Source: Candidatus Microgenomatus sp.
GTDB taxonomy: Bacteria > Patescibacteriota > Minisyncoccia > UBA6257 > GWB1-50-10
DNA: 64,000 bases
Reading direction: 5' to 3'
Assembly: GCA_020724805.1 (NCBI GenBank)
Contig: DYGI01000001.1
Location: 239,157 to 303,156 of the forward strand
The position numbers and the translations under genes were made by a program. Positions 1 through 64,000 of this stretch are shown one piece after another. Each line of letters begins with the position of its first letter. Position 1 is the first letter of the stretch. Below the pieces are notes generated by a model. That model saw nothing but the letters and a program-made list of their open reading frames with translations, had not been told where the DNA came from and made no database searches.

Positions 1-649
1 GCTTTTTCTGAACTTCGATACGGCGGCTATTGTACCTTACACCACCGCCCAGCAATACATTTTCGGCATCAAATATTTCCACCGCATCGTGGTGGAGGCG
101 GACACGGAAGCGAATGTGCCGGCAACCATCGAAGATGTGAAGGCCACACTCCGCGCCTCGCACGGCATCGATAATCCGGAGAAGGACGATTTTTTCCTCG
201 AGACGCAGGCGGATGCCATGGAGACCGTGGGAACCATTACGAACGTTTTGACGCTTTTCCTTGCTGCCGTAGCCGCAATTTCGCTTGTGGTGGGGGGCGT
301 CGGCATTATGAACATCATGCTTGTTTCCGTGACCGAGAGAACGAGAGAGATAGGGTTAAGGAAGGCGGTGGGTGCCAAAGATACCGATATCATGCTCCAA
401 TTCCTTCTTGAAGCCGTGATTCTCACCGTACTCGGAGGGCTTGCGGGCATTATGCTCGGCGCATTTTTCTCTTTCCTCATTTCACTGGTGTTGGGACGCA
501 CGCTTGCGGTGAACTGGGAATTCGTGTTTCCGTTCGGGGCGGCAGCCTTGGGCATTGCGGTCGCGGCCGTGGTAGGACTCGTGTTCGGACTTTACCCCGC
601 GCGTGTGGCTTCAAAGAAGAGCCCGATAGAAGCGCTCAGATATGAATAG
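1..649 (+). CDS. ABC transporter permease, MacB/FtsX family (C-terminal part; 5' end lies outside window)
   Basis: Reading frame open from window edge. FtsX signature GVGIMNIMLVSVTERTREIGLRKAVGAK followed by TM helices. Stop TAG at 647-649. Confidence 0.8.
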   Translation, partial: LFLNFDTAAIVPYTTAQQYIFGIKYFHRIVVEADTEANVPATIEDVKATLRASHGIDNPEKDDFFLETQADAMETVGTITNVLTLFLAAVAAISLVVGGVGIMNIMLVSVTERTREIGLRKAVGAKDTDIMLQFLLEAVILTVLGGLAGIMLGAFFSFLISLVLGRTLAVNWEFVFPFGAAALGIAVAAVVGLVFGLYPARVASKKSPIEALRYE

Positions 650-1013
650 TTTGTTAGAATTGAGAAACATGATTTCCATCGACGATTTTAAGAAAATTGA
701 GCTGAAAGCGGGGAAGATATTGTCCGCAGAAAAGGTGGAGGGGTCGGAAAAATTAGTAAAACTCTCGGTGGATTTGGGCCCTTCGACAGGCTCAGGGCAG
801 GCGAGAGACGTGCGGCAGGTTTTGGCGGGAATCGCGGCCACATATCCACCGGAGACGCTGACAGGAAAACAAATCGTGGTGGTTGCAAACCTTGAGCCAC
901 GCCCGCTCATGGGCATGGAAAGCCAGGGAATGTTGCTTGCGGCGGAAAGCGAGGAAGGGCCGATCCTCCTTACTCCCGAGAAGGCCGTTACTCCGGGGGC
1001 GAAAATACGTTAG
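642..1013 (+). CDS. tRNA-binding domain protein (CsaA/Trbp111-like, MetRS C-terminal-like)
   Basis: 123 aa. Motifs DFKKIELKAGKILSAEKV...KQIVVVANLEPRPLMGMESQGMLLAA typical of CsaA/Myf tRNA-binding fold. ATG overlaps upstream stop. Confidence 0.75.
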   Translation: MNSLLELRNMISIDDFKKIELKAGKILSAEKVEGSEKLVKLSVDLGPSTGSGQARDVRQVLAGIAATYPPETLTGKQIVVVANLEPRPLMGMESQGMLLAAESEEGPILLTPEKAVTPGAKIR

Positions 1014-1014
1014 T

Positions 1015-1962
1015 ATGGAAGATATGGAAAAAATTAAAAGTTCGCCGCGGGACATCTTTTTGCACCTTCTCTCCATCATCGCGCTCTACGCGTCCGCGAC
1101 CGCATTTCTCACGCTCGCGTTCCAACTCATCAATCTGTGGTTCCCGGACATATTGGATATGGGGGGGTACTACGCGTATGCGGGAGCACGGAACGCTATC
1201 CGGTGGTCATTGGCTTCCCTTATCGTCATCTTCCCCGTCTATTTTTTCACGGCGCGGCTCCTTCGGAAGGAATATGAAATGGAGCCCGAAAAGCGCGAAT
1301 TGCGTGTCCGCAAGTGGCTCATCTCATTCACGCTTTTTGTGGTGGCGCTTACCTTGATTGGAGACCTTGTGTCGCTCCTCTCGCACTTTTTGGAGGGAGA
1401 GCTTACCGCGCGGTTCGCGCTCAAAGTGCTCGCGGTTGCTTTTGTGGCGGGCGCAATCGGTGCCTATTATCTTTGGATATTGAAAGCGAAGCCGGTGACT
1501 GCGGGTGCGCGATACGTCGCTTCGGGAATTCTTCTTGTCATATTTGCGGGTGTAGTGGTTGGCTTCGTGTATGCGGGGAGCCCGGCCGAGGAGCGGCTTC
1601 GGCGCATCGATATGGAGCGCGTGAATCATCTCCAAGTGATACAGAGCCAGGTGGTGAACTATTGGCAGGCGAAAGAAAGACTTCCCGAAAACCTCGAGGC
1701 GCTTGCGGACAACATTCGCGGATACGGAATTCCTGCTGATCCCGAGACCGGCGCACCATACGAATATCGCGCGACGGGGCCACTCGCGTTCGAGCTATGT
1801 GCCACGTTCATGCGGCAAAGCGAAGGGATGATGGAGGGAGAGTCGCCGATGATGATGGGGAGACCTTACTACAGCGGTATTTCCGAGAATTGGAACCATG
1901 AAATGGGACGGCACTGTTTTTCGCGTACCATCGACCCCGATATCTACCGCCCTTTACCGTAA
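1015..1962 (+). CDS. polytopic membrane protein with C-terminal GspG/PulG-like pseudopilin motif
   Basis: ATG at 1015 just after upstream stop. Several TM helices. C-terminal block RIDMERVNHLQVIQSQVVNYWQAKERLPENLEALADNIRGYGIPADPETGAPYEY matches T2SS/T4P pseudopilin core. The ORF-track start at 883 overlaps the previous gene and is rejected. Confidence 0.55.
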   Translation: MEDMEKIKSSPRDIFLHLLSIIALYASATAFLTLAFQLINLWFPDILDMGGYYAYAGARNAIRWSLASLIVIFPVYFFTARLLRKEYEMEPEKRELRVRKWLISFTLFVVALTLIGDLVSLLSHFLEGELTARFALKVLAVAFVAGAIGAYYLWILKAKPVTAGARYVASGILLVIFAGVVVGFVYAGSPAEERLRRIDMERVNHLQVIQSQVVNYWQAKERLPENLEALADNIRGYGIPADPETGAPYEYRATGPLAFELCATFMRQSEGMMEGESPMMMGRPYYSGISENWNHEMGRHCFSRTIDPDIYRPLP

Positions 1963-2233
1963 AAAAGGAATGACATCATTTCTCGTCCATACACTTCCGG
2001 TTGTTACGCTTTTTGTTGGCACGTTTCTCATCATGTGCCTTATTGCACTTGGCGAACGGGAGGCCTTAAAAGCGAAAGAATAACTACAAACACATCTTTC
2101 AAACTCAAGGACCTCCCGCTTGCAGAGGTCCTCGTTTTTGTCCGAAGGCGGTCCGGGAAACATCTTAGCTCGCCTTCAGACCGAAACCGTAGGTCTGAAA
2201 CTGTTCTTTCATAACCATTATAGAGGAGGTTAT

Positions 2234-2446
2234 ATGCTTACTGAATTTTCGCGGCGCGCCGATGACGCGCCACTCCTTCGGGAGAATCTGCGAATGATGC
2301 GCGAGGCATATCACGAGAAGCAGCGGGAGTATCTCCGCGCGCTCGGAAAACGACGTCGCGGTGAACATAACGGCGTCGTACGCAACATGCGAATGAAGTT
2401 AAGGGAGCTCCAAATAGCGCTCGACACCATACGAGCAAGCGTTTGA
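2234..2446 (+). CDS. hypothetical protein (70 aa)
   Basis: Strong SD AGAGGAGG 6 nt upstream of ATG 2234. Followed by intrinsic terminator. Confidence 0.4.
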   Translation: MLTEFSRRADDAPLLRENLRMMREAYHEKQREYLRALGKRRRGEHNGVVRNMRMKLRELQIALDTIRASV

Positions 2447-2460
2447 GGGCTATACCAAAA

Positions 2461-2487
2461 GGAACCGTCACCTCGGTTCCTTTTTAT
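2461..2487 (+). terminator. rho-independent terminator
   Basis: GGAACCG-tcacct-CGGTTCC stem followed by TTTTTATT. Confidence 0.7.
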
Positions 2488-2543
2488 TGGTGTGGGTTGA
2501 ACAGGGCCGTGAGGACCAATAGGATGAATAGGTCTTACGGGAT

Positions 2544-4607
2544 ATGTTCCAACTAATCTCAAAATTTAAACCGGAGGGAGACCAACCGAAGGCGATTCGC
2601 GAACTGACCGATGGGCTTGCCAAGGGTCACCGATATCAGACGCTTCTTGGTGTCACCGGTTCGGGGAAAACCTTCACCGCGGCGCACGTAATTGCGAACG
2701 CGAATAAACCTGCCCTTGTTATCGCGCACAACAAAACCTTGGCCGCGCAGCTCACGAACGAGCTTCGCGAACTTTTCCCCAAAAATTCGGTGCACTACTT
2801 CGTTTCGTATTACGACTATTACCAGCCGGAGGCGTATATGCCGACCACCGATACCTACATCGGCAAGGAGGCAATGATAAATGAGGAAATAGATAAATTA
2901 CGCCACGCAGCGACTTCCGCGCTTCTCACGCGAAGCGATGTGATTGTGGTAGCGTCCGTGTCGTGTATCTACGGTCTTGGCGCGCCCGAAGTGTACCGCG
3001 AGAACATTTTTCACCTGAAGCGCGGTGCGCCGATAGATCGCCCGACGTTTACGCGCAAGCTTGTGGAGCTCCACTACACGCGGACGACCGCGGACCTGAA
3101 GCGAGGGACATTTCGTACTCGGGGCGACCAGTGGGAAATAATGCCGCCGGACCGGGAACTTATTTACACGCTTGAGGTGAAGCCCGCCCGCAACGCTTCG
3201 CGTAGCGATGCGGGCGGGAACAGCGTTATTGAGAAAGTGTATGAAGTTGACCCGGTGCGCGGGTTTGTGCCCGGAGAAACCGAAGAGATTCCAGAAGTGA
3301 CCATTGCTCCCGCAAAGCATTTCATTACCCCGAAAGAAGAGCGCGACCGCGCCATCAAGGCCATCAAAGAAGAGTTAAAGGGGCAACTCAAAAAGTTCGA
3401 AAAGGAAGGAAAACTGTTGGAAGCCGAGCGACTTGAGCGGCGCACGAAATTCGACCTCGCGATGATACGCGAGGTAGGGTACTGCAACGGCATCGAGAAC
3501 TATTCGCGCCATCTCTCGGGGCGCGCGGCAGGCGAGCCACCCGACACACTTTTGGATTACTTTCCCCGTTCGACAAGCTCAGGGCAGGCCGATTTCATCA
3601 CAATAATAGACGAATCGCACGTGACCGTGCCGCAGATTGCCGGTATGTACGAGGGGGACGCGTCGCGAAAAAAGACGCTCATTGAATACGGATTCCGGCT
3701 TCCTTCGGCCGCCGACAACCGTCCGCTTCGATTTGCCGAGTTTGAAAAACGGGTGGGGCAAATCATATTTACGTCCGCCACTCCCGGGCCATTTGAAAAG
3801 AAAGTGAGCACGCAGACAGTGGAGCAAATTATTCGCCCAACCGGTCTTGTGGATCCGAAGGTGACGCTTCTTCCGGCGAAGGGCCAGGTTGCCGACCTTA
3901 TTCCCCGCATAGAAGCGCGCGCGAAAGAGAAGGAGCGAGTGCTCGTGACAACGCTCACAAAAAAAATGGCGGAGGACCTCGCAAGTTATCTCGAGGAGAA
4001 AAAAATGAAGGTTGCCTATTTGCATAGCGACGTGAAGACGATGGACCGCATCCGCATACTTACGAATCTCAGGAAGGGGACGTACGACGTGCTCGTTGGC
4101 GTGAACCTTCTCCGTGAGGGGCTCGACCTTCCCGAGGTCTCGCTCGTCGCCATTTTAGATGCCGACAAGGAAGGATTCCTGCGGAGCGAGACCTCGCTTG
4201 TACAGACCATCGGGCGCGCGGCACGGCACATCCGCGGCGAGGTGCTGCTCTATGCTGACCAGATGACCGGTTCCATCGCTCGCGCGGTGAAGGAAACCGA
4301 GCGGCGCAGAAAGATACAACTTTCCTACAATAAAACCCACAACATCACACCGACATCCATTGAGAGAGAAATAAAGGACATTCTCCCCGCGGACGCGGAA
4401 AAAATATTGAAACTTGAAGCAAAGCCGGTACCTCGCTCGGGCCGTGCGCGCGAGGCGCTTATTAAGGAAAAAGAAGCGGCAATGAAGGAAGCGGCGGGAG
4501 AGTTGAATTTTGAGCTTGCCGCTATCCTCCGGGATGAAATAAGAATTTTGAAGAGCGGCAATAACAAAAAAGGCCCTTCGAATATTCGAGGGGCCCCCGT
4601 GCGGTGA
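2544..4607 (+). CDS. uvrB: excinuclease ABC subunit B
   Basis: 687 aa. N-terminal GVTGSGKTFT Walker A, IIDESHVTVPQ, C-terminal UVR motif ELAAILRDEI. Confidence 0.95.
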   Translation: MFQLISKFKPEGDQPKAIRELTDGLAKGHRYQTLLGVTGSGKTFTAAHVIANANKPALVIAHNKTLAAQLTNELRELFPKNSVHYFVSYYDYYQPEAYMPTTDTYIGKEAMINEEIDKLRHAATSALLTRSDVIVVASVSCIYGLGAPEVYRENIFHLKRGAPIDRPTFTRKLVELHYTRTTADLKRGTFRTRGDQWEIMPPDRELIYTLEVKPARNASRSDAGGNSVIEKVYEVDPVRGFVPGETEEIPEVTIAPAKHFITPKEERDRAIKAIKEELKGQLKKFEKEGKLLEAERLERRTKFDLAMIREVGYCNGIENYSRHLSGRAAGEPPDTLLDYFPRSTSSGQADFITIIDESHVTVPQIAGMYEGDASRKKTLIEYGFRLPSAADNRPLRFAEFEKRVGQIIFTSATPGPFEKKVSTQTVEQIIRPTGLVDPKVTLLPAKGQVADLIPRIEARAKEKERVLVTTLTKKMAEDLASYLEEKKMKVAYLHSDVKTMDRIRILTNLRKGTYDVLVGVNLLREGLDLPEVSLVAILDADKEGFLRSETSLVQTIGRAARHIRGEVLLYADQMTGSIARAVKETERRRKIQLSYNKTHNITPTSIEREIKDILPADAEKILKLEAKPVPRSGRAREALIKEKEAAMKEAAGELNFELAAILRDEIRILKSGNNKKGPSNIRGAPVR

Positions 4608-4620
4608 ATACGCACGACTG

Positions 4621-5283
4621 CTAGAAAATGGCGCGGACGGAAATGGCGGCCATCATGTCGCGTGGTTCGAACGAGCGGTTCGAATCCCATCGCCCGATGA
4701 GCACCATCGCCGACACGGATATCGGCATGGCGATTGGCTGAAGATCGATGCGCGGCCCCGCGCCTTTTCCGTCTTCGGCGTAGACGCCGCATCCGAGCCA
4801 ACGCGCGACTCGTATCTTGAGGCGCGCCTCCCACCAATAAATCTGGTTCGGGCCTGCGTCGACCACGCAGTCGAGGTAGTAGAAATTCCTTGACCCCGCG
4901 AGCGCAGTGAGATCATTGCCGAGCCAGAGGCGTCCCCGGAGATAGTAGAAGTTCTCGAGCGGGTTGCCGTTGATGCCCGCACCGAGCTCCACCCCGATAT
5001 AGGGAATGGGGGCATAGGAAAGGCCGGCGACGAGGGCGCTATGCGGTGCCCAGTCGTTGTTGGCGCGCGCGAACGCGAACCACCCCACTTTTTCCCTCCC
5101 TGAGATCCAGAAGTAGCTCTGGAAATAGGCGGTCCCATAGGCGGTTGCCCCGGACGAGTCGAAATACCACCTTCCTTCCACCAAACCACCTTTCATTTCC
5201 TCTTCCTCGGAGACGGCTTGCGATCGGGCGGGGATTGGGACGCACCACGCAAGAAGCGTAAGTGCGAAGAATACCTTCTTCAT
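4621..5283 (-). CDS. secreted beta-rich protein with OMP-like C-terminus
   Basis: Signal peptide MKKVFFALTLLAWCVPIPARSQA. Aromatic-rich. Ends ...AAISVRAIF (terminal Phe with alternating hydrophobics, the beta-barrel OMP signature). Confidence 0.55.
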   Translation of the reverse strand: MKKVFFALTLLAWCVPIPARSQAVSEEEEMKGGLVEGRWYFDSSGATAYGTAYFQSYFWISGREKVGWFAFARANNDWAPHSALVAGLSYAPIPYIGVELGAGINGNPLENFYYLRGRLWLGNDLTALAGSRNFYYLDCVVDAGPNQIYWWEARLKIRVARWLGCGVYAEDGKGAGPRIDLQPIAMPISVSAMVLIGRWDSNRSFEPRDMMAAISVRAIF

Positions 5284-5425
5284 GTCGGTTCCTCCTAGAT
5301 AGTGTCGAATTGTGAGTGTATTACTGTACTAAGGTTTACAATTTTTTCACCCACGAGTCAAGTTTTTTATGAAAAGCCCCCACCAGAGTCATTGGTAGGG
5401 GCGATGTAGGATGAGCACCCGAATG

Positions 5426-5911
5426 TCAATTGTCCATCGGGCGCCATGGTTTCTTTTTCAACGCGTGACGGACTTTCGTATCCCCGCTGTCTTTCGGGAC
5501 GGCGGAAACTTGTAGAGTCCGTGTCATGGGGGCGCTGACGTGCGTTTGTTCGCGCTTGATATCGCGTGATGCGGTATCGAGGGGAGCAGTAGTGCGCCGC
5601 GTTTCCTTCGACAGTTTCGTTGCGGCGGGTTTTTGGTGAACCACCAGTGAGACCCTTTTCTTTATGAGGTGGGGAATCGACGAGTGATCGACGTGCGGAC
5701 GAACGGCGGAGTCTGGTAATGGCGATGGTGAAATCGTCTTCTTCGGGGTTGTGGGCACCACGCGGGTGATTTTGGCGACGCCGTCTTCTTGTGCCTCAGG
5801 GCGCTCGAAGAAACACACGACACCTACGCCCATAAGGAGAACAAGAAGCGCGAGCGACATCCATATCAACCAGCGTTTTTTCTGCCCACTTCGTGGCTCT
5901 TTGGTTTTCAC
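5426..5911 (-). CDS. hypothetical membrane-anchored protein
   Basis: 161 aa. Single N-terminal TM (WLIWMSLALLVLLMGVGVVCFF), then low-complexity basic region. No recognisable domain. Confidence 0.4.
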   Translation of the reverse strand: MKTKEPRSGQKKRWLIWMSLALLVLLMGVGVVCFFERPEAQEDGVAKITRVVPTTPKKTISPSPLPDSAVRPHVDHSSIPHLIKKRVSLVVHQKPAATKLSKETRRTTAPLDTASRDIKREQTHVSAPMTRTLQVSAVPKDSGDTKVRHALKKKPWRPMDN

Positions 5912-6070
5912 AATATCACCTTCGTTTGTTTTAGTTATATGGGGTTATGCTGCGCGCACTATATCACCGTGCCTACATATTGACAAGATGGTGATGCCGT
6001 GGGATACATTGTGACAGTACTACCCTATAGGAAATCCTATATTTCACAACAACTAAAAGGAAAAATCGCC

Positions 6071-7612
6071 ATGAAGCGATTATTCGCAGTATTAGCGGTG
6101 CTGTGGTGGTGCGGCGAGCGGAGCATGGCGCAGCATATTGTTTCCGCAATCCGCACCGTCCGCGTCGCCGAACGCATCGAGGCATACAGTGCTGAAGGGG
6201 TGTTCATGGGGGCCTTTAAGGCATCTCTTCTGAACACCGTGTACCCGGTGCCGACCATCATCGGAGACCAATTCCTCGATTCGAAAGATCTCCGGCGGAC
6301 CGATTCCGCATCGGTGGGAACCGGTGCATGGCGTGTCGAAATGAACACCTCGGCGGATAGCATCAGCCGCTATCTCGTCATCATAAAGACGGTGCCCGCG
6401 ATGACCGTTCCCGCGAGCATCAATACCGATTTCCGGGTTCCGACATGGGTTACGAATCGGGTGCGCGTTGCGGAAAGTTTTTTCCGTGACGATGTGCCGG
6501 TCGTGAACTCCGGTCTCGACACGATCTTCGCAAGTGCAAGCTATCAAACCTCCACCCTTCAATTTCCGTCCGTGACCGGACAGGTGAATCAATGGGTACT
6601 GTGGGTCTCCTATATGTATGGAGAAGAAGGGCACCTTGTGCTCTTTTTCGACCAAGTGGTTGCCCCAGGAGGTGTGGTGTTGGAAAACGGAGAAGCAGGG
6701 GCTGATGTAACGGCTCCCGGTGCTCCTTCGGGTATGACGCTCACCGCGACTTCCGCCACCTCGGCGGATGCTCGCGCAACTGCACCGGCAGACGCCGATG
6801 TGGGAGGCGTGGTATTCGAACTTGACACCTCGCCGGCATTTACCAACCCAACACGAGTGATCGCATTCGCGACTCCAGGAGTGGAGGTGGTCAATACCTT
6901 CATTAATCTTGCGCCATCGACGCTGTATTACTGCAGGGCGGCGGCGCGCGACGTATCGGCAAACCAAGGAACATTTTCCGCGGTCGATACGGCGATGACC
7001 TTCACCTCAACGGGGAGTGGACTACCGGGAGCACCTACCAGTTTTGTGCTTACCGGAGCCTCATCTTCATCGGTGGTAGCGGTGTTCGAGCACGGTGTGG
7101 GCGCTATGTATACCGAAGTGCAACTTACCGAAGGGCTTTCTTTCGGAAGTTCGTACTCCGTGCAATTGGTTGCGGCGACCCCAGGAGCTCCCGGATTCGC
7201 GATTTTTACGGGGCTTCCGGCAAACCGAACCTTTGCGGGGAGAGCGCGCTCGGTGAACCAGGACGGACTTTCGGCATATGCGCCGCAGGACACCGGACGA
7301 ACATTCACCGTGACGACCGGCGTGGAGAAGTGGAGTGAAGCGCCGCATGCGTTTGCGCTCCACGGCAACTTCCCGAATCCATTCAATCCCACGACCATGA
7401 TCCGCTACGATGTGGGGGAAGAGGCAGTTGTGAGCATTACGGTGTACGACGTGCTCGGACGGACGATGGACGAACTGCTCTTGCGAGAACTGCGGGGCCC
7501 CGGCCGTTACGACGTGACGTGGAACGCTTCAGCGCATCCGAGCGGCATCTACTTTTGCCGAATGGAAGCGGGAAGGTTTACCGCGACGACGAAGATGCTT
7601 CTTGTGCGGTAG
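6071..7612 (+). CDS. secreted protein with T9SS-type (Por_Secre_tail-like) C-terminal sorting domain
   Basis: ATG 6071 with AAGGA SD. Signal peptide MKRLFAVLAVLWWCGERSMA. C-terminal ~80 aa FPNPFNPTTMIRYDVGEEAVVSITVYDVLGRTMDELLL...GIYFCRMEAGRFTATTKMLLVR matches the T9SS CTD consensus. Confidence 0.6.
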   Translation: MKRLFAVLAVLWWCGERSMAQHIVSAIRTVRVAERIEAYSAEGVFMGAFKASLLNTVYPVPTIIGDQFLDSKDLRRTDSASVGTGAWRVEMNTSADSISRYLVIIKTVPAMTVPASINTDFRVPTWVTNRVRVAESFFRDDVPVVNSGLDTIFASASYQTSTLQFPSVTGQVNQWVLWVSYMYGEEGHLVLFFDQVVAPGGVVLENGEAGADVTAPGAPSGMTLTATSATSADARATAPADADVGGVVFELDTSPAFTNPTRVIAFATPGVEVVNTFINLAPSTLYYCRAAARDVSANQGTFSAVDTAMTFTSTGSGLPGAPTSFVLTGASSSSVVAVFEHGVGAMYTEVQLTEGLSFGSSYSVQLVAATPGAPGFAIFTGLPANRTFAGRARSVNQDGLSAYAPQDTGRTFTVTTGVEKWSEAPHAFALHGNFPNPFNPTTMIRYDVGEEAVVSITVYDVLGRTMDELLLRELRGPGRYDVTWNASAHPSGIYFCRMEAGRFTATTKMLLVR

Positions 7613-7684
7613 CAGTTTATAACGGGTGCCTCCGAACCATTGGTTCGGAGGCGCTTTATTTTTCAGCGGTTTGGTGTGGTGAAG

Positions 7685-7713
7685 TTGACACTGTTTCGAA
7701 AAAGGGGTATACC
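7685..7713 (+). promoter_or_regulatory. sigma70-like promoter (TTGACA-N17-TATACC), near-leaderless
   Basis: TTGACA at 7685-7690, TATACC at 7708-7713. ATG of downstream CDS at 7724. Confidence 0.4.
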
Positions 7714-7723
7714 ATTTACCACG

Positions 7724-9670
7724 ATGGTTATGACAAATTTTCTTATCCTAGGGCGGAATACCGCATGCCTTGCCATGCTTTTTGTAGTGGCGTTTTTCCT
7801 CTTGTTTCCTCAACTTTCGGGGGCGCAAGTAGTGGTGGTGGACTCCGTAACGCTTACACCTTCCGTCTCCGGCACCTCGGTGACGCTTAGCTGGACCACG
7901 TTGGCCGAGACCGCGCTGCATGAAGTACGTTACGCGACGAGCCCGCTCGACGAGTCGAACTGGAGCTCCGGGTCCGTAGCTGGAGGAGTGCCGGGACCGG
8001 TTCCTAACGCGGATCAGAACGTAACAATTTCCGGACTTGCTGCGAGTACGCCTTACTATTTCGGCTATCGGTATGAAACCACCTTCGGCGGGGTAGGATT
8101 CGCATTTACTTCCGCGACCACCGAAAGCGACGGTGGGGGAGGTGATATTTTTGCGCCCGGTCCTGTCTTGAACCTCACCGCCACGGCCGCAGGCACCACT
8201 GCGATTGCGCTTTCGTGGACCGCTCCTTCGGACACGGACATTGCGAACTACGATGCGCGTTGGAGTACGAGTCCCATCAATGCCTCCAATTTTAATTCCG
8301 CAACGGCTATTTCGGGAGTTCCTCTCCCCATCCCGAATGCATCCCAGAACGTCACGGTGGGAGGGCTCACGGCGGCGACCACTTATTATTTTGCGATAAA
8401 GGTTCTCGACACGGTGGGGAACGAGTCGCCCATCGCGACTGCGTCCGCGACGACCGGGAGTGATGGCGGCGGAGGTGGCGGTGGTGGAGGCAGCGGCGGA
8501 GGTGGTGGCGGTAGCGGAGGAGGAAGTGGCGGGGGCGGAAGCTCGAGCCCTGTCTCCTTCTTCATTAACAACGGTGATGAGAAAACGACCACGACGACCG
8601 TGACGCTCAATATAAATGCACCGAATGCCACGCGGATGCAGTTTTCACGCGAGAACAATTTTGCGGGCGCAACGTGGCTTCCTTATGCAACCACCTCGAT
8701 ATGGGAATTGACTCTTCCCAATGGAGAAAAGACGGTCTATGCAAATTTTGTGCGCGACCTTCAAGCGTTCGGAGTAGGCGCGTATGAGAACATCGGTACC
8801 GCGTGGGATTCCATCGTGCTTGAAGCGGCGACGTCCACCATTCCCGCGGCGATTCCTGAACCCGTAGTGGTAGAGACACTTCCTCCGACACCTGCTCCCG
8901 TTCCCGCGCCGGCACTTCCACTCGCGACGCTTGAGAGGGATCTCGTGAGTTTCAACTCACTCATGGTGAACTGGGGCGCGCATACGGTTCGGATACCACA
9001 AGATTTGAATCGTGATTTTGTGGTGGACGGCGTTGATGTGCGCGAGTTTCTTGGGGAATGGACGCGCTCGGCGGACGAAGAACGCGCCTCGCTCACCAAG
9101 GATCTTTTTGGGAATACCATTGTGACGCTCACGCCGGGTGAAATACGCGAGATGGAAGACAGCGAATTCATGATTACCTTCCTCGCGCATCCCGCGGAAG
9201 GACGGAATTACACCGCGCAAATTTCATTTACTTTTCCGCCTGAGCTCGCAGAGTTCGTGTCGTTCACTTACTCAGGCGGTTGGGTTCCGGTCATTCGCGA
9301 TAGTTTTGATGTCAGCGACAATACGCACGGCCTTCTCGTGAAAACCGCCGGTCATCCGGAGGGATTTTCGGAGCCTACTATCTTCGGTTTTGCGCGTTTT
9401 CGTGCAAAGGCCGCAGGTGAGGGGGTCTTTGCCTTCCGGAACAACGGCTTTTCGCTCGACGGCGAGGGGAACGACGTGCTCTCCGCGTCCCTCGGCGGAG
9501 CCTCACTCGCATTCGAAAGCAACGTGTCGGCTCCTGCGCTTTTCCTCGCGAACGTGCTCACGCTGTGGCGCGAAGGGAACATGACGGCGACGCTGGTGAC
9601 GTTTGCGCTTCTCTTCATTGTGTATTTTGTCTCGCGGCGCCGCACTCGGGCCGTACGGAAGGTTTTGTAG
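7724..9670 (+). CDS. cell-surface protein: two FN3-like domains, Gly/Ser linker, dockerin-like segment, C-terminal TM anchor
   Basis: Signal/TM CLAMLFVVAFFLLFPQLSGA. Repeated TLSWT...YYF blocks (FN3-like). GGGGGGGGGSGGGGGGSGGG linker. DLNRDFVVDGVDVREFL (dockerin-like Ca-binding repeat). C-terminal TM plus basic tail TLVTFALLFIVYFVSRRRTRAVRKVL. Confidence 0.6.
   Translation: MVMTNFLILGRNTACLAMLFVVAFFLLFPQLSGAQVVVVDSVTLTPSVSGTSVTLSWTTLAETALHEVRYATSPLDESNWSSGSVAGGVPGPVPNADQNVTISGLAASTPYYFGYRYETTFGGVGFAFTSATTESDGGGGDIFAPGPVLNLTATAAGTTAIALSWTAPSDTDIANYDARWSTSPINASNFNSATAISGVPLPIPNASQNVTVGGLTAATTYYFAIKVLDTVGNESPIATASATTGSDGGGGGGGGGSGGGGGGSGGGSGGGGSSSPVSFFINNGDEKTTTTTVTLNINAPNATRMQFSRENNFAGATWLPYATTSIWELTLPNGEKTVYANFVRDLQAFGVGAYENIGTAWDSIVLEAATSTIPAAIPEPVVVETLPPTPAPVPAPALPLATLERDLVSFNSLMVNWGAHTVRIPQDLNRDFVVDGVDVREFLGEWTRSADEERASLTKDLFGNTIVTLTPGEIREMEDSEFMITFLAHPAEGRNYTAQISFTFPPELAEFVSFTYSGGWVPVIRDSFDVSDNTHGLLVKTAGHPEGFSEPTIFGFARFRAKAAGEGVFAFRNNGFSLDGEGNDVLSASLGGASLAFESNVSAPALFLANVLTLWREGNMTATLVTFALLFIVYFVSRRRTRAVRKVL
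8465..8543 (+). repeat. low-complexity GGN/GGC codon tract (poly-Gly/Ser linker)
   Basis: ggcggcggaggtggcggtggtggagg... tract inside CDS 7724-9670. It generates a spurious poly-Pro antisense ORF (8386-8658). Confidence 0.8.
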
Positions 9671-9762
9671 AAAACCGCCTGAAACCAACTTGCGGATACG
9701 CGTGGTACCGCGTATTCTCGGATAGTACCCCCTAGGACCCTTGTCCTCGGGGCACTTCTTGT

Positions 9763-12273
9763 ATGCATGACAAAATAATCATCAAGGGAGCGCGTGAGCA
9801 TAACTTAAAGAACGTGAATCTTACGATTCCGCGGGGGAAGCTCGTGGTATTTACCGGACTCTCGGGGTCGGGGAAGAGTAGCCTCGTGTTCGACACTATA
9901 TTCGCCGAAGGGCAGCGACGTTATATTGAGTCGCTTTCGGCCTACGCCCGCCAATTCTTGGGGCGATTCGATAAACCCGACGTGGACGAAATAGAAGGAC
10001 TAAGTCCCGCGATCGCCATCGACCAGAAAAGCCACAGCGCGAACCCGCGTTCCACGGTGGCGACCATTACCGAGATTTACGACTATCTTCGTGTGCTTTT
10101 CGCGCGCGCAGGCACGCCGCACTGTCCCACGTGCGGCCGCGAGATAAAAAAATTGACGAACGAGGAAATCGTGGACGTGGTAATTCAACTCGCGAAAGAA
10201 AACACATCCGACAAGAACATCGTTATTCTCGCCCCTGTGGTGCGCGGTCGGAAAGGGGAATATTATCAACTGCTTTATGACTTTTTGAACGCGGGATTTT
10301 CCGAAGTGCGCGTGGACGGGAAATTATTGTCGCTTCGTGAACGGATAGAGCTTTCCCGTTACAAACAGCACACCATAGAGCTTTTGGTGGACCGCATTCC
10401 CGCCCGACTCGATTTTTCGGACAAAGATAATCGCCTGCGACTTTCCGAGGCAGTGGAGACCGCATTGAAATATGGCGGACACGTGGTGACCGTGGTGACG
10501 GACAAAGAAACGGCGCTTTCGGCTCAATTCACCTGTCCCCACGACGGATTCTCGTTTCCCGAGATAGAGCCACGCCTTTTTTCGTTCAATAGTCCGTTTG
10601 GTGCATGCGAAACGTGCAACGGGCTCGGTACCGAATCGCTTTTTTCAGAAAAAATATGTCCGGTTTGCGAAGGGCGACGTTTAAGGAAAGAAGCGCTTAA
10701 TGTACTTATAAACGGGAAAAACATCGCGCAGGTCGCCGCATTCGCGGTGGAAGACGCCGAACGATTTTTCCGCTCACTCGGAGTGAAAACAGATTCCGCG
10801 AAAGCGATTATCGAAGCGCCACTCCGCGAGATAAAAAGTAGGCTCGGGTTTCTTTCGGATGTGGGGCTCGAGTATCTCACTTTGGATCGAAGGGCGGGGA
10901 CACTTTCGGGGGGTGAAGCGCAGAGGATACGACTTGCCTCGCAGATAGGGTCGCGCCTCACCGGCACGCTCTATGTGCTCGATGAACCGACCATTGGGCT
11001 CCATCAGCGTGACAATGCAAAGTTGCTTACCACGCTTTTGGAACTTCGAGATCTCGGAAACTCGGTGCTGGTAGTGGAACACGACGAAGAGACCATCCGT
11101 ACCGCGGATCACCTGGTGGACATCGGCCCGGCGGCGGGAGTCCATGGGGGAGAAGTGGTTGCGGAAGGGGCAATGCCCGCGCTTTTGAAGAATGAGAAGA
11201 TTCACTCTCCCACGCTCGATTATCTGCGAGGAAAGAAATTTATCGAAGTGCCGGCGGAGCGCCGGCGCGTCACGAAGGACCATGAGCATCTGCGCATTGT
11301 CCGCGCGCGGGAAAATAATTTGAAGGACGTAAATGTGGAAATACCCCTCAGACGGTTCGTAGCGATTACCGGCGTTTCCGGGTCAGGGAAGTCCTCGCTC
11401 GTCTACGATGTGCTTTATAAAACGCTCGCAAACCGGTGGAATGGGGCAGCATATAAAGCCGGCGCGCACGAAAAAATGACGGGTACGGAATACATGAACC
11501 GCGTAGTGAATGTCGACCAATCTCCGATTGGAAGAACGCCGCGCTCGAACCCCGCGACCTATGTGGGCGCGTGGACACATATTCGCGATCTTTTCGCCGC
11601 GACGGAAGACGCGCGCGTACGCGGATACCGGCCCGGAAGATTCTCGTTCAATGTGAAGGGCGGGCGGTGCGAGAACTGCGAGGGGCACGGGCTTATCGCA
11701 ATCGAGATGCACTTTTTGCCCACGGTCTATGTTTCGTGCGATGTCTGCAAGGGCAAGCGCTTTGATCGCGAGACCTTGGAGGTGGAGTATAAAGAGAAAA
11801 ATATATACGACGTGCTTCAGATGACGGTGGAGGAGGCGGTGGAATTTTTTGACGACATTCCGTGGCTCTACGACCGGTTAAAGATTTTGGAAGAGGTGGG
11901 GTTGGGGTACATCACGCTCGGCCAATCGGCGACCACGCTTTCGGGCGGAGAAGCTCAGCGCATCAAGCTTGCGGCCGAGCTTGGCAAGCGCGATACACGG
12001 AAAACGCTCTATCTTCTAGATGAACCGACGACAGGACTTCACTTCGCGGACGTGGACCAGCTTTTGAAGGTACTCCAGCGCCTCGTGGACCGCGGGAACA
12101 CGGTCATTGTGATTGAACACAACTTGGATGTCATCAAAACCGCGGACTGGGTCATCGACCTCGGTCCCGAGGGAGGGGAGCGTGGCGGCGAGATAGTGGC
12201 GGTGGGCACGCCCGAGGATATCGCGAAGAAAGGCAAGAGTTTTACCGGGCAATATTTGAAAAAGGTGTTGTAG
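9763..12273 (+). CDS. uvrA: excinuclease ABC subunit A (short form lacking the insertion domain)
   Basis: 836 aa. Two ABC cassettes (GLSGSGKSSL, GVSGSGKSSL, LSGGEAQR twice) and zinc modules. The segment between CETCNGLG and CPVCEG is only ~15 aa. Confidence 0.9.
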   Translation: MHDKIIIKGAREHNLKNVNLTIPRGKLVVFTGLSGSGKSSLVFDTIFAEGQRRYIESLSAYARQFLGRFDKPDVDEIEGLSPAIAIDQKSHSANPRSTVATITEIYDYLRVLFARAGTPHCPTCGREIKKLTNEEIVDVVIQLAKENTSDKNIVILAPVVRGRKGEYYQLLYDFLNAGFSEVRVDGKLLSLRERIELSRYKQHTIELLVDRIPARLDFSDKDNRLRLSEAVETALKYGGHVVTVVTDKETALSAQFTCPHDGFSFPEIEPRLFSFNSPFGACETCNGLGTESLFSEKICPVCEGRRLRKEALNVLINGKNIAQVAAFAVEDAERFFRSLGVKTDSAKAIIEAPLREIKSRLGFLSDVGLEYLTLDRRAGTLSGGEAQRIRLASQIGSRLTGTLYVLDEPTIGLHQRDNAKLLTTLLELRDLGNSVLVVEHDEETIRTADHLVDIGPAAGVHGGEVVAEGAMPALLKNEKIHSPTLDYLRGKKFIEVPAERRRVTKDHEHLRIVRARENNLKDVNVEIPLRRFVAITGVSGSGKSSLVYDVLYKTLANRWNGAAYKAGAHEKMTGTEYMNRVVNVDQSPIGRTPRSNPATYVGAWTHIRDLFAATEDARVRGYRPGRFSFNVKGGRCENCEGHGLIAIEMHFLPTVYVSCDVCKGKRFDRETLEVEYKEKNIYDVLQMTVEEAVEFFDDIPWLYDRLKILEEVGLGYITLGQSATTLSGGEAQRIKLAAELGKRDTRKTLYLLDEPTTGLHFADVDQLLKVLQRLVDRGNTVIVIEHNLDVIKTADWVIDLGPEGGERGGEIVAVGTPEDIAKKGKSFTGQYLKKVL

Positions 12274-12282
12274 AATAGTTAT

Positions 12283-13578
12283 GTGGAAGGAGAGTTTATC
12301 TCCGATGAGGAGGTGGAAGCGTATGAGCGGCGCGCAGATCCGGTGCGGCGCTCGGCGCGATGGTCTCTCGCCGCGGTTGCCGCGGCGTTTGCGCTCATAG
12401 GGGCCGCGTATTTGTGGGGAGCGTGGGGAGGCGGGAGTAAACTTACCGCATCGCTTCTTGGTGATGCAGGCGAAAAAGGTGAGGTCTTTATGCTGAAAAG
12501 CGCAGCCAGCGATGCGAACGCTCAGATATCCCAAGGAAACATCGCTGCTTTTTCCGCCGCGTGTGGCTACGAAAGCGGTCCTTCGACCAGTCCTTCGTTG
12601 CACTCAGGACAAGCAATTTCAGTTGTATTTAGTGAAATTGCTTGGATGGGGACGGAGGAAGGGGCGCAGTATGAATGGATAGAAATCGCGAACACCGGCA
12701 ATGCGCCCGCGGATATGAGTGGGTGGAGCGTGGTGGATAAGGATGAGCAGATACAGTTTTTATTTTCGAAAAGCGCGAACATCCCGGCGGGCGGCTTTAT
12801 GCTTTTTGCGCGGAGCGCGGATCGGGTAGGGAGCGTGAAGGCTGATTTCCGTTACACTGGCAATCTGAAAAATGAGGACGAAGGCTTGCGACTTTTCAAT
12901 GAGAAGTGTGAGGTGATGGACGAAGTACTCGCCGCGCCAAAGTGGCCGGCGGGGGATGTAAAAACCAAGAGAACTATGGAGAGGAACTTCGTGACGAAGA
13001 GCTGGCATACCTCAGCGGAAGTGGGTGGAACACCAAAAGCGGCGAATTCTCGCGGAATTGACGGGGGAAATAAAAAAGTAGAAGCGGATAGCACAGAGGT
13101 GGCGGCGACATCTACTCCCCCTCATCCATCCCCGACTCAGGGAATGGCGAGTTCGACGGGCTCACCACAGGTGGTAATAAGCGAAGTGATGGCGGGGAAA
13201 GATGGTGCGGCGAATTGGGATTTCGTAGAGCTTCATAACGCGGGGACAAGCGCGGTGAATCTCACCGGGTGGAGTGTAAAAAAGAAAAGTTCCACAGGAA
13301 ATGAATCGGCGCTCGTGACCTCATCGCGGTTTGAAGGGAAAACAATTTCCGCGGGCGGCTATTTACTTCTCGCCCACCCGGACTATACCGGCGTGCCCGC
13401 GGCGGACGTGGTGTGGCCTAAGTCGTATGTGCTCGCATACACAAATAATGCGGTGGTGCTCTACGGTGCGAATGGCGTGAAGGCAGATGAAATATCATGG
13501 ACGGAAATTCCGAAAGGACAATCATACGCGGAAATAAACGGTGCGTGGGCGGTGTCTTTTCCGACACCCGGGCAGTAG
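12283..13578 (+). CDS. membrane-anchored protein with two lamin-tail (LTD) domains
   Basis: GTG start. TM WSLAAVAAAFALIGAAYLWGAW. Two LTD-like blocks (SVVFSEIAWMG...WIEIANTGNAPADMSGWSV and QVVISEVMAG...WDFVELHNAGTSAVNLTGWSV). Confidence 0.6.
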   Translation: MEGEFISDEEVEAYERRADPVRRSARWSLAAVAAAFALIGAAYLWGAWGGGSKLTASLLGDAGEKGEVFMLKSAASDANAQISQGNIAAFSAACGYESGPSTSPSLHSGQAISVVFSEIAWMGTEEGAQYEWIEIANTGNAPADMSGWSVVDKDEQIQFLFSKSANIPAGGFMLFARSADRVGSVKADFRYTGNLKNEDEGLRLFNEKCEVMDEVLAAPKWPAGDVKTKRTMERNFVTKSWHTSAEVGGTPKAANSRGIDGGNKKVEADSTEVAATSTPPHPSPTQGMASSTGSPQVVISEVMAGKDGAANWDFVELHNAGTSAVNLTGWSVKKKSSTGNESALVTSSRFEGKTISAGGYLLLAHPDYTGVPAADVVWPKSYVLAYTNNAVVLYGANGVKADEISWTEIPKGQSYAEINGAWAVSFPTPGQ

Positions 13579-13676
13579 TGAGTTTGACCACCATAAAAGT
13601 GCATGATAAGGTGTGAAAACATTCCTCACGGGATGTGTGGTTCTTTTCAACAACCTTTCAATTCCATGGAGGTTCT

Positions 13677-13907
13677 ATGCATGCTCGCTTCAGCTGTTCG
13701 CACGGGTGCGGAGAAGGCACCGCGTACAAGCTTGGTGTCACCACCCAGCTTGTGAATGGGGAAATGGTCGATGTCTGCGAGAAGCATCGGAAGCCGGTGA
13801 AGCAAATCACCAAGGCGAAGATGAGTGGTCACGCGAAGTTGTTCCAGAAGAAGGGTCCCCCGGCGAGCAGGAAAGTTATGACACCGATCGCGCTTGCGTT
13901 TCGGTGA
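13677..13907 (+). CDS. small Cys/His-rich hypothetical protein
   Basis: SD TGGAGG before ATG 13677. MHARFSCSHGCGEG...CEKH, a possible metal-binding motif. Confidence 0.35.
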   Translation: MHARFSCSHGCGEGTAYKLGVTTQLVNGEMVDVCEKHRKPVKQITKAKMSGHAKLFQKKGPPASRKVMTPIALAFR

Positions 13908-13951
13908 GCATCGTGGAGAAAGGTAGATTGAGTGTAGTGCAGTTGGAATAT

Positions 13952-13990
13952 GCCCCGCGGCGGTATGCGCGCGGGGCACTTTGTTTTTTC
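13952..13990 (+). terminator. rho-independent terminator
   Basis: GCCCCGCG-gcggtatg-CGCGGGGC followed by actttgTTTTTT. Confidence 0.7.
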
Positions 13991-13996
13991 ACCACA

Positions 13997-14025
13997 TTGA
14001 CTTTTTCTGTAAAATATGTTAGCAT
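13997..14025 (+). promoter_or_regulatory. sigma70-like promoter TTGACT-N17-TAGCAT
   Basis: Hexamers at 13997-14002 and 14020-14025, upstream of the SD-led ATG at 14073. Confidence 0.45.
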
Positions 14026-14072
14026 TCCAGGCAGGAAGCTTTCATTCACCCACCTTCTCAAGGAGGTGATAT

Positions 14073-14402
14073 ATGTCAGGTGGTAATTGTCCTCGGTGCC
14101 ATGCGCTGCTCGACGAAGAAAAGAGCCCATATCCAAGCCACGTTCGGTGGGTATGTCGGGAAGCGTGTGGATACACTAAAGACGTGTATCAACCGACAAG
14201 TATTCTGTCGGTCACAAGCGGGAACGAAACCGATCGACACCTGAAACCCATCATGACCCCCGGTCTCACTGGAGTTGATACCGAGACCGCGATGGATTTT
14301 TGGTCCGACCATTGTGAAACGTGGGGGCCTTCGGGGTGTGAAGCGCGGTTTCGGGCGCGCAAGGGAGTCCCGGTACATTCGCGACGGCGTGCGACGCGGT
14401 AG
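14073..14402 (+). CDS. zinc-ribbon-like hypothetical protein
   Basis: SD AAGGAGGTG. N-terminal CPRCH...CREAC pairs. Confidence 0.4.
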   Translation: MSGGNCPRCHALLDEEKSPYPSHVRWVCREACGYTKDVYQPTSILSVTSGNETDRHLKPIMTPGLTGVDTETAMDFWSDHCETWGPSGCEARFRARKGVPVHSRRRATR

Positions 14403-14430
14403 TTGCACGCCTCATCGCTAGGAAAGAAGA

Positions 14431-14466
14431 GCCCAACTTCGTGTCATGAAGTTGGGCTTTTTCTTT
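14431..14466 (+). terminator. rho-independent terminator
   Basis: GCCCAACTTC-gtgtcatg-GAAGTTGGGC followed by TTTTTCTTTTT. Confidence 0.8.
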
Positions 14467-14493
14467 TTCCGAAACGTTATACTAACTGAAAGG

Positions 14494-15057
14494 ATGTCCT
14501 CCATCATCAAGCTTTTCATGGTTGTCTTTGGTATCGTGCTTGGTGTGTCGCTTATCGGCGTGCCTTATTTTTCCTCCCTTTTTTCTCTGGAGAACAAGGG
14601 CGAGGTGAAGATAAAAGACCAGATTATCGTGGTGGATATTGTGAACGAGCCGGAAACCCGTGCGCGCGGACTTTCCGGACGGGAAAGTCTCGGAGTGAAC
14701 GAGGGGATGCTCTTTATTTTCGATAGTGCCGACTACTACCCCTTTTGGATGAAGGATATGAAGTTTCCCATTGATATTGTATGGATTGCGGACAACCGAA
14801 TCGTGGGATTTGAAGAGCGCGTGTCTCCGGAACCAGGAGTGCCCGATCGTGAACTGAAAAGTTATGTGCCACCGGAGCCGATAGATAAAGTGCTTGAACT
14901 CGCGGCTGGACGCGTGCGACTTCTTCGGGCGGAGGTAGGCGATGCCGTGCGCGTGCGACGCCTTATCGCGGGCGGCGCACTTCTCCCTTCCTTTGAGGAC
15001 TTTGCGAACGCACTCGCCGAGTGGCGTTCCCTCCGGACGGACGTAAGGGTATACTAA
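14494..15057 (+). CDS. DUF192 (COG1430) domain protein
   Basis: N-terminal TM, then GMLFIFDSADYYPFWMKDMKFPIDIVWI, typical DUF192. Confidence 0.7.
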   Translation: MSSIIKLFMVVFGIVLGVSLIGVPYFSSLFSLENKGEVKIKDQIIVVDIVNEPETRARGLSGRESLGVNEGMLFIFDSADYYPFWMKDMKFPIDIVWIADNRIVGFEERVSPEPGVPDRELKSYVPPEPIDKVLELAAGRVRLLRAEVGDAVRVRRLIAGGALLPSFEDFANALAEWRSLRTDVRVY

Positions 15058-15062
15058 AACCG

Positions 15063-16082
15063 ATGAAGAAACGCGTCGCAATAAACGGATTTGGCCGCAT
15101 CGGCCGACTTTTCTTCCGACTTGGATTTGGAGCAAAAGATTTTGAGATAGTGGCGGTGAACGATCTCGGGGATGTTGCGAACCTCGCGCATCTCCTGCAG
15201 TACGATTCGGTGTATGGGCGCTACGAAAAAGAAGTGAAAGTGCGACAAGGAGCATTGATGGTGGGAGGGAAACGCATCAAGTTTCTGCAGGAAAAAGATC
15301 CCGCAAAACTTCCGTGGAAGAAAATGAAGGTGAATCTTGTGGTGGAAGCCACGGGTGCGTTCGAATCGTACGAAAAAGCGAAGGTGCATTGTGCGGCGGG
15401 TGCGAAACGCGTGGTCTTGACTGCGCCCGCGAAGGACGACGACGGCGCGCTTGGAAAAACCGTGCTCATGGGAGTGAACGAGAGCGAGATGAAAGGAGTG
15501 ACGATGACCTCGAACGGATCCTGCACTACGAACGCGGCTTCCCCAATCATCGCGGTGATGGCGGAGCGCCCCGGCATCAAAAAGGCGGTATTGAACACCG
15601 TGCACGGATATACCGCGACCCAAAATCTTGTGGATGGCCCCACCCGAGGGAAAGATTTTCGGCGTGGGAGAGCCGCGGCGGTGAACATAGTGCCTTCCAC
15701 CACCGGTGCGGCCATCTCGGTCACGCGCGCGTTTCGTCCTCTCGCGGGGCGGTTCGACGGTATTGCTATGCGCGTGCCGGTCATTGCCGGTTCGGTGGCA
15801 GACATCACGTTTCTCGCAAAGCGCAAAACTTCAGTGGATGAGGTGAACAATATTTTCAGGCGCGCCGCAAAATCTCCCAAGTGGAGAGGGATTCTTGCCG
15901 TGGCCGAGGGCCAGCTGGTATCGTCCGATATCGTAGGGGAGCCGTATGGCGCAATCGTGGACCTTGCATTCACCAAAGTAGTGGATGGCGACCTCGTGAA
16001 GGTTCTCGCGTGGTATGACAACGAGTACGGATACGCGGCCATGCTTTTGAAGCACGTTTCCCGTGCACTCACACTCCATTAA
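15063..16082 (+). CDS. gap: glyceraldehyde-3-phosphate dehydrogenase
   Basis: INGFGRIGR Rossmann start. SNGSCTTNAASP catalytic Cys region. WYDNEYGY C-terminus. Confidence 0.92.
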   Translation: MKKRVAINGFGRIGRLFFRLGFGAKDFEIVAVNDLGDVANLAHLLQYDSVYGRYEKEVKVRQGALMVGGKRIKFLQEKDPAKLPWKKMKVNLVVEATGAFESYEKAKVHCAAGAKRVVLTAPAKDDDGALGKTVLMGVNESEMKGVTMTSNGSCTTNAASPIIAVMAERPGIKKAVLNTVHGYTATQNLVDGPTRGKDFRRGRAAAVNIVPSTTGAAISVTRAFRPLAGRFDGIAMRVPVIAGSVADITFLAKRKTSVDEVNNIFRRAAKSPKWRGILAVAEGQLVSSDIVGEPYGAIVDLAFTKVVDGDLVKVLAWYDNEYGYAAMLLKHVSRALTLH

Positions 16083-17109
16083 AGTTTCCGTTATTGTCGC
16101 CGCGTCCGTGGAAATCGTGGTCGCGGTGTTTTTAGTTTTCATCGCATACCAGGTACAGCTTGCGATGCGCCACACCGCACGCGCGGCATTTCAAACGAAC
16201 CTCGTTATCAACCGAATAGCGACACGTGCCGCAGAACTCGCACAACCTAAGGGCGCCACGCTCCTTTTCGTCGGCGACGTGATGCTCGCGCGCGGTGTGG
16301 AGTTCTATACGGAACGTGAAGCCGGAGGAGACTTTCGATTTCCTTTCGCGCGAGCCTCTTCCACGCTCCGCGCGGCGGATCTCACCGTGGGGAATTTGGA
16401 GCATCCCGTTTCCGCGCGCGGGAAAAATCAAGGGAGCCAATATTCTCTTCGCGCAAAGCCGGAGGCGCTTGCCGGTCTCGCGGATGCGGGCTTCGATGTG
16501 GTTTCGCTTGCCAATAACCACATTTGGGACTGGGGTACGGATGCGCTCTCCGACACATTTCTCCATTTGGATGCCGCCGGCATTCGCTTCGTCGGCGCGG
16601 GCATGAATGAGAGCGAAGCAAATCGTCCGCTCATAATGGAGCTCAAAGGCAACTCCATCGTGTTTGTCGGGTGGACAAACTTGTACCCGGAAGGGTTGGA
16701 GGCGAAAGGCGACGAGCCGGGCATCAGCCGTTTCCGCGAAGACGAAGCGGCGGCGCAGGTAAGCAACCTCGCTGCCACGAACGATATCGTGGTGGTGCTC
16801 ATCCATTTTGGCGACGAATACAAAACGAACGCGAATGAGGTACAAAAAAAGATAGCCCGCGCGCTTGTGGATGCCGGCGCCGACCTTGTGGTTGGCCATC
16901 ATCCGCACGTGGTGGAAGAGGTGGAGAGATATCGGGAAGGCTGGATCGCCTACAGTTTAGGGAACTTTGTTTTTGACCAGGGGTTTTCTGAGGAAACCAT
17001 GCGTGGCCTTGCGCTCCGCGTCGCGGTGAAGGATGGGCGCGTGGAAAACGTAGAGGAGTTACACACGCAGATGAATGCGCATTTCCAGCCCGCATTCATT
17101 GATAATTAA
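16063..17109 (+). CDS. CapA/PGA_cap family metallophosphatase-like protein
   Basis: GTG start overlapping gap end. N-terminal TM. LLFVGDVMLARG...ANNHIWDWG...VVGHHPHVV motifs. Confidence 0.65.
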   Translation: MHSHSIKVSVIVAASVEIVVAVFLVFIAYQVQLAMRHTARAAFQTNLVINRIATRAAELAQPKGATLLFVGDVMLARGVEFYTEREAGGDFRFPFARASSTLRAADLTVGNLEHPVSARGKNQGSQYSLRAKPEALAGLADAGFDVVSLANNHIWDWGTDALSDTFLHLDAAGIRFVGAGMNESEANRPLIMELKGNSIVFVGWTNLYPEGLEAKGDEPGISRFREDEAAAQVSNLAATNDIVVVLIHFGDEYKTNANEVQKKIARALVDAGADLVVGHHPHVVEEVERYREGWIAYSLGNFVFDQGFSEETMRGLALRVAVKDGRVENVEELHTQMNAHFQPAFIDN

Positions 17110-17138
17110 GAGCTAATAATCGATAATTCAATCACTAT

Positions 17139-17606
17139 ATGGTCATTTATCTCGGTTCGGACCATCGCGGATTTGAAATAAAGGAACATCTGAAGAACGC
17201 GCTTGCGGCGCGGGGATACCCCGTGGTAGATCTGGGGCCCGCCGCGTATGACGAGAGCGATGATTATACCGACATTGCCGCCGCGCTTGCGAAGAAAGTG
17301 AGTGCGAATATGGAAACAAGTCGCGGTATTCTTCTCTGTGGTTCCGGAGTGGGAGTGTCGGTGGTAGCGAATAAGTTTCCCAATATTCGCGCGGCGCTTG
17401 TCATGATTCCCGACCAAGCCTTCGACAGCAGGAACGACGACGACGCGAACATATTGGCGCTCGGTACGAATTATCTTGATGCGGCCGCGGCAGAGAAAAT
17501 AGCGGTGACATGGCTTGCCACCCCATTCTCAAAAGAACCGCGGTTTGCGCGTCGACTCCAAGAACTTACAAAAATAGAGGCGGACGCATTGCGTCGTCCG
17601 GAGTAG
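17139..17606 (+). CDS. rpiB: ribose-5-phosphate isomerase B
   Basis: IYLGSDHRGFEIKEHL...LLCGSGVGVSVVANKF. RpiB/LacAB family. Confidence 0.9.
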   Translation: MVIYLGSDHRGFEIKEHLKNALAARGYPVVDLGPAAYDESDDYTDIAAALAKKVSANMETSRGILLCGSGVGVSVVANKFPNIRAALVMIPDQAFDSRNDDDANILALGTNYLDAAAAEKIAVTWLATPFSKEPRFARRLQELTKIEADALRRPE

Positions 17607-17738
17607 CGCATGGACCCCGTTAGAAGCAACTCAGCGACTCAATAATAGATAATGATATGCCTGTGAAATATTTAACCAACCGATTAAATCCGTGTAATAC
17701 GGGCGCGCACGTGGGCGCACCCTGCTTCTAACGGGATG
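17607..17738 (+). repeat. intercistronic structured element, copy A (diverged): SD + mini-ORF MDPVRSNSATQ + long-range stem + start codon of rpe
   Basis: CCCGTTAGAAGCA at 17617-17629 is the reverse complement of TGCTTCTAACGGG, which ends 1 nt before ATG 17736. Inner hairpin CCGTG-TAA-TACGG. Shares its architecture with copies at 31395 and 49511. Confidence 0.6.
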
Positions 17739-18398
17739 GAGGTGATTCCTACCATCAATTGCGGCGACGAAGCATGCGTGCGGCGGGGGCTCGGCGTCGT
17801 GGCGATTCTCGGAGCGGATAAGATTAAGTTCGACGTGTCGGATGGTTCATTCGCGTCCACGGTGACGTGGAACGAGCCCGCGAAACTCCGGAGCATGTTG
17901 GAAAAAGAAGGGTTGGGAGAATCGGAGATCGAGGTGCACCTTATGGTGAAGGATGTGAAGTCGGCGCTCAAGGTTTGGCTTGAAGCGGGGATACGTCGTG
18001 CGATAGTCCATATAGAGGTGTTCCCGAAAGGGAAAGAGTTGGATTTTTTCCATGAAATTGAAAGCATGTGCGTTGCGGCGGGAACAGAACTCGGTCTCGC
18101 GATTGCGCCCGAAACGGCGGTGGATGAACTTGTTGCCTATCTCGGTGAAACGCTTTTTGTGCAACTCCTCGCGGTAAAACCGGGTCCCGCAGGCCAAAAG
18201 TTCGACGAGGGGACGTTTGAAAAACTTGAATTCCTCCGCGACCGCGCGCCTGAGCTGATGATAGAAATCGACGGGGGAGTAACGCCGGCAATCGCGCGAC
18301 GACTCAAGGAAGCCGGCGCCGATGCGGTGGCGTCTTCCTCGTATATTTTCGGCGAGCGCGACCACCGCGCCGCATACCGGGAACTTTTGGACGCGTAA
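17736..18398 (+). CDS. rpe: ribulose-phosphate 3-epimerase
   Basis: 220 aa. HLMV, AVKPGPAGQKF, IEIDGGV motifs. Confidence 0.88.
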   Translation: MEVIPTINCGDEACVRRGLGVVAILGADKIKFDVSDGSFASTVTWNEPAKLRSMLEKEGLGESEIEVHLMVKDVKSALKVWLEAGIRRAIVHIEVFPKGKELDFFHEIESMCVAAGTELGLAIAPETAVDELVAYLGETLFVQLLAVKPGPAGQKFDEGTFEKLEFLRDRAPELMIEIDGGVTPAIARRLKEAGADAVASSSYIFGERDHRAAYRELLDA

Positions 18399-18400
18399 GC

Positions 18401-18428
18401 GAACCTGCCGGCAGGCAAGGTTTTTTTA
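18401..18428 (+). terminator. rho-independent terminator
   Basis: AACCTGCC-GGCAGG(caa)GGTT followed by TTTTTTT. Confidence 0.7.
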
Positions 18429-18439
18429 TTTGGGGTATA

Positions 18440-19324
18440 ATGGAGAAAATCATAATTCTTTCTATGGAACCTTTACACGAGGAAAAGCTGAAATATCTTG
18501 AGGAGCTGGCCGTACGGATGCGGGAAACCCTCATCCAAACACTCGTGGAGGCGGGGAGCGGACACTCGGCGGGACCTTTAGGGATGGCCGACATTTTCGC
18601 CGCGCTCTATTTCCATGTGTTAAACCACAATCCGAAAAAGCCCGACTGGGCCGAGCGCGACCGGCTCATACTTTCGAATGGCCACATCACGCCCATTCGC
18701 TATGTGGCGATGGCGTACGCGGGGTATCTGCCGCTGGAAGAGCTGAAAACATTACGGAAAATTCACTCGCGCCTGCAGGGGCACCCGCACCGTACGTCGC
18801 TCCCGGGCATTGAAACCACGTCGGGACCTTTGGGGTCCGGGCTTTCGCAGGCCATCGGTGTCGCACTCGCGGCGAAGCTGGACCACAAGAAATATCGTAC
18901 GTACTGTGTGATGTCCGACGGCGAGCACCAGGAAGGGAACACGTGGGAAGCCATTATGTTTGCGGGGAAGTACCGAATTTCCAATCTCACCGCGATTGTG
19001 GACCGGAACAACATTCAGATAGACGGTGCGACGGAAGACGTAATGCCTTTGGAATCTTTGCGCGCGAAATATGAGGCATTCCGCTGGAACGTCATTGAGG
19101 TGAACGGGCACAACATTGAGGAATTTGTGGATGCGGTGCATGAGGCGCGCGCAATTTTTGAAAAGCCAACCGTCATCATCGCACACACGATTCCCGGAAA
19201 AGGTGTGAGTTTTATGGAGGGCGACTACACATGGCACGGCAAAGCGCCGAAAAAAGACGAGGCGAAAGTGGCGCTTCACGAGCTTCGAACGCTCGGGAAG
19301 CGCATAAAATCCGAGCACGAATAA
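18440..19324 (+). CDS. transketolase, N-terminal (TPP-binding) subunit
   Basis: GSGHSAGPLGMADIF...GHPHR...GPLGSGLSQAIG. Split transketolase. Confidence 0.9.
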   Translation: MEKIIILSMEPLHEEKLKYLEELAVRMRETLIQTLVEAGSGHSAGPLGMADIFAALYFHVLNHNPKKPDWAERDRLILSNGHITPIRYVAMAYAGYLPLEELKTLRKIHSRLQGHPHRTSLPGIETTSGPLGSGLSQAIGVALAAKLDHKKYRTYCVMSDGEHQEGNTWEAIMFAGKYRISNLTAIVDRNNIQIDGATEDVMPLESLRAKYEAFRWNVIEVNGHNIEEFVDAVHEARAIFEKPTVIIAHTIPGKGVSFMEGDYTWHGKAPKKDEAKVALHELRTLGKRIKSEHE

Positions 19325-19325
19325 T

Positions 19326-20315
19326 ATGCTGGAACCATCCTCCAAGTTAAATAACAACATGTTCAAGCCCGAAGCCGAAAAGCGTGCGACACGGGACGGG
19401 TACGGCGAGGGTTTGGTTGTCTTGGGTGACACCAATAAAAGCGTAGTGGCCCTGACCGCGGACCTTGCCGAGTCCACGCGCGCGGAAAGCTTCGCAAAAA
19501 AGTATCCGGAACGGTTCTTTGAATGTGGTGTTGCGGAGCAGAACATGGCGACGATTGCGGCCGGGCTTGGTATCAGCGGTAAAATTCCCTTCATTTCCTC
19601 CTACGCCACGTTTTCACCGGGCAGGAACCTTGAGCAAATACGGACGACAGTCGCCTATAACGATTCCAATGTGAAGATTGCGGGACACCACGCCGGCATC
19701 TCCGTGGGGCCGGACGGGGCGACGCACCAAGCAACCGAGGATATCGCATGGATGCGCACTATGCCGAATATGAAAGTCGTGGTGCCGTGCGATGCGGTGG
19801 AAGCGAAGAAAGCGACTGTGGCGGCTGCAAAAGTGAAAGGACCCGTGTATCTGCGGTTCGCACGCGAGAAAACTTCCGTCATCACAACCGGAAAAACCCC
19901 GTTCACACTCGGAAAGGCGGAACTGTTTTGGGATTCCAAAAAACCGGAGGTAGGCATCGTCGCATGCGGCATCATGGTGGCGCAGGCTTTGCGCGCTGCG
20001 CAGGAGCTCAAAGCAGACGGGATGGAAGTTGCGGTATTGAATGTGCACACCATTAAACCTTTGGACGGTTCCGCGCTCCGCGCGCTCGGCAATCGCACCG
20101 GCGCTCTGGTGGTCGCCGAGGAGCATCAAGTGGCCGGAGGGCTGGGAGGCGCCGTCGCCGAATTCTTTGCGAAAGACGGGCCACTTCCTATAGAATTCGT
20201 GGGACTCAACGACACCTTCGGCCAGTCGGGCCGCCCCGAGGAACTTTTGGAGTTCTACGGCATGGGAGTCGGTGACATAAAAAACGCGGTAAAGCGCGCA
20301 AGAAAAAGAAAATAA
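19326..20315 (+). CDS. transketolase, C-terminal (pyrimidine-binding) subunit
   Basis: GEGLVVLGD...ECGVAEQNM...GPDGATHQ. Immediately follows the N-terminal subunit. Confidence 0.9.
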   Translation: MLEPSSKLNNNMFKPEAEKRATRDGYGEGLVVLGDTNKSVVALTADLAESTRAESFAKKYPERFFECGVAEQNMATIAAGLGISGKIPFISSYATFSPGRNLEQIRTTVAYNDSNVKIAGHHAGISVGPDGATHQATEDIAWMRTMPNMKVVVPCDAVEAKKATVAAAKVKGPVYLRFAREKTSVITTGKTPFTLGKAELFWDSKKPEVGIVACGIMVAQALRAAQELKADGMEVAVLNVHTIKPLDGSALRALGNRTGALVVAEEHQVAGGLGGAVAEFFAKDGPLPIEFVGLNDTFGQSGRPEELLEFYGMGVGDIKNAVKRARKRK

Positions 20316-20316
20316 C

Positions 20317-21321
20317 ATGTTTGACATCATCACTATAGGCACCGCAACGCGGGACGTATTTCTCAAAAGTGCGAAATTCAAAGTGCTCCGGGACCCGGAG
20401 CATTTGAAAAAGCTCGGATTTGTTACCGGCGAAGCGGAATGTTTTGCGATGGGAAGTAAGATTGCCGTGGATGCCCCGGTATTCGCGTTCGGGGGCGGCG
20501 CAGTGAATGCGGCAGTGACCTTCGCGCGGCAAGGTCTCAAAACCGGCGCGGTTATAAAAGTGGGAGACGATGAAAGCGGCGAAGCGCTTTTAGAAAACTT
20601 GAAGCATGAGCGTATTACCGCGTTCGCCGCGCGAGATAAAAAAATTGCCACCGCATATTCCGTGGCGCTCCTCACCGCGGGAGGAGAGCGCACTATCCTT
20701 TCCTACCGGGGAGCGTCGGAAGACCTTTCGCATCGCGATATCCCGTGGAACAAACTTTCGGCAAAGTGGGCATATATCACGCCGGGAGCGCTCCCTATGG
20801 TACTCGTACGGGAACTTGTGGCGTTCTTGAAAAAGCGGGGCACCTCGGTTGCCATGAATCCTTCCGGGGCCTACGTGGCAATGGGGGCGGAGAAATTGAA
20901 GCCGCTTCTTGCCGCGCTCGATGTGGTCATTGTGAACCGCGAAGAAGCAACGCTTCTCACCGGATTTGATTTCTCAAAAGAAAGAAAGATTTTCAAGAAA
21001 TTCGACGACCTGGTGCCAGGACTTGCGGTGGTAACCGACGGGCCGCGCGGCGCAAAAGTTTCGGACGGGCGCTACCTCTACACCGCGGAAACTTTCAAGG
21101 AGAAAAAACTGGCGGATCGCACGGGAGCGGGGGATGCGTTCGGTTCCGGTTTTGTGGCCGGACTTATAGAAAAGCGTGATATCCATTACGCGCTTCGTCT
21201 GGCATCCGCGAACGCGACCTCGGTGGTTGAACAGATAGGAGCCGAGGAAGGCATACTCACGAAAAAGGATTTTGCCGCAAACCGTTTCAAATATCTGAGT
21301 TTGGACGTTGAGCCGCTCTGA
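20317..21321 (+). CDS. PfkB-family carbohydrate kinase (ribokinase-like)
   Basis: DRTGAGDAFGSGFVAGL PfkB signature 2. N-terminal GGGAVNAA. Confidence 0.8.
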   Translation: MFDIITIGTATRDVFLKSAKFKVLRDPEHLKKLGFVTGEAECFAMGSKIAVDAPVFAFGGGAVNAAVTFARQGLKTGAVIKVGDDESGEALLENLKHERITAFAARDKKIATAYSVALLTAGGERTILSYRGASEDLSHRDIPWNKLSAKWAYITPGALPMVLVRELVAFLKKRGTSVAMNPSGAYVAMGAEKLKPLLAALDVVIVNREEATLLTGFDFSKERKIFKKFDDLVPGLAVVTDGPRGAKVSDGRYLYTAETFKEKKLADRTGAGDAFGSGFVAGLIEKRDIHYALRLASANATSVVEQIGAEEGILTKKDFAANRFKYLSLDVEPL

Positions 21322-21326
21322 TAGCG

Positions 21327-22559
21327 ATGGCTACCGTGGAACAACTTGCGAAGATTCTCGGCGTGGATGCCGCGATGCTCGAGAAGCTCGAGAAGGCCAT
21401 GGCGGCGCGCACGGGCCGCGCAGGAGTATTGGGATCCATTGCGGAACGAAACGCGGAAACTATAGAACGTACGCTTCGCGCGTTGAATAGCGGCGATCGC
21501 TCGGCCGAGCATGTAAAGGGAGTGTTGCGAACCGCCATTGTGGAACACGAAAAAAGACTCCTCGCCCTCGTGGAAAGGGAAAATGGCGCGTCCCCATTCG
21601 AAAAAGCGGCCTCGCTTGCGAAGAAGGTCACGAGATCAGGGAAAGGTTTTTTTCTCAAAAAAGAAATTGCGCGTGAAATATTGCGGAAGCGTCCACCCGC
21701 GAATCTCATCAACTACCTCGGGGTAACAACAATTGAGGAAGCGTTTTCGGGTCGTGACGTTACCGAGCTCTTTAGCGCGCTGCGCTTCGTGGAATCGGAT
21801 GAGTGGATGCATGCGACCTTTGACGCGGCATACAGCGAATTCACCGCGGCCGACTTCGAAGAGCGGGATACGGAAATCCGCGTGTTAGGATCCGAATGGC
21901 ACGAAATATCGCGGAAGTTTGTGGCGAAAAAGCACCATAACGTGAGCCATCTGAAAGAATTCGGCGTCATTTTCGTGAACCCCATCCAGGAAGATATCCC
22001 CGGGAAATTTTTGAGGGATTTTGCACTCCTTTTGCACTACTTCCATGAAGTTGAATTTTATTCAAAACTTTTCCGCCGTTACTCGCGCGAAGCGAACTTC
22101 GCCGAGCGTCTCAAAATGTTTTTGCGGGGCGATGTGCCCGAGGTGTACCAGGCGGGTGACGGCGAGTGGCTTATTGTGCAGCGTTATCTTGCGAAGGAGA
22201 ATCCCGCAGATCCGCGCCTTTCGTTGCCGCGCGTGAATCCTGAATCTCTTCACTGGGCGCGGGGCGAGCGCGATCTCACGAGCTTCAGGGCGCCAGATGC
22301 TCACCTCGATCTTACTTTGTGGCACGACCTTGATTGGGTCGGCGGTATTTTTGCCGATGGTAATGAACAGACAGTGAGTTTTGACTTGGAGGACAACGCA
22401 ATGTCGCTCGTGTCATTTATGGAAGGGAAGAACGAAACATTCAATTATCACCAGCGTGAGAGTATGTGGACCAAGATATTCGAGGAATATGTGGGCGGAG
22501 AGGAAAAGATGGAGGAGCTGCTCATAGAGAATTTTGACAAAGGAATCATCCAATTCTAA
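21327..22559 (+). CDS. hypothetical protein (410 aa) embedded in a sugar-phosphate metabolism cluster
   Basis: Long ORF tightly packed between the PfkB kinase and fba. No motif I can recognise. Confidence 0.5.
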   Translation: MATVEQLAKILGVDAAMLEKLEKAMAARTGRAGVLGSIAERNAETIERTLRALNSGDRSAEHVKGVLRTAIVEHEKRLLALVERENGASPFEKAASLAKKVTRSGKGFFLKKEIAREILRKRPPANLINYLGVTTIEEAFSGRDVTELFSALRFVESDEWMHATFDAAYSEFTAADFEERDTEIRVLGSEWHEISRKFVAKKHHNVSHLKEFGVIFVNPIQEDIPGKFLRDFALLLHYFHEVEFYSKLFRRYSREANFAERLKMFLRGDVPEVYQAGDGEWLIVQRYLAKENPADPRLSLPRVNPESLHWARGERDLTSFRAPDAHLDLTLWHDLDWVGGIFADGNEQTVSFDLEDNAMSLVSFMEGKNETFNYHQRESMWTKIFEEYVGGEEKMEELLIENFDKGIIQF

Positions 22560-22561
22560 CC

Positions 22562-23470
22562 ATGCAAACTTTGTCAGCGGTCATACGAGCCGCGGAAACA
22601 AAAAAAATCGCGATAGGACACTTCAATATTGCGAACTTGGAGCAGTTGAAGGCCATCGCGCATGTGGGAGTGAGGTTGAATGTGCCGGTCATCATCGGAG
22701 TTTCGGAAGGGGAGCGAGAGTATCTCGGCGTGCACCATGTGCGGGATTTGGTGGACAGTTATAACAAGGAACACGCAAAGACGGATGGTTTTCGCTTATT
22801 TCTGAACGCGGACCACACGAAGTCGATTGAGAAGGCAAAGGAAGCGGCGGCGAACGGGTTCGACGCGGTTTTGTTCGACGGTTCAAAACTCACGTTTGAG
22901 GAAAATATTACGCGTACGAAAGAAACGATACGGGCGGTAAAGCGGGGGTGGAAATTCTGGCGGAAGGATGTGCTTGTGGAAGGGGAATTGGGATATATCG
23001 GGGGAGCTTCGGAAATACGCGATAGTGTTCCCGAGGGTGCGGCGATAAAATCCGAGGACCTTACGAAACCTGAGGACGCCGCGCGATTTGTGAAAGAAAC
23101 CGGCGTGGATATGCTTGCGCCCGCGGTGGGAAACATCCACGGGATGCGAGCAGACGCTTCTGACCCTGCGCTCGATATCGCGCGAATTAAAGCGATAAAA
23201 GATGCCCTTCGACAAGCTCAGGGTAAACCGGTGTCGCTCGTGCTTCACGGCGCTTCGGGGAATACCGATGAAGATTTACGTGCCGCGATAGAAGCGGGGA
23301 TATCCGTCGTTCACATTTCTACCGAGCTTCGCGCCGCATGGCGGAAAAGTCTGGAAGGAGAACTTACGGAACACCCAAAGGAAGTCGCGCCTTACAAGGT
23401 AATGCCCGATGTACTCGCGGCGATGGAAGAAGTGGTGGAGCATCACCTTCGTCTTTTCAATCGGCTCTAG
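22562..23470 (+). CDS. fba: class II fructose/tagatose-bisphosphate aldolase
   Basis: [10 protein letters not shown]...DHTKS...LVLHGASG...VHISTEL. Class II aldolase family. Confidence 0.85.
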
Positions 23471-23490
23471 ATTCTGGTACGCTTTTCGCT

Positions 23491-24231
23491 ATGGCCGATG
23501 AGGTAAAGAAAATCATTATAGAAATTCGCGCGGGCGCGGGGGGCGACGAGGCATCGCTTTTTGCGGGCGACCTTGCGCGAATGTATCAGCGCTATGCGAC
23601 AAAACGAGGATGGCGTTTTTCCACCCTCGATGCTTCGGAATCCGGCGCGCGCGGGTATAAAACATTAGTGGCTGAAATAGCGGGCGCGGGCGCGTATGAG
23701 GCGCTGAAACAGGAATCAGGCGTGCATCGCGTGCAGCGCGTGCCGGTGACCGAACGACAAGGACGCGTGCACACCTCAACCGCCTCGGTGGCGGTGCTCC
23801 CCATCGTGGAGGCGAAGGCGGTGGATATCAAAGAAAGTGATTTGGAGGTGACGTTCTCGCGCGCGGGCGGCCCCGGCGGTCAGAATGTGAACAAAGTGGA
23901 AACCGCGGTGCGAATACTCCACAAGCCGACTGGAGTGGTGGTCGGTTCGCGTGAAGAGCGGAGCCAACACGCGAATCGCGAACGTGCAATAGAGGTGCTC
24001 CGCGCGAAGCTCTATGAGGCGCAGCAACTCCAGGCGGTCGGGTCGGTATCCGAACTCAGAAAAGAGCAGATAGGGAGCGGGGACCGCTCGGAGAAGATTC
24101 GCACCTATAACTTCCCTGACGATCGCATTACCGACCATCGTATCGGGAAGAAATTTTCGAACATCGAAAAAATACTCGAGGGGAATCTCGATAAGATAGT
24201 TGAAGCTTTCACGGGAACTACCGTGAAGTAA
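23491..24231 (+). CDS. peptide chain release factor 1-type protein lacking N-terminal domain 1
   Basis: 246 aa. Starts directly at [18 protein letters not shown] (domain 2). PVT decoding tripeptide, GGQ ([12 protein letters not shown]), C-terminal [14 protein letters not shown]. Confidence 0.8.
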
Positions 24232-25612
24232 TCGCGGGGGAAAGAACCGAAGCGTTGGTGCGAAGAACCGAGATATCCTTCTCAAATTCGTTTGCCTGGG
24301 TGACCACCGGGTCGCCATACCAGAAACGATATTTATACCAGTTACCACCCGCATAGTATTTCGCCGCGGCGCAACGCTCGATAAGGGTTTGGTAGGACAC
24401 CTGGTTTTTGTTTGCTTCCGCGTAGCTCTTACAACTTGAAGAATCCAAAAGGTCCTTCATGTAGACCGCAGTCGCGGCGAACGCGTCCGAATTGTTCCAT
24501 GGGCTCGGAGGGTTATTTCCTGTGACATTGGCGATTTTCGCCTCATAGATTTTCCACGTCGAAGGAATGAACTGTGCGGGACCCATGGCGCCGCCGTATG
24601 AACCGTGCGAAGAAATTGGACACGAGACTTTGGCAAACTCCGAGTCGGGGTCAATGCCGAGGCGCTTCAATAGGTCAAGGAAATATGGCTTGTCGCGTGT
24701 GGGGTGCATGGCGGTGGCATAGGAACAGCGTCCTACATTCTTTCCGAGAAGCGATTCGCGGTGGAGAATGGCGAGGATAAGGGCGGAGCGTACGCCGGTC
24801 GCGCTTTCCGCGAGCTTTGCATAGTCGTAGGCCGCCTCAAAGGTAAGCTCGCCGCCGCCGAGGAGTTGGAATATGCGCGTGCGGATTTGCGCGGCACTTT
24901 GCTGGGTTTGTGTGAGAATTTTCTGATATTCCGATTCCTTTCCTTTCGTTGCCTGAAGGAGTTTGTTTTTCTGCGATTGGGTCGTTTGTACACTACTCTT
25001 TTGCGCTTCCTGGATGCGGCGGAAATTCTCGGTATCCTCCTTTTTCGTCGCAAGTTGGTCTTTTTGCACTACGAGGTCCTCCCGAAGCCTTGTGATTTCC
25101 GCAAGCGACACGCGAAGGTTTTCCTGTACCAAAGTGACGTTCTCGATGTAGCCGAAAAAGTCGGAAAGTTCACGTTCCGAAAGGATCACTTCCATGAGAC
25201 CCGCGCGGTCGCTCTCATAGAGGTCGCGAAGGTATTTTCCTATAGCGTCTTTGTGCGAGCCGATATTATTTTCGGTGCGGTTTATTTGGCGCTGAGTTTC
25301 GTTGATTTCTTCATTCAACTTTGCAAGTTCGAGGTTCAGCGCTTTGATCTGTGTATTTGCTTTGGCTATCTTCGCATTCAGTGCGGAGATTTCGTTCGAG
25401 AGCGTTTTCCCTTCGGCCCGGTATTTCGCGATGGTCGCTTCGTGCTCTTCTATCTGACGTTCGAGCTCGGCGAGCTGACCCTCAAGCGCGCGTCGTTCTT
25501 CCTCACTTCCTGTCTGGGCGTAGACGGAGGCGATGGGGGAATAATAAGCGAACAAAACAGGCGCGCCGAGGAGCGCGAAGAAGGAAAAATAAATAAAAAC
25601 TGTCCGTTTCAT
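24218..25612 (-). CDS. coiled-coil protein with C-terminal lytic transglycosylase (MltB/SLT-like) domain
   Basis: TM then long coiled coil. [11 protein letters not shown]...[13 protein letters not shown] transglycosylase motif. Confidence 0.7.
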
Positions 25613-25707
25613 ACCTTCTCTACCAAGTATAACGACGAAAGACGATTTTGAGAACAAAAACCCCGATGGAAGGTCGGGTTCGTCGGTGCCGTCATCGGCG
25701 AACGGTT

Positions 25708-26352
25708 CTACTCTTTCTTTTCTTCGCCCGCAGGAGCGGGTTCGGTGGCGGACGCTGCTTCGGCGGGAGTTCCTTCGGCAACGGGGGCAGGCGCGGGAGC
25801 TTCCTCCTTCGCGTGCTCGCGTACCGTGGCGAGCGTAGTGTCGGCAGGAACGTGAAGTTTTACCGAGGGAGGAATTGAAAGATCTTTGACCGCGATGGAA
25901 TCGCCCGGCTTTCTGAGCGCGTCGACCGGTACCTCGATCTTATGAAGGAGATTTTCGGGGAGCGCTTCGATCTCTATTTCACGCACGACTTCGACGATCA
26001 TGAACCCTTCTTTCGTGGCGGGAGCCGTTCCCACGAACACCACCGGCACTTTTGCGTGCACCTTTTCGCCTTTCTTGATGGCGTGGAAATCTATTGCGAG
26101 CACTTCATCGGTTAAAGGGTCGCGCAAAACCTCAGCAATGACCGCGGGGACGGTGCCGTTGTCGGTGGTGAGTGAAATAATGGTGTGACTTCCCGCGGCG
26201 CGGTAAAGCGTCACAAATTCTTTCAAAGGAACGGCGACGTGAATGTTTTCAATCCCGCGACCGTAGATTTCCGCGGGCACCAACCCTTCGTGGCGGAGAT
26301 TCTTCGTTTTTTTGCCGAATACGTTCCGGTTTTGTACCTTTAGCTCCGTCAT
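25708..26352 (-). CDS. rplY: 50S ribosomal protein L25/general stress protein Ctc
   Basis: Ribosomal L25 family N-terminal region with acidic/Ala-Pro C-terminal tail. Confidence 0.85.
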   Translation of the reverse strand: MTELKVQNRNVFGKKTKNLRHEGLVPAEIYGRGIENIHVAVPLKEFVTLYRAAGSHTIISLTTDNGTVPAVIAEVLRDPLTDEVLAIDFHAIKKGEKVHAKVPVVFVGTAPATKEGFMIVEVVREIEIEALPENLLHKIEVPVDALRKPGDSIAVKDLSIPPSVKLHVPADTTLATVREHAKEEAPAPAPVAEGTPAEAASATEPAPAGEEKKE

Positions 26353-26356
26353 GGAA

Positions 26357-26611
26357 TTATTTCGCGCGCGCTTTCTTTACCTTCTTCACTTTCTTGATGG
26401 GGGACGCCTTTGCGGTGCGTGCGCGGAAGCGTTCCACGCGTCCCGTGGTGTCGACGAGCGACTGTTTGCCGGTGTAGAACGGGTGGCATTTGGAGCAGAT
26501 TTCGACGTGAAGTTCCGGCACCGTGGCGCCGACCGTAAAGCGTTCACCGCAGGCGCACGTTACCTTGGCTTTCGGATAATATTGGGGGTGGATTCCTTCT
26601 TTCATAGCCAC
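26357..26611 (-). CDS. rpmE: 50S ribosomal protein L31
   Basis: [23 protein letters not shown]...[11 protein letters not shown]31 with zinc ribbon. Confidence 0.9.
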
Positions 26612-26635
26612 GTTATTCTACATAAAACCTTTGTA

Positions 26636-26663
26636 TTGACAAGGGGAACCCCTTTCCTATAAT
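26636..26663 (+). promoter_or_regulatory. sigma70-type promoter TTGACA-N16-TATAAT (rRNA promoter)
   Basis: Consensus hexamers about 150 nt upstream of the 16S 5' end. Confidence 0.6.
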
Positions 26664-26785
26664 AGGGACGCCTATGAAGAACTTTGTTTTACATAGCGCG
26701 TCCATTAATAAGTGCATAACCCGCTTTTGTTGCAGCAACAGAAGCGCGGTATACCAGTGAAGATTTTTTTCGTTGTCCTAGTCAG

Positions 26786-26812
26786 CGACTGGCAATTGCC
26801 AGTCGTATTTTT

Positions 26813-26814
<2 letters not shown>
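26786..26814 (+). terminator. perfect 20-nt palindrome plus T-run abutting the 16S 5' end (terminator-like or processing stem)
   Basis: CGACTGGCAATTGCCAGTCG followed by TATTTTTT. Lies between the rRNA promoter and the mature 16S start. Confidence 0.4.
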
Positions 26815-28301
<1,487 letters not shown>

Positions 28302-28509
28302 TAGTACACTTATCTTTTTCATTCCGAAGGGAGGGAGAAAGATAGCGAGCGAAAGATAGGAGGAGAGTGGAACGCGAACTCGTTTTTCGTTCCGCTCTCA
28401 GCCAGATCACGCGAATCCGTGAGGATTCAACAGGTGTTGGCCACTCAGCCTTAAGTTGGTGGCTCTAGGACAACGAAAAAAGTTTTTGGTGGTATACTGA
28501 AAATCAAAC

Positions 28510-28890
28510 ATGGCGGAAATAAAACGCATTCTTTTAGTTGAGGACGAACCTCTTTTGGGAAATCTTTTGAAGCAGCGCCTTGAGAAGGAGGGGTTCGAGA
28601 TAGTCCTTGCGCGCGACGGCGAGGAAGCGCTCGCGAAACTTCGCGAATCGAAGCCCGATCTCATTCTTCTCGACATAATTCTTCCGAAAATCTCTGGGTT
28701 CGAGCTTTTGGAGACCCTTCAAGCGGACCCCCAGTTCGAACGGGCGCCCGTCATCGTCATTTCGAATTTGGGTCAAGAGAGCGACGTGGCGCGGGGGCAG
28801 GCCCTTGGTGCTATTCAGTATTTCGTGAAGGCAAAGGTTTCCATAGAAGAGCTTGTGGAACACGTGAAAACGTTCCTGAGGGGACACTAA
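28510..28890 (+). CDS. response regulator, receiver domain only (CheY/PilH-like)
   Basis: ILLVEDEPLL...DLILLDIILPKISGFELL...KAKV. Single REC domain. Confidence 0.85.
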   Translation: MAEIKRILLVEDEPLLGNLLKQRLEKEGFEIVLARDGEEALAKLRESKPDLILLDIILPKISGFELLETLQADPQFERAPVIVISNLGQESDVARGQALGAIQYFVKAKVSIEELVEHVKTFLRGH

Positions 28891-28923
28891 GGTTATCCAC
28901 TGTTTTAATTTTTAACGAAAGGT

Positions 28924-28929
28924 ATAATA
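28924..28929 (+). promoter_or_regulatory. -10 hexamer TATAAT upstream of pilin gene
   Basis: Perfect TATAAT 32 nt upstream of ATG 28961. The -35 is weak. Confidence 0.35.
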
Positions 28930-28960
28930 AAAACGAAGATAATAATTGTATTCAGTACGC

Positions 28961-29527
28961 ATGAAACCGAAAGGATTCACCCTCATTGAGCTTCTCGTGG
29001 TCATCGCAATCCTCGCCGTTCTCGCGGTCGCGGTGGTTTTGGTGTTGAACCCCGCAGAGCTCATCAGGCAGGCACGCGACACCACGCGAATTTCCGACAT
29101 TGCGGCACTGAACAGCGCCGTCGCGCTTTTTCTTGCGGACGTGACAAGCCCCACATGGAGTGCAACAGTTAGGTGTACGAGCGGAACGGAGACTGTGGTA
29201 GGCGCGGCGTGCACTTTAAATGCATCGACCACGGTGGACGGAACGGGGTGGGTGAACCTCGATTTCACCGATATCTCGAGCGGCTCGCCTCTGCCGCGTC
29301 TCCCTATCGACCCGGTGAACGATTCGGGTTCCGCTACTTGCGCAGGAGCAGTGGATGGTTGTTACTACGGATATCGTTCGTCGGCAACGACAGGGAAGTA
29401 TAAGATTTTTGCGAACATGGAGAGCGTGAAATACACCACGGGTGGCGGTTCGGATGTGGAGTCTAATACGAAAGACGGAGGCAATGTGAATACCTGGTAT
29501 GAGGTAGGGAGTGACATGTCTCTTTAG
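28961..29527 (+). CDS. type IV pilin (prepilin-type N-terminal cleavage/methylation domain)
   Basis: MKPKGFTLIELLVVIAILAVLAVAVV: G-1, F+1, E+5 class III signal. 189 aa. Confidence 0.8.
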   Translation: MKPKGFTLIELLVVIAILAVLAVAVVLVLNPAELIRQARDTTRISDIAALNSAVALFLADVTSPTWSATVRCTSGTETVVGAACTLNASTTVDGTGWVNLDFTDISSGSPLPRLPIDPVNDSGSATCAGAVDGCYYGYRSSATTGKYKIFANMESVKYTTGGGSDVESNTKDGGNVNTWYEVGSDMSL

Positions 29528-29531
29528 TGAT

Positions 29532-29567
29532 TGCGCGGTTTCCGCGCGCCGCCTTCGGGCGTTTTTT
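29532..29567 (+). terminator. rho-independent terminator (tandem hairpins plus T7)
   Basis: GCGCGG-tttc-CGCGCG and CGCC-ttcg-GGCG followed by TTTTTTT. Confidence 0.6.
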
Positions 29568-29622
29568 TGTTATGAAAGGTGCAAGACTTTCTCTCCGTGA
29601 GATAGGCGAAGCCGCCATCTCA

Positions 29623-29675
29623 CGGGGTGCGCGAGGTATGCTAAAATTCATGATGAATATGAATTTTAATACCTC
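29623..29675 (+). promoter_or_regulatory. nested palindrome immediately upstream of pilB (candidate operator)
   Basis: GAGGTAT-gct-AAAATTCAT-gatgaat-ATGAATTTT-a-ATACCTC, ending 4 nt before ATG 29679. Confidence 0.35.
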
Positions 29676-29678
29676 AGC

Positions 29679-31394
29679 ATGATCAATCTCCCGAACGAGA
29701 AATTGAAAGAAATCGTAGTTCGTGCGGGTGCGGTGGATGAAACGATGTTCGACGCGGTAGGAGAAGAAGCCGCGCGGAAACGCCAAAGCCCCGTCGAGAT
29801 CCTCATTTCGCGCGGACTCATCTCGAAAGATTATTTCCTTATATTGGTGGCGAAAGCGCTCGGGGTTGAGCGTGTGAATTTAGGTGTGGTAAAGATTGAC
29901 GAACAAGTACTTCATCTACTTCCCGAGGATGTGGCGCGTCGAAGGAAGGTGATTCCGTTCGGCGCGGAGCCCGACGGGCGTTACAAGGTGGCGATGGAGG
30001 ACCCCACCGATCTTGAGACCATCGACTTTTTGACGTTGCGGCTCAATGGTCCTGTGAAGCCGTATCTCGCGGACGATGACGATTTAAACCGCGGTTTCAC
30101 GGTCTACCAGAAGCGCCTTACACAGGACTACAAGAAAGTCATTGAAGAGAGCGTGCAGGAATCCCTGCGGTCCAAAACGCAGGGAGGGCTGGAAGAGGCC
30201 GCGGAGGACCTTCCTATCGTTGCTATCGTCGACAATCTCCTCGAATATGCCATCTCTTCCCGCGCGTCTGATGTGCATTTCGAGATGCTCGACGACGGCA
30301 TTCTCGTGCGGTACCGCATCGACGGTATTTTGCACGAGATTATCCGAATGCCGAAAGAGGTGCACCCGGCGGTCGTCGCGCGCATTAAGATACTTTCGAA
30401 CCTTCGCGTCGACGAGCACACGCACCCTCAGGACGGACGTTTCCGATACAAGCTTGGAGGGAACGTTATCGACGTTCGCGTATCGGTCATCCCGACATTC
30501 TATGGAGAAAAAATGGTCCTTCGGCTTCTCTCCGCGGCACAGAAGCCGCTTTCGCTCGGCGAGCTCGGCATCATGGAGAACGATTCGAAGTCGATAGAAA
30601 CCGCGATTTCAAAAACCTACGGTATGGTGCTCGCGTGCGGACCCACCGGTTCCGGTAAAACCACAACGCTCTATTCCATCTTGAATCTCTTGAATAAGCC
30701 GGACGTGAACATTGTGACCATCGAAGACCCTATCGAGTACGATATGCGCTATGTGAACCAGATGCAGGTGAACGTGGCGGCCGGCATTACGTTCGCATCG
30801 GGGCTCCGCTCGGTGCTTCGCCAGGATCCGAACGTTATCATGGTCGGTGAGGTGCGTGATGCTGAGACCGCGAACATTTCGGTACAGGCGGCTTTGACCG
30901 GCCACCTGGTGCTTTCATCGCTCCACACGAATGATGCGCCGACCGTGGTGCCGCGCCTCATTGATATGGGTATCCCGCCATTTTTAGTCGCGGCGGTATT
31001 GAACGACATCATCGCGCAGCGCCTCGTGCGGAAGGTTCACTTGGACTGCATCGAATCCTACGTGCCAGAGAAAAGCGTGCTCGAAACCATTGCGCGCGAG
31101 CTTGAATCGCAGGGAGTGGATCCGCGTACCGTGAAATTGCCGAAAACGTTCTATCGTGGAAAGGGATGCACGGCGTGCGGTGGTACGGGGTATTTTGGAC
31201 GTCTCGGCATCTTCGAAGTACTCCCGGTTTCCGAAGCGGTGCGAAAACTCATCATTTCGGACGAATTCAACCTTGATAATCTCCGGAAGGTCGCGCGTGC
31301 GGAGGGAATGGTGACCATGTTCGAAGACGGACTTCGAAAAGTGGAACGGGGCATTACCACCATCGCGGAATTGTTTAGAGTGATAAGAGAGTAA
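29679..31394 (+). CDS. pilB: type IV pilus assembly ATPase PilB (GspE family)
   Basis: 571 aa. N-terminal GspII_E_N-like region. Walker A GPTGSGKTTT. Tetracysteine CTACGGTG. Confidence 0.92.
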   Translation: MINLPNEKLKEIVVRAGAVDETMFDAVGEEAARKRQSPVEILISRGLISKDYFLILVAKALGVERVNLGVVKIDEQVLHLLPEDVARRRKVIPFGAEPDGRYKVAMEDPTDLETIDFLTLRLNGPVKPYLADDDDLNRGFTVYQKRLTQDYKKVIEESVQESLRSKTQGGLEEAAEDLPIVAIVDNLLEYAISSRASDVHFEMLDDGILVRYRIDGILHEIIRMPKEVHPAVVARIKILSNLRVDEHTHPQDGRFRYKLGGNVIDVRVSVIPTFYGEKMVLRLLSAAQKPLSLGELGIMENDSKSIETAISKTYGMVLACGPTGSGKTTTLYSILNLLNKPDVNIVTIEDPIEYDMRYVNQMQVNVAAGITFASGLRSVLRQDPNVIMVGEVRDAETANISVQAALTGHLVLSSLHTNDAPTVVPRLIDMGIPPFLVAAVLNDIIAQRLVRKVHLDCIESYVPEKSVLETIARELESQGVDPRTVKLPKTFYRGKGCTACGGTGYFGRLGIFEVLPVSEAVRKLIISDEFNLDNLRKVARAEGMVTMFEDGLRKVERGITTIAELFRVIRE

Positions 31395-31523
31395 GGATAT
31401 GAATCCCGTTAGCGGCAACTAATATCATGTTCATGTTTCACCGTATAAATCCAAAAAATCGTAATATAAAGGTCTCGTGGCACAACCACGGTCGCCTTGG
31501 GGCGACCTACCTCTAACGGGATG
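31395..31523 (+). repeat. intercistronic structured element, copy B (SD + mini-ORF MNPVSGN + two GC hairpins + start codon of pilC)
   Basis: AAGGAT-ATGAATCCCGTTAGCGGCAACTAA, then AAAGGTCTCGTGGCACAACCACGGTCGCCTTGGGGCGACCTACCTCTAACGGG-ATG. About 85% identical to copy C outside the central loop. Confidence 0.6.
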
Positions 31524-32729
31524 AAATATCGTTATATTGCATCACAGCAGGATGGACGCGTGGTTGAGGGAGACCTCGAGGCGCGTGATATGACCGAGGC
31601 GCTCGCCACTCTCGGGAAAAACCAATTAAAACCGGTGAGTTTGAAACCGCTCGAAGAAGCGGCCAAGCGGTCATTTGCGCTGTTCAGAGGGAAAATGACG
31701 TTGACTGATCTCGTGTTCATGTCGAAATACCTCTCGCTCATGTTGAAAGTGGGAACGGGACTTTTGGAAGCAATAAATATTCTCGTGGCTGACATCAAAA
31801 AGCCCGCGGTGCGCGACATTCTTCTTGAGATTCGCACTACCTTGGAGCAAGGTCAGCCGTTCTACACCACATTCGCGAAGTATCCGCGTGTTTTCGGGAG
31901 CGTGTATGCAAACCTCGTAAAAGCAGGAGAAGCATCGGGTGACCTTGAACATGTGTTTGAGGATCTCACCGAGGATCTCACCAAACAAAAAGACCTCAAG
32001 GACAGGGTGCGCGGCGCCTTGATATACCCAATTCTTCTTCTCATTGGGTCAGTGCTTATCCTCTCGTTTCTTGTGGGGTTCGCGCTCCCAAAGATCGCAG
32101 ACGTCTTTCTCCAAGGCGGATTCGAGCCTCCACTTTTCTCGCGCATCGTCTTTTCCGTCGGGCTTTTCTTCAGTGATTACGGGATCTATTTCCTAGGAAT
32201 TTTTCTTGTGCTGGTCGTGATGGTGTGGCGACTCTATATTGCGTCCCCATTCTTCAAGAAATTTATTTTAGGAATATTTGCCGAGATTCCCCTCATTCGT
32301 GATGTGGTGCAGAAGATCGCGCTCCAGCGATTTGCGTCTACCTTCTCCTCGCTTATCCGCGCGGGAATGCCCATTACCGACGCCTTGGAGATTACCGCAA
32401 CCGCGGCGGGGAATGTGGAACTTTCGGAGTCATTAATGCGCATTTCGCGCGAGGGTCTCATGAAAGGGCTCACCATCGGCGAGGCGTTCAAGCGCGAACC
32501 TTTCTTTCCGCAGACCGTCGCGAGCCTCATGTCCATCTCTGAAAAGGCGGGGCATTTAGATGAAGTGCTGGGAACTCTCTCCGATTTCTACGCCAAAGAA
32601 ATAGACGCGTCGGTAAAATCACTCGTGTCATTCTTGGAACCGCTTCTCCTCGTCTTGATTGGTGCGGTCATCGGCGTTATCGCGCTTGCCATTATTGTGC
32701 CTATCTATCAATTGACCACCCAGTTTTAA
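31521..32729 (+). CDS. pilC: type IV pilus inner-membrane platform protein PilC (GspF family)
   Basis: MKYRYIASQQDGRVVEGDLEA... typical PilC N-terminus. Two GspF repeats with TM helices. Confidence 0.9.
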   Translation: MKYRYIASQQDGRVVEGDLEARDMTEALATLGKNQLKPVSLKPLEEAAKRSFALFRGKMTLTDLVFMSKYLSLMLKVGTGLLEAINILVADIKKPAVRDILLEIRTTLEQGQPFYTTFAKYPRVFGSVYANLVKAGEASGDLEHVFEDLTEDLTKQKDLKDRVRGALIYPILLLIGSVLILSFLVGFALPKIADVFLQGGFEPPLFSRIVFSVGLFFSDYGIYFLGIFLVLVVMVWRLYIASPFFKKFILGIFAEIPLIRDVVQKIALQRFASTFSSLIRAGMPITDALEITATAAGNVELSESLMRISREGLMKGLTIGEAFKREPFFPQTVASLMSISEKAGHLDEVLGTLSDFYAKEIDASVKSLVSFLEPLLLVLIGAVIGVIALAIIVPIYQLTTQF

Positions 32730-32785
32730 AAAATTGATTCTTATTGAAACATTGAAAATTGAATCATTATGAAGATTGAAAGGTT
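32730..32785 (+). repeat. AT-rich TTGAAR-unit element R1
   Basis: aaaaattgattcttattgaaacattgaaaattgaatcatt runs into the ATG of the four-helix-bundle gene. Same unit family as R2-R5. Confidence 0.6.
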
Positions 32786-33152
32786 CGAAGATCTACCGAT
32801 ATGGAAAGATGCGCGCGTACTTATTCAAATAATCTACAAACTCTCAGCCCCATGGAAAGATTTTTCATTGCGAGACCAAGTAAGACGAGCGGCAGTTTCC
32901 GCGATTTCCAACATCTCTGAAGGGTTTGAGCGCGGTTCTAATCGGGAATTTATACAATTTCTCTATATTGCGAAAGGCTCATTAGGAGAACTTCGCGCGC
33001 AACTTTACGTTGCATATGATGTGCGAATGGTAGGTAAAGAAAATTTTGAAAAATGTCTCGCGCAATGCGAGGTAGTTTCAAGGGGCATCAGCCGTTTCGT
33101 GGGATATTTGAGAAAATCCCCACTTACCAAAGAAAGGCACAAATCCAGATGA
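32769..33152 (+). CDS. four-helix-bundle protein (23S rRNA IVS protein / Avd-like family)
   Basis: 127 aa. ...AISNISEGFERGSNREFIQFLYIAKGSLGELRAQLYVA matches the TIGR02436/PF05635 family. Confidence 0.75.
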   Translation: MKIERFEDLPIWKDARVLIQIIYKLSAPWKDFSLRDQVRRAAVSAISNISEGFERGSNREFIQFLYIAKGSLGELRAQLYVAYDVRMVGKENFEKCLAQCEVVSRGISRFVGYLRKSPLTKERHKSR

Positions 33153-34324
33153 ACAAGGAATCTTTCAATTCTTCAATGGTTCAATCGCGTGGCGCGCGAA
33201 GCGCGTTCACGCTCATAGAAATGTTGGTGGTGGTTGCACTCACCGTTGCTATTGCGACCGCAGGTTTTCTCGGCCTTTCGGGATATCGCAACAAGCAAGC
33301 GCTCGAATCGGGCCTCGATGAACTCCGCGCGGCGGTGGAGGCAACGAAGCGTCGTTCGGTAGCGCAGGAGGAAGGAAGCCGGTGGGGGATGCGGTTTACA
33401 AACGCGACTTCCGGCATTTCCTCATACTCTGTCTTTCAGGGAAGCTCATATTCCACGAGCGGTATCGACCGTACCTACTCGTTCCGTGACCCCGTGGGGT
33501 TCATGAATCCGTCCGCTTCATCCACCTACGATGTGGTGTTTGCCCCGCTCTCCGGAGCGCTCTCGGAAAATAAAGTGTTCACGCTCGGCGGGGGCTTAAA
33601 AGGTTTTATCGGAGACCTTATTCTTCGCACTATCGGGTCCATCACCGCGCGCACCGATCAAGACGTGGTGGGATATTGGCACTTGGATGAAGGAACGGGA
33701 ACCGCCGCCTACGACTCCTCTGGTTACGGAAATACCGGCACACTCACGAACGGTCCGACGTGGCAATCAGGGACGAGCTGTAGGGCGGGAGGATGTCTAA
33801 ATCTAAACGGTTCGACGCATTACATACAGTACGGGAACGTTTTGAATATGGGTCTTGATGACTGGACGATTTCTGCGTGGGTCAATACAACAGATTCCTC
33901 GCTGACTAATCGGTATTATTTGAGCAAATCAAGAGCGGCAGCGCAAAACTACCGCTACGGTTTATTTATTAGCTCGAGCACACAATCGGGAGGGATATTT
34001 ATGCAGGGGAATGGGGGTGCCGATGTGGCGGTGAGCGGGAATGTAGCCGTCAATAACGGCCAATGGCACCACTTAGTCTCCGTTTTTGACAGAGACAACA
34101 ACGCCTCACTCTACATTGATGGCGCTTTGAATGCGAGCGGAACTATTTCGCAATGGGCAAGCGCAAATATGGTATCAAACAACCCTTTTAGAATAGGGTC
34201 GTACACTGCGTCTGATAATACTACGCCAACGCTATTTTTCCCCGGATCGGTGGACGAATTTCGTGTCTGGAGCCGGGCGCTCTCCGCGAGCGAGATTGAA
34301 GCGCTCTATAATGACCTTAAGTAA
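33149..34324 (+). CDS. type IV pilin-like protein with C-terminal LamG (concanavalin-like lectin) domain
   Basis: RSAFTLIEMLVVVALTVAIATAG pilin-type N-terminus (A at -1). LamG hallmarks WHLDEGTGTAAYDSSGYGNTGT...VDEFRVWSRALSASEI. Confidence 0.7.
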   Translation: MNKESFNSSMVQSRGARSAFTLIEMLVVVALTVAIATAGFLGLSGYRNKQALESGLDELRAAVEATKRRSVAQEEGSRWGMRFTNATSGISSYSVFQGSSYSTSGIDRTYSFRDPVGFMNPSASSTYDVVFAPLSGALSENKVFTLGGGLKGFIGDLILRTIGSITARTDQDVVGYWHLDEGTGTAAYDSSGYGNTGTLTNGPTWQSGTSCRAGGCLNLNGSTHYIQYGNVLNMGLDDWTISAWVNTTDSSLTNRYYLSKSRAAAQNYRYGLFISSSTQSGGIFMQGNGGADVAVSGNVAVNNGQWHHLVSVFDRDNNASLYIDGALNASGTISQWASANMVSNNPFRIGSYTASDNTTPTLFFPGSVDEFRVWSRALSASEIEALYNDLK

Positions 34325-34400
34325 ATGAAATTGAAAATTAAAAAATTGAAAATTGAACGATTGAATAGCAAATTTTTCAATCTTTCAATCCTTCAATCAC
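34325..34400 (+). repeat. AT-rich TTGAAR-unit palindromic element R2 (overlaps annotated 5' end of next CDS)
   Basis: ATGAAATTGAAAATTAAAAAATTGAAAATTGAACGATTGAATAGCAAATTTTTCAATCTTTCAATCCTTCAATCAC. Imperfect palindrome of tandem subrepeats. Confidence 0.6.
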
Positions 34401-35695
34401 ATTCGCGCTCCGGTCAATCATTGGTAGAAGTCGTCATCGGGCTCGCCATTGGGGCGATACTCATGGGTACCGCGGCCTTTGCGGTGACCACCATGCTCAA
34501 AACCAACCTCACTTCGGAAAAGTCTCAATTCGCCTCACGGTTCGCGCAGGCGCTTGCGGACAATGTACGCTCCTATGCGGTGGGGAATTGGGATTCGCTC
34601 TACAGCCTTACCAAGGCCACGAGTTCACATTATTTTTTGAACGCGTCCGGCACCACATTCTTTGTGGTGGAAGGCGAAGAGGGGATGTGGGATGGGGACG
34701 TAACTAGCGGACTCGTGGGACAGTGGAAATTCGACGAAGTGGAGACCACGACCAGCACGACCACCTATGATGCAACAGGCAATAGAAACCATGGGACTCT
34801 CGGGGGTAGCCCTACGAGAAGCACATCAACATGCAAAATTTCCAATTGCCTCACTTTCAACGGATCTAGCAATGGTGTCAGTGTTTCCGATAGTGCCACT
34901 TTCGACTTCGGGGCCGGAGATTTTTCGGTGGCGGTTTGGGTTAATCCTGCGGGAGGAGGAACGGGAGATACCCAAGACATGCTTGTTTCCAAAACATCCT
35001 ATCCGAGCGGTTTTAACAATCGTGGCCCCGGTTTCTACCTTGGAAGAGCCAACGATAGTTATTGGTCATTCATGGTGGCCGACAGCCCGGATGTGGGAGG
35101 TAATAAAGTGAATACCGGACAGAATCCTTCAGGATGGTTTCATCTTGCGGGCATTTCGGAAGGAGGAGTTCTTAAAATGTATTTGAACGGCACGCTTATG
35201 AGCACCACTACAAGGACCGTGGGGTCGGTAGATAATAGCGTGAATCTTTATTTCGCATACCGTCCTAGTGCGTGGTATTTCGGAGGAAGTTTGGACGACG
35301 TTCGTCTTTATAACCGTGCGCTCTCCGCAGATGAAGTTCGCCAACTTTGGAACTCGGGAGTGTATGAGCGTTTCTTTACCATTGAAAATGTGTGTCGCAC
35401 GAACGATGCCTCGAGCACTATCGCTTCAACCGCACCGTGCAGCGGAACACTCGAAGACGGTTCAACCCAATGGATTACGAGCTATACGCAGTGGGTCACG
35501 GGTGCGGGAACGAACGAAGTGACGATTCCTTCCATCATTGCGCGGTGGCAAAATGCGGTATTTCACCAGAGCGACTGGTCGGGAGGCGCGGCGAGCGAAG
35601 GCGCGGTCGTAGAGCCTACCAACAAGTTCTCAAGTTCCACGAATGCTTCGACGACCGGCGGGGTCATACAGATACAGAATCTCTCACAGCAATAA
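34325..35695 (+). CDS. type IV pilin-like protein with LamG domain (second paralog; true start uncertain)
   Basis: Cleavage-type motif SGQSLVEVVIGLAIGAILMG (G-1, E+5). LamG motifs WKFDE...GNRNHGTL...LDDVRLYNRALSADEV. The first 25 codons are encoded by repeat R2. A TTG start near 34363 is possible. Confidence 0.65.
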   Translation: MKLKIKKLKIERLNSKFFNLSILQSHSRSGQSLVEVVIGLAIGAILMGTAAFAVTTMLKTNLTSEKSQFASRFAQALADNVRSYAVGNWDSLYSLTKATSSHYFLNASGTTFFVVEGEEGMWDGDVTSGLVGQWKFDEVETTTSTTTYDATGNRNHGTLGGSPTRSTSTCKISNCLTFNGSSNGVSVSDSATFDFGAGDFSVAVWVNPAGGGTGDTQDMLVSKTSYPSGFNNRGPGFYLGRANDSYWSFMVADSPDVGGNKVNTGQNPSGWFHLAGISEGGVLKMYLNGTLMSTTTRTVGSVDNSVNLYFAYRPSAWYFGGSLDDVRLYNRALSADEVRQLWNSGVYERFFTIENVCRTNDASSTIASTAPCSGTLEDGSTQWITSYTQWVTGAGTNEVTIPSIIARWQNAVFHQSDWSGGAASEGAVVEPTNKFSSSTNASTTGGVIQIQNLSQQ

Positions 35696-35700
35696 AGAGG

Positions 35701-35780
35701 TTATTGAAGAATTGAGAGATTAAAGAATTGAAGAATTAGGAGATTAATAAAGAATTTTTCAATCTTTCAATTTTCAATAC
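35701..35780 (+). repeat. AT-rich TTGAAR-unit palindromic element R3
   Basis: attgaagaattgagagattaaagaattgaagaatt ... aatttttcaatctttcaattttcaat. Left and right halves are reverse complements. Confidence 0.6.
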
Positions 35781-35805
35781 CCATCTATAGGTTTATACTT
35801 TACTT

Positions 35806-36207
35806 ATGGCAACGATAAGGAACTTCCATGAAAAGTTAGAACAAGATCTCCAACGGGTAACCGCGGAGATCGAGCGCCGCAGGGAACGCGCACCCGAAAT
35901 CGCATCACGCGAAGTGGTGAGGCAGTCCATTATTGCGGCAATACCTCAAGCACCTGTTTCGGAGAGGGTCGAGGCCTCTCCCTCTGGTTCTTCACCGGCC
36001 GCGCCGGAGCGAATTCCCGCATATCTTAATGAGGAATCTCCTGAAATAAAGGCGGAGGTGGAACGACTCGTATCGCTGGCGTTCGAGAAGGGCATTTCAT
36101 CGGCAGTGGAAGAGGCGGCAAAAAAGTCCCCGTTCGTACTTGATGCGTTCCACGATGCGCTTGCGGATAAACTTCTGCCGGAATTGGAGAAAAGAGGAAT
36201 AATTTAA
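35806..36207 (+). CDS. hypothetical protein (133 aa, predicted helical)
   Basis: ORF between R3 and R4. Charged, helical composition. No motif recognised. Confidence 0.45.
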   Translation: MATIRNFHEKLEQDLQRVTAEIERRRERAPEIASREVVRQSIIAAIPQAPVSERVEASPSGSSPAAPERIPAYLNEESPEIKAEVERLVSLAFEKGISSAVEEAAKKSPFVLDAFHDALADKLLPELEKRGII

Positions 36208-36264
36208 AAATTGAAGAATTGAAGCATTGAATGATTAATTTTTCAATTTTCAATTTTCAATTTA
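36208..36264 (+). repeat. AT-rich TTGAAR-unit palindromic element R4
   Basis: aaaaattgaagaattgaagcattgaatgattaatttttcaattttcaattttcaattt, ending 4 nt before ATG 36269. Confidence 0.6.
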
Positions 36265-36268
36265 TTTT

Positions 36269-38641
36269 ATGACCCCATTCACCATCATTTTTCTTGTGGT
36301 GCTCGCCGGTGCGGGCGTCGGTTTTTATTGGTGGACACGGAGGAATACGCGTCGGCGTCTTGCGGAAGGGCTTCGGAAGAAGTTGTTTCTTATCCGGTTT
36401 CCGCGTGCTACGGGAGAAAAAGCCGGAAATGCGGAAGAAGTGGCGCGCGCGGTCGCGCTTTCTGAGCAGTTGGTGACCGCGCTCGCGGTTCCCGGTGAGT
36501 CCATCACTTTTGAGATCGCGGTACCTTACGTAGGGGAAGAGATACATTTTTACGCAGCAGTTTCCCGCGGAATGGCAGAACCTTTTATTCGACAAGTGCA
36601 ATCGCTGTGGAGCGACGCACGGGTGGAACCGGCGGATGATTACAACGTGTTCCACTATGGAGGAACCGTCGCAGGCGTGACGCTTCGTGAATCTTCCCGC
36701 TTCCTTCTCCCGCTGCGTACCTATCGCGAGGTGGGCAGCGACACATTCCTTTCCATTCTCGGCGGTCTCACGAAAGTGAATGCAGTAGGAGAAGGGTGTG
36801 CCATACAGTATGTGGTGAGGCACGCTAAGAAAGACGCAAAGCGTGAACTTACTGGAGTGCGAAAGGGGCTAGAAAAGGGGATGCCGCTCTCACATTTTCT
36901 CGATGAAAAAAAAGCTGCGCTCGCCGATCTTAAACATGCGGTTGCACCCCAGAAGAAGGACGAGAAAAAAGGTGCACAGGAGCCGGTGCGCGATGAACGA
37001 GGGGAAAAGTTGGTGGAGAGCAAACTCTCGCGACCGCTCTTCGAAGTGAATGTGCGCGTGGTCGTTTCGGCGCCCACCCCTCACCGCGCGGAAGGGTTGC
37101 TTTCCGAGCTCACTACTGGCTTCACACAGTTCGACGTGCCGGAAAGGAATAGCTTCAAGTTGGTGAGACCGAAACAGATGAATACGTTCGTGCGCCAGTT
37201 TTCGTTCCGCGAATTTTCTCCGGAAGACGCCATGGTGTTGAATGCAGAAGAATTTGTGAGCATTTTCCACTTGCCGACTCCGTGGACCATACTTCCGCGC
37301 ATACGCATGGTGAAAAGCCGGGAAGCGCCACCGCCGGCGAAACTTCCTTCCCAGGGAATGCTCCTTGGGGAGAGCGTCTACCGTGGCGAGCGTCGTCCCG
37401 TAAAACTTGCGGACGAGGATCGCCGGCGTCATCTCTATCTCGTAGGGCAGACCGGCACCGGGAAAAGCACGCTCATCACCTCGCTTGCCGCGCAGGATAT
37501 GGCAAACGGGAAAGGGCTTGCGCTCATCGATCCTCATGGCGACTTGGTTGAGCGCCTTATGGCGCTTGTGCCGCCGGCGCGGATGAATGATGTGGTGGTA
37601 TTCGACCCATCCGACCTCGAACTTCCCGTAGGGGTGAACATGATAGAGCACGACCCCGCGAACCCGGAGCAAAAAACGTTCATTGTGAACGAGCTTCTTG
37701 GAATATTCGACAAACTCTACGATCTCAAAGCGACCGGAGGGCCGATGTTCGAACAATATATGAGAAATGCGCTTCTCCTTCTCATGGAAGATGCCGCGCA
37801 TGAACCCGCCACACTCATGGAAGTGCCGAGGGTATTCACCGACGGGGCGTGGCGCGCACAAAAACTTGCGCGTATCACAAATCCCACCGTGCAGGATTTC
37901 TGGGAGAAGGAAGCGGTAAAAGCGGGCGGCGAAGCGGCGCTTGCAAACATTACGCCTTACGTGACCTCGAAATTCGCAGCGTTCACCGCGAACGATTATA
38001 TGAGGGTCATTGTGGGCCAAACGCGCTCCGCATTCAATTTTCGGGAGCTTATGGACGGGGGAAAAATACTTTTTGTGAATTTGGCGAAAGGGAAAATAGG
38101 AGATCTCAACGCGTCGCTTCTCGGTATGATTATTGTGGGTAAGATCCTTATGGCAGCACTCTCCCGCGGAGACATGCAGGAGCAATCGCGCCGCGATTTC
38201 AACCTTTTCATCGACGAGTTCCAGAATTTCACCACCGATTCCATTGCAACCATTCTTTCGGAGGCGCGGAAGTATCGGTTGAATCTCACCATTGCCCACC
38301 AGTTTTTGGGTCAGCTTACCGAGAAGATCAGAGATGCGGTATTCGGCAACGTTGGTTCGCTTCTCGTGTTCCGCGTGGGGGCGCCGGATGCGGAGCTTTT
38401 GGCAAAACAGCTTGGCGGCGCATTCACTCCCGACGATCTTACCAACCTCGATAATTTTCGCGGCTCCCTGAAGCTTTTGGTGGATGGAGAAACCGCGCCT
38501 CCGTTCTCGCTTGCGCTTACGCCGGCGCTTCATGGAGACGACTCGCTTCGCACATCAATTAAAGAACGTTCCCGTACAAGATACGGGAGACCGCGCGAGG
38601 AAGTGGAGAGGGAAATACGGGAGCGGCTTCGGAAAATATGA
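36269..38641 (+). CDS. membrane-anchored T4SS-type ATPase (VirB4/TraG-VirD4-like, FtsK-HerA superfamily)
   Basis: 790 aa. N-terminal TM. About 350-aa unknown domain. Walker A LYLVGQTGTGKSTL. Walker B/TraG-D_C-like block NLFIDEFQNFTTD...ARKYRLNLTIAHQFLGQL. Confidence 0.75.
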   Translation: MTPFTIIFLVVLAGAGVGFYWWTRRNTRRRLAEGLRKKLFLIRFPRATGEKAGNAEEVARAVALSEQLVTALAVPGESITFEIAVPYVGEEIHFYAAVSRGMAEPFIRQVQSLWSDARVEPADDYNVFHYGGTVAGVTLRESSRFLLPLRTYREVGSDTFLSILGGLTKVNAVGEGCAIQYVVRHAKKDAKRELTGVRKGLEKGMPLSHFLDEKKAALADLKHAVAPQKKDEKKGAQEPVRDERGEKLVESKLSRPLFEVNVRVVVSAPTPHRAEGLLSELTTGFTQFDVPERNSFKLVRPKQMNTFVRQFSFREFSPEDAMVLNAEEFVSIFHLPTPWTILPRIRMVKSREAPPPAKLPSQGMLLGESVYRGERRPVKLADEDRRRHLYLVGQTGTGKSTLITSLAAQDMANGKGLALIDPHGDLVERLMALVPPARMNDVVVFDPSDLELPVGVNMIEHDPANPEQKTFIVNELLGIFDKLYDLKATGGPMFEQYMRNALLLLMEDAAHEPATLMEVPRVFTDGAWRAQKLARITNPTVQDFWEKEAVKAGGEAALANITPYVTSKFAAFTANDYMRVIVGQTRSAFNFRELMDGGKILFVNLAKGKIGDLNASLLGMIIVGKILMAALSRGDMQEQSRRDFNLFIDEFQNFTTDSIATILSEARKYRLNLTIAHQFLGQLTEKIRDAVFGNVGSLLVFRVGAPDAELLAKQLGGAFTPDDLTNLDNFRGSLKLLVDGETAPPFSLALTPALHGDDSLRTSIKERSRTRYGRPREEVEREIRERLRKI

Positions 38642-39354
38642 AGGTAGTGGTTGCAAACTGGAAAATGAATCCCGCAACGCCGCGGGAAGCAGTAAAACTC
38701 GCACGCGCCGAGGACAAGCTAAAGGTCATCGTCGCGCCTCCGTTCCCGTTCCTTGAGGATGTGGGGAGAGTGTTGAAGAGGGCGACGCTTGGCGCGCAGG
38801 ATGCATTTTGGATTTCCCGCGGCGCATATACCGGGGAAGTTTCAGTGCAACAGTTGAAGAGGCTTCGTGTATCCTACGTTATTGTCGGACACTCGGAGCG
38901 GCGCGCCCAAGGAGAAACGAACGGCATGGTCCGGAAAAAAGTAGAAGCGGTTCATGCCGCCGGCCTTACCCCGATACTTTGCGTGGGTGAGCCGTGGCCA
39001 GTGAGGAAAAAAGGGTTCGCGGCGGCGAAACGTTATGTAGCGCGCCAACTCCACGCAGCGCTTTCGGGTACCCGAAAAAAATTAATTGTGGCATACGAAC
39101 CTGTATGGGCCATTGGGTCTGGAAAAGCGGACAGTCCGGCGGAAGCGGCGGAGATGGCTGATTTTATAAAGGAGTTATTGATTGTGAGTTACCGGTCATC
39201 AGTGAAGGTTTTGTATGGAGGTTCGGTCACCCCGCGCAATGCTCGTGCATTTCTCAAGGCGCGAGCACTTGATGGAGCGTTGGTAGGGGGTGCGAGTTTG
39301 CGTCCGCGCGACTTTACCAAAATAATAAGCGCTATCAATGTCGCGAACCGTTAA
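38638..39354 (+). CDS. tpiA: triosephosphate isomerase
   Basis: VVANWKMN, VIVGHSERR, ILCVGE, YEPVWAIGSG motifs. Confidence 0.9.
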   Translation: MKVVVANWKMNPATPREAVKLARAEDKLKVIVAPPFPFLEDVGRVLKRATLGAQDAFWISRGAYTGEVSVQQLKRLRVSYVIVGHSERRAQGETNGMVRKKVEAVHAAGLTPILCVGEPWPVRKKGFAAAKRYVARQLHAALSGTRKKLIVAYEPVWAIGSGKADSPAEAAEMADFIKELLIVSYRSSVKVLYGGSVTPRNARAFLKARALDGALVGGASLRPRDFTKIISAINVANR

Positions 39355-40045
39355 ACAATTCATATACGGAGCGGGGTATCTCATGTTTGTCGCGCTCATC
39401 GTAATCGCAGCGCTCCCTTCGCGGGAACCCGAACCGGCGGCGACCACTCCGAATGCGGGGTCGTTTCGTCAGCTCGAGATGCGCGGACCAGTGACTGTTA
39501 TGACCGCTGCGGACGGAAATGTCGCATTGCTTGCGCGCGTGCGGAATCCGAACGAAACCTATCTCGCCGCGCCTTTTTCATATTCGTTTCGCGTGACAGG
39601 GAATGGTGGAGCGGGGATGACCACGCCGGTTCGTACCGAAACGCTGTATCCGCTCGAGACCTCCGCAATTTTGGAGATCGTTCCATCACCGACGTTCACG
39701 GAAGACTCCGAAGTCGCTCTTTTGTTGGGAAACCCCACATGGGCCGGTATTGAGTTTTCGCTTCGTCCTTCTCTCGCGCTAAGAAATGTGGCCACCCGCG
39801 TGGACAGCATCGGCCTTTTGGTGGAGGGAACGGTGACGAACGCCGGGGCAGTTGCGGCGTCACGCGCGCGAATACTTGCGATAGTGAACGACGCGAACGG
39901 TTTTCCTCTTTTTGCGGCGCAGACCGTGCTCGAGAATCTTGCGGGAGGTGCCTCACGAGATTTTTTCATCCGTTTTCCCCGCGATGAAGGACTTGCAACG
40001 CGCGCGCTGCCCGACAAAACCGAAATTCTCATTTACGCGCAATGA
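39338..40045 (+). CDS. hypothetical membrane-anchored protein
   Basis: N-terminal TM YLMFVALIVIAAL then beta-rich region. Overlaps tpiA end and ftsW start (operon packing). Confidence 0.45.
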   Translation: MSRTVKQFIYGAGYLMFVALIVIAALPSREPEPAATTPNAGSFRQLEMRGPVTVMTAADGNVALLARVRNPNETYLAAPFSYSFRVTGNGGAGMTTPVRTETLYPLETSAILEIVPSPTFTEDSEVALLLGNPTWAGIEFSLRPSLALRNVATRVDSIGLLVEGTVTNAGAVAASRARILAIVNDANGFPLFAAQTVLENLAGGASRDFFIRFPRDEGLATRALPDKTEILIYAQ

Positions 40046-41121
40046 TAAAATACCCTTTCCGCGCGCTTGATTGGCGCATGATGGTGGCTCTTTTTGTTAT
40101 TGTGGGTGCAAGTGCAACCACGCTCGCTTCCATCGCTCCCGATTTCCTTCTTCGCCAGATCCTGTGGTATGCATTGGCGCTCCTTGTGATTGGCGTAGGG
40201 GCAATAGTGGATTGGCGCTGGCTTGGCGGGGAACGTTGGTTTCGTCTCGGCTTGTATTGGTTCGCGCTTTTCCTACTCGTGGCGACCCATCTTCAAGGTA
40301 CCGTCATTCGCGGTACCACAAGCTGGCTCGTAGTAGGAGGGTTTCAGTTCGAACCTTCAGAACTTATGAAGCTGGCGCTTATTGTGCTCCTCGCGCATTT
40401 TTTTGCGCGGCGGCATCTTGAAGCATGGCGGGGGAGGAACATTCTTTTCTCGCTGGTCGCGGTGGGCGTTCCGGTTTCGCTTATCATGGCGCATCCCGAC
40501 CTTGGTTCCGCACTGATGGTGTTCACGATATGGGTGGGAATATTTCTTGCGAGCGGCATTCATATAAAACGATTTTTGATTGGAGTCGGACTCGCGTGTA
40601 TCGGCGTGGCGCTTCTTTGGAGTTTTGTGTTTGCGCCATATCAGAAAGCCCGCATCACCGGGTTTTTATTCCCGGAGCGTGACCCGCTCGGCACGAGTTA
40701 CAATGTCATTCAATCAAAGATAGCGGTGGGCTCCGCTGGTTGGTTGGGAAAAGGATTCGGAGGAAGTACCCAAGCGCGTCTCGGGTTTCTTCCCGCAGCA
40801 CACAATGATTTTCTTTTTGCGGCGTTCGCGGAAGAATGGGGTGCACTCGGTGCGCTTATTCTTATTGCGGCGTATCTCGTGCTCCTCGCGCGAATTCTTT
40901 CGATTGGCGCCCGCGCACGCGACAATTATTCTCGATTCCTTTCTATAGGGGTTGCAACACTTTTTCTCGCGCAATTTTTTGTGAATGTGGGATCGAATGT
41001 GGGGCTTTTGCCGGTCACCGGACTCACATTTCCTTTCTTTAGTTATGGGGGATCGAGCCTCTTGACGTCGGCCTTGCTCCTCGGTATCATTCAACATATT
41101 CACGTTGAGTCCTCAAGGTAA
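40042..41121 (+). CDS. SEDS-family peptidoglycan glycosyltransferase (FtsW/RodA)
   Basis: About 10 TM helices. Motifs GGFQFEPSELMK, PAAHNDFLFAAFAEEWG, FFSYGGSS. Confidence 0.85.
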   Translation: MIKYPFRALDWRMMVALFVIVGASATTLASIAPDFLLRQILWYALALLVIGVGAIVDWRWLGGERWFRLGLYWFALFLLVATHLQGTVIRGTTSWLVVGGFQFEPSELMKLALIVLLAHFFARRHLEAWRGRNILFSLVAVGVPVSLIMAHPDLGSALMVFTIWVGIFLASGIHIKRFLIGVGLACIGVALLWSFVFAPYQKARITGFLFPERDPLGTSYNVIQSKIAVGSAGWLGKGFGGSTQARLGFLPAAHNDFLFAAFAEEWGALGALILIAAYLVLLARILSIGARARDNYSRFLSIGVATLFLAQFFVNVGSNVGLLPVTGLTFPFFSYGGSSLLTSALLLGIIQHIHVESSR

Positions 41122-41140
41122 ACAAGGAGGGAGGGTTGGT

Positions 41141-42172
41141 TTGCGCTTTCTTTTTTCACTAAGCGCATGCCTCATCCTTCTCACAGGAGTCGCGTATTTT
41201 TTTTACGGTCTCCAGCCTGTGGCTACCGAATTCTCGCAGAATATAGAACGTGCGAGGGAAGAAGGGGAAACGCGTGAAGGAACGGTGGTCAAATTTACAA
41301 TTGCAAAAGGGGAAGGATTTCGAGAAATTGGCGGAAAGCTTTCACAAGCCGACCTCGTCCGCTCACTCTCCGTATTCAAGCTGTATGCACTTCTTGCCGG
41401 ACGCGCGCAGAGATTTCAACCGGGCGTCTACGAACTTTCTCCGGCAATGAGCGTACCGAACATCGTATCGGTGCTTACGGCGGGGAGCCAGGGCGATGTG
41501 TTGGTCACAATCCCTGAAGGCTCGTCCTTGAAGGATATAGACGGAATCCTTGCCGAATCGGGAGTGATACGGAAGGGGGCGCTTACAGCCTTGAGGCCGG
41601 AATCGTTCGTGCTGGAATTCCCGCTCCTCGCACGCGTGACCTCGCTTGAAGGCGTGCTCTTCCCCGACACGTATTACTTTACGGTTGATTCGACGGCAGA
41701 ATCGGTGGCGCGGCGAATGCTTGAAAATTTCATGCGGAAGGGAATGCCGCTTGTCGAAGATGAGACCGATTGGTATGAAGCGGTAATCCTCGCCTCACTC
41801 CTTGAACGAGAGGTGATCACCTTTGCCGACAGGCAGATAGTGGCAGGGATACTCTTGAAGCGCATCCGGATAGGCATCCCACTCCAAGTGGATGCGACCA
41901 TAAGCTATGCAAAATGTGCTGGAAGCTATCGTGAGTGCGAAAATGTGAAAATTGCCCGGAGCGATCTTGGATTTCCATCTCCTTATAACACATACACCCA
42001 CCGCGGATTTCCTCCCACTCCAATCGCAAACCCGGGAAGCGCCACATTGAGAGCCGCAGCGGAACCGGTAGCGAGCCCCTACCTTTACTATCTTTCTGCA
42101 TCAGGCACACAAGAAACGATTTTTTCACGAACCCTTGATGAACATAACGCGAATCGAGCGAGATACCTCTAA
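41141..42172 (+). CDS. mltG: endolytic murein transglycosylase MltG (YceG-like)
   Basis: TTG start after SD GGAGGGAGG (an alternative TTG at 41105 overlaps ftsW). TM then YceG motifs GVYELSP...LEREV...ISYAK...YNTYT. Confidence 0.8.
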   Translation: MRFLFSLSACLILLTGVAYFFYGLQPVATEFSQNIERAREEGETREGTVVKFTIAKGEGFREIGGKLSQADLVRSLSVFKLYALLAGRAQRFQPGVYELSPAMSVPNIVSVLTAGSQGDVLVTIPEGSSLKDIDGILAESGVIRKGALTALRPESFVLEFPLLARVTSLEGVLFPDTYYFTVDSTAESVARRMLENFMRKGMPLVEDETDWYEAVILASLLEREVITFADRQIVAGILLKRIRIGIPLQVDATISYAKCAGSYRECENVKIARSDLGFPSPYNTYTHRGFPPTPIANPGSATLRAAAEPVASPYLYYLSASGTQETIFSRTLDEHNANRARYL

Positions 42173-42187
42173 CCATTAAGAGCACTC

Positions 42188-45100
42188 ATGGGATATAAAC
42201 CCAAAACATTTTCGTCCTATCAAGGACACGCGTACCCGTTGCCGAATCTCGTGGAAATACAGACGAGGTCGTACGATTGGTTCCTTCGTGAAGGGCTTCG
42301 CGAGCTTCTGGATGAAATCTCGCCCATTAGTGACCACACAGGTGGAGAGCTCGAACTCCACTTCATGGACTATCATTTCGACGAGCCGAAGTACACGGAA
42401 GAGCAGGCGAAAGAAAAGGACCAGACCTACGAAGCGGCGCTCAGAGTGAAACTCAAGTTGGTGCATGTGGGGACGAAGCATGCGGAGGTGCAGGAAGTGT
42501 ATCTCGGCGATTTCCCGCTCATGACCGAGCAGGGAACTTTCATTATCAACGGTGTGGAGCGCGTCGTAGTTTCCCAACTTGTGCGCAGTCCCGGCGTGTA
42601 TTTTTCGGCGAACGTGTTCCGTGGCAAGAAACTGTTCGGCGCGAAAGTTATCCCGAACCGCGGCGCGTGGTTGGAATTCGAGACCGAATCAGACGGATTC
42701 ATCGGAGTGAAGGTTGACCGGAAGCGCAAAGCTCCCGTGACCCAACTTCTCCGGGTGTTCGGGTTTGAAACGGTCGAAGAAATCCTCCAAGAGTTTAAAG
42801 ATGTGGACACGGGAACGGTGCGCCACCTTGAAGCAACGCTCAAAAAAGATGAGGCAGAAACGCGCGCGGACGCGTTCGTGGGAGTTCACCACCGGCTCCG
42901 CCCGGGCGATCTTACCACCGCAGAGAACGCGAAATCGTTCGTGGAATCCATCTTTTTCCGGTTCGACCGATACGACCTTTCGCGCGTCGGGCGCTTTAAA
43001 TTGAATCAGCGGCTTGCCTTCACCAAAAAAGAGGGGGGCCTTATGGATAAGGAGGACCTGGTGGCTATCTTGAAGGAAATAATCCGTTTGAATAATACCC
43101 CCGATGCGGAACCGGACGATATCGACCACCTTGGAAATCGCCGCATTCGTGCGGTCGGAGAACTTGTGCAATCCCGTCTCCGTGTGGGATTTGCCCGCCT
43201 GCGGCGCGGTGTGCAGGACCGCATGTCCACTTTGGACCGCAAGACGCTCCAGCCGGTCCAGCTCGTGAACTATAAATTGCTCACCTCCGTGGTGCGTGAC
43301 TTTTTCTCGTCCTCGCAGCTTTCGCAATTCATGGACCAGGTGAACCCGCTTGCGGAGCTTGAACACAAGCGCCGCCTTTCCGCGATGGGACCAGGTGGTC
43401 TTACCCGTGAAAGAGCGGGATTCGAAGTGCGCGACGTACACCCTTCGTACTACGGACGTATTTGTCCCATTCAGACCCCGGAAGGCGCGAATATCGGGCT
43501 TGTGTCCGCGCTCGCAAGCTACACGCGCGTGAACGAATTCGGATTTTTGGAAACGCCGTATTACAAAGTAGAAAAAGGAACGGTGACGAAGGACATCGTA
43601 TGGCTCGACGCGTTCGAGGAACAACAAGTGAACATTGCGCAGGCCGACACGCTGCGTGACGAACATGGGAAGTTTCGTGAAGCGGTGGTGCCTGCGCGGG
43701 TGAGAGGAGAAGCCGGTACCTGCAAGCGCGACGAGATAGATTATGTGGATGTATCGCCCACACAACTTGCTTCAGTATCCACGTCGCTCATCCCGTTCCT
43801 TGAACACGATGACGCAAACCGCGCACTCATGGGCTCCAACATGCAACGCCAAGCGGTACCGTCACTGCGCCCGCAGGCGCCTTTGGTAGGCACCGGCGAA
43901 GAGGAGCGCGCGGCGCGCGATTCACAGCGTGTAATTGTGGCGCAGGCAGAGGGAGTGGTGACGGAAGCGGATGCAACCGGTATCACGATAAAAACCGCGA
44001 AAGGAATCGAAAAACATCCGCTCATCAATTTCGTGCGCTCGAATGCGACTACCTGTCTCTCGCAACGACCCCTCGTTACCGTGGGAGACAAGGTAAAAAA
44101 AGGGACGCCGCTCGCGGACGGTCCCGCGACCGAAAATGGCGTTCTCGCCCTTGGGCAAAATCTTTTGGTGGCATTCCTCCCGTGGCGCGGGAGAAACTTC
44201 GAGGACGCTATCATTCTTTCCGAGCGCGTAGCGATGGAGGATCGCTTTACTTCCATTCACATCGAAACCTTCGTGTGTTCGGTGCGAGAGACGAAGATAG
44301 GTCCGGAGATAACCACTATGGACATTCCGAACGTTGCGGAAGACAAGCTTCGTAACTTGGACGAGGAAGGTATCGTGCGCATCGGCGCTGAGGTGCGCCC
44401 CGGCGACATACTTGTAGGCAAGATCTCGCCCAAAGGGGAGTCTGAGCTTACCTCCGAGGAGCGTTTGCTTCGTGCAATTTTCGGCGAAAAGGCGCGTGAC
44501 GTGAAGGACACTTCACTCACGCTTCCGCACGGAAAACAAGGACGGGTCATCGGCATTAAAATTTTCTCGCGCGAACGGGGGGACAAACTCGAGCCCGGCA
44601 TCATTAAGAAGGTGCAGATTGAGGTGGCGCAGCTCCGTAAGGTGCGTGCGGGCGATAAGCTCGCGGGTCGCCACGGGAACAAGGGCGTAATCTCACAGAT
44701 CCGTCCGGTGGAAGATATGCCTCACCTCGCGGACGGTACTCCGGTGGATGTTATTTTGAACCCGCTCGGGGTCGCCTCGCGCATGAACTTAGGACAAATA
44801 TTGGAAACTCATCTCGGATTTGCCGCACAGAAGCTCGGGTACCACGCCGCCGTGCCGAATTTTGTGGGCGCGACCGAGGAAGATATACGTACGGAACTCA
44901 GAGCAGCGGGAATCCGTGAGGATGGAAAGTCGGAATTGTGGGATGGGGTAACGGGCGAGAAATTCAAAGACCCCGTGACCGTCGGCATCATCTACGTCAT
45001 GAAGCTCCATCACCTTGTGGAGGACAAAATCCACATGCGTTCCACCGGTCCTTACTCGCTCATTACCCAGCAGCCTTTGGGAGGGAAAGCGCAGCTTGGA

Positions 45101-45379
45101 GGTCAGCGCTTCGGAGAAATGGAAGTGTGGGCACTCGAAGGGTATGGGGCGGCACACACGCTCCAGGAAATGTTGACCATTAAATCGGACGACGTGCTTG
45201 GTCGCTCGGCGGCGTTCGAATCCATCATTCGCGGGTCGGATATCAAAAAACCGAACGTGCCGGCATCTTTCAGCGTACTCGTGTCGGAGTTGAAGGCTCT
45301 CGGACTTTCTATCGGATATGAAACAGAGGAAGGCGCGCCGTCGGACGAACTTCCTGAGGGGATCACTGATGTCACTTAA
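42188..45379 (+). CDS. rpoB: DNA-directed RNA polymerase subunit beta
   Basis: 1063 aa. Conserved RpoB blocks throughout (e.g. [33 protein letters not shown]-like, [21 protein letters not shown]). Confidence 0.97.
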   Translation: [1063 protein letters not shown]

Positions 45380-45383
45380 ATCT

Positions 45384-54159: not shown

Positions 54160-55621
54160 CGAGGCGGCGAATCGCGGAATTGCGCGGGGCATTCAACACG
54201 CTCCGTATTTGTTTTTTTGCGAGTGAGGTCTTTACGAAACGAAGCCAGTCCTTAGACGGTTTCTTTCCTTTTTGAGTGACGATTTCCACAATGTCGCCCG
54301 AACGGAGCGGGGTGTCGAGCGGCACCATTTTTCCGTTCACCCGCGCACCGGTACATTGATCTCCAATGTCCGAGTGGATATGGTACGCGAAATCCACCGG
54401 GGTGGCATCGGCGGGGAGGTCGATAATGTCGTTTTCGGGCGTGAGCGCATAGACGCGGTCTCGGAAGAAATCAGTTTTCACCGCCTCCTGGAACTCACCG
54501 GGGTCGGTAAAGGTGCCCTGCCAGTTTCTTAATTGCTCAACCCAACGAAGCTCCTGCTTGTCGCGGATGCCGCTCCACACGTTCGCGTTTTTCTGATTGC
54601 GCGCCTGTTGATAGGCCCAGTGGGCCGCGATGCCGAGTTCCGCTTCGGCGTGCATCTCTGGTGTCCGTATCTGGAACTCAGTGACCTTGCGGTCTACGCA
54701 AAACACGGCGGTATGGAGTGAGCGGTACCCATTAGACTTCGGTCGCGCGATGTAATCCTTGAAGCGTCCGGAAAAAGGAGGCCATTCCTGATGTATCACG
54801 CCGAGCGCCGCGTAGCACGCCTCAACAGAAGGAACGATGACGCGGACCGCAACGAGGTCATAGATTTTCCCGAGGTCTTTGTCGTGGCGCAGGAGCTTCT
54901 TATAAAGACTATAGTGCCGTTTCGCTCTTGCGTCAGTTGATACCACAGGAATCGAATGGGTTTTGAGAAGTGTTTCCACTTTCGGCACGAGTGCGTGCGC
55001 ATACGCAAGCCGTTCCTCGTATGGTTCCTTCACCAACTTTTCGAGCTCCTCATATTCTTTTGGGAGCACGTGGGGGAATGCGAGATCCTCCAATTCGCCG
55101 GAAAGTTTTTGCATACCGAGTCGATAGGCTAAGGGGCCGTAGAGTTCCAAAGTTTCCCATGCGAACGTGCGGCGCCGCTCGAGCGGCAGGCTCGCAAGAG
55201 TTCGCATATTGTGGAGGCGGTCGGCGAGTTTTACGAGGAGCACGCGGATATCCTCAGCGAACGACACAATGAATTTTCTGAGGTTTTCGGACTCATCGCC
55301 GCTTTCTTTGGTGATGCCCGCGGTGGCGTGGGGAAGGTTTTTAAGTTTGGTGAGGCCTTCCACAAGGGAACGTACCTCGGGGCCGAACTCGCGGCCAACG
55401 TCGTCCAAAGTAAATGAGGTGTCTTCCACCACGTCGTGGAGAAGTGCCGCCGCAACGGACGTTTCATCCAGACCCCATTCCGCGACAGTTCCTGCCACCG
55501 CTTTGCAGTGGGTAAAATAAGGGTCGCCCGACGCGCGCTTCGTGTCCTTATGCGCCTCGGCGGCGAACGTGTATGCCCGCCCCACAAGGCTTTTTGCGCC
55601 GTATTTCGCGAGAAGATCCAT
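54095..55621 (-). CDS. rel: bifunctional (p)ppGpp synthetase/hydrolase, short Rel/SpoT form (HD + synthetase + TGS, no ACT)
   Basis: HD domain HDVVEDT. Synthetase YRSLHTAV. TGS GARVNGKMVPLDTPLRSGDIVEI. Start taken at MDLLAKYGAK (an alternative start lies 13 codons upstream). Confidence 0.88.
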   Translation of the reverse strand: MDLLAKYGAKSLVGRAYTFAAEAHKDTKRASGDPYFTHCKAVAGTVAEWGLDETSVAAALLHDVVEDTSFTLDDVGREFGPEVRSLVEGLTKLKNLPHATAGITKESGDESENLRKFIVSFAEDIRVLLVKLADRLHNMRTLASLPLERRRTFAWETLELYGPLAYRLGMQKLSGELEDLAFPHVLPKEYEELEKLVKEPYEERLAYAHALVPKVETLLKTHSIPVVSTDARAKRHYSLYKKLLRHDKDLGKIYDLVAVRVIVPSVEACYAALGVIHQEWPPFSGRFKDYIARPKSNGYRSLHTAVFCVDRKVTEFQIRTPEMHAEAELGIAAHWAYQQARNQKNANVWSGIRDKQELRWVEQLRNWQGTFTDPGEFQEAVKTDFFRDRVYALTPENDIIDLPADATPVDFAYHIHSDIGDQCTGARVNGKMVPLDTPLRSGDIVEIVTQKGKKPSKDWLRFVKTSLAKKQIRSVLNAPRNSAIRRLVNNPPPEDGSGHRGIPRRNKK

Positions 55622-55738
55622 ATGGATACTTATCGTACCCCACTTTTTTCCTCTTGACACGATGGGTGTGGCGCATAGAATATCTCTGCATTAGCAGTAA
55701 ATGGTCGTTACTGCTAAAACAAAAAATAAAAAAATTAG

Positions 55739-56029
55739 ATGAAATTTAAACCACTTTCGAACCGTGTGCTTGTAGAGGCTGTAGAGGATGTTGAAAAGGC
55801 AACAAAGTCTGGCATCGTGCTTCCTGATACTGCGAATGGGAAGCAGTATGTAAAAGGGACGGTAGTAGCAATAGGTCCGGGTAAATTTACCGACAGTGGT
55901 GGACAACTCCCTCTCTCTGTAAAAATTGGAGATGTTGCGATTTTCGAAAAATACAGCGGCACTGAAATTACGATTGAAAACAATAAATATATTGTCGTTA
56001 GGGAAGATGAAATTCTAGGTATTGAATAA
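55739..56029 (+). CDS. groES: co-chaperonin GroES
   Basis: MKFKPLSNRVLVEAVEDVEKATKSGIVLPDTA. 96 aa. Confidence 0.92.
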   Translation: MKFKPLSNRVLVEAVEDVEKATKSGIVLPDTANGKQYVKGTVVAIGPGKFTDSGGQLPLSVKIGDVAIFEKYSGTEITIENNKYIVVREDEILGIE

Positions 56030-56034
56030 AAATT

Positions 56035-57672
56035 ATGGCAAAGCAGATCAAATTCAACGAAGACGCACGTGCGGCGATGAAAAAAGGCATCGACAAGCTC
56101 GCGGAAGCGGTGCGAATGACTTTGGGTCCCCGCGGGCGCGCGGCGGTCATTGAGAAAAGCTATGGAGCGCCGCAGGTTACTTTTGACGGCGTCACGGTCG
56201 CGAAGGAGATAGAGCTTGAGGACAAGTACGAAAATCTCGGCGCCGAGTTTTTGAAACAGGCGGCCGACAAAACGAACGACAACGTGGGCGACGGAACCAC
56301 CACTTCTGTCGTGCTCGCTCACGCGATGATAGAAGAGGGGGAACGGCTTATCCAAGGGAAAGGGTTCAATGTTATTAAACTTTCCGAGGAGCTCAAAAAA
56401 GGCTCAGAGGCAATTGTAAAAAGTTTGGAAAAGCAAAAAGAATCCATTAACGACGCTAAAAAAATAGAAGAAGTTGCTACTCTCTCGGCAAAGGATGGAG
56501 AGATTGGGAAACTTATCGCCGAGGTGTTTGGTAAAGTGGGGCGTGAGGGAGTGGTGACCATTGATGATTCGAACACGGTTGGGAATTCCTACGAGATGGT
56601 GGAAGGCATGCAGTTCGACCGGGGGTACGTCTCGCCTTACATGGTGACGAGCCAGGAGAGGATGGAGGCGGCGATTGAGGACCCGGCAATACTCGTGACC
56701 GACCGCAAAATTTCGTCAATTCAGGAATTGCTTCCTCTTTTGGAAAAGCTGGTGCAAGGCGGGAAAAAGGAACTCGTTATCATCGCGGAAGAAGTGGAAG
56801 GCGAGGCGTTGACCACGCTCGTCCTGAACAAGCTCCGCGGAGTGTTCAGCGTGCTTGCGGTCAAAGCTCCCGGTTTTGGTGACCGGAAGAAAGAGATGCT
56901 TCAGGATATCGCGGTCGTCACGGGCGCTACGCTCATCTCGGAGGATCTCGGAAAGAAATTGGAAAATGTGGGAATGGACGAACTCGGACACGCACACCGC
57001 GTGGTTTCCGATAAGGACAAAACGACCATCGTGGGTGGGAAGGGAGACAAAAAAGCCATTGAAGAGCGCGTGAAACAAATCCGCGAACAAGTGAAACGCA
57101 CGGACTCCGACTACGACAAAGAGAAATTGAATGAACGGCTCGGCAAGCTTGCGGGAGGTGTCGCGGTCATCAAGGTGGGCGCACCGACCGAGTCCGCACA
57201 AAAAGAATTGAAGCAACGTGTGGAAGATGCCGTGGCAGCGACCCGCGCGGCGATGGAGGAGGGAATTGTGCCTGGAGGAGGCATCGCACTCTTTAATGTC
57301 ACGTATGATACGGTGTCGCTTCAGGAAAATGCGAAGTCGGTCGCTGACGCAGTTCGGGTGATTCTTAAACGTGCATTGGAGGCGCCTCTTACCGCGATTG
57401 TCGCAAATAGTGGAGAATCGGTTGAAAAAGTAGTAGAGGAACTTAAGAAGAGAGGCAAGGACGATCTTTGGAAAGGGTTCAATGCCGCTAAAAACGAACT
57501 TGAAGACTTAAAGAAAGCTGGCATCATTGATCCGCTAAAAGTGACAAAAACAGCATTCTTGAACGCGGTTTCAGTTGCATCTACCTATCTCACTATCGGT
57601 GCGGCAGTCTCGGAAATCCCGAAGAAAGAAGTTCCGCCCGCGGGCGGAATGCCGGGAGGGATGGATTATTGA
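56035..57672 (+). CDS. groEL: chaperonin GroEL
   Basis: [34 protein letters not shown]... Ends GGMPGGMDY. Confidence 0.97.
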
Positions 57673-57703
57673 TAAGCGCCAGGTATCAAGCGTTAGGCGC
57701 TAA

Positions 57704-57740
57704 CCCCCACACCTATTGCGTAGGTGTGGGGGTTTGATTT
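57704..57740 (+). terminator. rho-independent terminator
   Basis: CCCCCACACC-tattgcg-TAGGTGTGGGGG followed by TTTGATTT. Confidence 0.75.
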
Positions 57741-57800
57741 AGGGTGGGGACAGTTCAATACCATACCATACCACACCAATCATCACTCACGAGGTGCAGC

Positions 57801-59543
57801 ATGTCAGACAAAACCGTTGTGCCGGGTCCGTACCAATGGGTGCGGCAACCCGTGGGATACCACTTCACTCCACTTGAAGAAATGGCGCTTCGCCGGTTCT
57901 TCACCAACGTGAATCTGCGCGTGTTCTTCATCTACGGCTTGCCACCGTCGGTGCAGGCGGCGCTCCTCTCGATGTATTCGAGAATGGAAAATGAGCGCGG
58001 TATCCGCGGGCATTTCGTCGACAATCTTCTCCCTCTCATACTTCTGAGTTTCTCGAAGGAGTTTGAAAAGGAGCCGGAAAGCGACGAGGAACTCAAGGGG
58101 CTTGTCCAAGGGATGCAGAAGTTTGTGAGGGAGCATCAGTTGGTCACCCTCGATCGATTCGTCGGGTATTCGGTGGAACACGAGAAGTTGCTCAGAGATT
58201 TCATCGATGCCGCGGCGAACCCGAAATACTTCGAGAAGCTCGCGTCATCGCCGCGATTCCGCTGGTTCATGACGCTTTTCTTGGACAAGTACGGGCACAA
58301 CTCCATCGCGCGGGGCGCAATGCTCACGTTTGGCGCCGAGGATGTTTCTATCCTCGCGGCAAAGTCTATGGAATGGGGTCGCCCTGGCGCCGGCTACATT
58401 GAGCTCTCCACCCGCTTCGTGCGGATGGACAAGGCAGATCTTTACCCGTTCTGGAATGAACTGTCGATCGGTGAATTTGATCGGGATCTCGTCCAAGACG
58501 TGGAAAAGGAAACGCGCGAAGCGCTCGGGCTCTACCAGGCGCTCATGAAAGAGGGTGAACTTGAGGCGTTTTTCAGCGAATTACATCGCGCGCGCGTGCC
58601 GGAAAAGGAACTCGCCGCGGCGGTGAAGGGCGAGGCGTGCGATCTCCTCGGCAATCTTTTGCCGGCGGCAACTCTCACTTCACTGGGCGTTTCGGTGAGC
58701 GGAGAGGCCTTTCCCGAGCTCATCAGGCATCTCATTCTCGATAACACCTCTGAAAATGTCGCGCTTGCCAACCTCATTATGGAGGAATCAAAAAAGGTGG
58801 GCGGCGACCAGTTTCTGAGACACGTCGAGGTAACGGCGGCAAAGCGATGGGATTGGTCGTATCTTGAGACCAATAACTTCCGGAACGGCGCCGGGCTCAT
58901 GAATCCCGCTATCATCGACTGGATAGGGGACGAGCATACGCGTCTTATGGCGAAGATGGCGCTTGCGTGCCAGGATCGCAAAGGAGGAATCGATGCGCTG
59001 AAGCCGGACGTTTCCGATCGTGGGCCGTATGACAAACTCCCGAACCAGTTCGAATACTTCTCTGGTTTCTTCCGGGGAGTGATGAGCTTCCGGGGATGGC
59101 GCGATCTCCATCGGCAGGGATTCTGCACACATTTCCGCACGTATCTCACGCCGGAAATCGGATTCTACCGGTACGACAAGCCCGCACCTTCATGGCTTGA
59201 TGTTCGTTTCAGTGAAGTGCATGCGGTGAACGCCATGCTCTATCAGCGCATGCGAACTGCCGGTCTCTCCGAAGAGGCGTGCCAGTACCCGCTTTCGTTG
59301 GGGAACATGGTGGGATTCCAGGCGGGAGGAAATCTCGCGCAGTGGGAGTTCGTGCTCTGGCAACGGAGCAAGTTCTCGGTGAATCACGAGGTGCGACAGG
59401 TTGCGCTCCAGATGGATGCTGCGCTTTGCAAGGCGTATTCCTTCTGGAAGGATATCGCTCGTACCGACCGCACTCCCGCATATCTCTTTGCGCGGACCTC
59501 GAAGGGAATTCCCTACGAACCTGCGGCAGAGACGGTAGGGTAG
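57801..59543 (+). CDS. hypothetical protein (581 aa), weak ThyX-like (flavin-dependent thymidylate synthase) resemblance
   Basis: SD GAGGTG before ATG 57801. Motif-level resemblance only (AALLSMYSRMEN, FRGWRDLHRQG). Not verified. Confidence 0.4.
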   Translation: MSDKTVVPGPYQWVRQPVGYHFTPLEEMALRRFFTNVNLRVFFIYGLPPSVQAALLSMYSRMENERGIRGHFVDNLLPLILLSFSKEFEKEPESDEELKGLVQGMQKFVREHQLVTLDRFVGYSVEHEKLLRDFIDAAANPKYFEKLASSPRFRWFMTLFLDKYGHNSIARGAMLTFGAEDVSILAAKSMEWGRPGAGYIELSTRFVRMDKADLYPFWNELSIGEFDRDLVQDVEKETREALGLYQALMKEGELEAFFSELHRARVPEKELAAAVKGEACDLLGNLLPAATLTSLGVSVSGEAFPELIRHLILDNTSENVALANLIMEESKKVGGDQFLRHVEVTAAKRWDWSYLETNNFRNGAGLMNPAIIDWIGDEHTRLMAKMALACQDRKGGIDALKPDVSDRGPYDKLPNQFEYFSGFFRGVMSFRGWRDLHRQGFCTHFRTYLTPEIGFYRYDKPAPSWLDVRFSEVHAVNAMLYQRMRTAGLSEEACQYPLSLGNMVGFQAGGNLAQWEFVLWQRSKFSVNHEVRQVALQMDAALCKAYSFWKDIARTDRTPAYLFARTSKGIPYEPAAETVG

Positions 59544-59604
59544 CAGCTCATGTCCCGTCCCGATGCATTCGCATCGTGGACGGGATTTTTGTTATAATGC
59601 TTGT

Positions 59605-60159
59605 ATGAAAAAGCAATGGTGGATTGTGATTGTGGTTGTAGCGGTAACACTCCTTTATGGATGGAGCGCGTACAACGGTTTTGTGGGGAAAAATGAGGCA
59701 GTGGGCGGGCAATGGGCGCAGGTGGAAACGGCGTACCAGCGGCGCTTCGACCTCATCCCTAACCTCGTCGAGTCGGTGAAGGGAATTATGGCGCAGGAGC
59801 AGGAGGTGTTCGGGGCGATTGCCGAGGCGCGCACGCGCTACGCGGGCGCGGGGACGATTGATGAAAAAGCGGCTGCGGCGACGCAGGTGGAAAGCGCTTT
59901 GGGGCGACTCCTCGTCATTATGGAAAATTATCCCCAGCTTCGGTCGGTAGAAAGCGTGAATTCCCTTATGGTGGAGCTTGCGGGGACGGAAAACCGCGTA
60001 GCGGTGGAGCGGCGGCGTTTCAACGACGCGGTGCGCGAACTGAACGTGGCGGTGAAGCGCTTTCCCGGCAATATAGTCGCGAACATCTTCGGTTTTGATG
60101 AGCGTGCATATTTTGAGGCGGCGGACGGTGCGGAAGAGGCGCCGCAGGTGGAGTTCTAA
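59605..60159 (+). CDS. lemA: LemA family protein
   Basis: N-terminal TM then LemA core QRRFDLIPNLVESVKG...ENYPQLRS...RRRFNDAVRELN. Confidence 0.85.
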   Translation: MKKQWWIVIVVVAVTLLYGWSAYNGFVGKNEAVGGQWAQVETAYQRRFDLIPNLVESVKGIMAQEQEVFGAIAEARTRYAGAGTIDEKAAAATQVESALGRLLVIMENYPQLRSVESVNSLMVELAGTENRVAVERRRFNDAVRELNVAVKRFPGNIVANIFGFDERAYFEAADGAEEAPQVEF

Positions 60160-60160
60160 G

Positions 60161-61027
60161 ATGAAGCAAGTTCTCTCGCTTGCTCTTTTTGCGGGGCTCC
60201 TTGGAGTCCCGCTCTTCGCTTCCGCGTATGTAAGCCCCGGGGCGCCCACGGGTTTTGTGAACGATTTTGCGGGAATGTTTGCGCCGAGCGAGGTTACTGA
60301 TTTGGAGGCAAAGCTTGCGGCGTACGCGCAATCGAGCGGCAATGAACTCGCCGTAGTAACAGTGCCGACGCTCGCCGGCGATCCCATCGAAGACTACGCG
60401 GAGACGCTCTTTAAAGAATGGGGCATCGGTAAGGCAAAGGAAGACAACGGCATACTGTTTCTTATCGCGCAGGATGACCGGGAGATGAGGATCGAGGTGG
60501 GGTATGGGCTTGAGCCGGAGCTTACCGACACGGAGAGCGCTGTCATCATTCGGAATATTCTGATACCCGCATTTCAAAGCGGAGCGTACGGAAGGGGAGT
60601 GATGGAGGCGGTGGACGCGGTGGTGGAAGCCATCGGTGGGGAGTATTTACCTCCGCCCGCGCCGACGCCCTCGATGACCTTTAACTGGTTCTGGGCGCTC
60701 GTGTTCATCCCCGTGTGGCTCGCGAGTATTCTCGGGCGGTCAAAGTCATGGTGGGCGGGGGGCGTTATCGGCGGCGTTTTTGGTGTTGTAATCGGTTTCA
60801 TGTCCGGATTTCTATGGGCCGGTATTGCGGCGATTGTGGTTTTCACGCCGCTCGGACTCCTCTTTGATTTTGCGGTATCGCGCGCGTACGCGCGCGGAAA
60901 AGCCAGCGGTCATTTTCCATGGTGGATTGGCGGAGGCCACGGCGGCGGACACGGAGGATTTGGTGGGGGATTTGGCGGTTTCGGTGGTGGCCACTCGGGC
61001 GGCGGCGGCGCGAGTGGACGGTGGTAA
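60161..61027 (+). CDS. TPM-domain (TLP18.3/DUF477) protein with Gly-rich C-terminal tail
   Basis: Signal peptide. TPM core ELAVVTVPTL...NGILFLIAQDDREMRIEVGYGLE. TM helices. GGGHGGGHGGFGGGFGG tail. Typical lemA-TPM pairing. Confidence 0.8.
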   Translation: MKQVLSLALFAGLLGVPLFASAYVSPGAPTGFVNDFAGMFAPSEVTDLEAKLAAYAQSSGNELAVVTVPTLAGDPIEDYAETLFKEWGIGKAKEDNGILFLIAQDDREMRIEVGYGLEPELTDTESAVIIRNILIPAFQSGAYGRGVMEAVDAVVEAIGGEYLPPPAPTPSMTFNWFWALVFIPVWLASILGRSKSWWAGGVIGGVFGVVIGFMSGFLWAGIAAIVVFTPLGLLFDFAVSRAYARGKASGHFPWWIGGGHGGGHGGFGGGFGGFGGGHSGGGGASGRW

Positions 61028-61056
61028 AAGTTCGTTATAAGTTAATAGTCGGTCAT

Positions 61057-61144
61057 GGAGGAGTCGCCTAGAGGCCTATGGCGCGCGCTTGGAAAGCGCG
61101 TTTGGCGCAAGCCATCGTGGGTTCGAATCCCACCTCCTCCGCCA
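61057..61144 (+). tRNA. tRNA-Ser (anticodon GGA)
   Basis: GGAGGAG acceptor. Anticodon loop CTTGGAAA (GGA). Long variable arm. GTGGGTTCGAATCCCAC T-arm. CTCCTCC-G-CCA 3' end with encoded CCA. Confidence 0.85.
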
Positions 61145-61761
61145 TGGAGAAATTTAAAACATTCACCATGTGGTTTACGCTCGCGCTCATTGTCGCGGGT
61201 TTTGTGTCGTTCGAACTTCCTGATGGCGAGGAGCCGACGTTTTGTACGTTGGACGCCATGCAGTGCCCGGACGGTTCCTACGTGGGTCGCACGGGACCGA
61301 AATGCGAATTTGCGGCGTGTCCCGCCCCGGAAGCCGACAAGGATTGGGCGACTCTGACCGATGAAGAAACCGGCATTTCCTTCCGGTATCCGGAGAAATT
61401 TTTCACCATTTATATAGATGCGTACGATTGGCCGCCGCAGGTACGGACGATGGAGGGCCCTCTCGTGTGCGCAGAGGCAGGAGAAATAGACGGACGCGCC
61501 GGAAGAACCGAAGAGCGCATGGTGGACGATAGAATATATTGTGTGACGGAAGTGGTGGGTGTGGCGGCGGGAAGCATGTACACGCAGTATGCCTACTCGT
61601 TCGAGAAGGATGGAAGGGTAGTCATTCTCACCCTTACCTCCCGGGCCTCGCAGTGTGGTAACTACGAAGACCCCTTGAGAGACGAATGCGAGCGGGAGCG
61701 GGAGGCGTTCGATATTGATGGCGTTATCGATAGGGTGGCAAGGAGTGTGCGGTTTGAGTAA
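61144..61761 (+). CDS. hypothetical secreted/membrane-anchored Cys-rich protein
   Basis: ATG overlaps last base of tRNA-Ser. TM FTMWFTLALIVAGFVSF. Several Cys pairs. The ORF-track start inside the tRNA is rejected. Confidence 0.45.
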   Translation: MEKFKTFTMWFTLALIVAGFVSFELPDGEEPTFCTLDAMQCPDGSYVGRTGPKCEFAACPAPEADKDWATLTDEETGISFRYPEKFFTIYIDAYDWPPQVRTMEGPLVCAEAGEIDGRAGRTEERMVDDRIYCVTEVVGVAAGSMYTQYAYSFEKDGRVVILTLTSRASQCGNYEDPLRDECEREREAFDIDGVIDRVARSVRFE

Positions 61762-61770
61762 AATGGAGCT

Positions 61771-62196
61771 ATGAACAATAAAGCAGTGTGGTACGCGGTC
61801 GGCGGGCTTGTCGTGCTCGTCGCGGCATATTTTCTTTTTATGAACGATTCGAACGTACGGGTGCTTTCGGGCGGTTTGAAAGTCGAAGACATGCTGGTGG
61901 GAACGGGCGCGGAAGCGGTGACGGGCGCTACGGTCTCGGTGCATTACATGGGGTGGCTTACGGACGGCAAGAAATTCGACAGTTCGCTTGACCGGGGCGA
62001 GCCCTTCTCCTTCCCGCTCGGCGCCGGATATGTCATCAAGGGATGGGACGAAGGCGTGGTGGGGATGAAAGTGGGTGGCAAGCGTAAACTCACCATTCCG
62101 CCTGAACTCGGTTACGGAAGCGCCGATGTGGGAGGCGGCCTCATTCCGCCGAACTCCACACTTATCTTCGAAGTGGATCTTTTGGCGGTGAATTAA
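61771..62196 (+). CDS. FKBP-type peptidyl-prolyl cis-trans isomerase
   Basis: TM anchor then [16 protein letters not shown]...[26 protein letters not shown]. Confidence 0.85.
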
Positions 62197-62774
62197 TGAA
62201 ACGAGTATTTATTGTGCACGGATGGGGTGGGTACCCCGACGAAGGATGGTTCCCGTGGCTTAAAAAAGAAATGGAGGCAAGGGGATTTGAGGTTCACGTG
62301 CCTTCCATGCCGAATCCGTTGACTCCCACGATGGAGGAATGGATTCCCTATCTCGCACGCGCGGTGGGAGAGCCCGACCTGCAAACCTATTTTGTGGGCC
62401 ACAGCATCGGGTGCCCCACCATCATCCACTATCTTGCCACGCTTCCTCGAGGTGCGCGTGTGGGGGGCGTGGTGTTTGTGGCACCGTGGTTCATGTTGAA
62501 AAATTTGGAATCTGAGGATGAAGAGAAAATAGCGGCTCCATGGCTCACCACTCCTGTGGATTTTGATAAGGTGAAAGCGGCCACCTCACGTTTTAAAGCT
62601 ATATTCTCAGACGACGACCCTTTTGTGTCGTACGACGACAATGCCCCGATTTTTCAAGAGAAACTTGGCGCGGAGATAGTGTTGGAGCGCGGGAAACAGC
62701 ATTTGAACGGCGAAGCAAACGTCACCGAGCTTCCGTCTGCGCGCGACGCGCTTTTGGAAATGGCGGGTGGATAA
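62196..62774 (+). CDS. alpha/beta-hydrolase (RBBP9/YdeN-like serine hydrolase)
   Basis: FIVHGWGG...YFVGHSIGC (GxSxG nucleophile elbow)...APWF. Confidence 0.7.
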   Translation: MKRVFIVHGWGGYPDEGWFPWLKKEMEARGFEVHVPSMPNPLTPTMEEWIPYLARAVGEPDLQTYFVGHSIGCPTIIHYLATLPRGARVGGVVFVAPWFMLKNLESEDEEKIAAPWLTTPVDFDKVKAATSRFKAIFSDDDPFVSYDDNAPIFQEKLGAEIVLERGKQHLNGEANVTELPSARDALLEMAGG

Positions 62775-62838
62775 ACCAGAGTTACTTTTCTTTTCCGTGA
62801 TCGTATAGTTATTCAAAGGCCGACCATTTTTATTTGCT

Positions 62839-63585
62839 ATGAACGACACCAATAAATCGACTGTAGGAGCGTTGATTCTGGGTCTCTCGCTCATCATTGG
62901 ATTTGCCGCACACGGGTGGCTTTTTTCGCAGGGGAGAGTAGTGGACACCGTTACCGTGACGGGGTCCGTAAAAACGAAAGTGACCGCGGACCTCGCAAAA
63001 TGGACCGCGAGTTTTTCCCGTCAGGCCACCAAAGCGAATGTGAAGGAAGTGCTTTCGCTTTCCGCCCGCGATAACCAATCTATTCGAGAGTTCATTATGG
63101 GTCTTGGGATTCCGGAGAATGCCATCACATTTCTTCCTACTAACACCGACCCCCTCTATGAGGGGAAGGAATCGCAGTACGGTGGATATATTCCGAGCCA
63201 GGAAGTGACAGGGTACAACGTGAGACAAGAGGTGCGGGTGGAAAGCGCGGATATCGCGAAGATCGAAGAGTTGGCATCCAAGGCGAAAGACCTTGTGGAT
63301 CGCGGTGTGGTGCCCGAGTATCAGAGGACGGAATATTTCTACACCAAGCTCGCGGAGCTTCGTCCGCAACTTTTTGCGGATGCGACGAAGGATGCGTACG
63401 AACGCGCGAAGGCAATTGCGAGCGGCACCGGAGCTACGGTAGGCGCCTTGAAAACCGCCAAGACGGGCGTTATCCAAATTCTCGCCCCAAACTCCTTGGA
63501 TGTTGCTGATTGGGGAGCATACGACACTTCCACAAAAGAGAAGGAAATAAGCGCGACGGTGACGGTTTCATTCGCGCTCAAATAG
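62839..63585 (+). CDS. SIMPL-domain (DUF541) protein
   Basis: TM then SIMPL family core (GYNVRQEVRVES...AKAIASGTGATVGALKT...). Confidence 0.8.
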   Translation: MNDTNKSTVGALILGLSLIIGFAAHGWLFSQGRVVDTVTVTGSVKTKVTADLAKWTASFSRQATKANVKEVLSLSARDNQSIREFIMGLGIPENAITFLPTNTDPLYEGKESQYGGYIPSQEVTGYNVRQEVRVESADIAKIEELASKAKDLVDRGVVPEYQRTEYFYTKLAELRPQLFADATKDAYERAKAIASGTGATVGALKTAKTGVIQILAPNSLDVADWGAYDTSTKEKEISATVTVSFALK

Positions 63586-63605
63586 CGGAATAAGTTGATT
63601 CTTAC

Positions 63606-63637
63606 AAAACAAGTTGCTCCGCAGCTTGTTTTGGTTT
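63606..63637 (+). terminator. rho-independent terminator
   Basis: AAAACAAGTTGC-tccgc-AGCTTGTTTT followed by GGTTT. Confidence 0.5.
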
Positions 63638-63739
63638 AGGGTCAATACAGACCCCACCACAATTCAATCCACTAAACCCGTTCCGATGGAGGAGCCATCG
63701 CGAATCCTCGGCGAAAGTCGGGACGAAAGGAGGTGTGTG

Positions 63740-64000
63740 ATGATACGCGAGAAAACTATCACCTGGTACCTATATTCGGACGATGTCCATACGCAAGCCG
63801 CTATTGTTCGGGAGCTCGACCCCAACAAGGATTTTGCGTTGGGTAAGATGTGCGCCGACGGCACTTCCAAGAATTTATGGAAGACCGACTATACACTCAT
63901 CACTCGGCTCAAGAAGAGCGTGAAAAAAGGTGAGGCGTATGATTTCCTGGTCTATTGGCAGGAAAACGACGGCCCCATCAAGCTTTTCGAAGGATTCCCG
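63740..64000 (+). CDS. hypothetical protein (3' end outside window)
   Basis: SD AAGGAGGTG then ATG 63740. Frame open to window end (MIREKTITWYLYSDDVHTQAAIVREL...). Confidence 0.5.
   Translation, partial: MIREKTITWYLYSDDVHTQAAIVRELDPNKDFALGKMCADGTSKNLWKTDYTLITRLKKSVKKGEAYDFLVYWQENDGPIKLFEGFP

Follow-up and report, generated by a model that had tools for sequence, protein, structure and literature searches.

The window examined here is the whole stretch of DNA that was analyzed, 64 kb (64,000 nucleotides) of Patescibacteria (Jorgensenbacteria-like) core chromosome, and within it the open reading frame at 36269..38641 of the forward strand, which begins with ATG and encodes 790 amino acids, was confirmed as real. 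The features of this gene, and of the small gene that precedes it, are as follows.

35806..36207, + strand: small partner gene (small133), 133 aa, helical and cytoplasmic, 61 nt upstream of the ATPase gene
36269..38641, + strand: DUF8128/coupling-protein-type ATPase gene, 790 aa (open reading frame, homologs, structure model)
36275..36343, + strand: N-terminal transmembrane (TM) anchor, residues ~3-25 (sequence; helix 3-35 in the model)
36374..37318, + strand: N-domain, Pfam DUF8128, residues 36-350 (PF26449 annotation, model, Foldseek)
37319..38563, + strand: coupling-protein-type nucleotide-binding domain (NBD), residues ~351-765 (Pfam, TrwB 1e9r, family HMM ranking)
37445..37468, + strand: Walker A motif GQTGTGKS, residues 393-400 (100% conserved in 168 sequences)
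37667..38056, + strand: all-alpha insertion separating Walker A from Walker B, residues ~467-596 (modeled secondary structure)
38201..38302, + strand: Walker B motif LFIDEF (D649, E650) with candidate arginine finger R667 and sensor Q678 (HMM alignment to TrwB)

The layout of the protein is unusual, comprising one TM helix, a DUF8128 domain of ~310 residues and an NBD of the kind found in coupling proteins (T4CPs), complete with an all-alpha insertion, and it matches none of the five T4CP architecture classes laid out in a 2020 review (PMC7434980). Structure prediction for the full-length protein returned a pLDDT of 87.5 and a pTM of 0.77. The N-terminal hydrophobic segment is directly followed by the basic cluster RRNTRRRLAEGLRKK, which implies that the remainder of the ATPase is cytoplasmic, and at least one TM window lies ahead of the N-domain in 161 of 168 family members. 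The all-alpha insertion sits where T4CPs have their all-alpha domain and contains the strongly conserved block TGGPMFEQYMRNALLLLMED. A scan for promoters and terminators around the gene gave counts not above those of shuffled sequence.

The original prediction of a conjugation-type ATPase was borne out, as the protein is a member of the FtsK/HerA superfamily. The Pfam models T4SS-DNA_transf (residues 369-687), TrwB_AAD_bind and TraG-D_C all score above gathering on the NBD, and the NCBIfam matches include TraD, although the best model of the TraD/TraG/VirD4 kind (TIGR03743) reaches 48.7 bits, below its cutoff of 366. The closest solved structure by sequence is TrwB (1e9r, E 2.9e-5), to which the NBD superimposes in Foldseek with a TMt of 0.64-0.67 and 17-18% identity over ~430 aligned columns. 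When the family HMM was set against reference proteins, TrwB scored 35.6 bits (E 2e-10) versus no more than 2.5 bits for four VirB4 references (TrwK, PrgJ, TcpF and Bsu848), and the FtsK-type proteins TcpA and TcpB scored ~10 bits against the HMM of the family NBD. The corresponding hhalign probabilities were 96% for TrwB and 3-13% for the VirB4s. Furthermore, the NCBIfam VirB4 model TIGR00929 yields 14.8 bits, short of its cutoff of 643, and covers Walker A alone, and the Pfam scan of the ATPase found no match to AAA_10, CagE_TrbE_VirB or the FtsK_SpoIIIE motor signature (PF01580). The catalytic residues align one-to-one with those of TrwB (K399 with K136, D649/E650 with D356/E357, R667 with R375 and Q678 with Q386), and all five are invariant in 168 family sequences. 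On these sequence comparisons, the NBD is assigned to the coupling-protein (TrwB/VirD4) type and not to the VirB4 type.

The N-domain is another matter. The original prediction had described residues 40-400 as unrecognizable, and in a standard scan of the Pfam and NCBIfam libraries this stands, since the matches are weak and confined to residues ~342-716; the domain is nonetheless catalogued as DUF8128 (PF26449), a Pfam entry without assigned function. This assignment was taken from the precomputed annotation of a database protein that is 100% identical to the ATPase, with no scoring of our own; PF26449.1 is annotated on that protein and on all 120 of the homologs listed. No mention of PF26449 or DUF8128 was found in our literature search. 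The AlphaFold model of the N-domain (pLDDT 90.9, pTM 0.88) has an alpha/beta fold with a disordered loop at residues 218-237, and when Foldseek was run on it against the PDB, as had been proposed, the significant matches, which make up the top 14, were exclusively VirB4/TrwK chains of R388 (E 1e-7 to 2e-5, TMq ~0.5), with subsequent matches at the level of noise. Full-length VirB4 is also collinear with the full-length ATPase model, in keeping with the earlier description of the order of TM helix, N-domain and NBD as VirB4-like. By hhalign, the match of the N-domain to a VirB4 N-terminal domain profile has a probability of at most 1.4%, the VirB4 profile being a shallow one built on 12 homologs. 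As such, we describe the N-domain as resembling the VirB4 N-terminal domain in its predicted fold, on structural evidence. Within it, Q180, R314, E328 and H334 are invariant in 168 sequences.

The protein thus compares with different conjugation ATPases in different respects. With TrwB of R388 (1E9R) it shares the NBD, the catalytic residues, the all-alpha insertion and a small upstream gene, although sequence similarity is confined to the motif regions; TrwB, however, places at least two TM helices straight before its NBD and has no folded N-domain (PMC7434980), whereas the ATPase has one helix and a 310-aa domain, and TrwB is encoded beside a relaxase on a conjugative plasmid, which the ATPase is not. 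VirB4 (TrwK, 7O43 and 8RTD) is like the ATPase in its two-domain layout, similar size and N-domain fold, but lacks sequence similarity to it in either domain outside Walker A.

The surroundings of the gene were examined here and in 83 related loci. PilB (29679-31394) and PilC (31497-32729) lie on the same strand and 5' of the ATPase, followed by a pair of Laminin_G_3 genes resembling pilins (33053-35695). The terminal place in a pilus operon, which the original prediction had regarded as atypical, is real at this locus, but it is not a feature of the family. The pilus setting is a local accident, because PilB/PilC occur within 8 kb of the ATPase in just 3 of the 83 loci. The density of genes with a prepilin motif is no higher close to the ATPase (0.06-0.07 per 10 kb) than at greater distance (0.064-0.074), and in one locus (L003) the ATPase and its small partner are still paired with PilB/PilC absent. 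No T4SS or relaxase gene lies within the 64-kb window, and none is found among the recurrent neighbors of the ATPase in the 83 loci.

The small gene directly upstream is a far more constant companion. A homolog of small133, with its conserved C-terminal motif PFxLDAFHDALxDKLxxELKKRG, directly precedes the ATPase in 52 of 74 loci, and a further 16 carry in that place a different, tightly coupled open reading frame of 150-180 aa, bringing the total over both upstream families to about 68 of 74. The two families show no homology to one another by hhalign, and small133 has no match in Pfam or NCBIfam. In two loci (L073 and L077) the partner is fused in frame to the ATPase and replaces the TM helix, its C-terminus running into the beginning of the N-domain. 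Auxiliary proteins generally accompany T4CPs (PMC12857230). Small genes also directly precede trwB on R388 and pcfC on pCF10.

The relatives that can best be placed in a known context are found in Bacillota. An 886-aa protein (WP_121549396) of the B. subtilis plasmid NZ_CP032854 aligns with the ATPase by hhalign over 633 columns, N-domain included (E 6e-34), and together with two further ATPases, of the B. cereus group (P0356) and Paenibacillus (P0350), it scores 56-69 bits with the N-domain HMM and 116-153 bits with the NBD HMM; PF26449 is annotated on many relatives of these proteins. As judged from these alignments, the Bacillota ATPase is homologous to the whole of the Patescibacteria protein. 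The Bacillota DUF8128-DUF87 ATPases are ~25% identical to it and differ in lacking the N-terminal TM helix, and downstream of them there is always a Replic_Relax relaxase together with TcpC, TcpE and an AAA_10 VirB4, in the order ATPase, Replic_Relax, TcpC, TcpE, VirB4, whereas the Patescibacteria ATPase is without these genes. No partner of the small133 type was found upstream of the Bacillota ATPases. Their slot, beside the relaxase, is that occupied in pCW3 by TcpA, which stands before tcpC-tcpE-tcpF; unlike the family described here, TcpA is of the FtsK/SpoIIIE type and has no DUF8128 domain. As far as our literature searches reach, the Bacillota DUF8128 ATPases are uncharacterized.

Several other roles can be considered for such a protein. 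The VirB4-like body plan raises the question of whether the ATPase is simply a VirB4, serving assembly and translocation in a divergent type IV secretion system, and the arrangement of TM helix, N-domain and NBD does match that of VirB3-VirB4 fusions, full-length VirB4/TrwK chains head the Foldseek list for the whole model, and the significant fold matches of the N-domain are all VirB4/TrwK. We nevertheless consider this highly improbable. The NBD bears no VirB4 signature by TIGR00929, AAA_10, CagE_TrbE_VirB or the family HMM; VirB3, VirB6, VirB8 and TrsD-like genes are absent from the window and from related loci; and the Bacillota homolog shares its module with a true AAA_10 VirB4. Moreover, Patescibacteria have a separate, monophyletic VirB4 that is encoded with T4SS genes (PMC12102498). 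A repair helicase of the HerA type partnered by a NurA nuclease can be regarded as effectively refuted, despite a Pfam DUF87 (HerA central domain) match of 32 bits on the NBD and the presence of 4d2i among the whole-model Foldseek matches (E 3e-12): NurA, whose presence nearby was part of what the original prediction had named as refuting it, is not found among the neighbors, nor is any other nuclease gene, HerA is a weaker match to the NBD than TrwB (TMt 0.49), HerA chains are absent from the significant fold matches of the alpha/beta, VirB4-like N-domain, and the ATPase is anchored in the membrane.

A contribution to type IV pili or competence, for example as an accessory motor pulling pilus-captured DNA inward, is suggested by the place of the ATPase after PilB, PilC and two Laminin_G_3 genes both here and in its closest relatives, by a Gracilibacteria homolog that also lies near pilin-like genes, and by the documentation of natural competence in Patescibacteria (PMC10633639). 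Across the related loci, however, neither PilB/PilC adjacency nor prepilin-gene density is enriched, and the pairing of ATPase and partner persists where PilB/PilC are missing. As a property of the family this role is accordingly rejected, and for the present protein we hold it to be very unlikely. We know of no type IV pilus system in which an ATPase of the T4CP type is a core component. It is also conceivable that the ATPase acts in a membrane-proximal process other than secretion, such as FtsK-like chromosome clearance or export for envelope glycosylation, given that it is near-universal, chromosomal and seemingly single-copy, belongs to the FtsK/HerA superfamily, and has RodA, YceG, DnaX, PMT_2, GtrA and GT2 glycosylation genes as recurrent neighbors. 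None of these neighbors, however, is present in more than roughly a third of the loci, their recurrence may reflect synteny at the level of the class, the ATPase lacks the FtsK_SpoIIIE signature, and its closest characterizable homologs reside in conjugation modules. FtsK is furthermore mentioned in papers on Saccharibacteria, so at least some Patescibacteria possess FtsK, and we judge such a role to be distinctly unlikely. P-loop/TM proteins of ~825 aa near the ATPase in two loci (L045 and L063) were considered as FtsK and rejected, as they are DUF4012 proteins.

The reading that we favor, and believe to be probably correct, is that the ATPase is a membrane-anchored motor of the T4CP type, an orphan on the chromosome that is related to the ATPase filling the coupling slot in Bacillota. 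The Patescibacteria lineage would have lost the link to a relaxase and T4SS and acquired a TM anchor together with a small helical partner, whose gene lies directly upstream. The TM helix would tether the ATPase ring, presumably a hexamer, to the membrane, and the VirB4-like N-domain may provide a platform for oligomerization or for docking of the small partner, which could serve as an adaptor or regulator analogous to the auxiliary proteins of T4CPs. Hydrolysis of ATP, with the participation of K399, D649/E650, R667 and Q678, would then move a DNA or protein substrate to a membrane channel, possibly that of a Patescibacteria T4SS encoded elsewhere. A bolder proposal, which we regard as rather unlikely, is that the DUF8128 ATPases constitute a third, hitherto unrecognized lineage of conjugation ATPases, joining the body plan of VirB4 to the motor of a coupling protein, that was domesticated together with an adaptor in Patescibacteria; they may in that case represent a living intermediate in the descent of coupling proteins from a VirB4-like ancestor. 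Were this so, Patescibacteria would possess a near-universal chromosomal translocation motor, and whatever it moves (DNA or proteins passing between symbiont and host cell, for instance) would lie at the heart of their episymbiotic lifestyle. Confirmation of the VirB4-like fold would itself bear on the kinship of the two signature ATPases of conjugation.

As to its breadth, the ATPase is an ordinary member of a large, catalogued and widespread family of "orphan T4CPs". Its homologs comprise more than 6,000 clusters at 90% identity, and the N-domain alone accounts for 789 clusters at 50% identity, which places the architecture far beyond chance. Long DUF8128 proteins (1,045-1,773 aa) carry C-terminal extensions without a Pfam match. 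According to Quinonero-Coronel et al. 2025 (PMC12102498), nearly every Patescibacteria genome holds orphan homologs of VirD4-type T4CPs that are chromosomal and lie far from virB4, and the ATPase, a chromosomal protein that matches T4CP profiles, fits this description. The passages of that study consulted here give bulk counts of orphan T4CPs, and in them the DUF8128 N-domain, the VirB4-like fold, the small partner and the division into two paralogs do not appear. With the present work, what had been a bulk HMM count becomes a two-gene module open to testing, and the origin of the family can be traced to the slot of the coupling protein in Tcp-like conjugation modules of Gram-positive bacteria. 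The ultra-small Patescibacteria account for a considerable fraction of uncultivated bacterial diversity and depend on host cells. One of the two orphan paralog types now has an anatomy, consisting of a TM anchor, DUF8128, a TrwB-like site and a small partner; the second paralog type in Patescibacteria is soluble and carries a treble-clef zinc finger.

The gene under study encodes a 790-residue ATPase with an N-terminal transmembrane (TM) helix and a C-terminal nucleotide-binding domain (NBD), in which Walker A (GQTGTGKS, residues 393-400) and Walker B (LFIDEF, containing D649 and E650) are present. The gene and its immediate neighbors are:

32769-33152, + strand: four-helix-bundle "23S rRNA intervening sequence protein", overlapping the ORF at 33053-34324
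33053-34324 and 34325-35695, + strand: two pilin-like proteins of 423 and 456 aa
36269-38641, + strand: ATPase ORF, ATG start, 790 aa
38638-38641: ATGA, 4-nt overlap of the ATPase stop and the triosephosphate isomerase (TIM) start

Residues ~3-25 are hydrophobic and precede a basic cluster (RRNTRRRLAEGLRKK), so that by the positive-inside rule of membrane-protein orientation the rest of the ATPase is cytoplasmic. Pfam and NCBIfam scans matched the protein weakly, and at residues ~342-716 only: DUF87/HerA gave 32 bits, T4SS-DNA_transf 29.7 bits (residues 369-687), the TraD (SXT type) model 48.7 bits (curated cutoff 366), and the VirB4 model just 14.8 bits, confined to Walker A; TrwB_AAD_bind and TraG-D_C also matched the C-terminal part. 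The original prediction of a TM helix, an unrecognizable N-terminal domain and a conjugation-type NBD was an accurate description, and the N-terminal half went unmatched because PF26449 was not among the models scanned.

PF26449 carries the Pfam name DUF8128; neither designation appears in the papers searched. Homologues of the ATPase form at least 6,000 clusters at 90% identity, and the best 120 of these matches are all ~750-795 aa in length, each with precomputed PF26449 together with PF10412 and/or PF01935, and some with PF02534 or PF12696. An exhaustive search with the N-terminal region alone (residues 25-366) yielded 789 clusters at 50% identity, in which the region is nearly always N-terminal and the host proteins are mostly 750-930 aa. 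At least one TM segment precedes the N-domain in 161 of 168 family members, the exceptions being truncations, one borderline case and two fusions (loci L073 and L077). The ATPase thus typifies a very large family, catalogued (as DUF8128, or "T4SS DNA-binding domain-containing protein") but uncharacterized; among the matches listed, its closest database proteins come from MAGs of Candidatus Jorgensenbacteria, Brennerbacteria and Paceibacterota. The DUF8128 ATPases P0233, P0254, P0265, P0232 and P0245, the first three of which measure 1,694-1,773 aa, extend at the C-terminus by up to ~900 aa with no Pfam match.

An AlphaFold2 model built on an 88-sequence alignment was confident (pLDDT 87.5, pTM 0.77) and divides the chain as follows:

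Residues 3-35: TM helix
Residues ~37-345: alpha/beta domain, with a disordered loop at 218-237
Residues 364-380: beta-hairpin running into the P-loop
Residues 467-596: helical insertion
Remainder: other part of the RecA-like core

With the whole model, the best Foldseek matches in the PDB were full-length VirB4 (TrwK of R388; 8RTD, 7O42, 7O43; E to 7e-17), in alignments of 855-888 columns collinear over the entire ATPase chain. Their TMq was low (~0.3), which is consistent with a differing relative orientation of the domains. The R388 coupling protein TrwB (1E9R/1E9S) ranked next, over the C-terminal ~430 columns only and at 17-18% identity, with a much better local fit than VirB4 (TMt 0.64-0.67); HerA (TMt 0.49) and Cag-beta stood further down the list.

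To place the motor, HMMs of the N-domain and of the NBD were each built from 168 family members, and reference proteins were taken from the annotated plasmids R388, pCF10, pCW3 and one B. subtilis plasmid.

Scores of the NBD HMM
Sulfitobacter plasmid NBD-only protein: 310 bits
B. subtilis plasmid 886-aa "DUF87" protein: 153 bits
TrwB: 35.6 bits (E 2e-10)
TcpA, TcpB: ~10 bits
PcfC: 5.5 bits
VirB4-type TrwK, PrgJ, TcpF and Bacillus AAA_10 protein: <=2.5 bits, not significant

Probabilities from hhalign gave the same outcome (96% for TrwB, 3-13% for the VirB4s). In the HMM alignment the TrwB residues K136, D356-E357, R375 and Q386 pair one-to-one with K399, D649-E650, R667 and Q678 of the ATPase, none of which varies among the 168 sequences; Q180, R314, E328 and H334 of the N-domain are likewise 100% conserved. 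Because both comparisons favor TrwB and the catalytic residues are aligned and invariant, the motor is, as judged from sequence, of the coupling-protein type, intact and strongly constrained. The VirB4-like reading originally proposed from domain order survives for the body plan, as the collinear Foldseek alignments attest, but not for the motor, and the data do not favor a true VirB4. Nor do they favor an enzyme of the HerA/NurA type, the DUF87/HerA library match and the lower-ranked HerA structure notwithstanding.

The family extends into conjugation modules. Between a family profile and the 886-aa protein of the B. subtilis plasmid, the alignment spans 633 columns (query 85-765, E 6e-34), N-domain included; the N-domain HMM scored 56-69 bits on three Bacillota proteins, and many relatives of these carry precomputed PF26449. 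Three independent Bacillota loci share one gene order: DUF8128 ATPase, Replic_Relax relaxase-like protein, TcpC, TcpE and an AAA_10 ATPase of the VirB4 type (389 bits). Since the DUF8128 ATPases hold there the slot that in pCW3 belongs to the coupling protein TcpA, they are best read as an unrecognized coupling-protein type of monoderm conjugation systems, a function we infer from gene position. Unlike the Patescibacteria ATPase, the Bacillota proteins lack a TM helix. The pairing with Replic_Relax recurs on a B. thuringiensis plasmid and on Streptomyces pFRL4, whose ATPases, like a Natrinema plasmid protein, show recognizable likeness in the NBD only. A 2020 review distinguishes five architectures of type IV coupling proteins (T4CPs), none with a folded N-domain between TM segment and NBD (PMC7434980). 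The 395-aa NBD-only protein of a Sulfitobacter mediterraneus plasmid (NZ_CP081110; L084, 8989-10176) is 37% identical to the Patescibacteria ATPase domain and, at 310 bits, far closer than any Bacillota relative; its gene is adjoined by transposases and recombinases, and horizontal transfer may account for the likeness.

What is conserved beside the ATPase gene is a small co-directional gene immediately upstream, which in the window encodes a 133-aa helical protein. By iterated profile, its homologue precedes the ATPase in 52 of 74 loci with enough upstream DNA, and 16 of the other 19 have a different ORF of 150-180 aa in the same position (gap -3 to +19 nt). This second, unrelated family takes its place in ABY1-like lineages:

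ORF directly upstream of the ATPase: L038, L045, L046, L049, L054, L062, L063, L071, L074-L076, L078, L080, L081

Its members are disordered in the N-part and conserved in the C-part (...GEETAxKI...WLKIIPGVNKFFLEQEAKIKAD), and their genes show tight coupling to that of the ATPase. Both families lack a TM segment and any Pfam or NCBIfam match, and in both the N-part is variable or disordered and the C-part helical and conserved. L073 and L077 encode the 133-aa-type protein and the ATPase as a single in-frame fusion, in which the C-terminus of the small protein runs into the beginning of the N-domain and no TM helix is present, confirming the cytoplasmic location of the N-domain. Fusion of two genes is a classic sign that their products interact physically. 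A small gene likewise lies directly upstream of the T4CP gene in R388 and pCF10, and T4CPs act together with small auxiliary proteins (2025 review, PMC12857230).

Immediately ahead of the small gene, and again ahead of the ATPase gene, is an AT-rich intergenic element of ~60 nt that contains an inverted repeat (TTGAAGAATTGAAG ... TTTTCAATTTTCAAT) and might serve as operator, promoter or hairpin:

35706-35766 and 36197-36265: AT-rich element
33165, 34385 and 50362, - strand: further copies

The window contains 7 copies of the core 12-mer (<=1 mismatch) where 0.49 would be expected, and 6 of the 7 fall within 33-36.3 kb.

The window is ordinary core chromosome, with genes for ribosomal protein L25, RF, aldolase, GAPDH, transketolase, UvrA/UvrB, ParA/ParB, GroEL, RelA, TIM, RodA, YceG and RpoB/RpoC, and neither a relaxase, VirB4 nor other T4SS gene anywhere in its 64 kb. 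On the same strand upstream of the ATPase lie genes for a response regulator, a pilin, PilB, PilC and the "23S IVP", then the two Laminin_G_3 pilin-like genes and the unannotated 133-aa gene. This setting had suggested a pilus operon, and a pilus or competence motor is accordingly a rival to be weighed. Across 83 loci (80 species-representative genomes of Paceibacteria-type and ABY1-type lineages, and three related contigs), only 3 have PilB/PilC at a distance of 8 kb or less from the ATPase, and a relaxed scan found 0.06-0.07 prepilin-motif genes per 10 kb near the ATPase versus 0.064-0.074 farther off in the same loci; the pilus setting is therefore an incidental, local juxtaposition, and the data do not favor such a motor. 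Only 5 of the 83 have the Laminin_G_3 genes and the gene run TIM - RodA - YceG - RpoB close to the ATPase. The ATPase-TIM overlap implies co-transcription, and possibly translational coupling, with a glycolytic gene in this lineage only. Other recurrent neighbors are divergent upstream PMT_2 glycosyltransferases (27 and 14 loci in two clusters), downstream DnaX (25), GtrA (13) and RodA (8), which may reflect either a functional link or class-level synteny; an FtsK-like or envelope role is not favored by the data. In 11 loci a conserved convergent protein of ~820-840 aa, with no significant Pfam match, lies ~165 bp downstream (e.g. L083, 6076-8598, - strand).

What emerges is a cytoplasmic protein held by an N-terminal anchor, whose N-domain resembles VirB4 in its modelled fold, whose catalytic site is intact and TrwB-like, and which has an all-alpha insertion; a small partner is tightly linked to it and in some loci fused. 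That this protein is a DUF8128-type ATPase of the T4CP lineage, and a homologue of the ATPase of Bacillota conjugation modules, is very probable. Like its relatives, it would assemble into a ring at the membrane, with the N-domain a presumed docking or oligomerization platform binding the small partner, itself a putative adaptor or regulator; ATP hydrolysis might then drive a DNA or protein substrate into a channel, possibly a T4SS encoded elsewhere. We regard such a coupling or translocation mechanism in Patescibacteria as tentative, at slightly under even chances, and identity and mechanism taken together as a reasonably likely explanation. The present analysis adds the VirB4-like modelled fold of DUF8128, the homology over the full length to the ATPase that holds the coupling slot in Tcp-like conjugation modules, a small partner that is conserved and in places naturally fused, and the incidental nature of the pilus setting.

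Orphan T4CPs have been described in these organisms. Quinonero-Coronel et al. (2025) counted 5,713 VirD4-type T4CP homologues in Patescibacteria, spread over 2,918 of 3,035 genomes, with virB4 nearby for only 148; they noted that the homologue in S. epibionticum was not essential, and suggested exaptation (PMC12102498). Wang et al. (2023) describe an essential Saccharibacteria T4SS without recognizable coupling and relaxase proteins (PMC10633639). We find a second Patescibacteria paralogue type, soluble, with the NBD from the start and a C-terminal treble-clef zinc finger (PF23477, "CxxC-x17-CxxC"):

P0388, P0393, P0394, P0396, P0401: zinc-finger paralogues, 544-707 aa, no TM helix, no DUF8128

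The two types together probably account for the ~2 T4CP homologues per genome reported in PMC12102498.

Several further observations concern the window itself:

5999-7612, + strand: 537-aa protein with a Por_Secre_tail (type IX secretion sorting) domain
12283-13578, + strand: 431-aa protein with lamin-tail domains
26808-28310, + strand: complete 16S rRNA gene, 1383 bits

The 16S rRNA gene stands alone, with no 23S or 5S adjoining it in the window, and the response-regulator, pilin and PilB cluster begins immediately downstream. The gene for the "23S rRNA intervening sequence protein" follows PilC and precedes the first Laminin_G_3 gene, a position from which it is absent in the related locus L001. 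The 423- and 456-aa proteins each have both a prepilin N-methylation motif and a Laminin_G_3 (concanavalin-like lectin) domain, give weak TafC-fimbrial matches, and could be adhesive minor pilins. The type IX sorting signal of the 537-aa protein is unexpected in a Patescibacteria genome.
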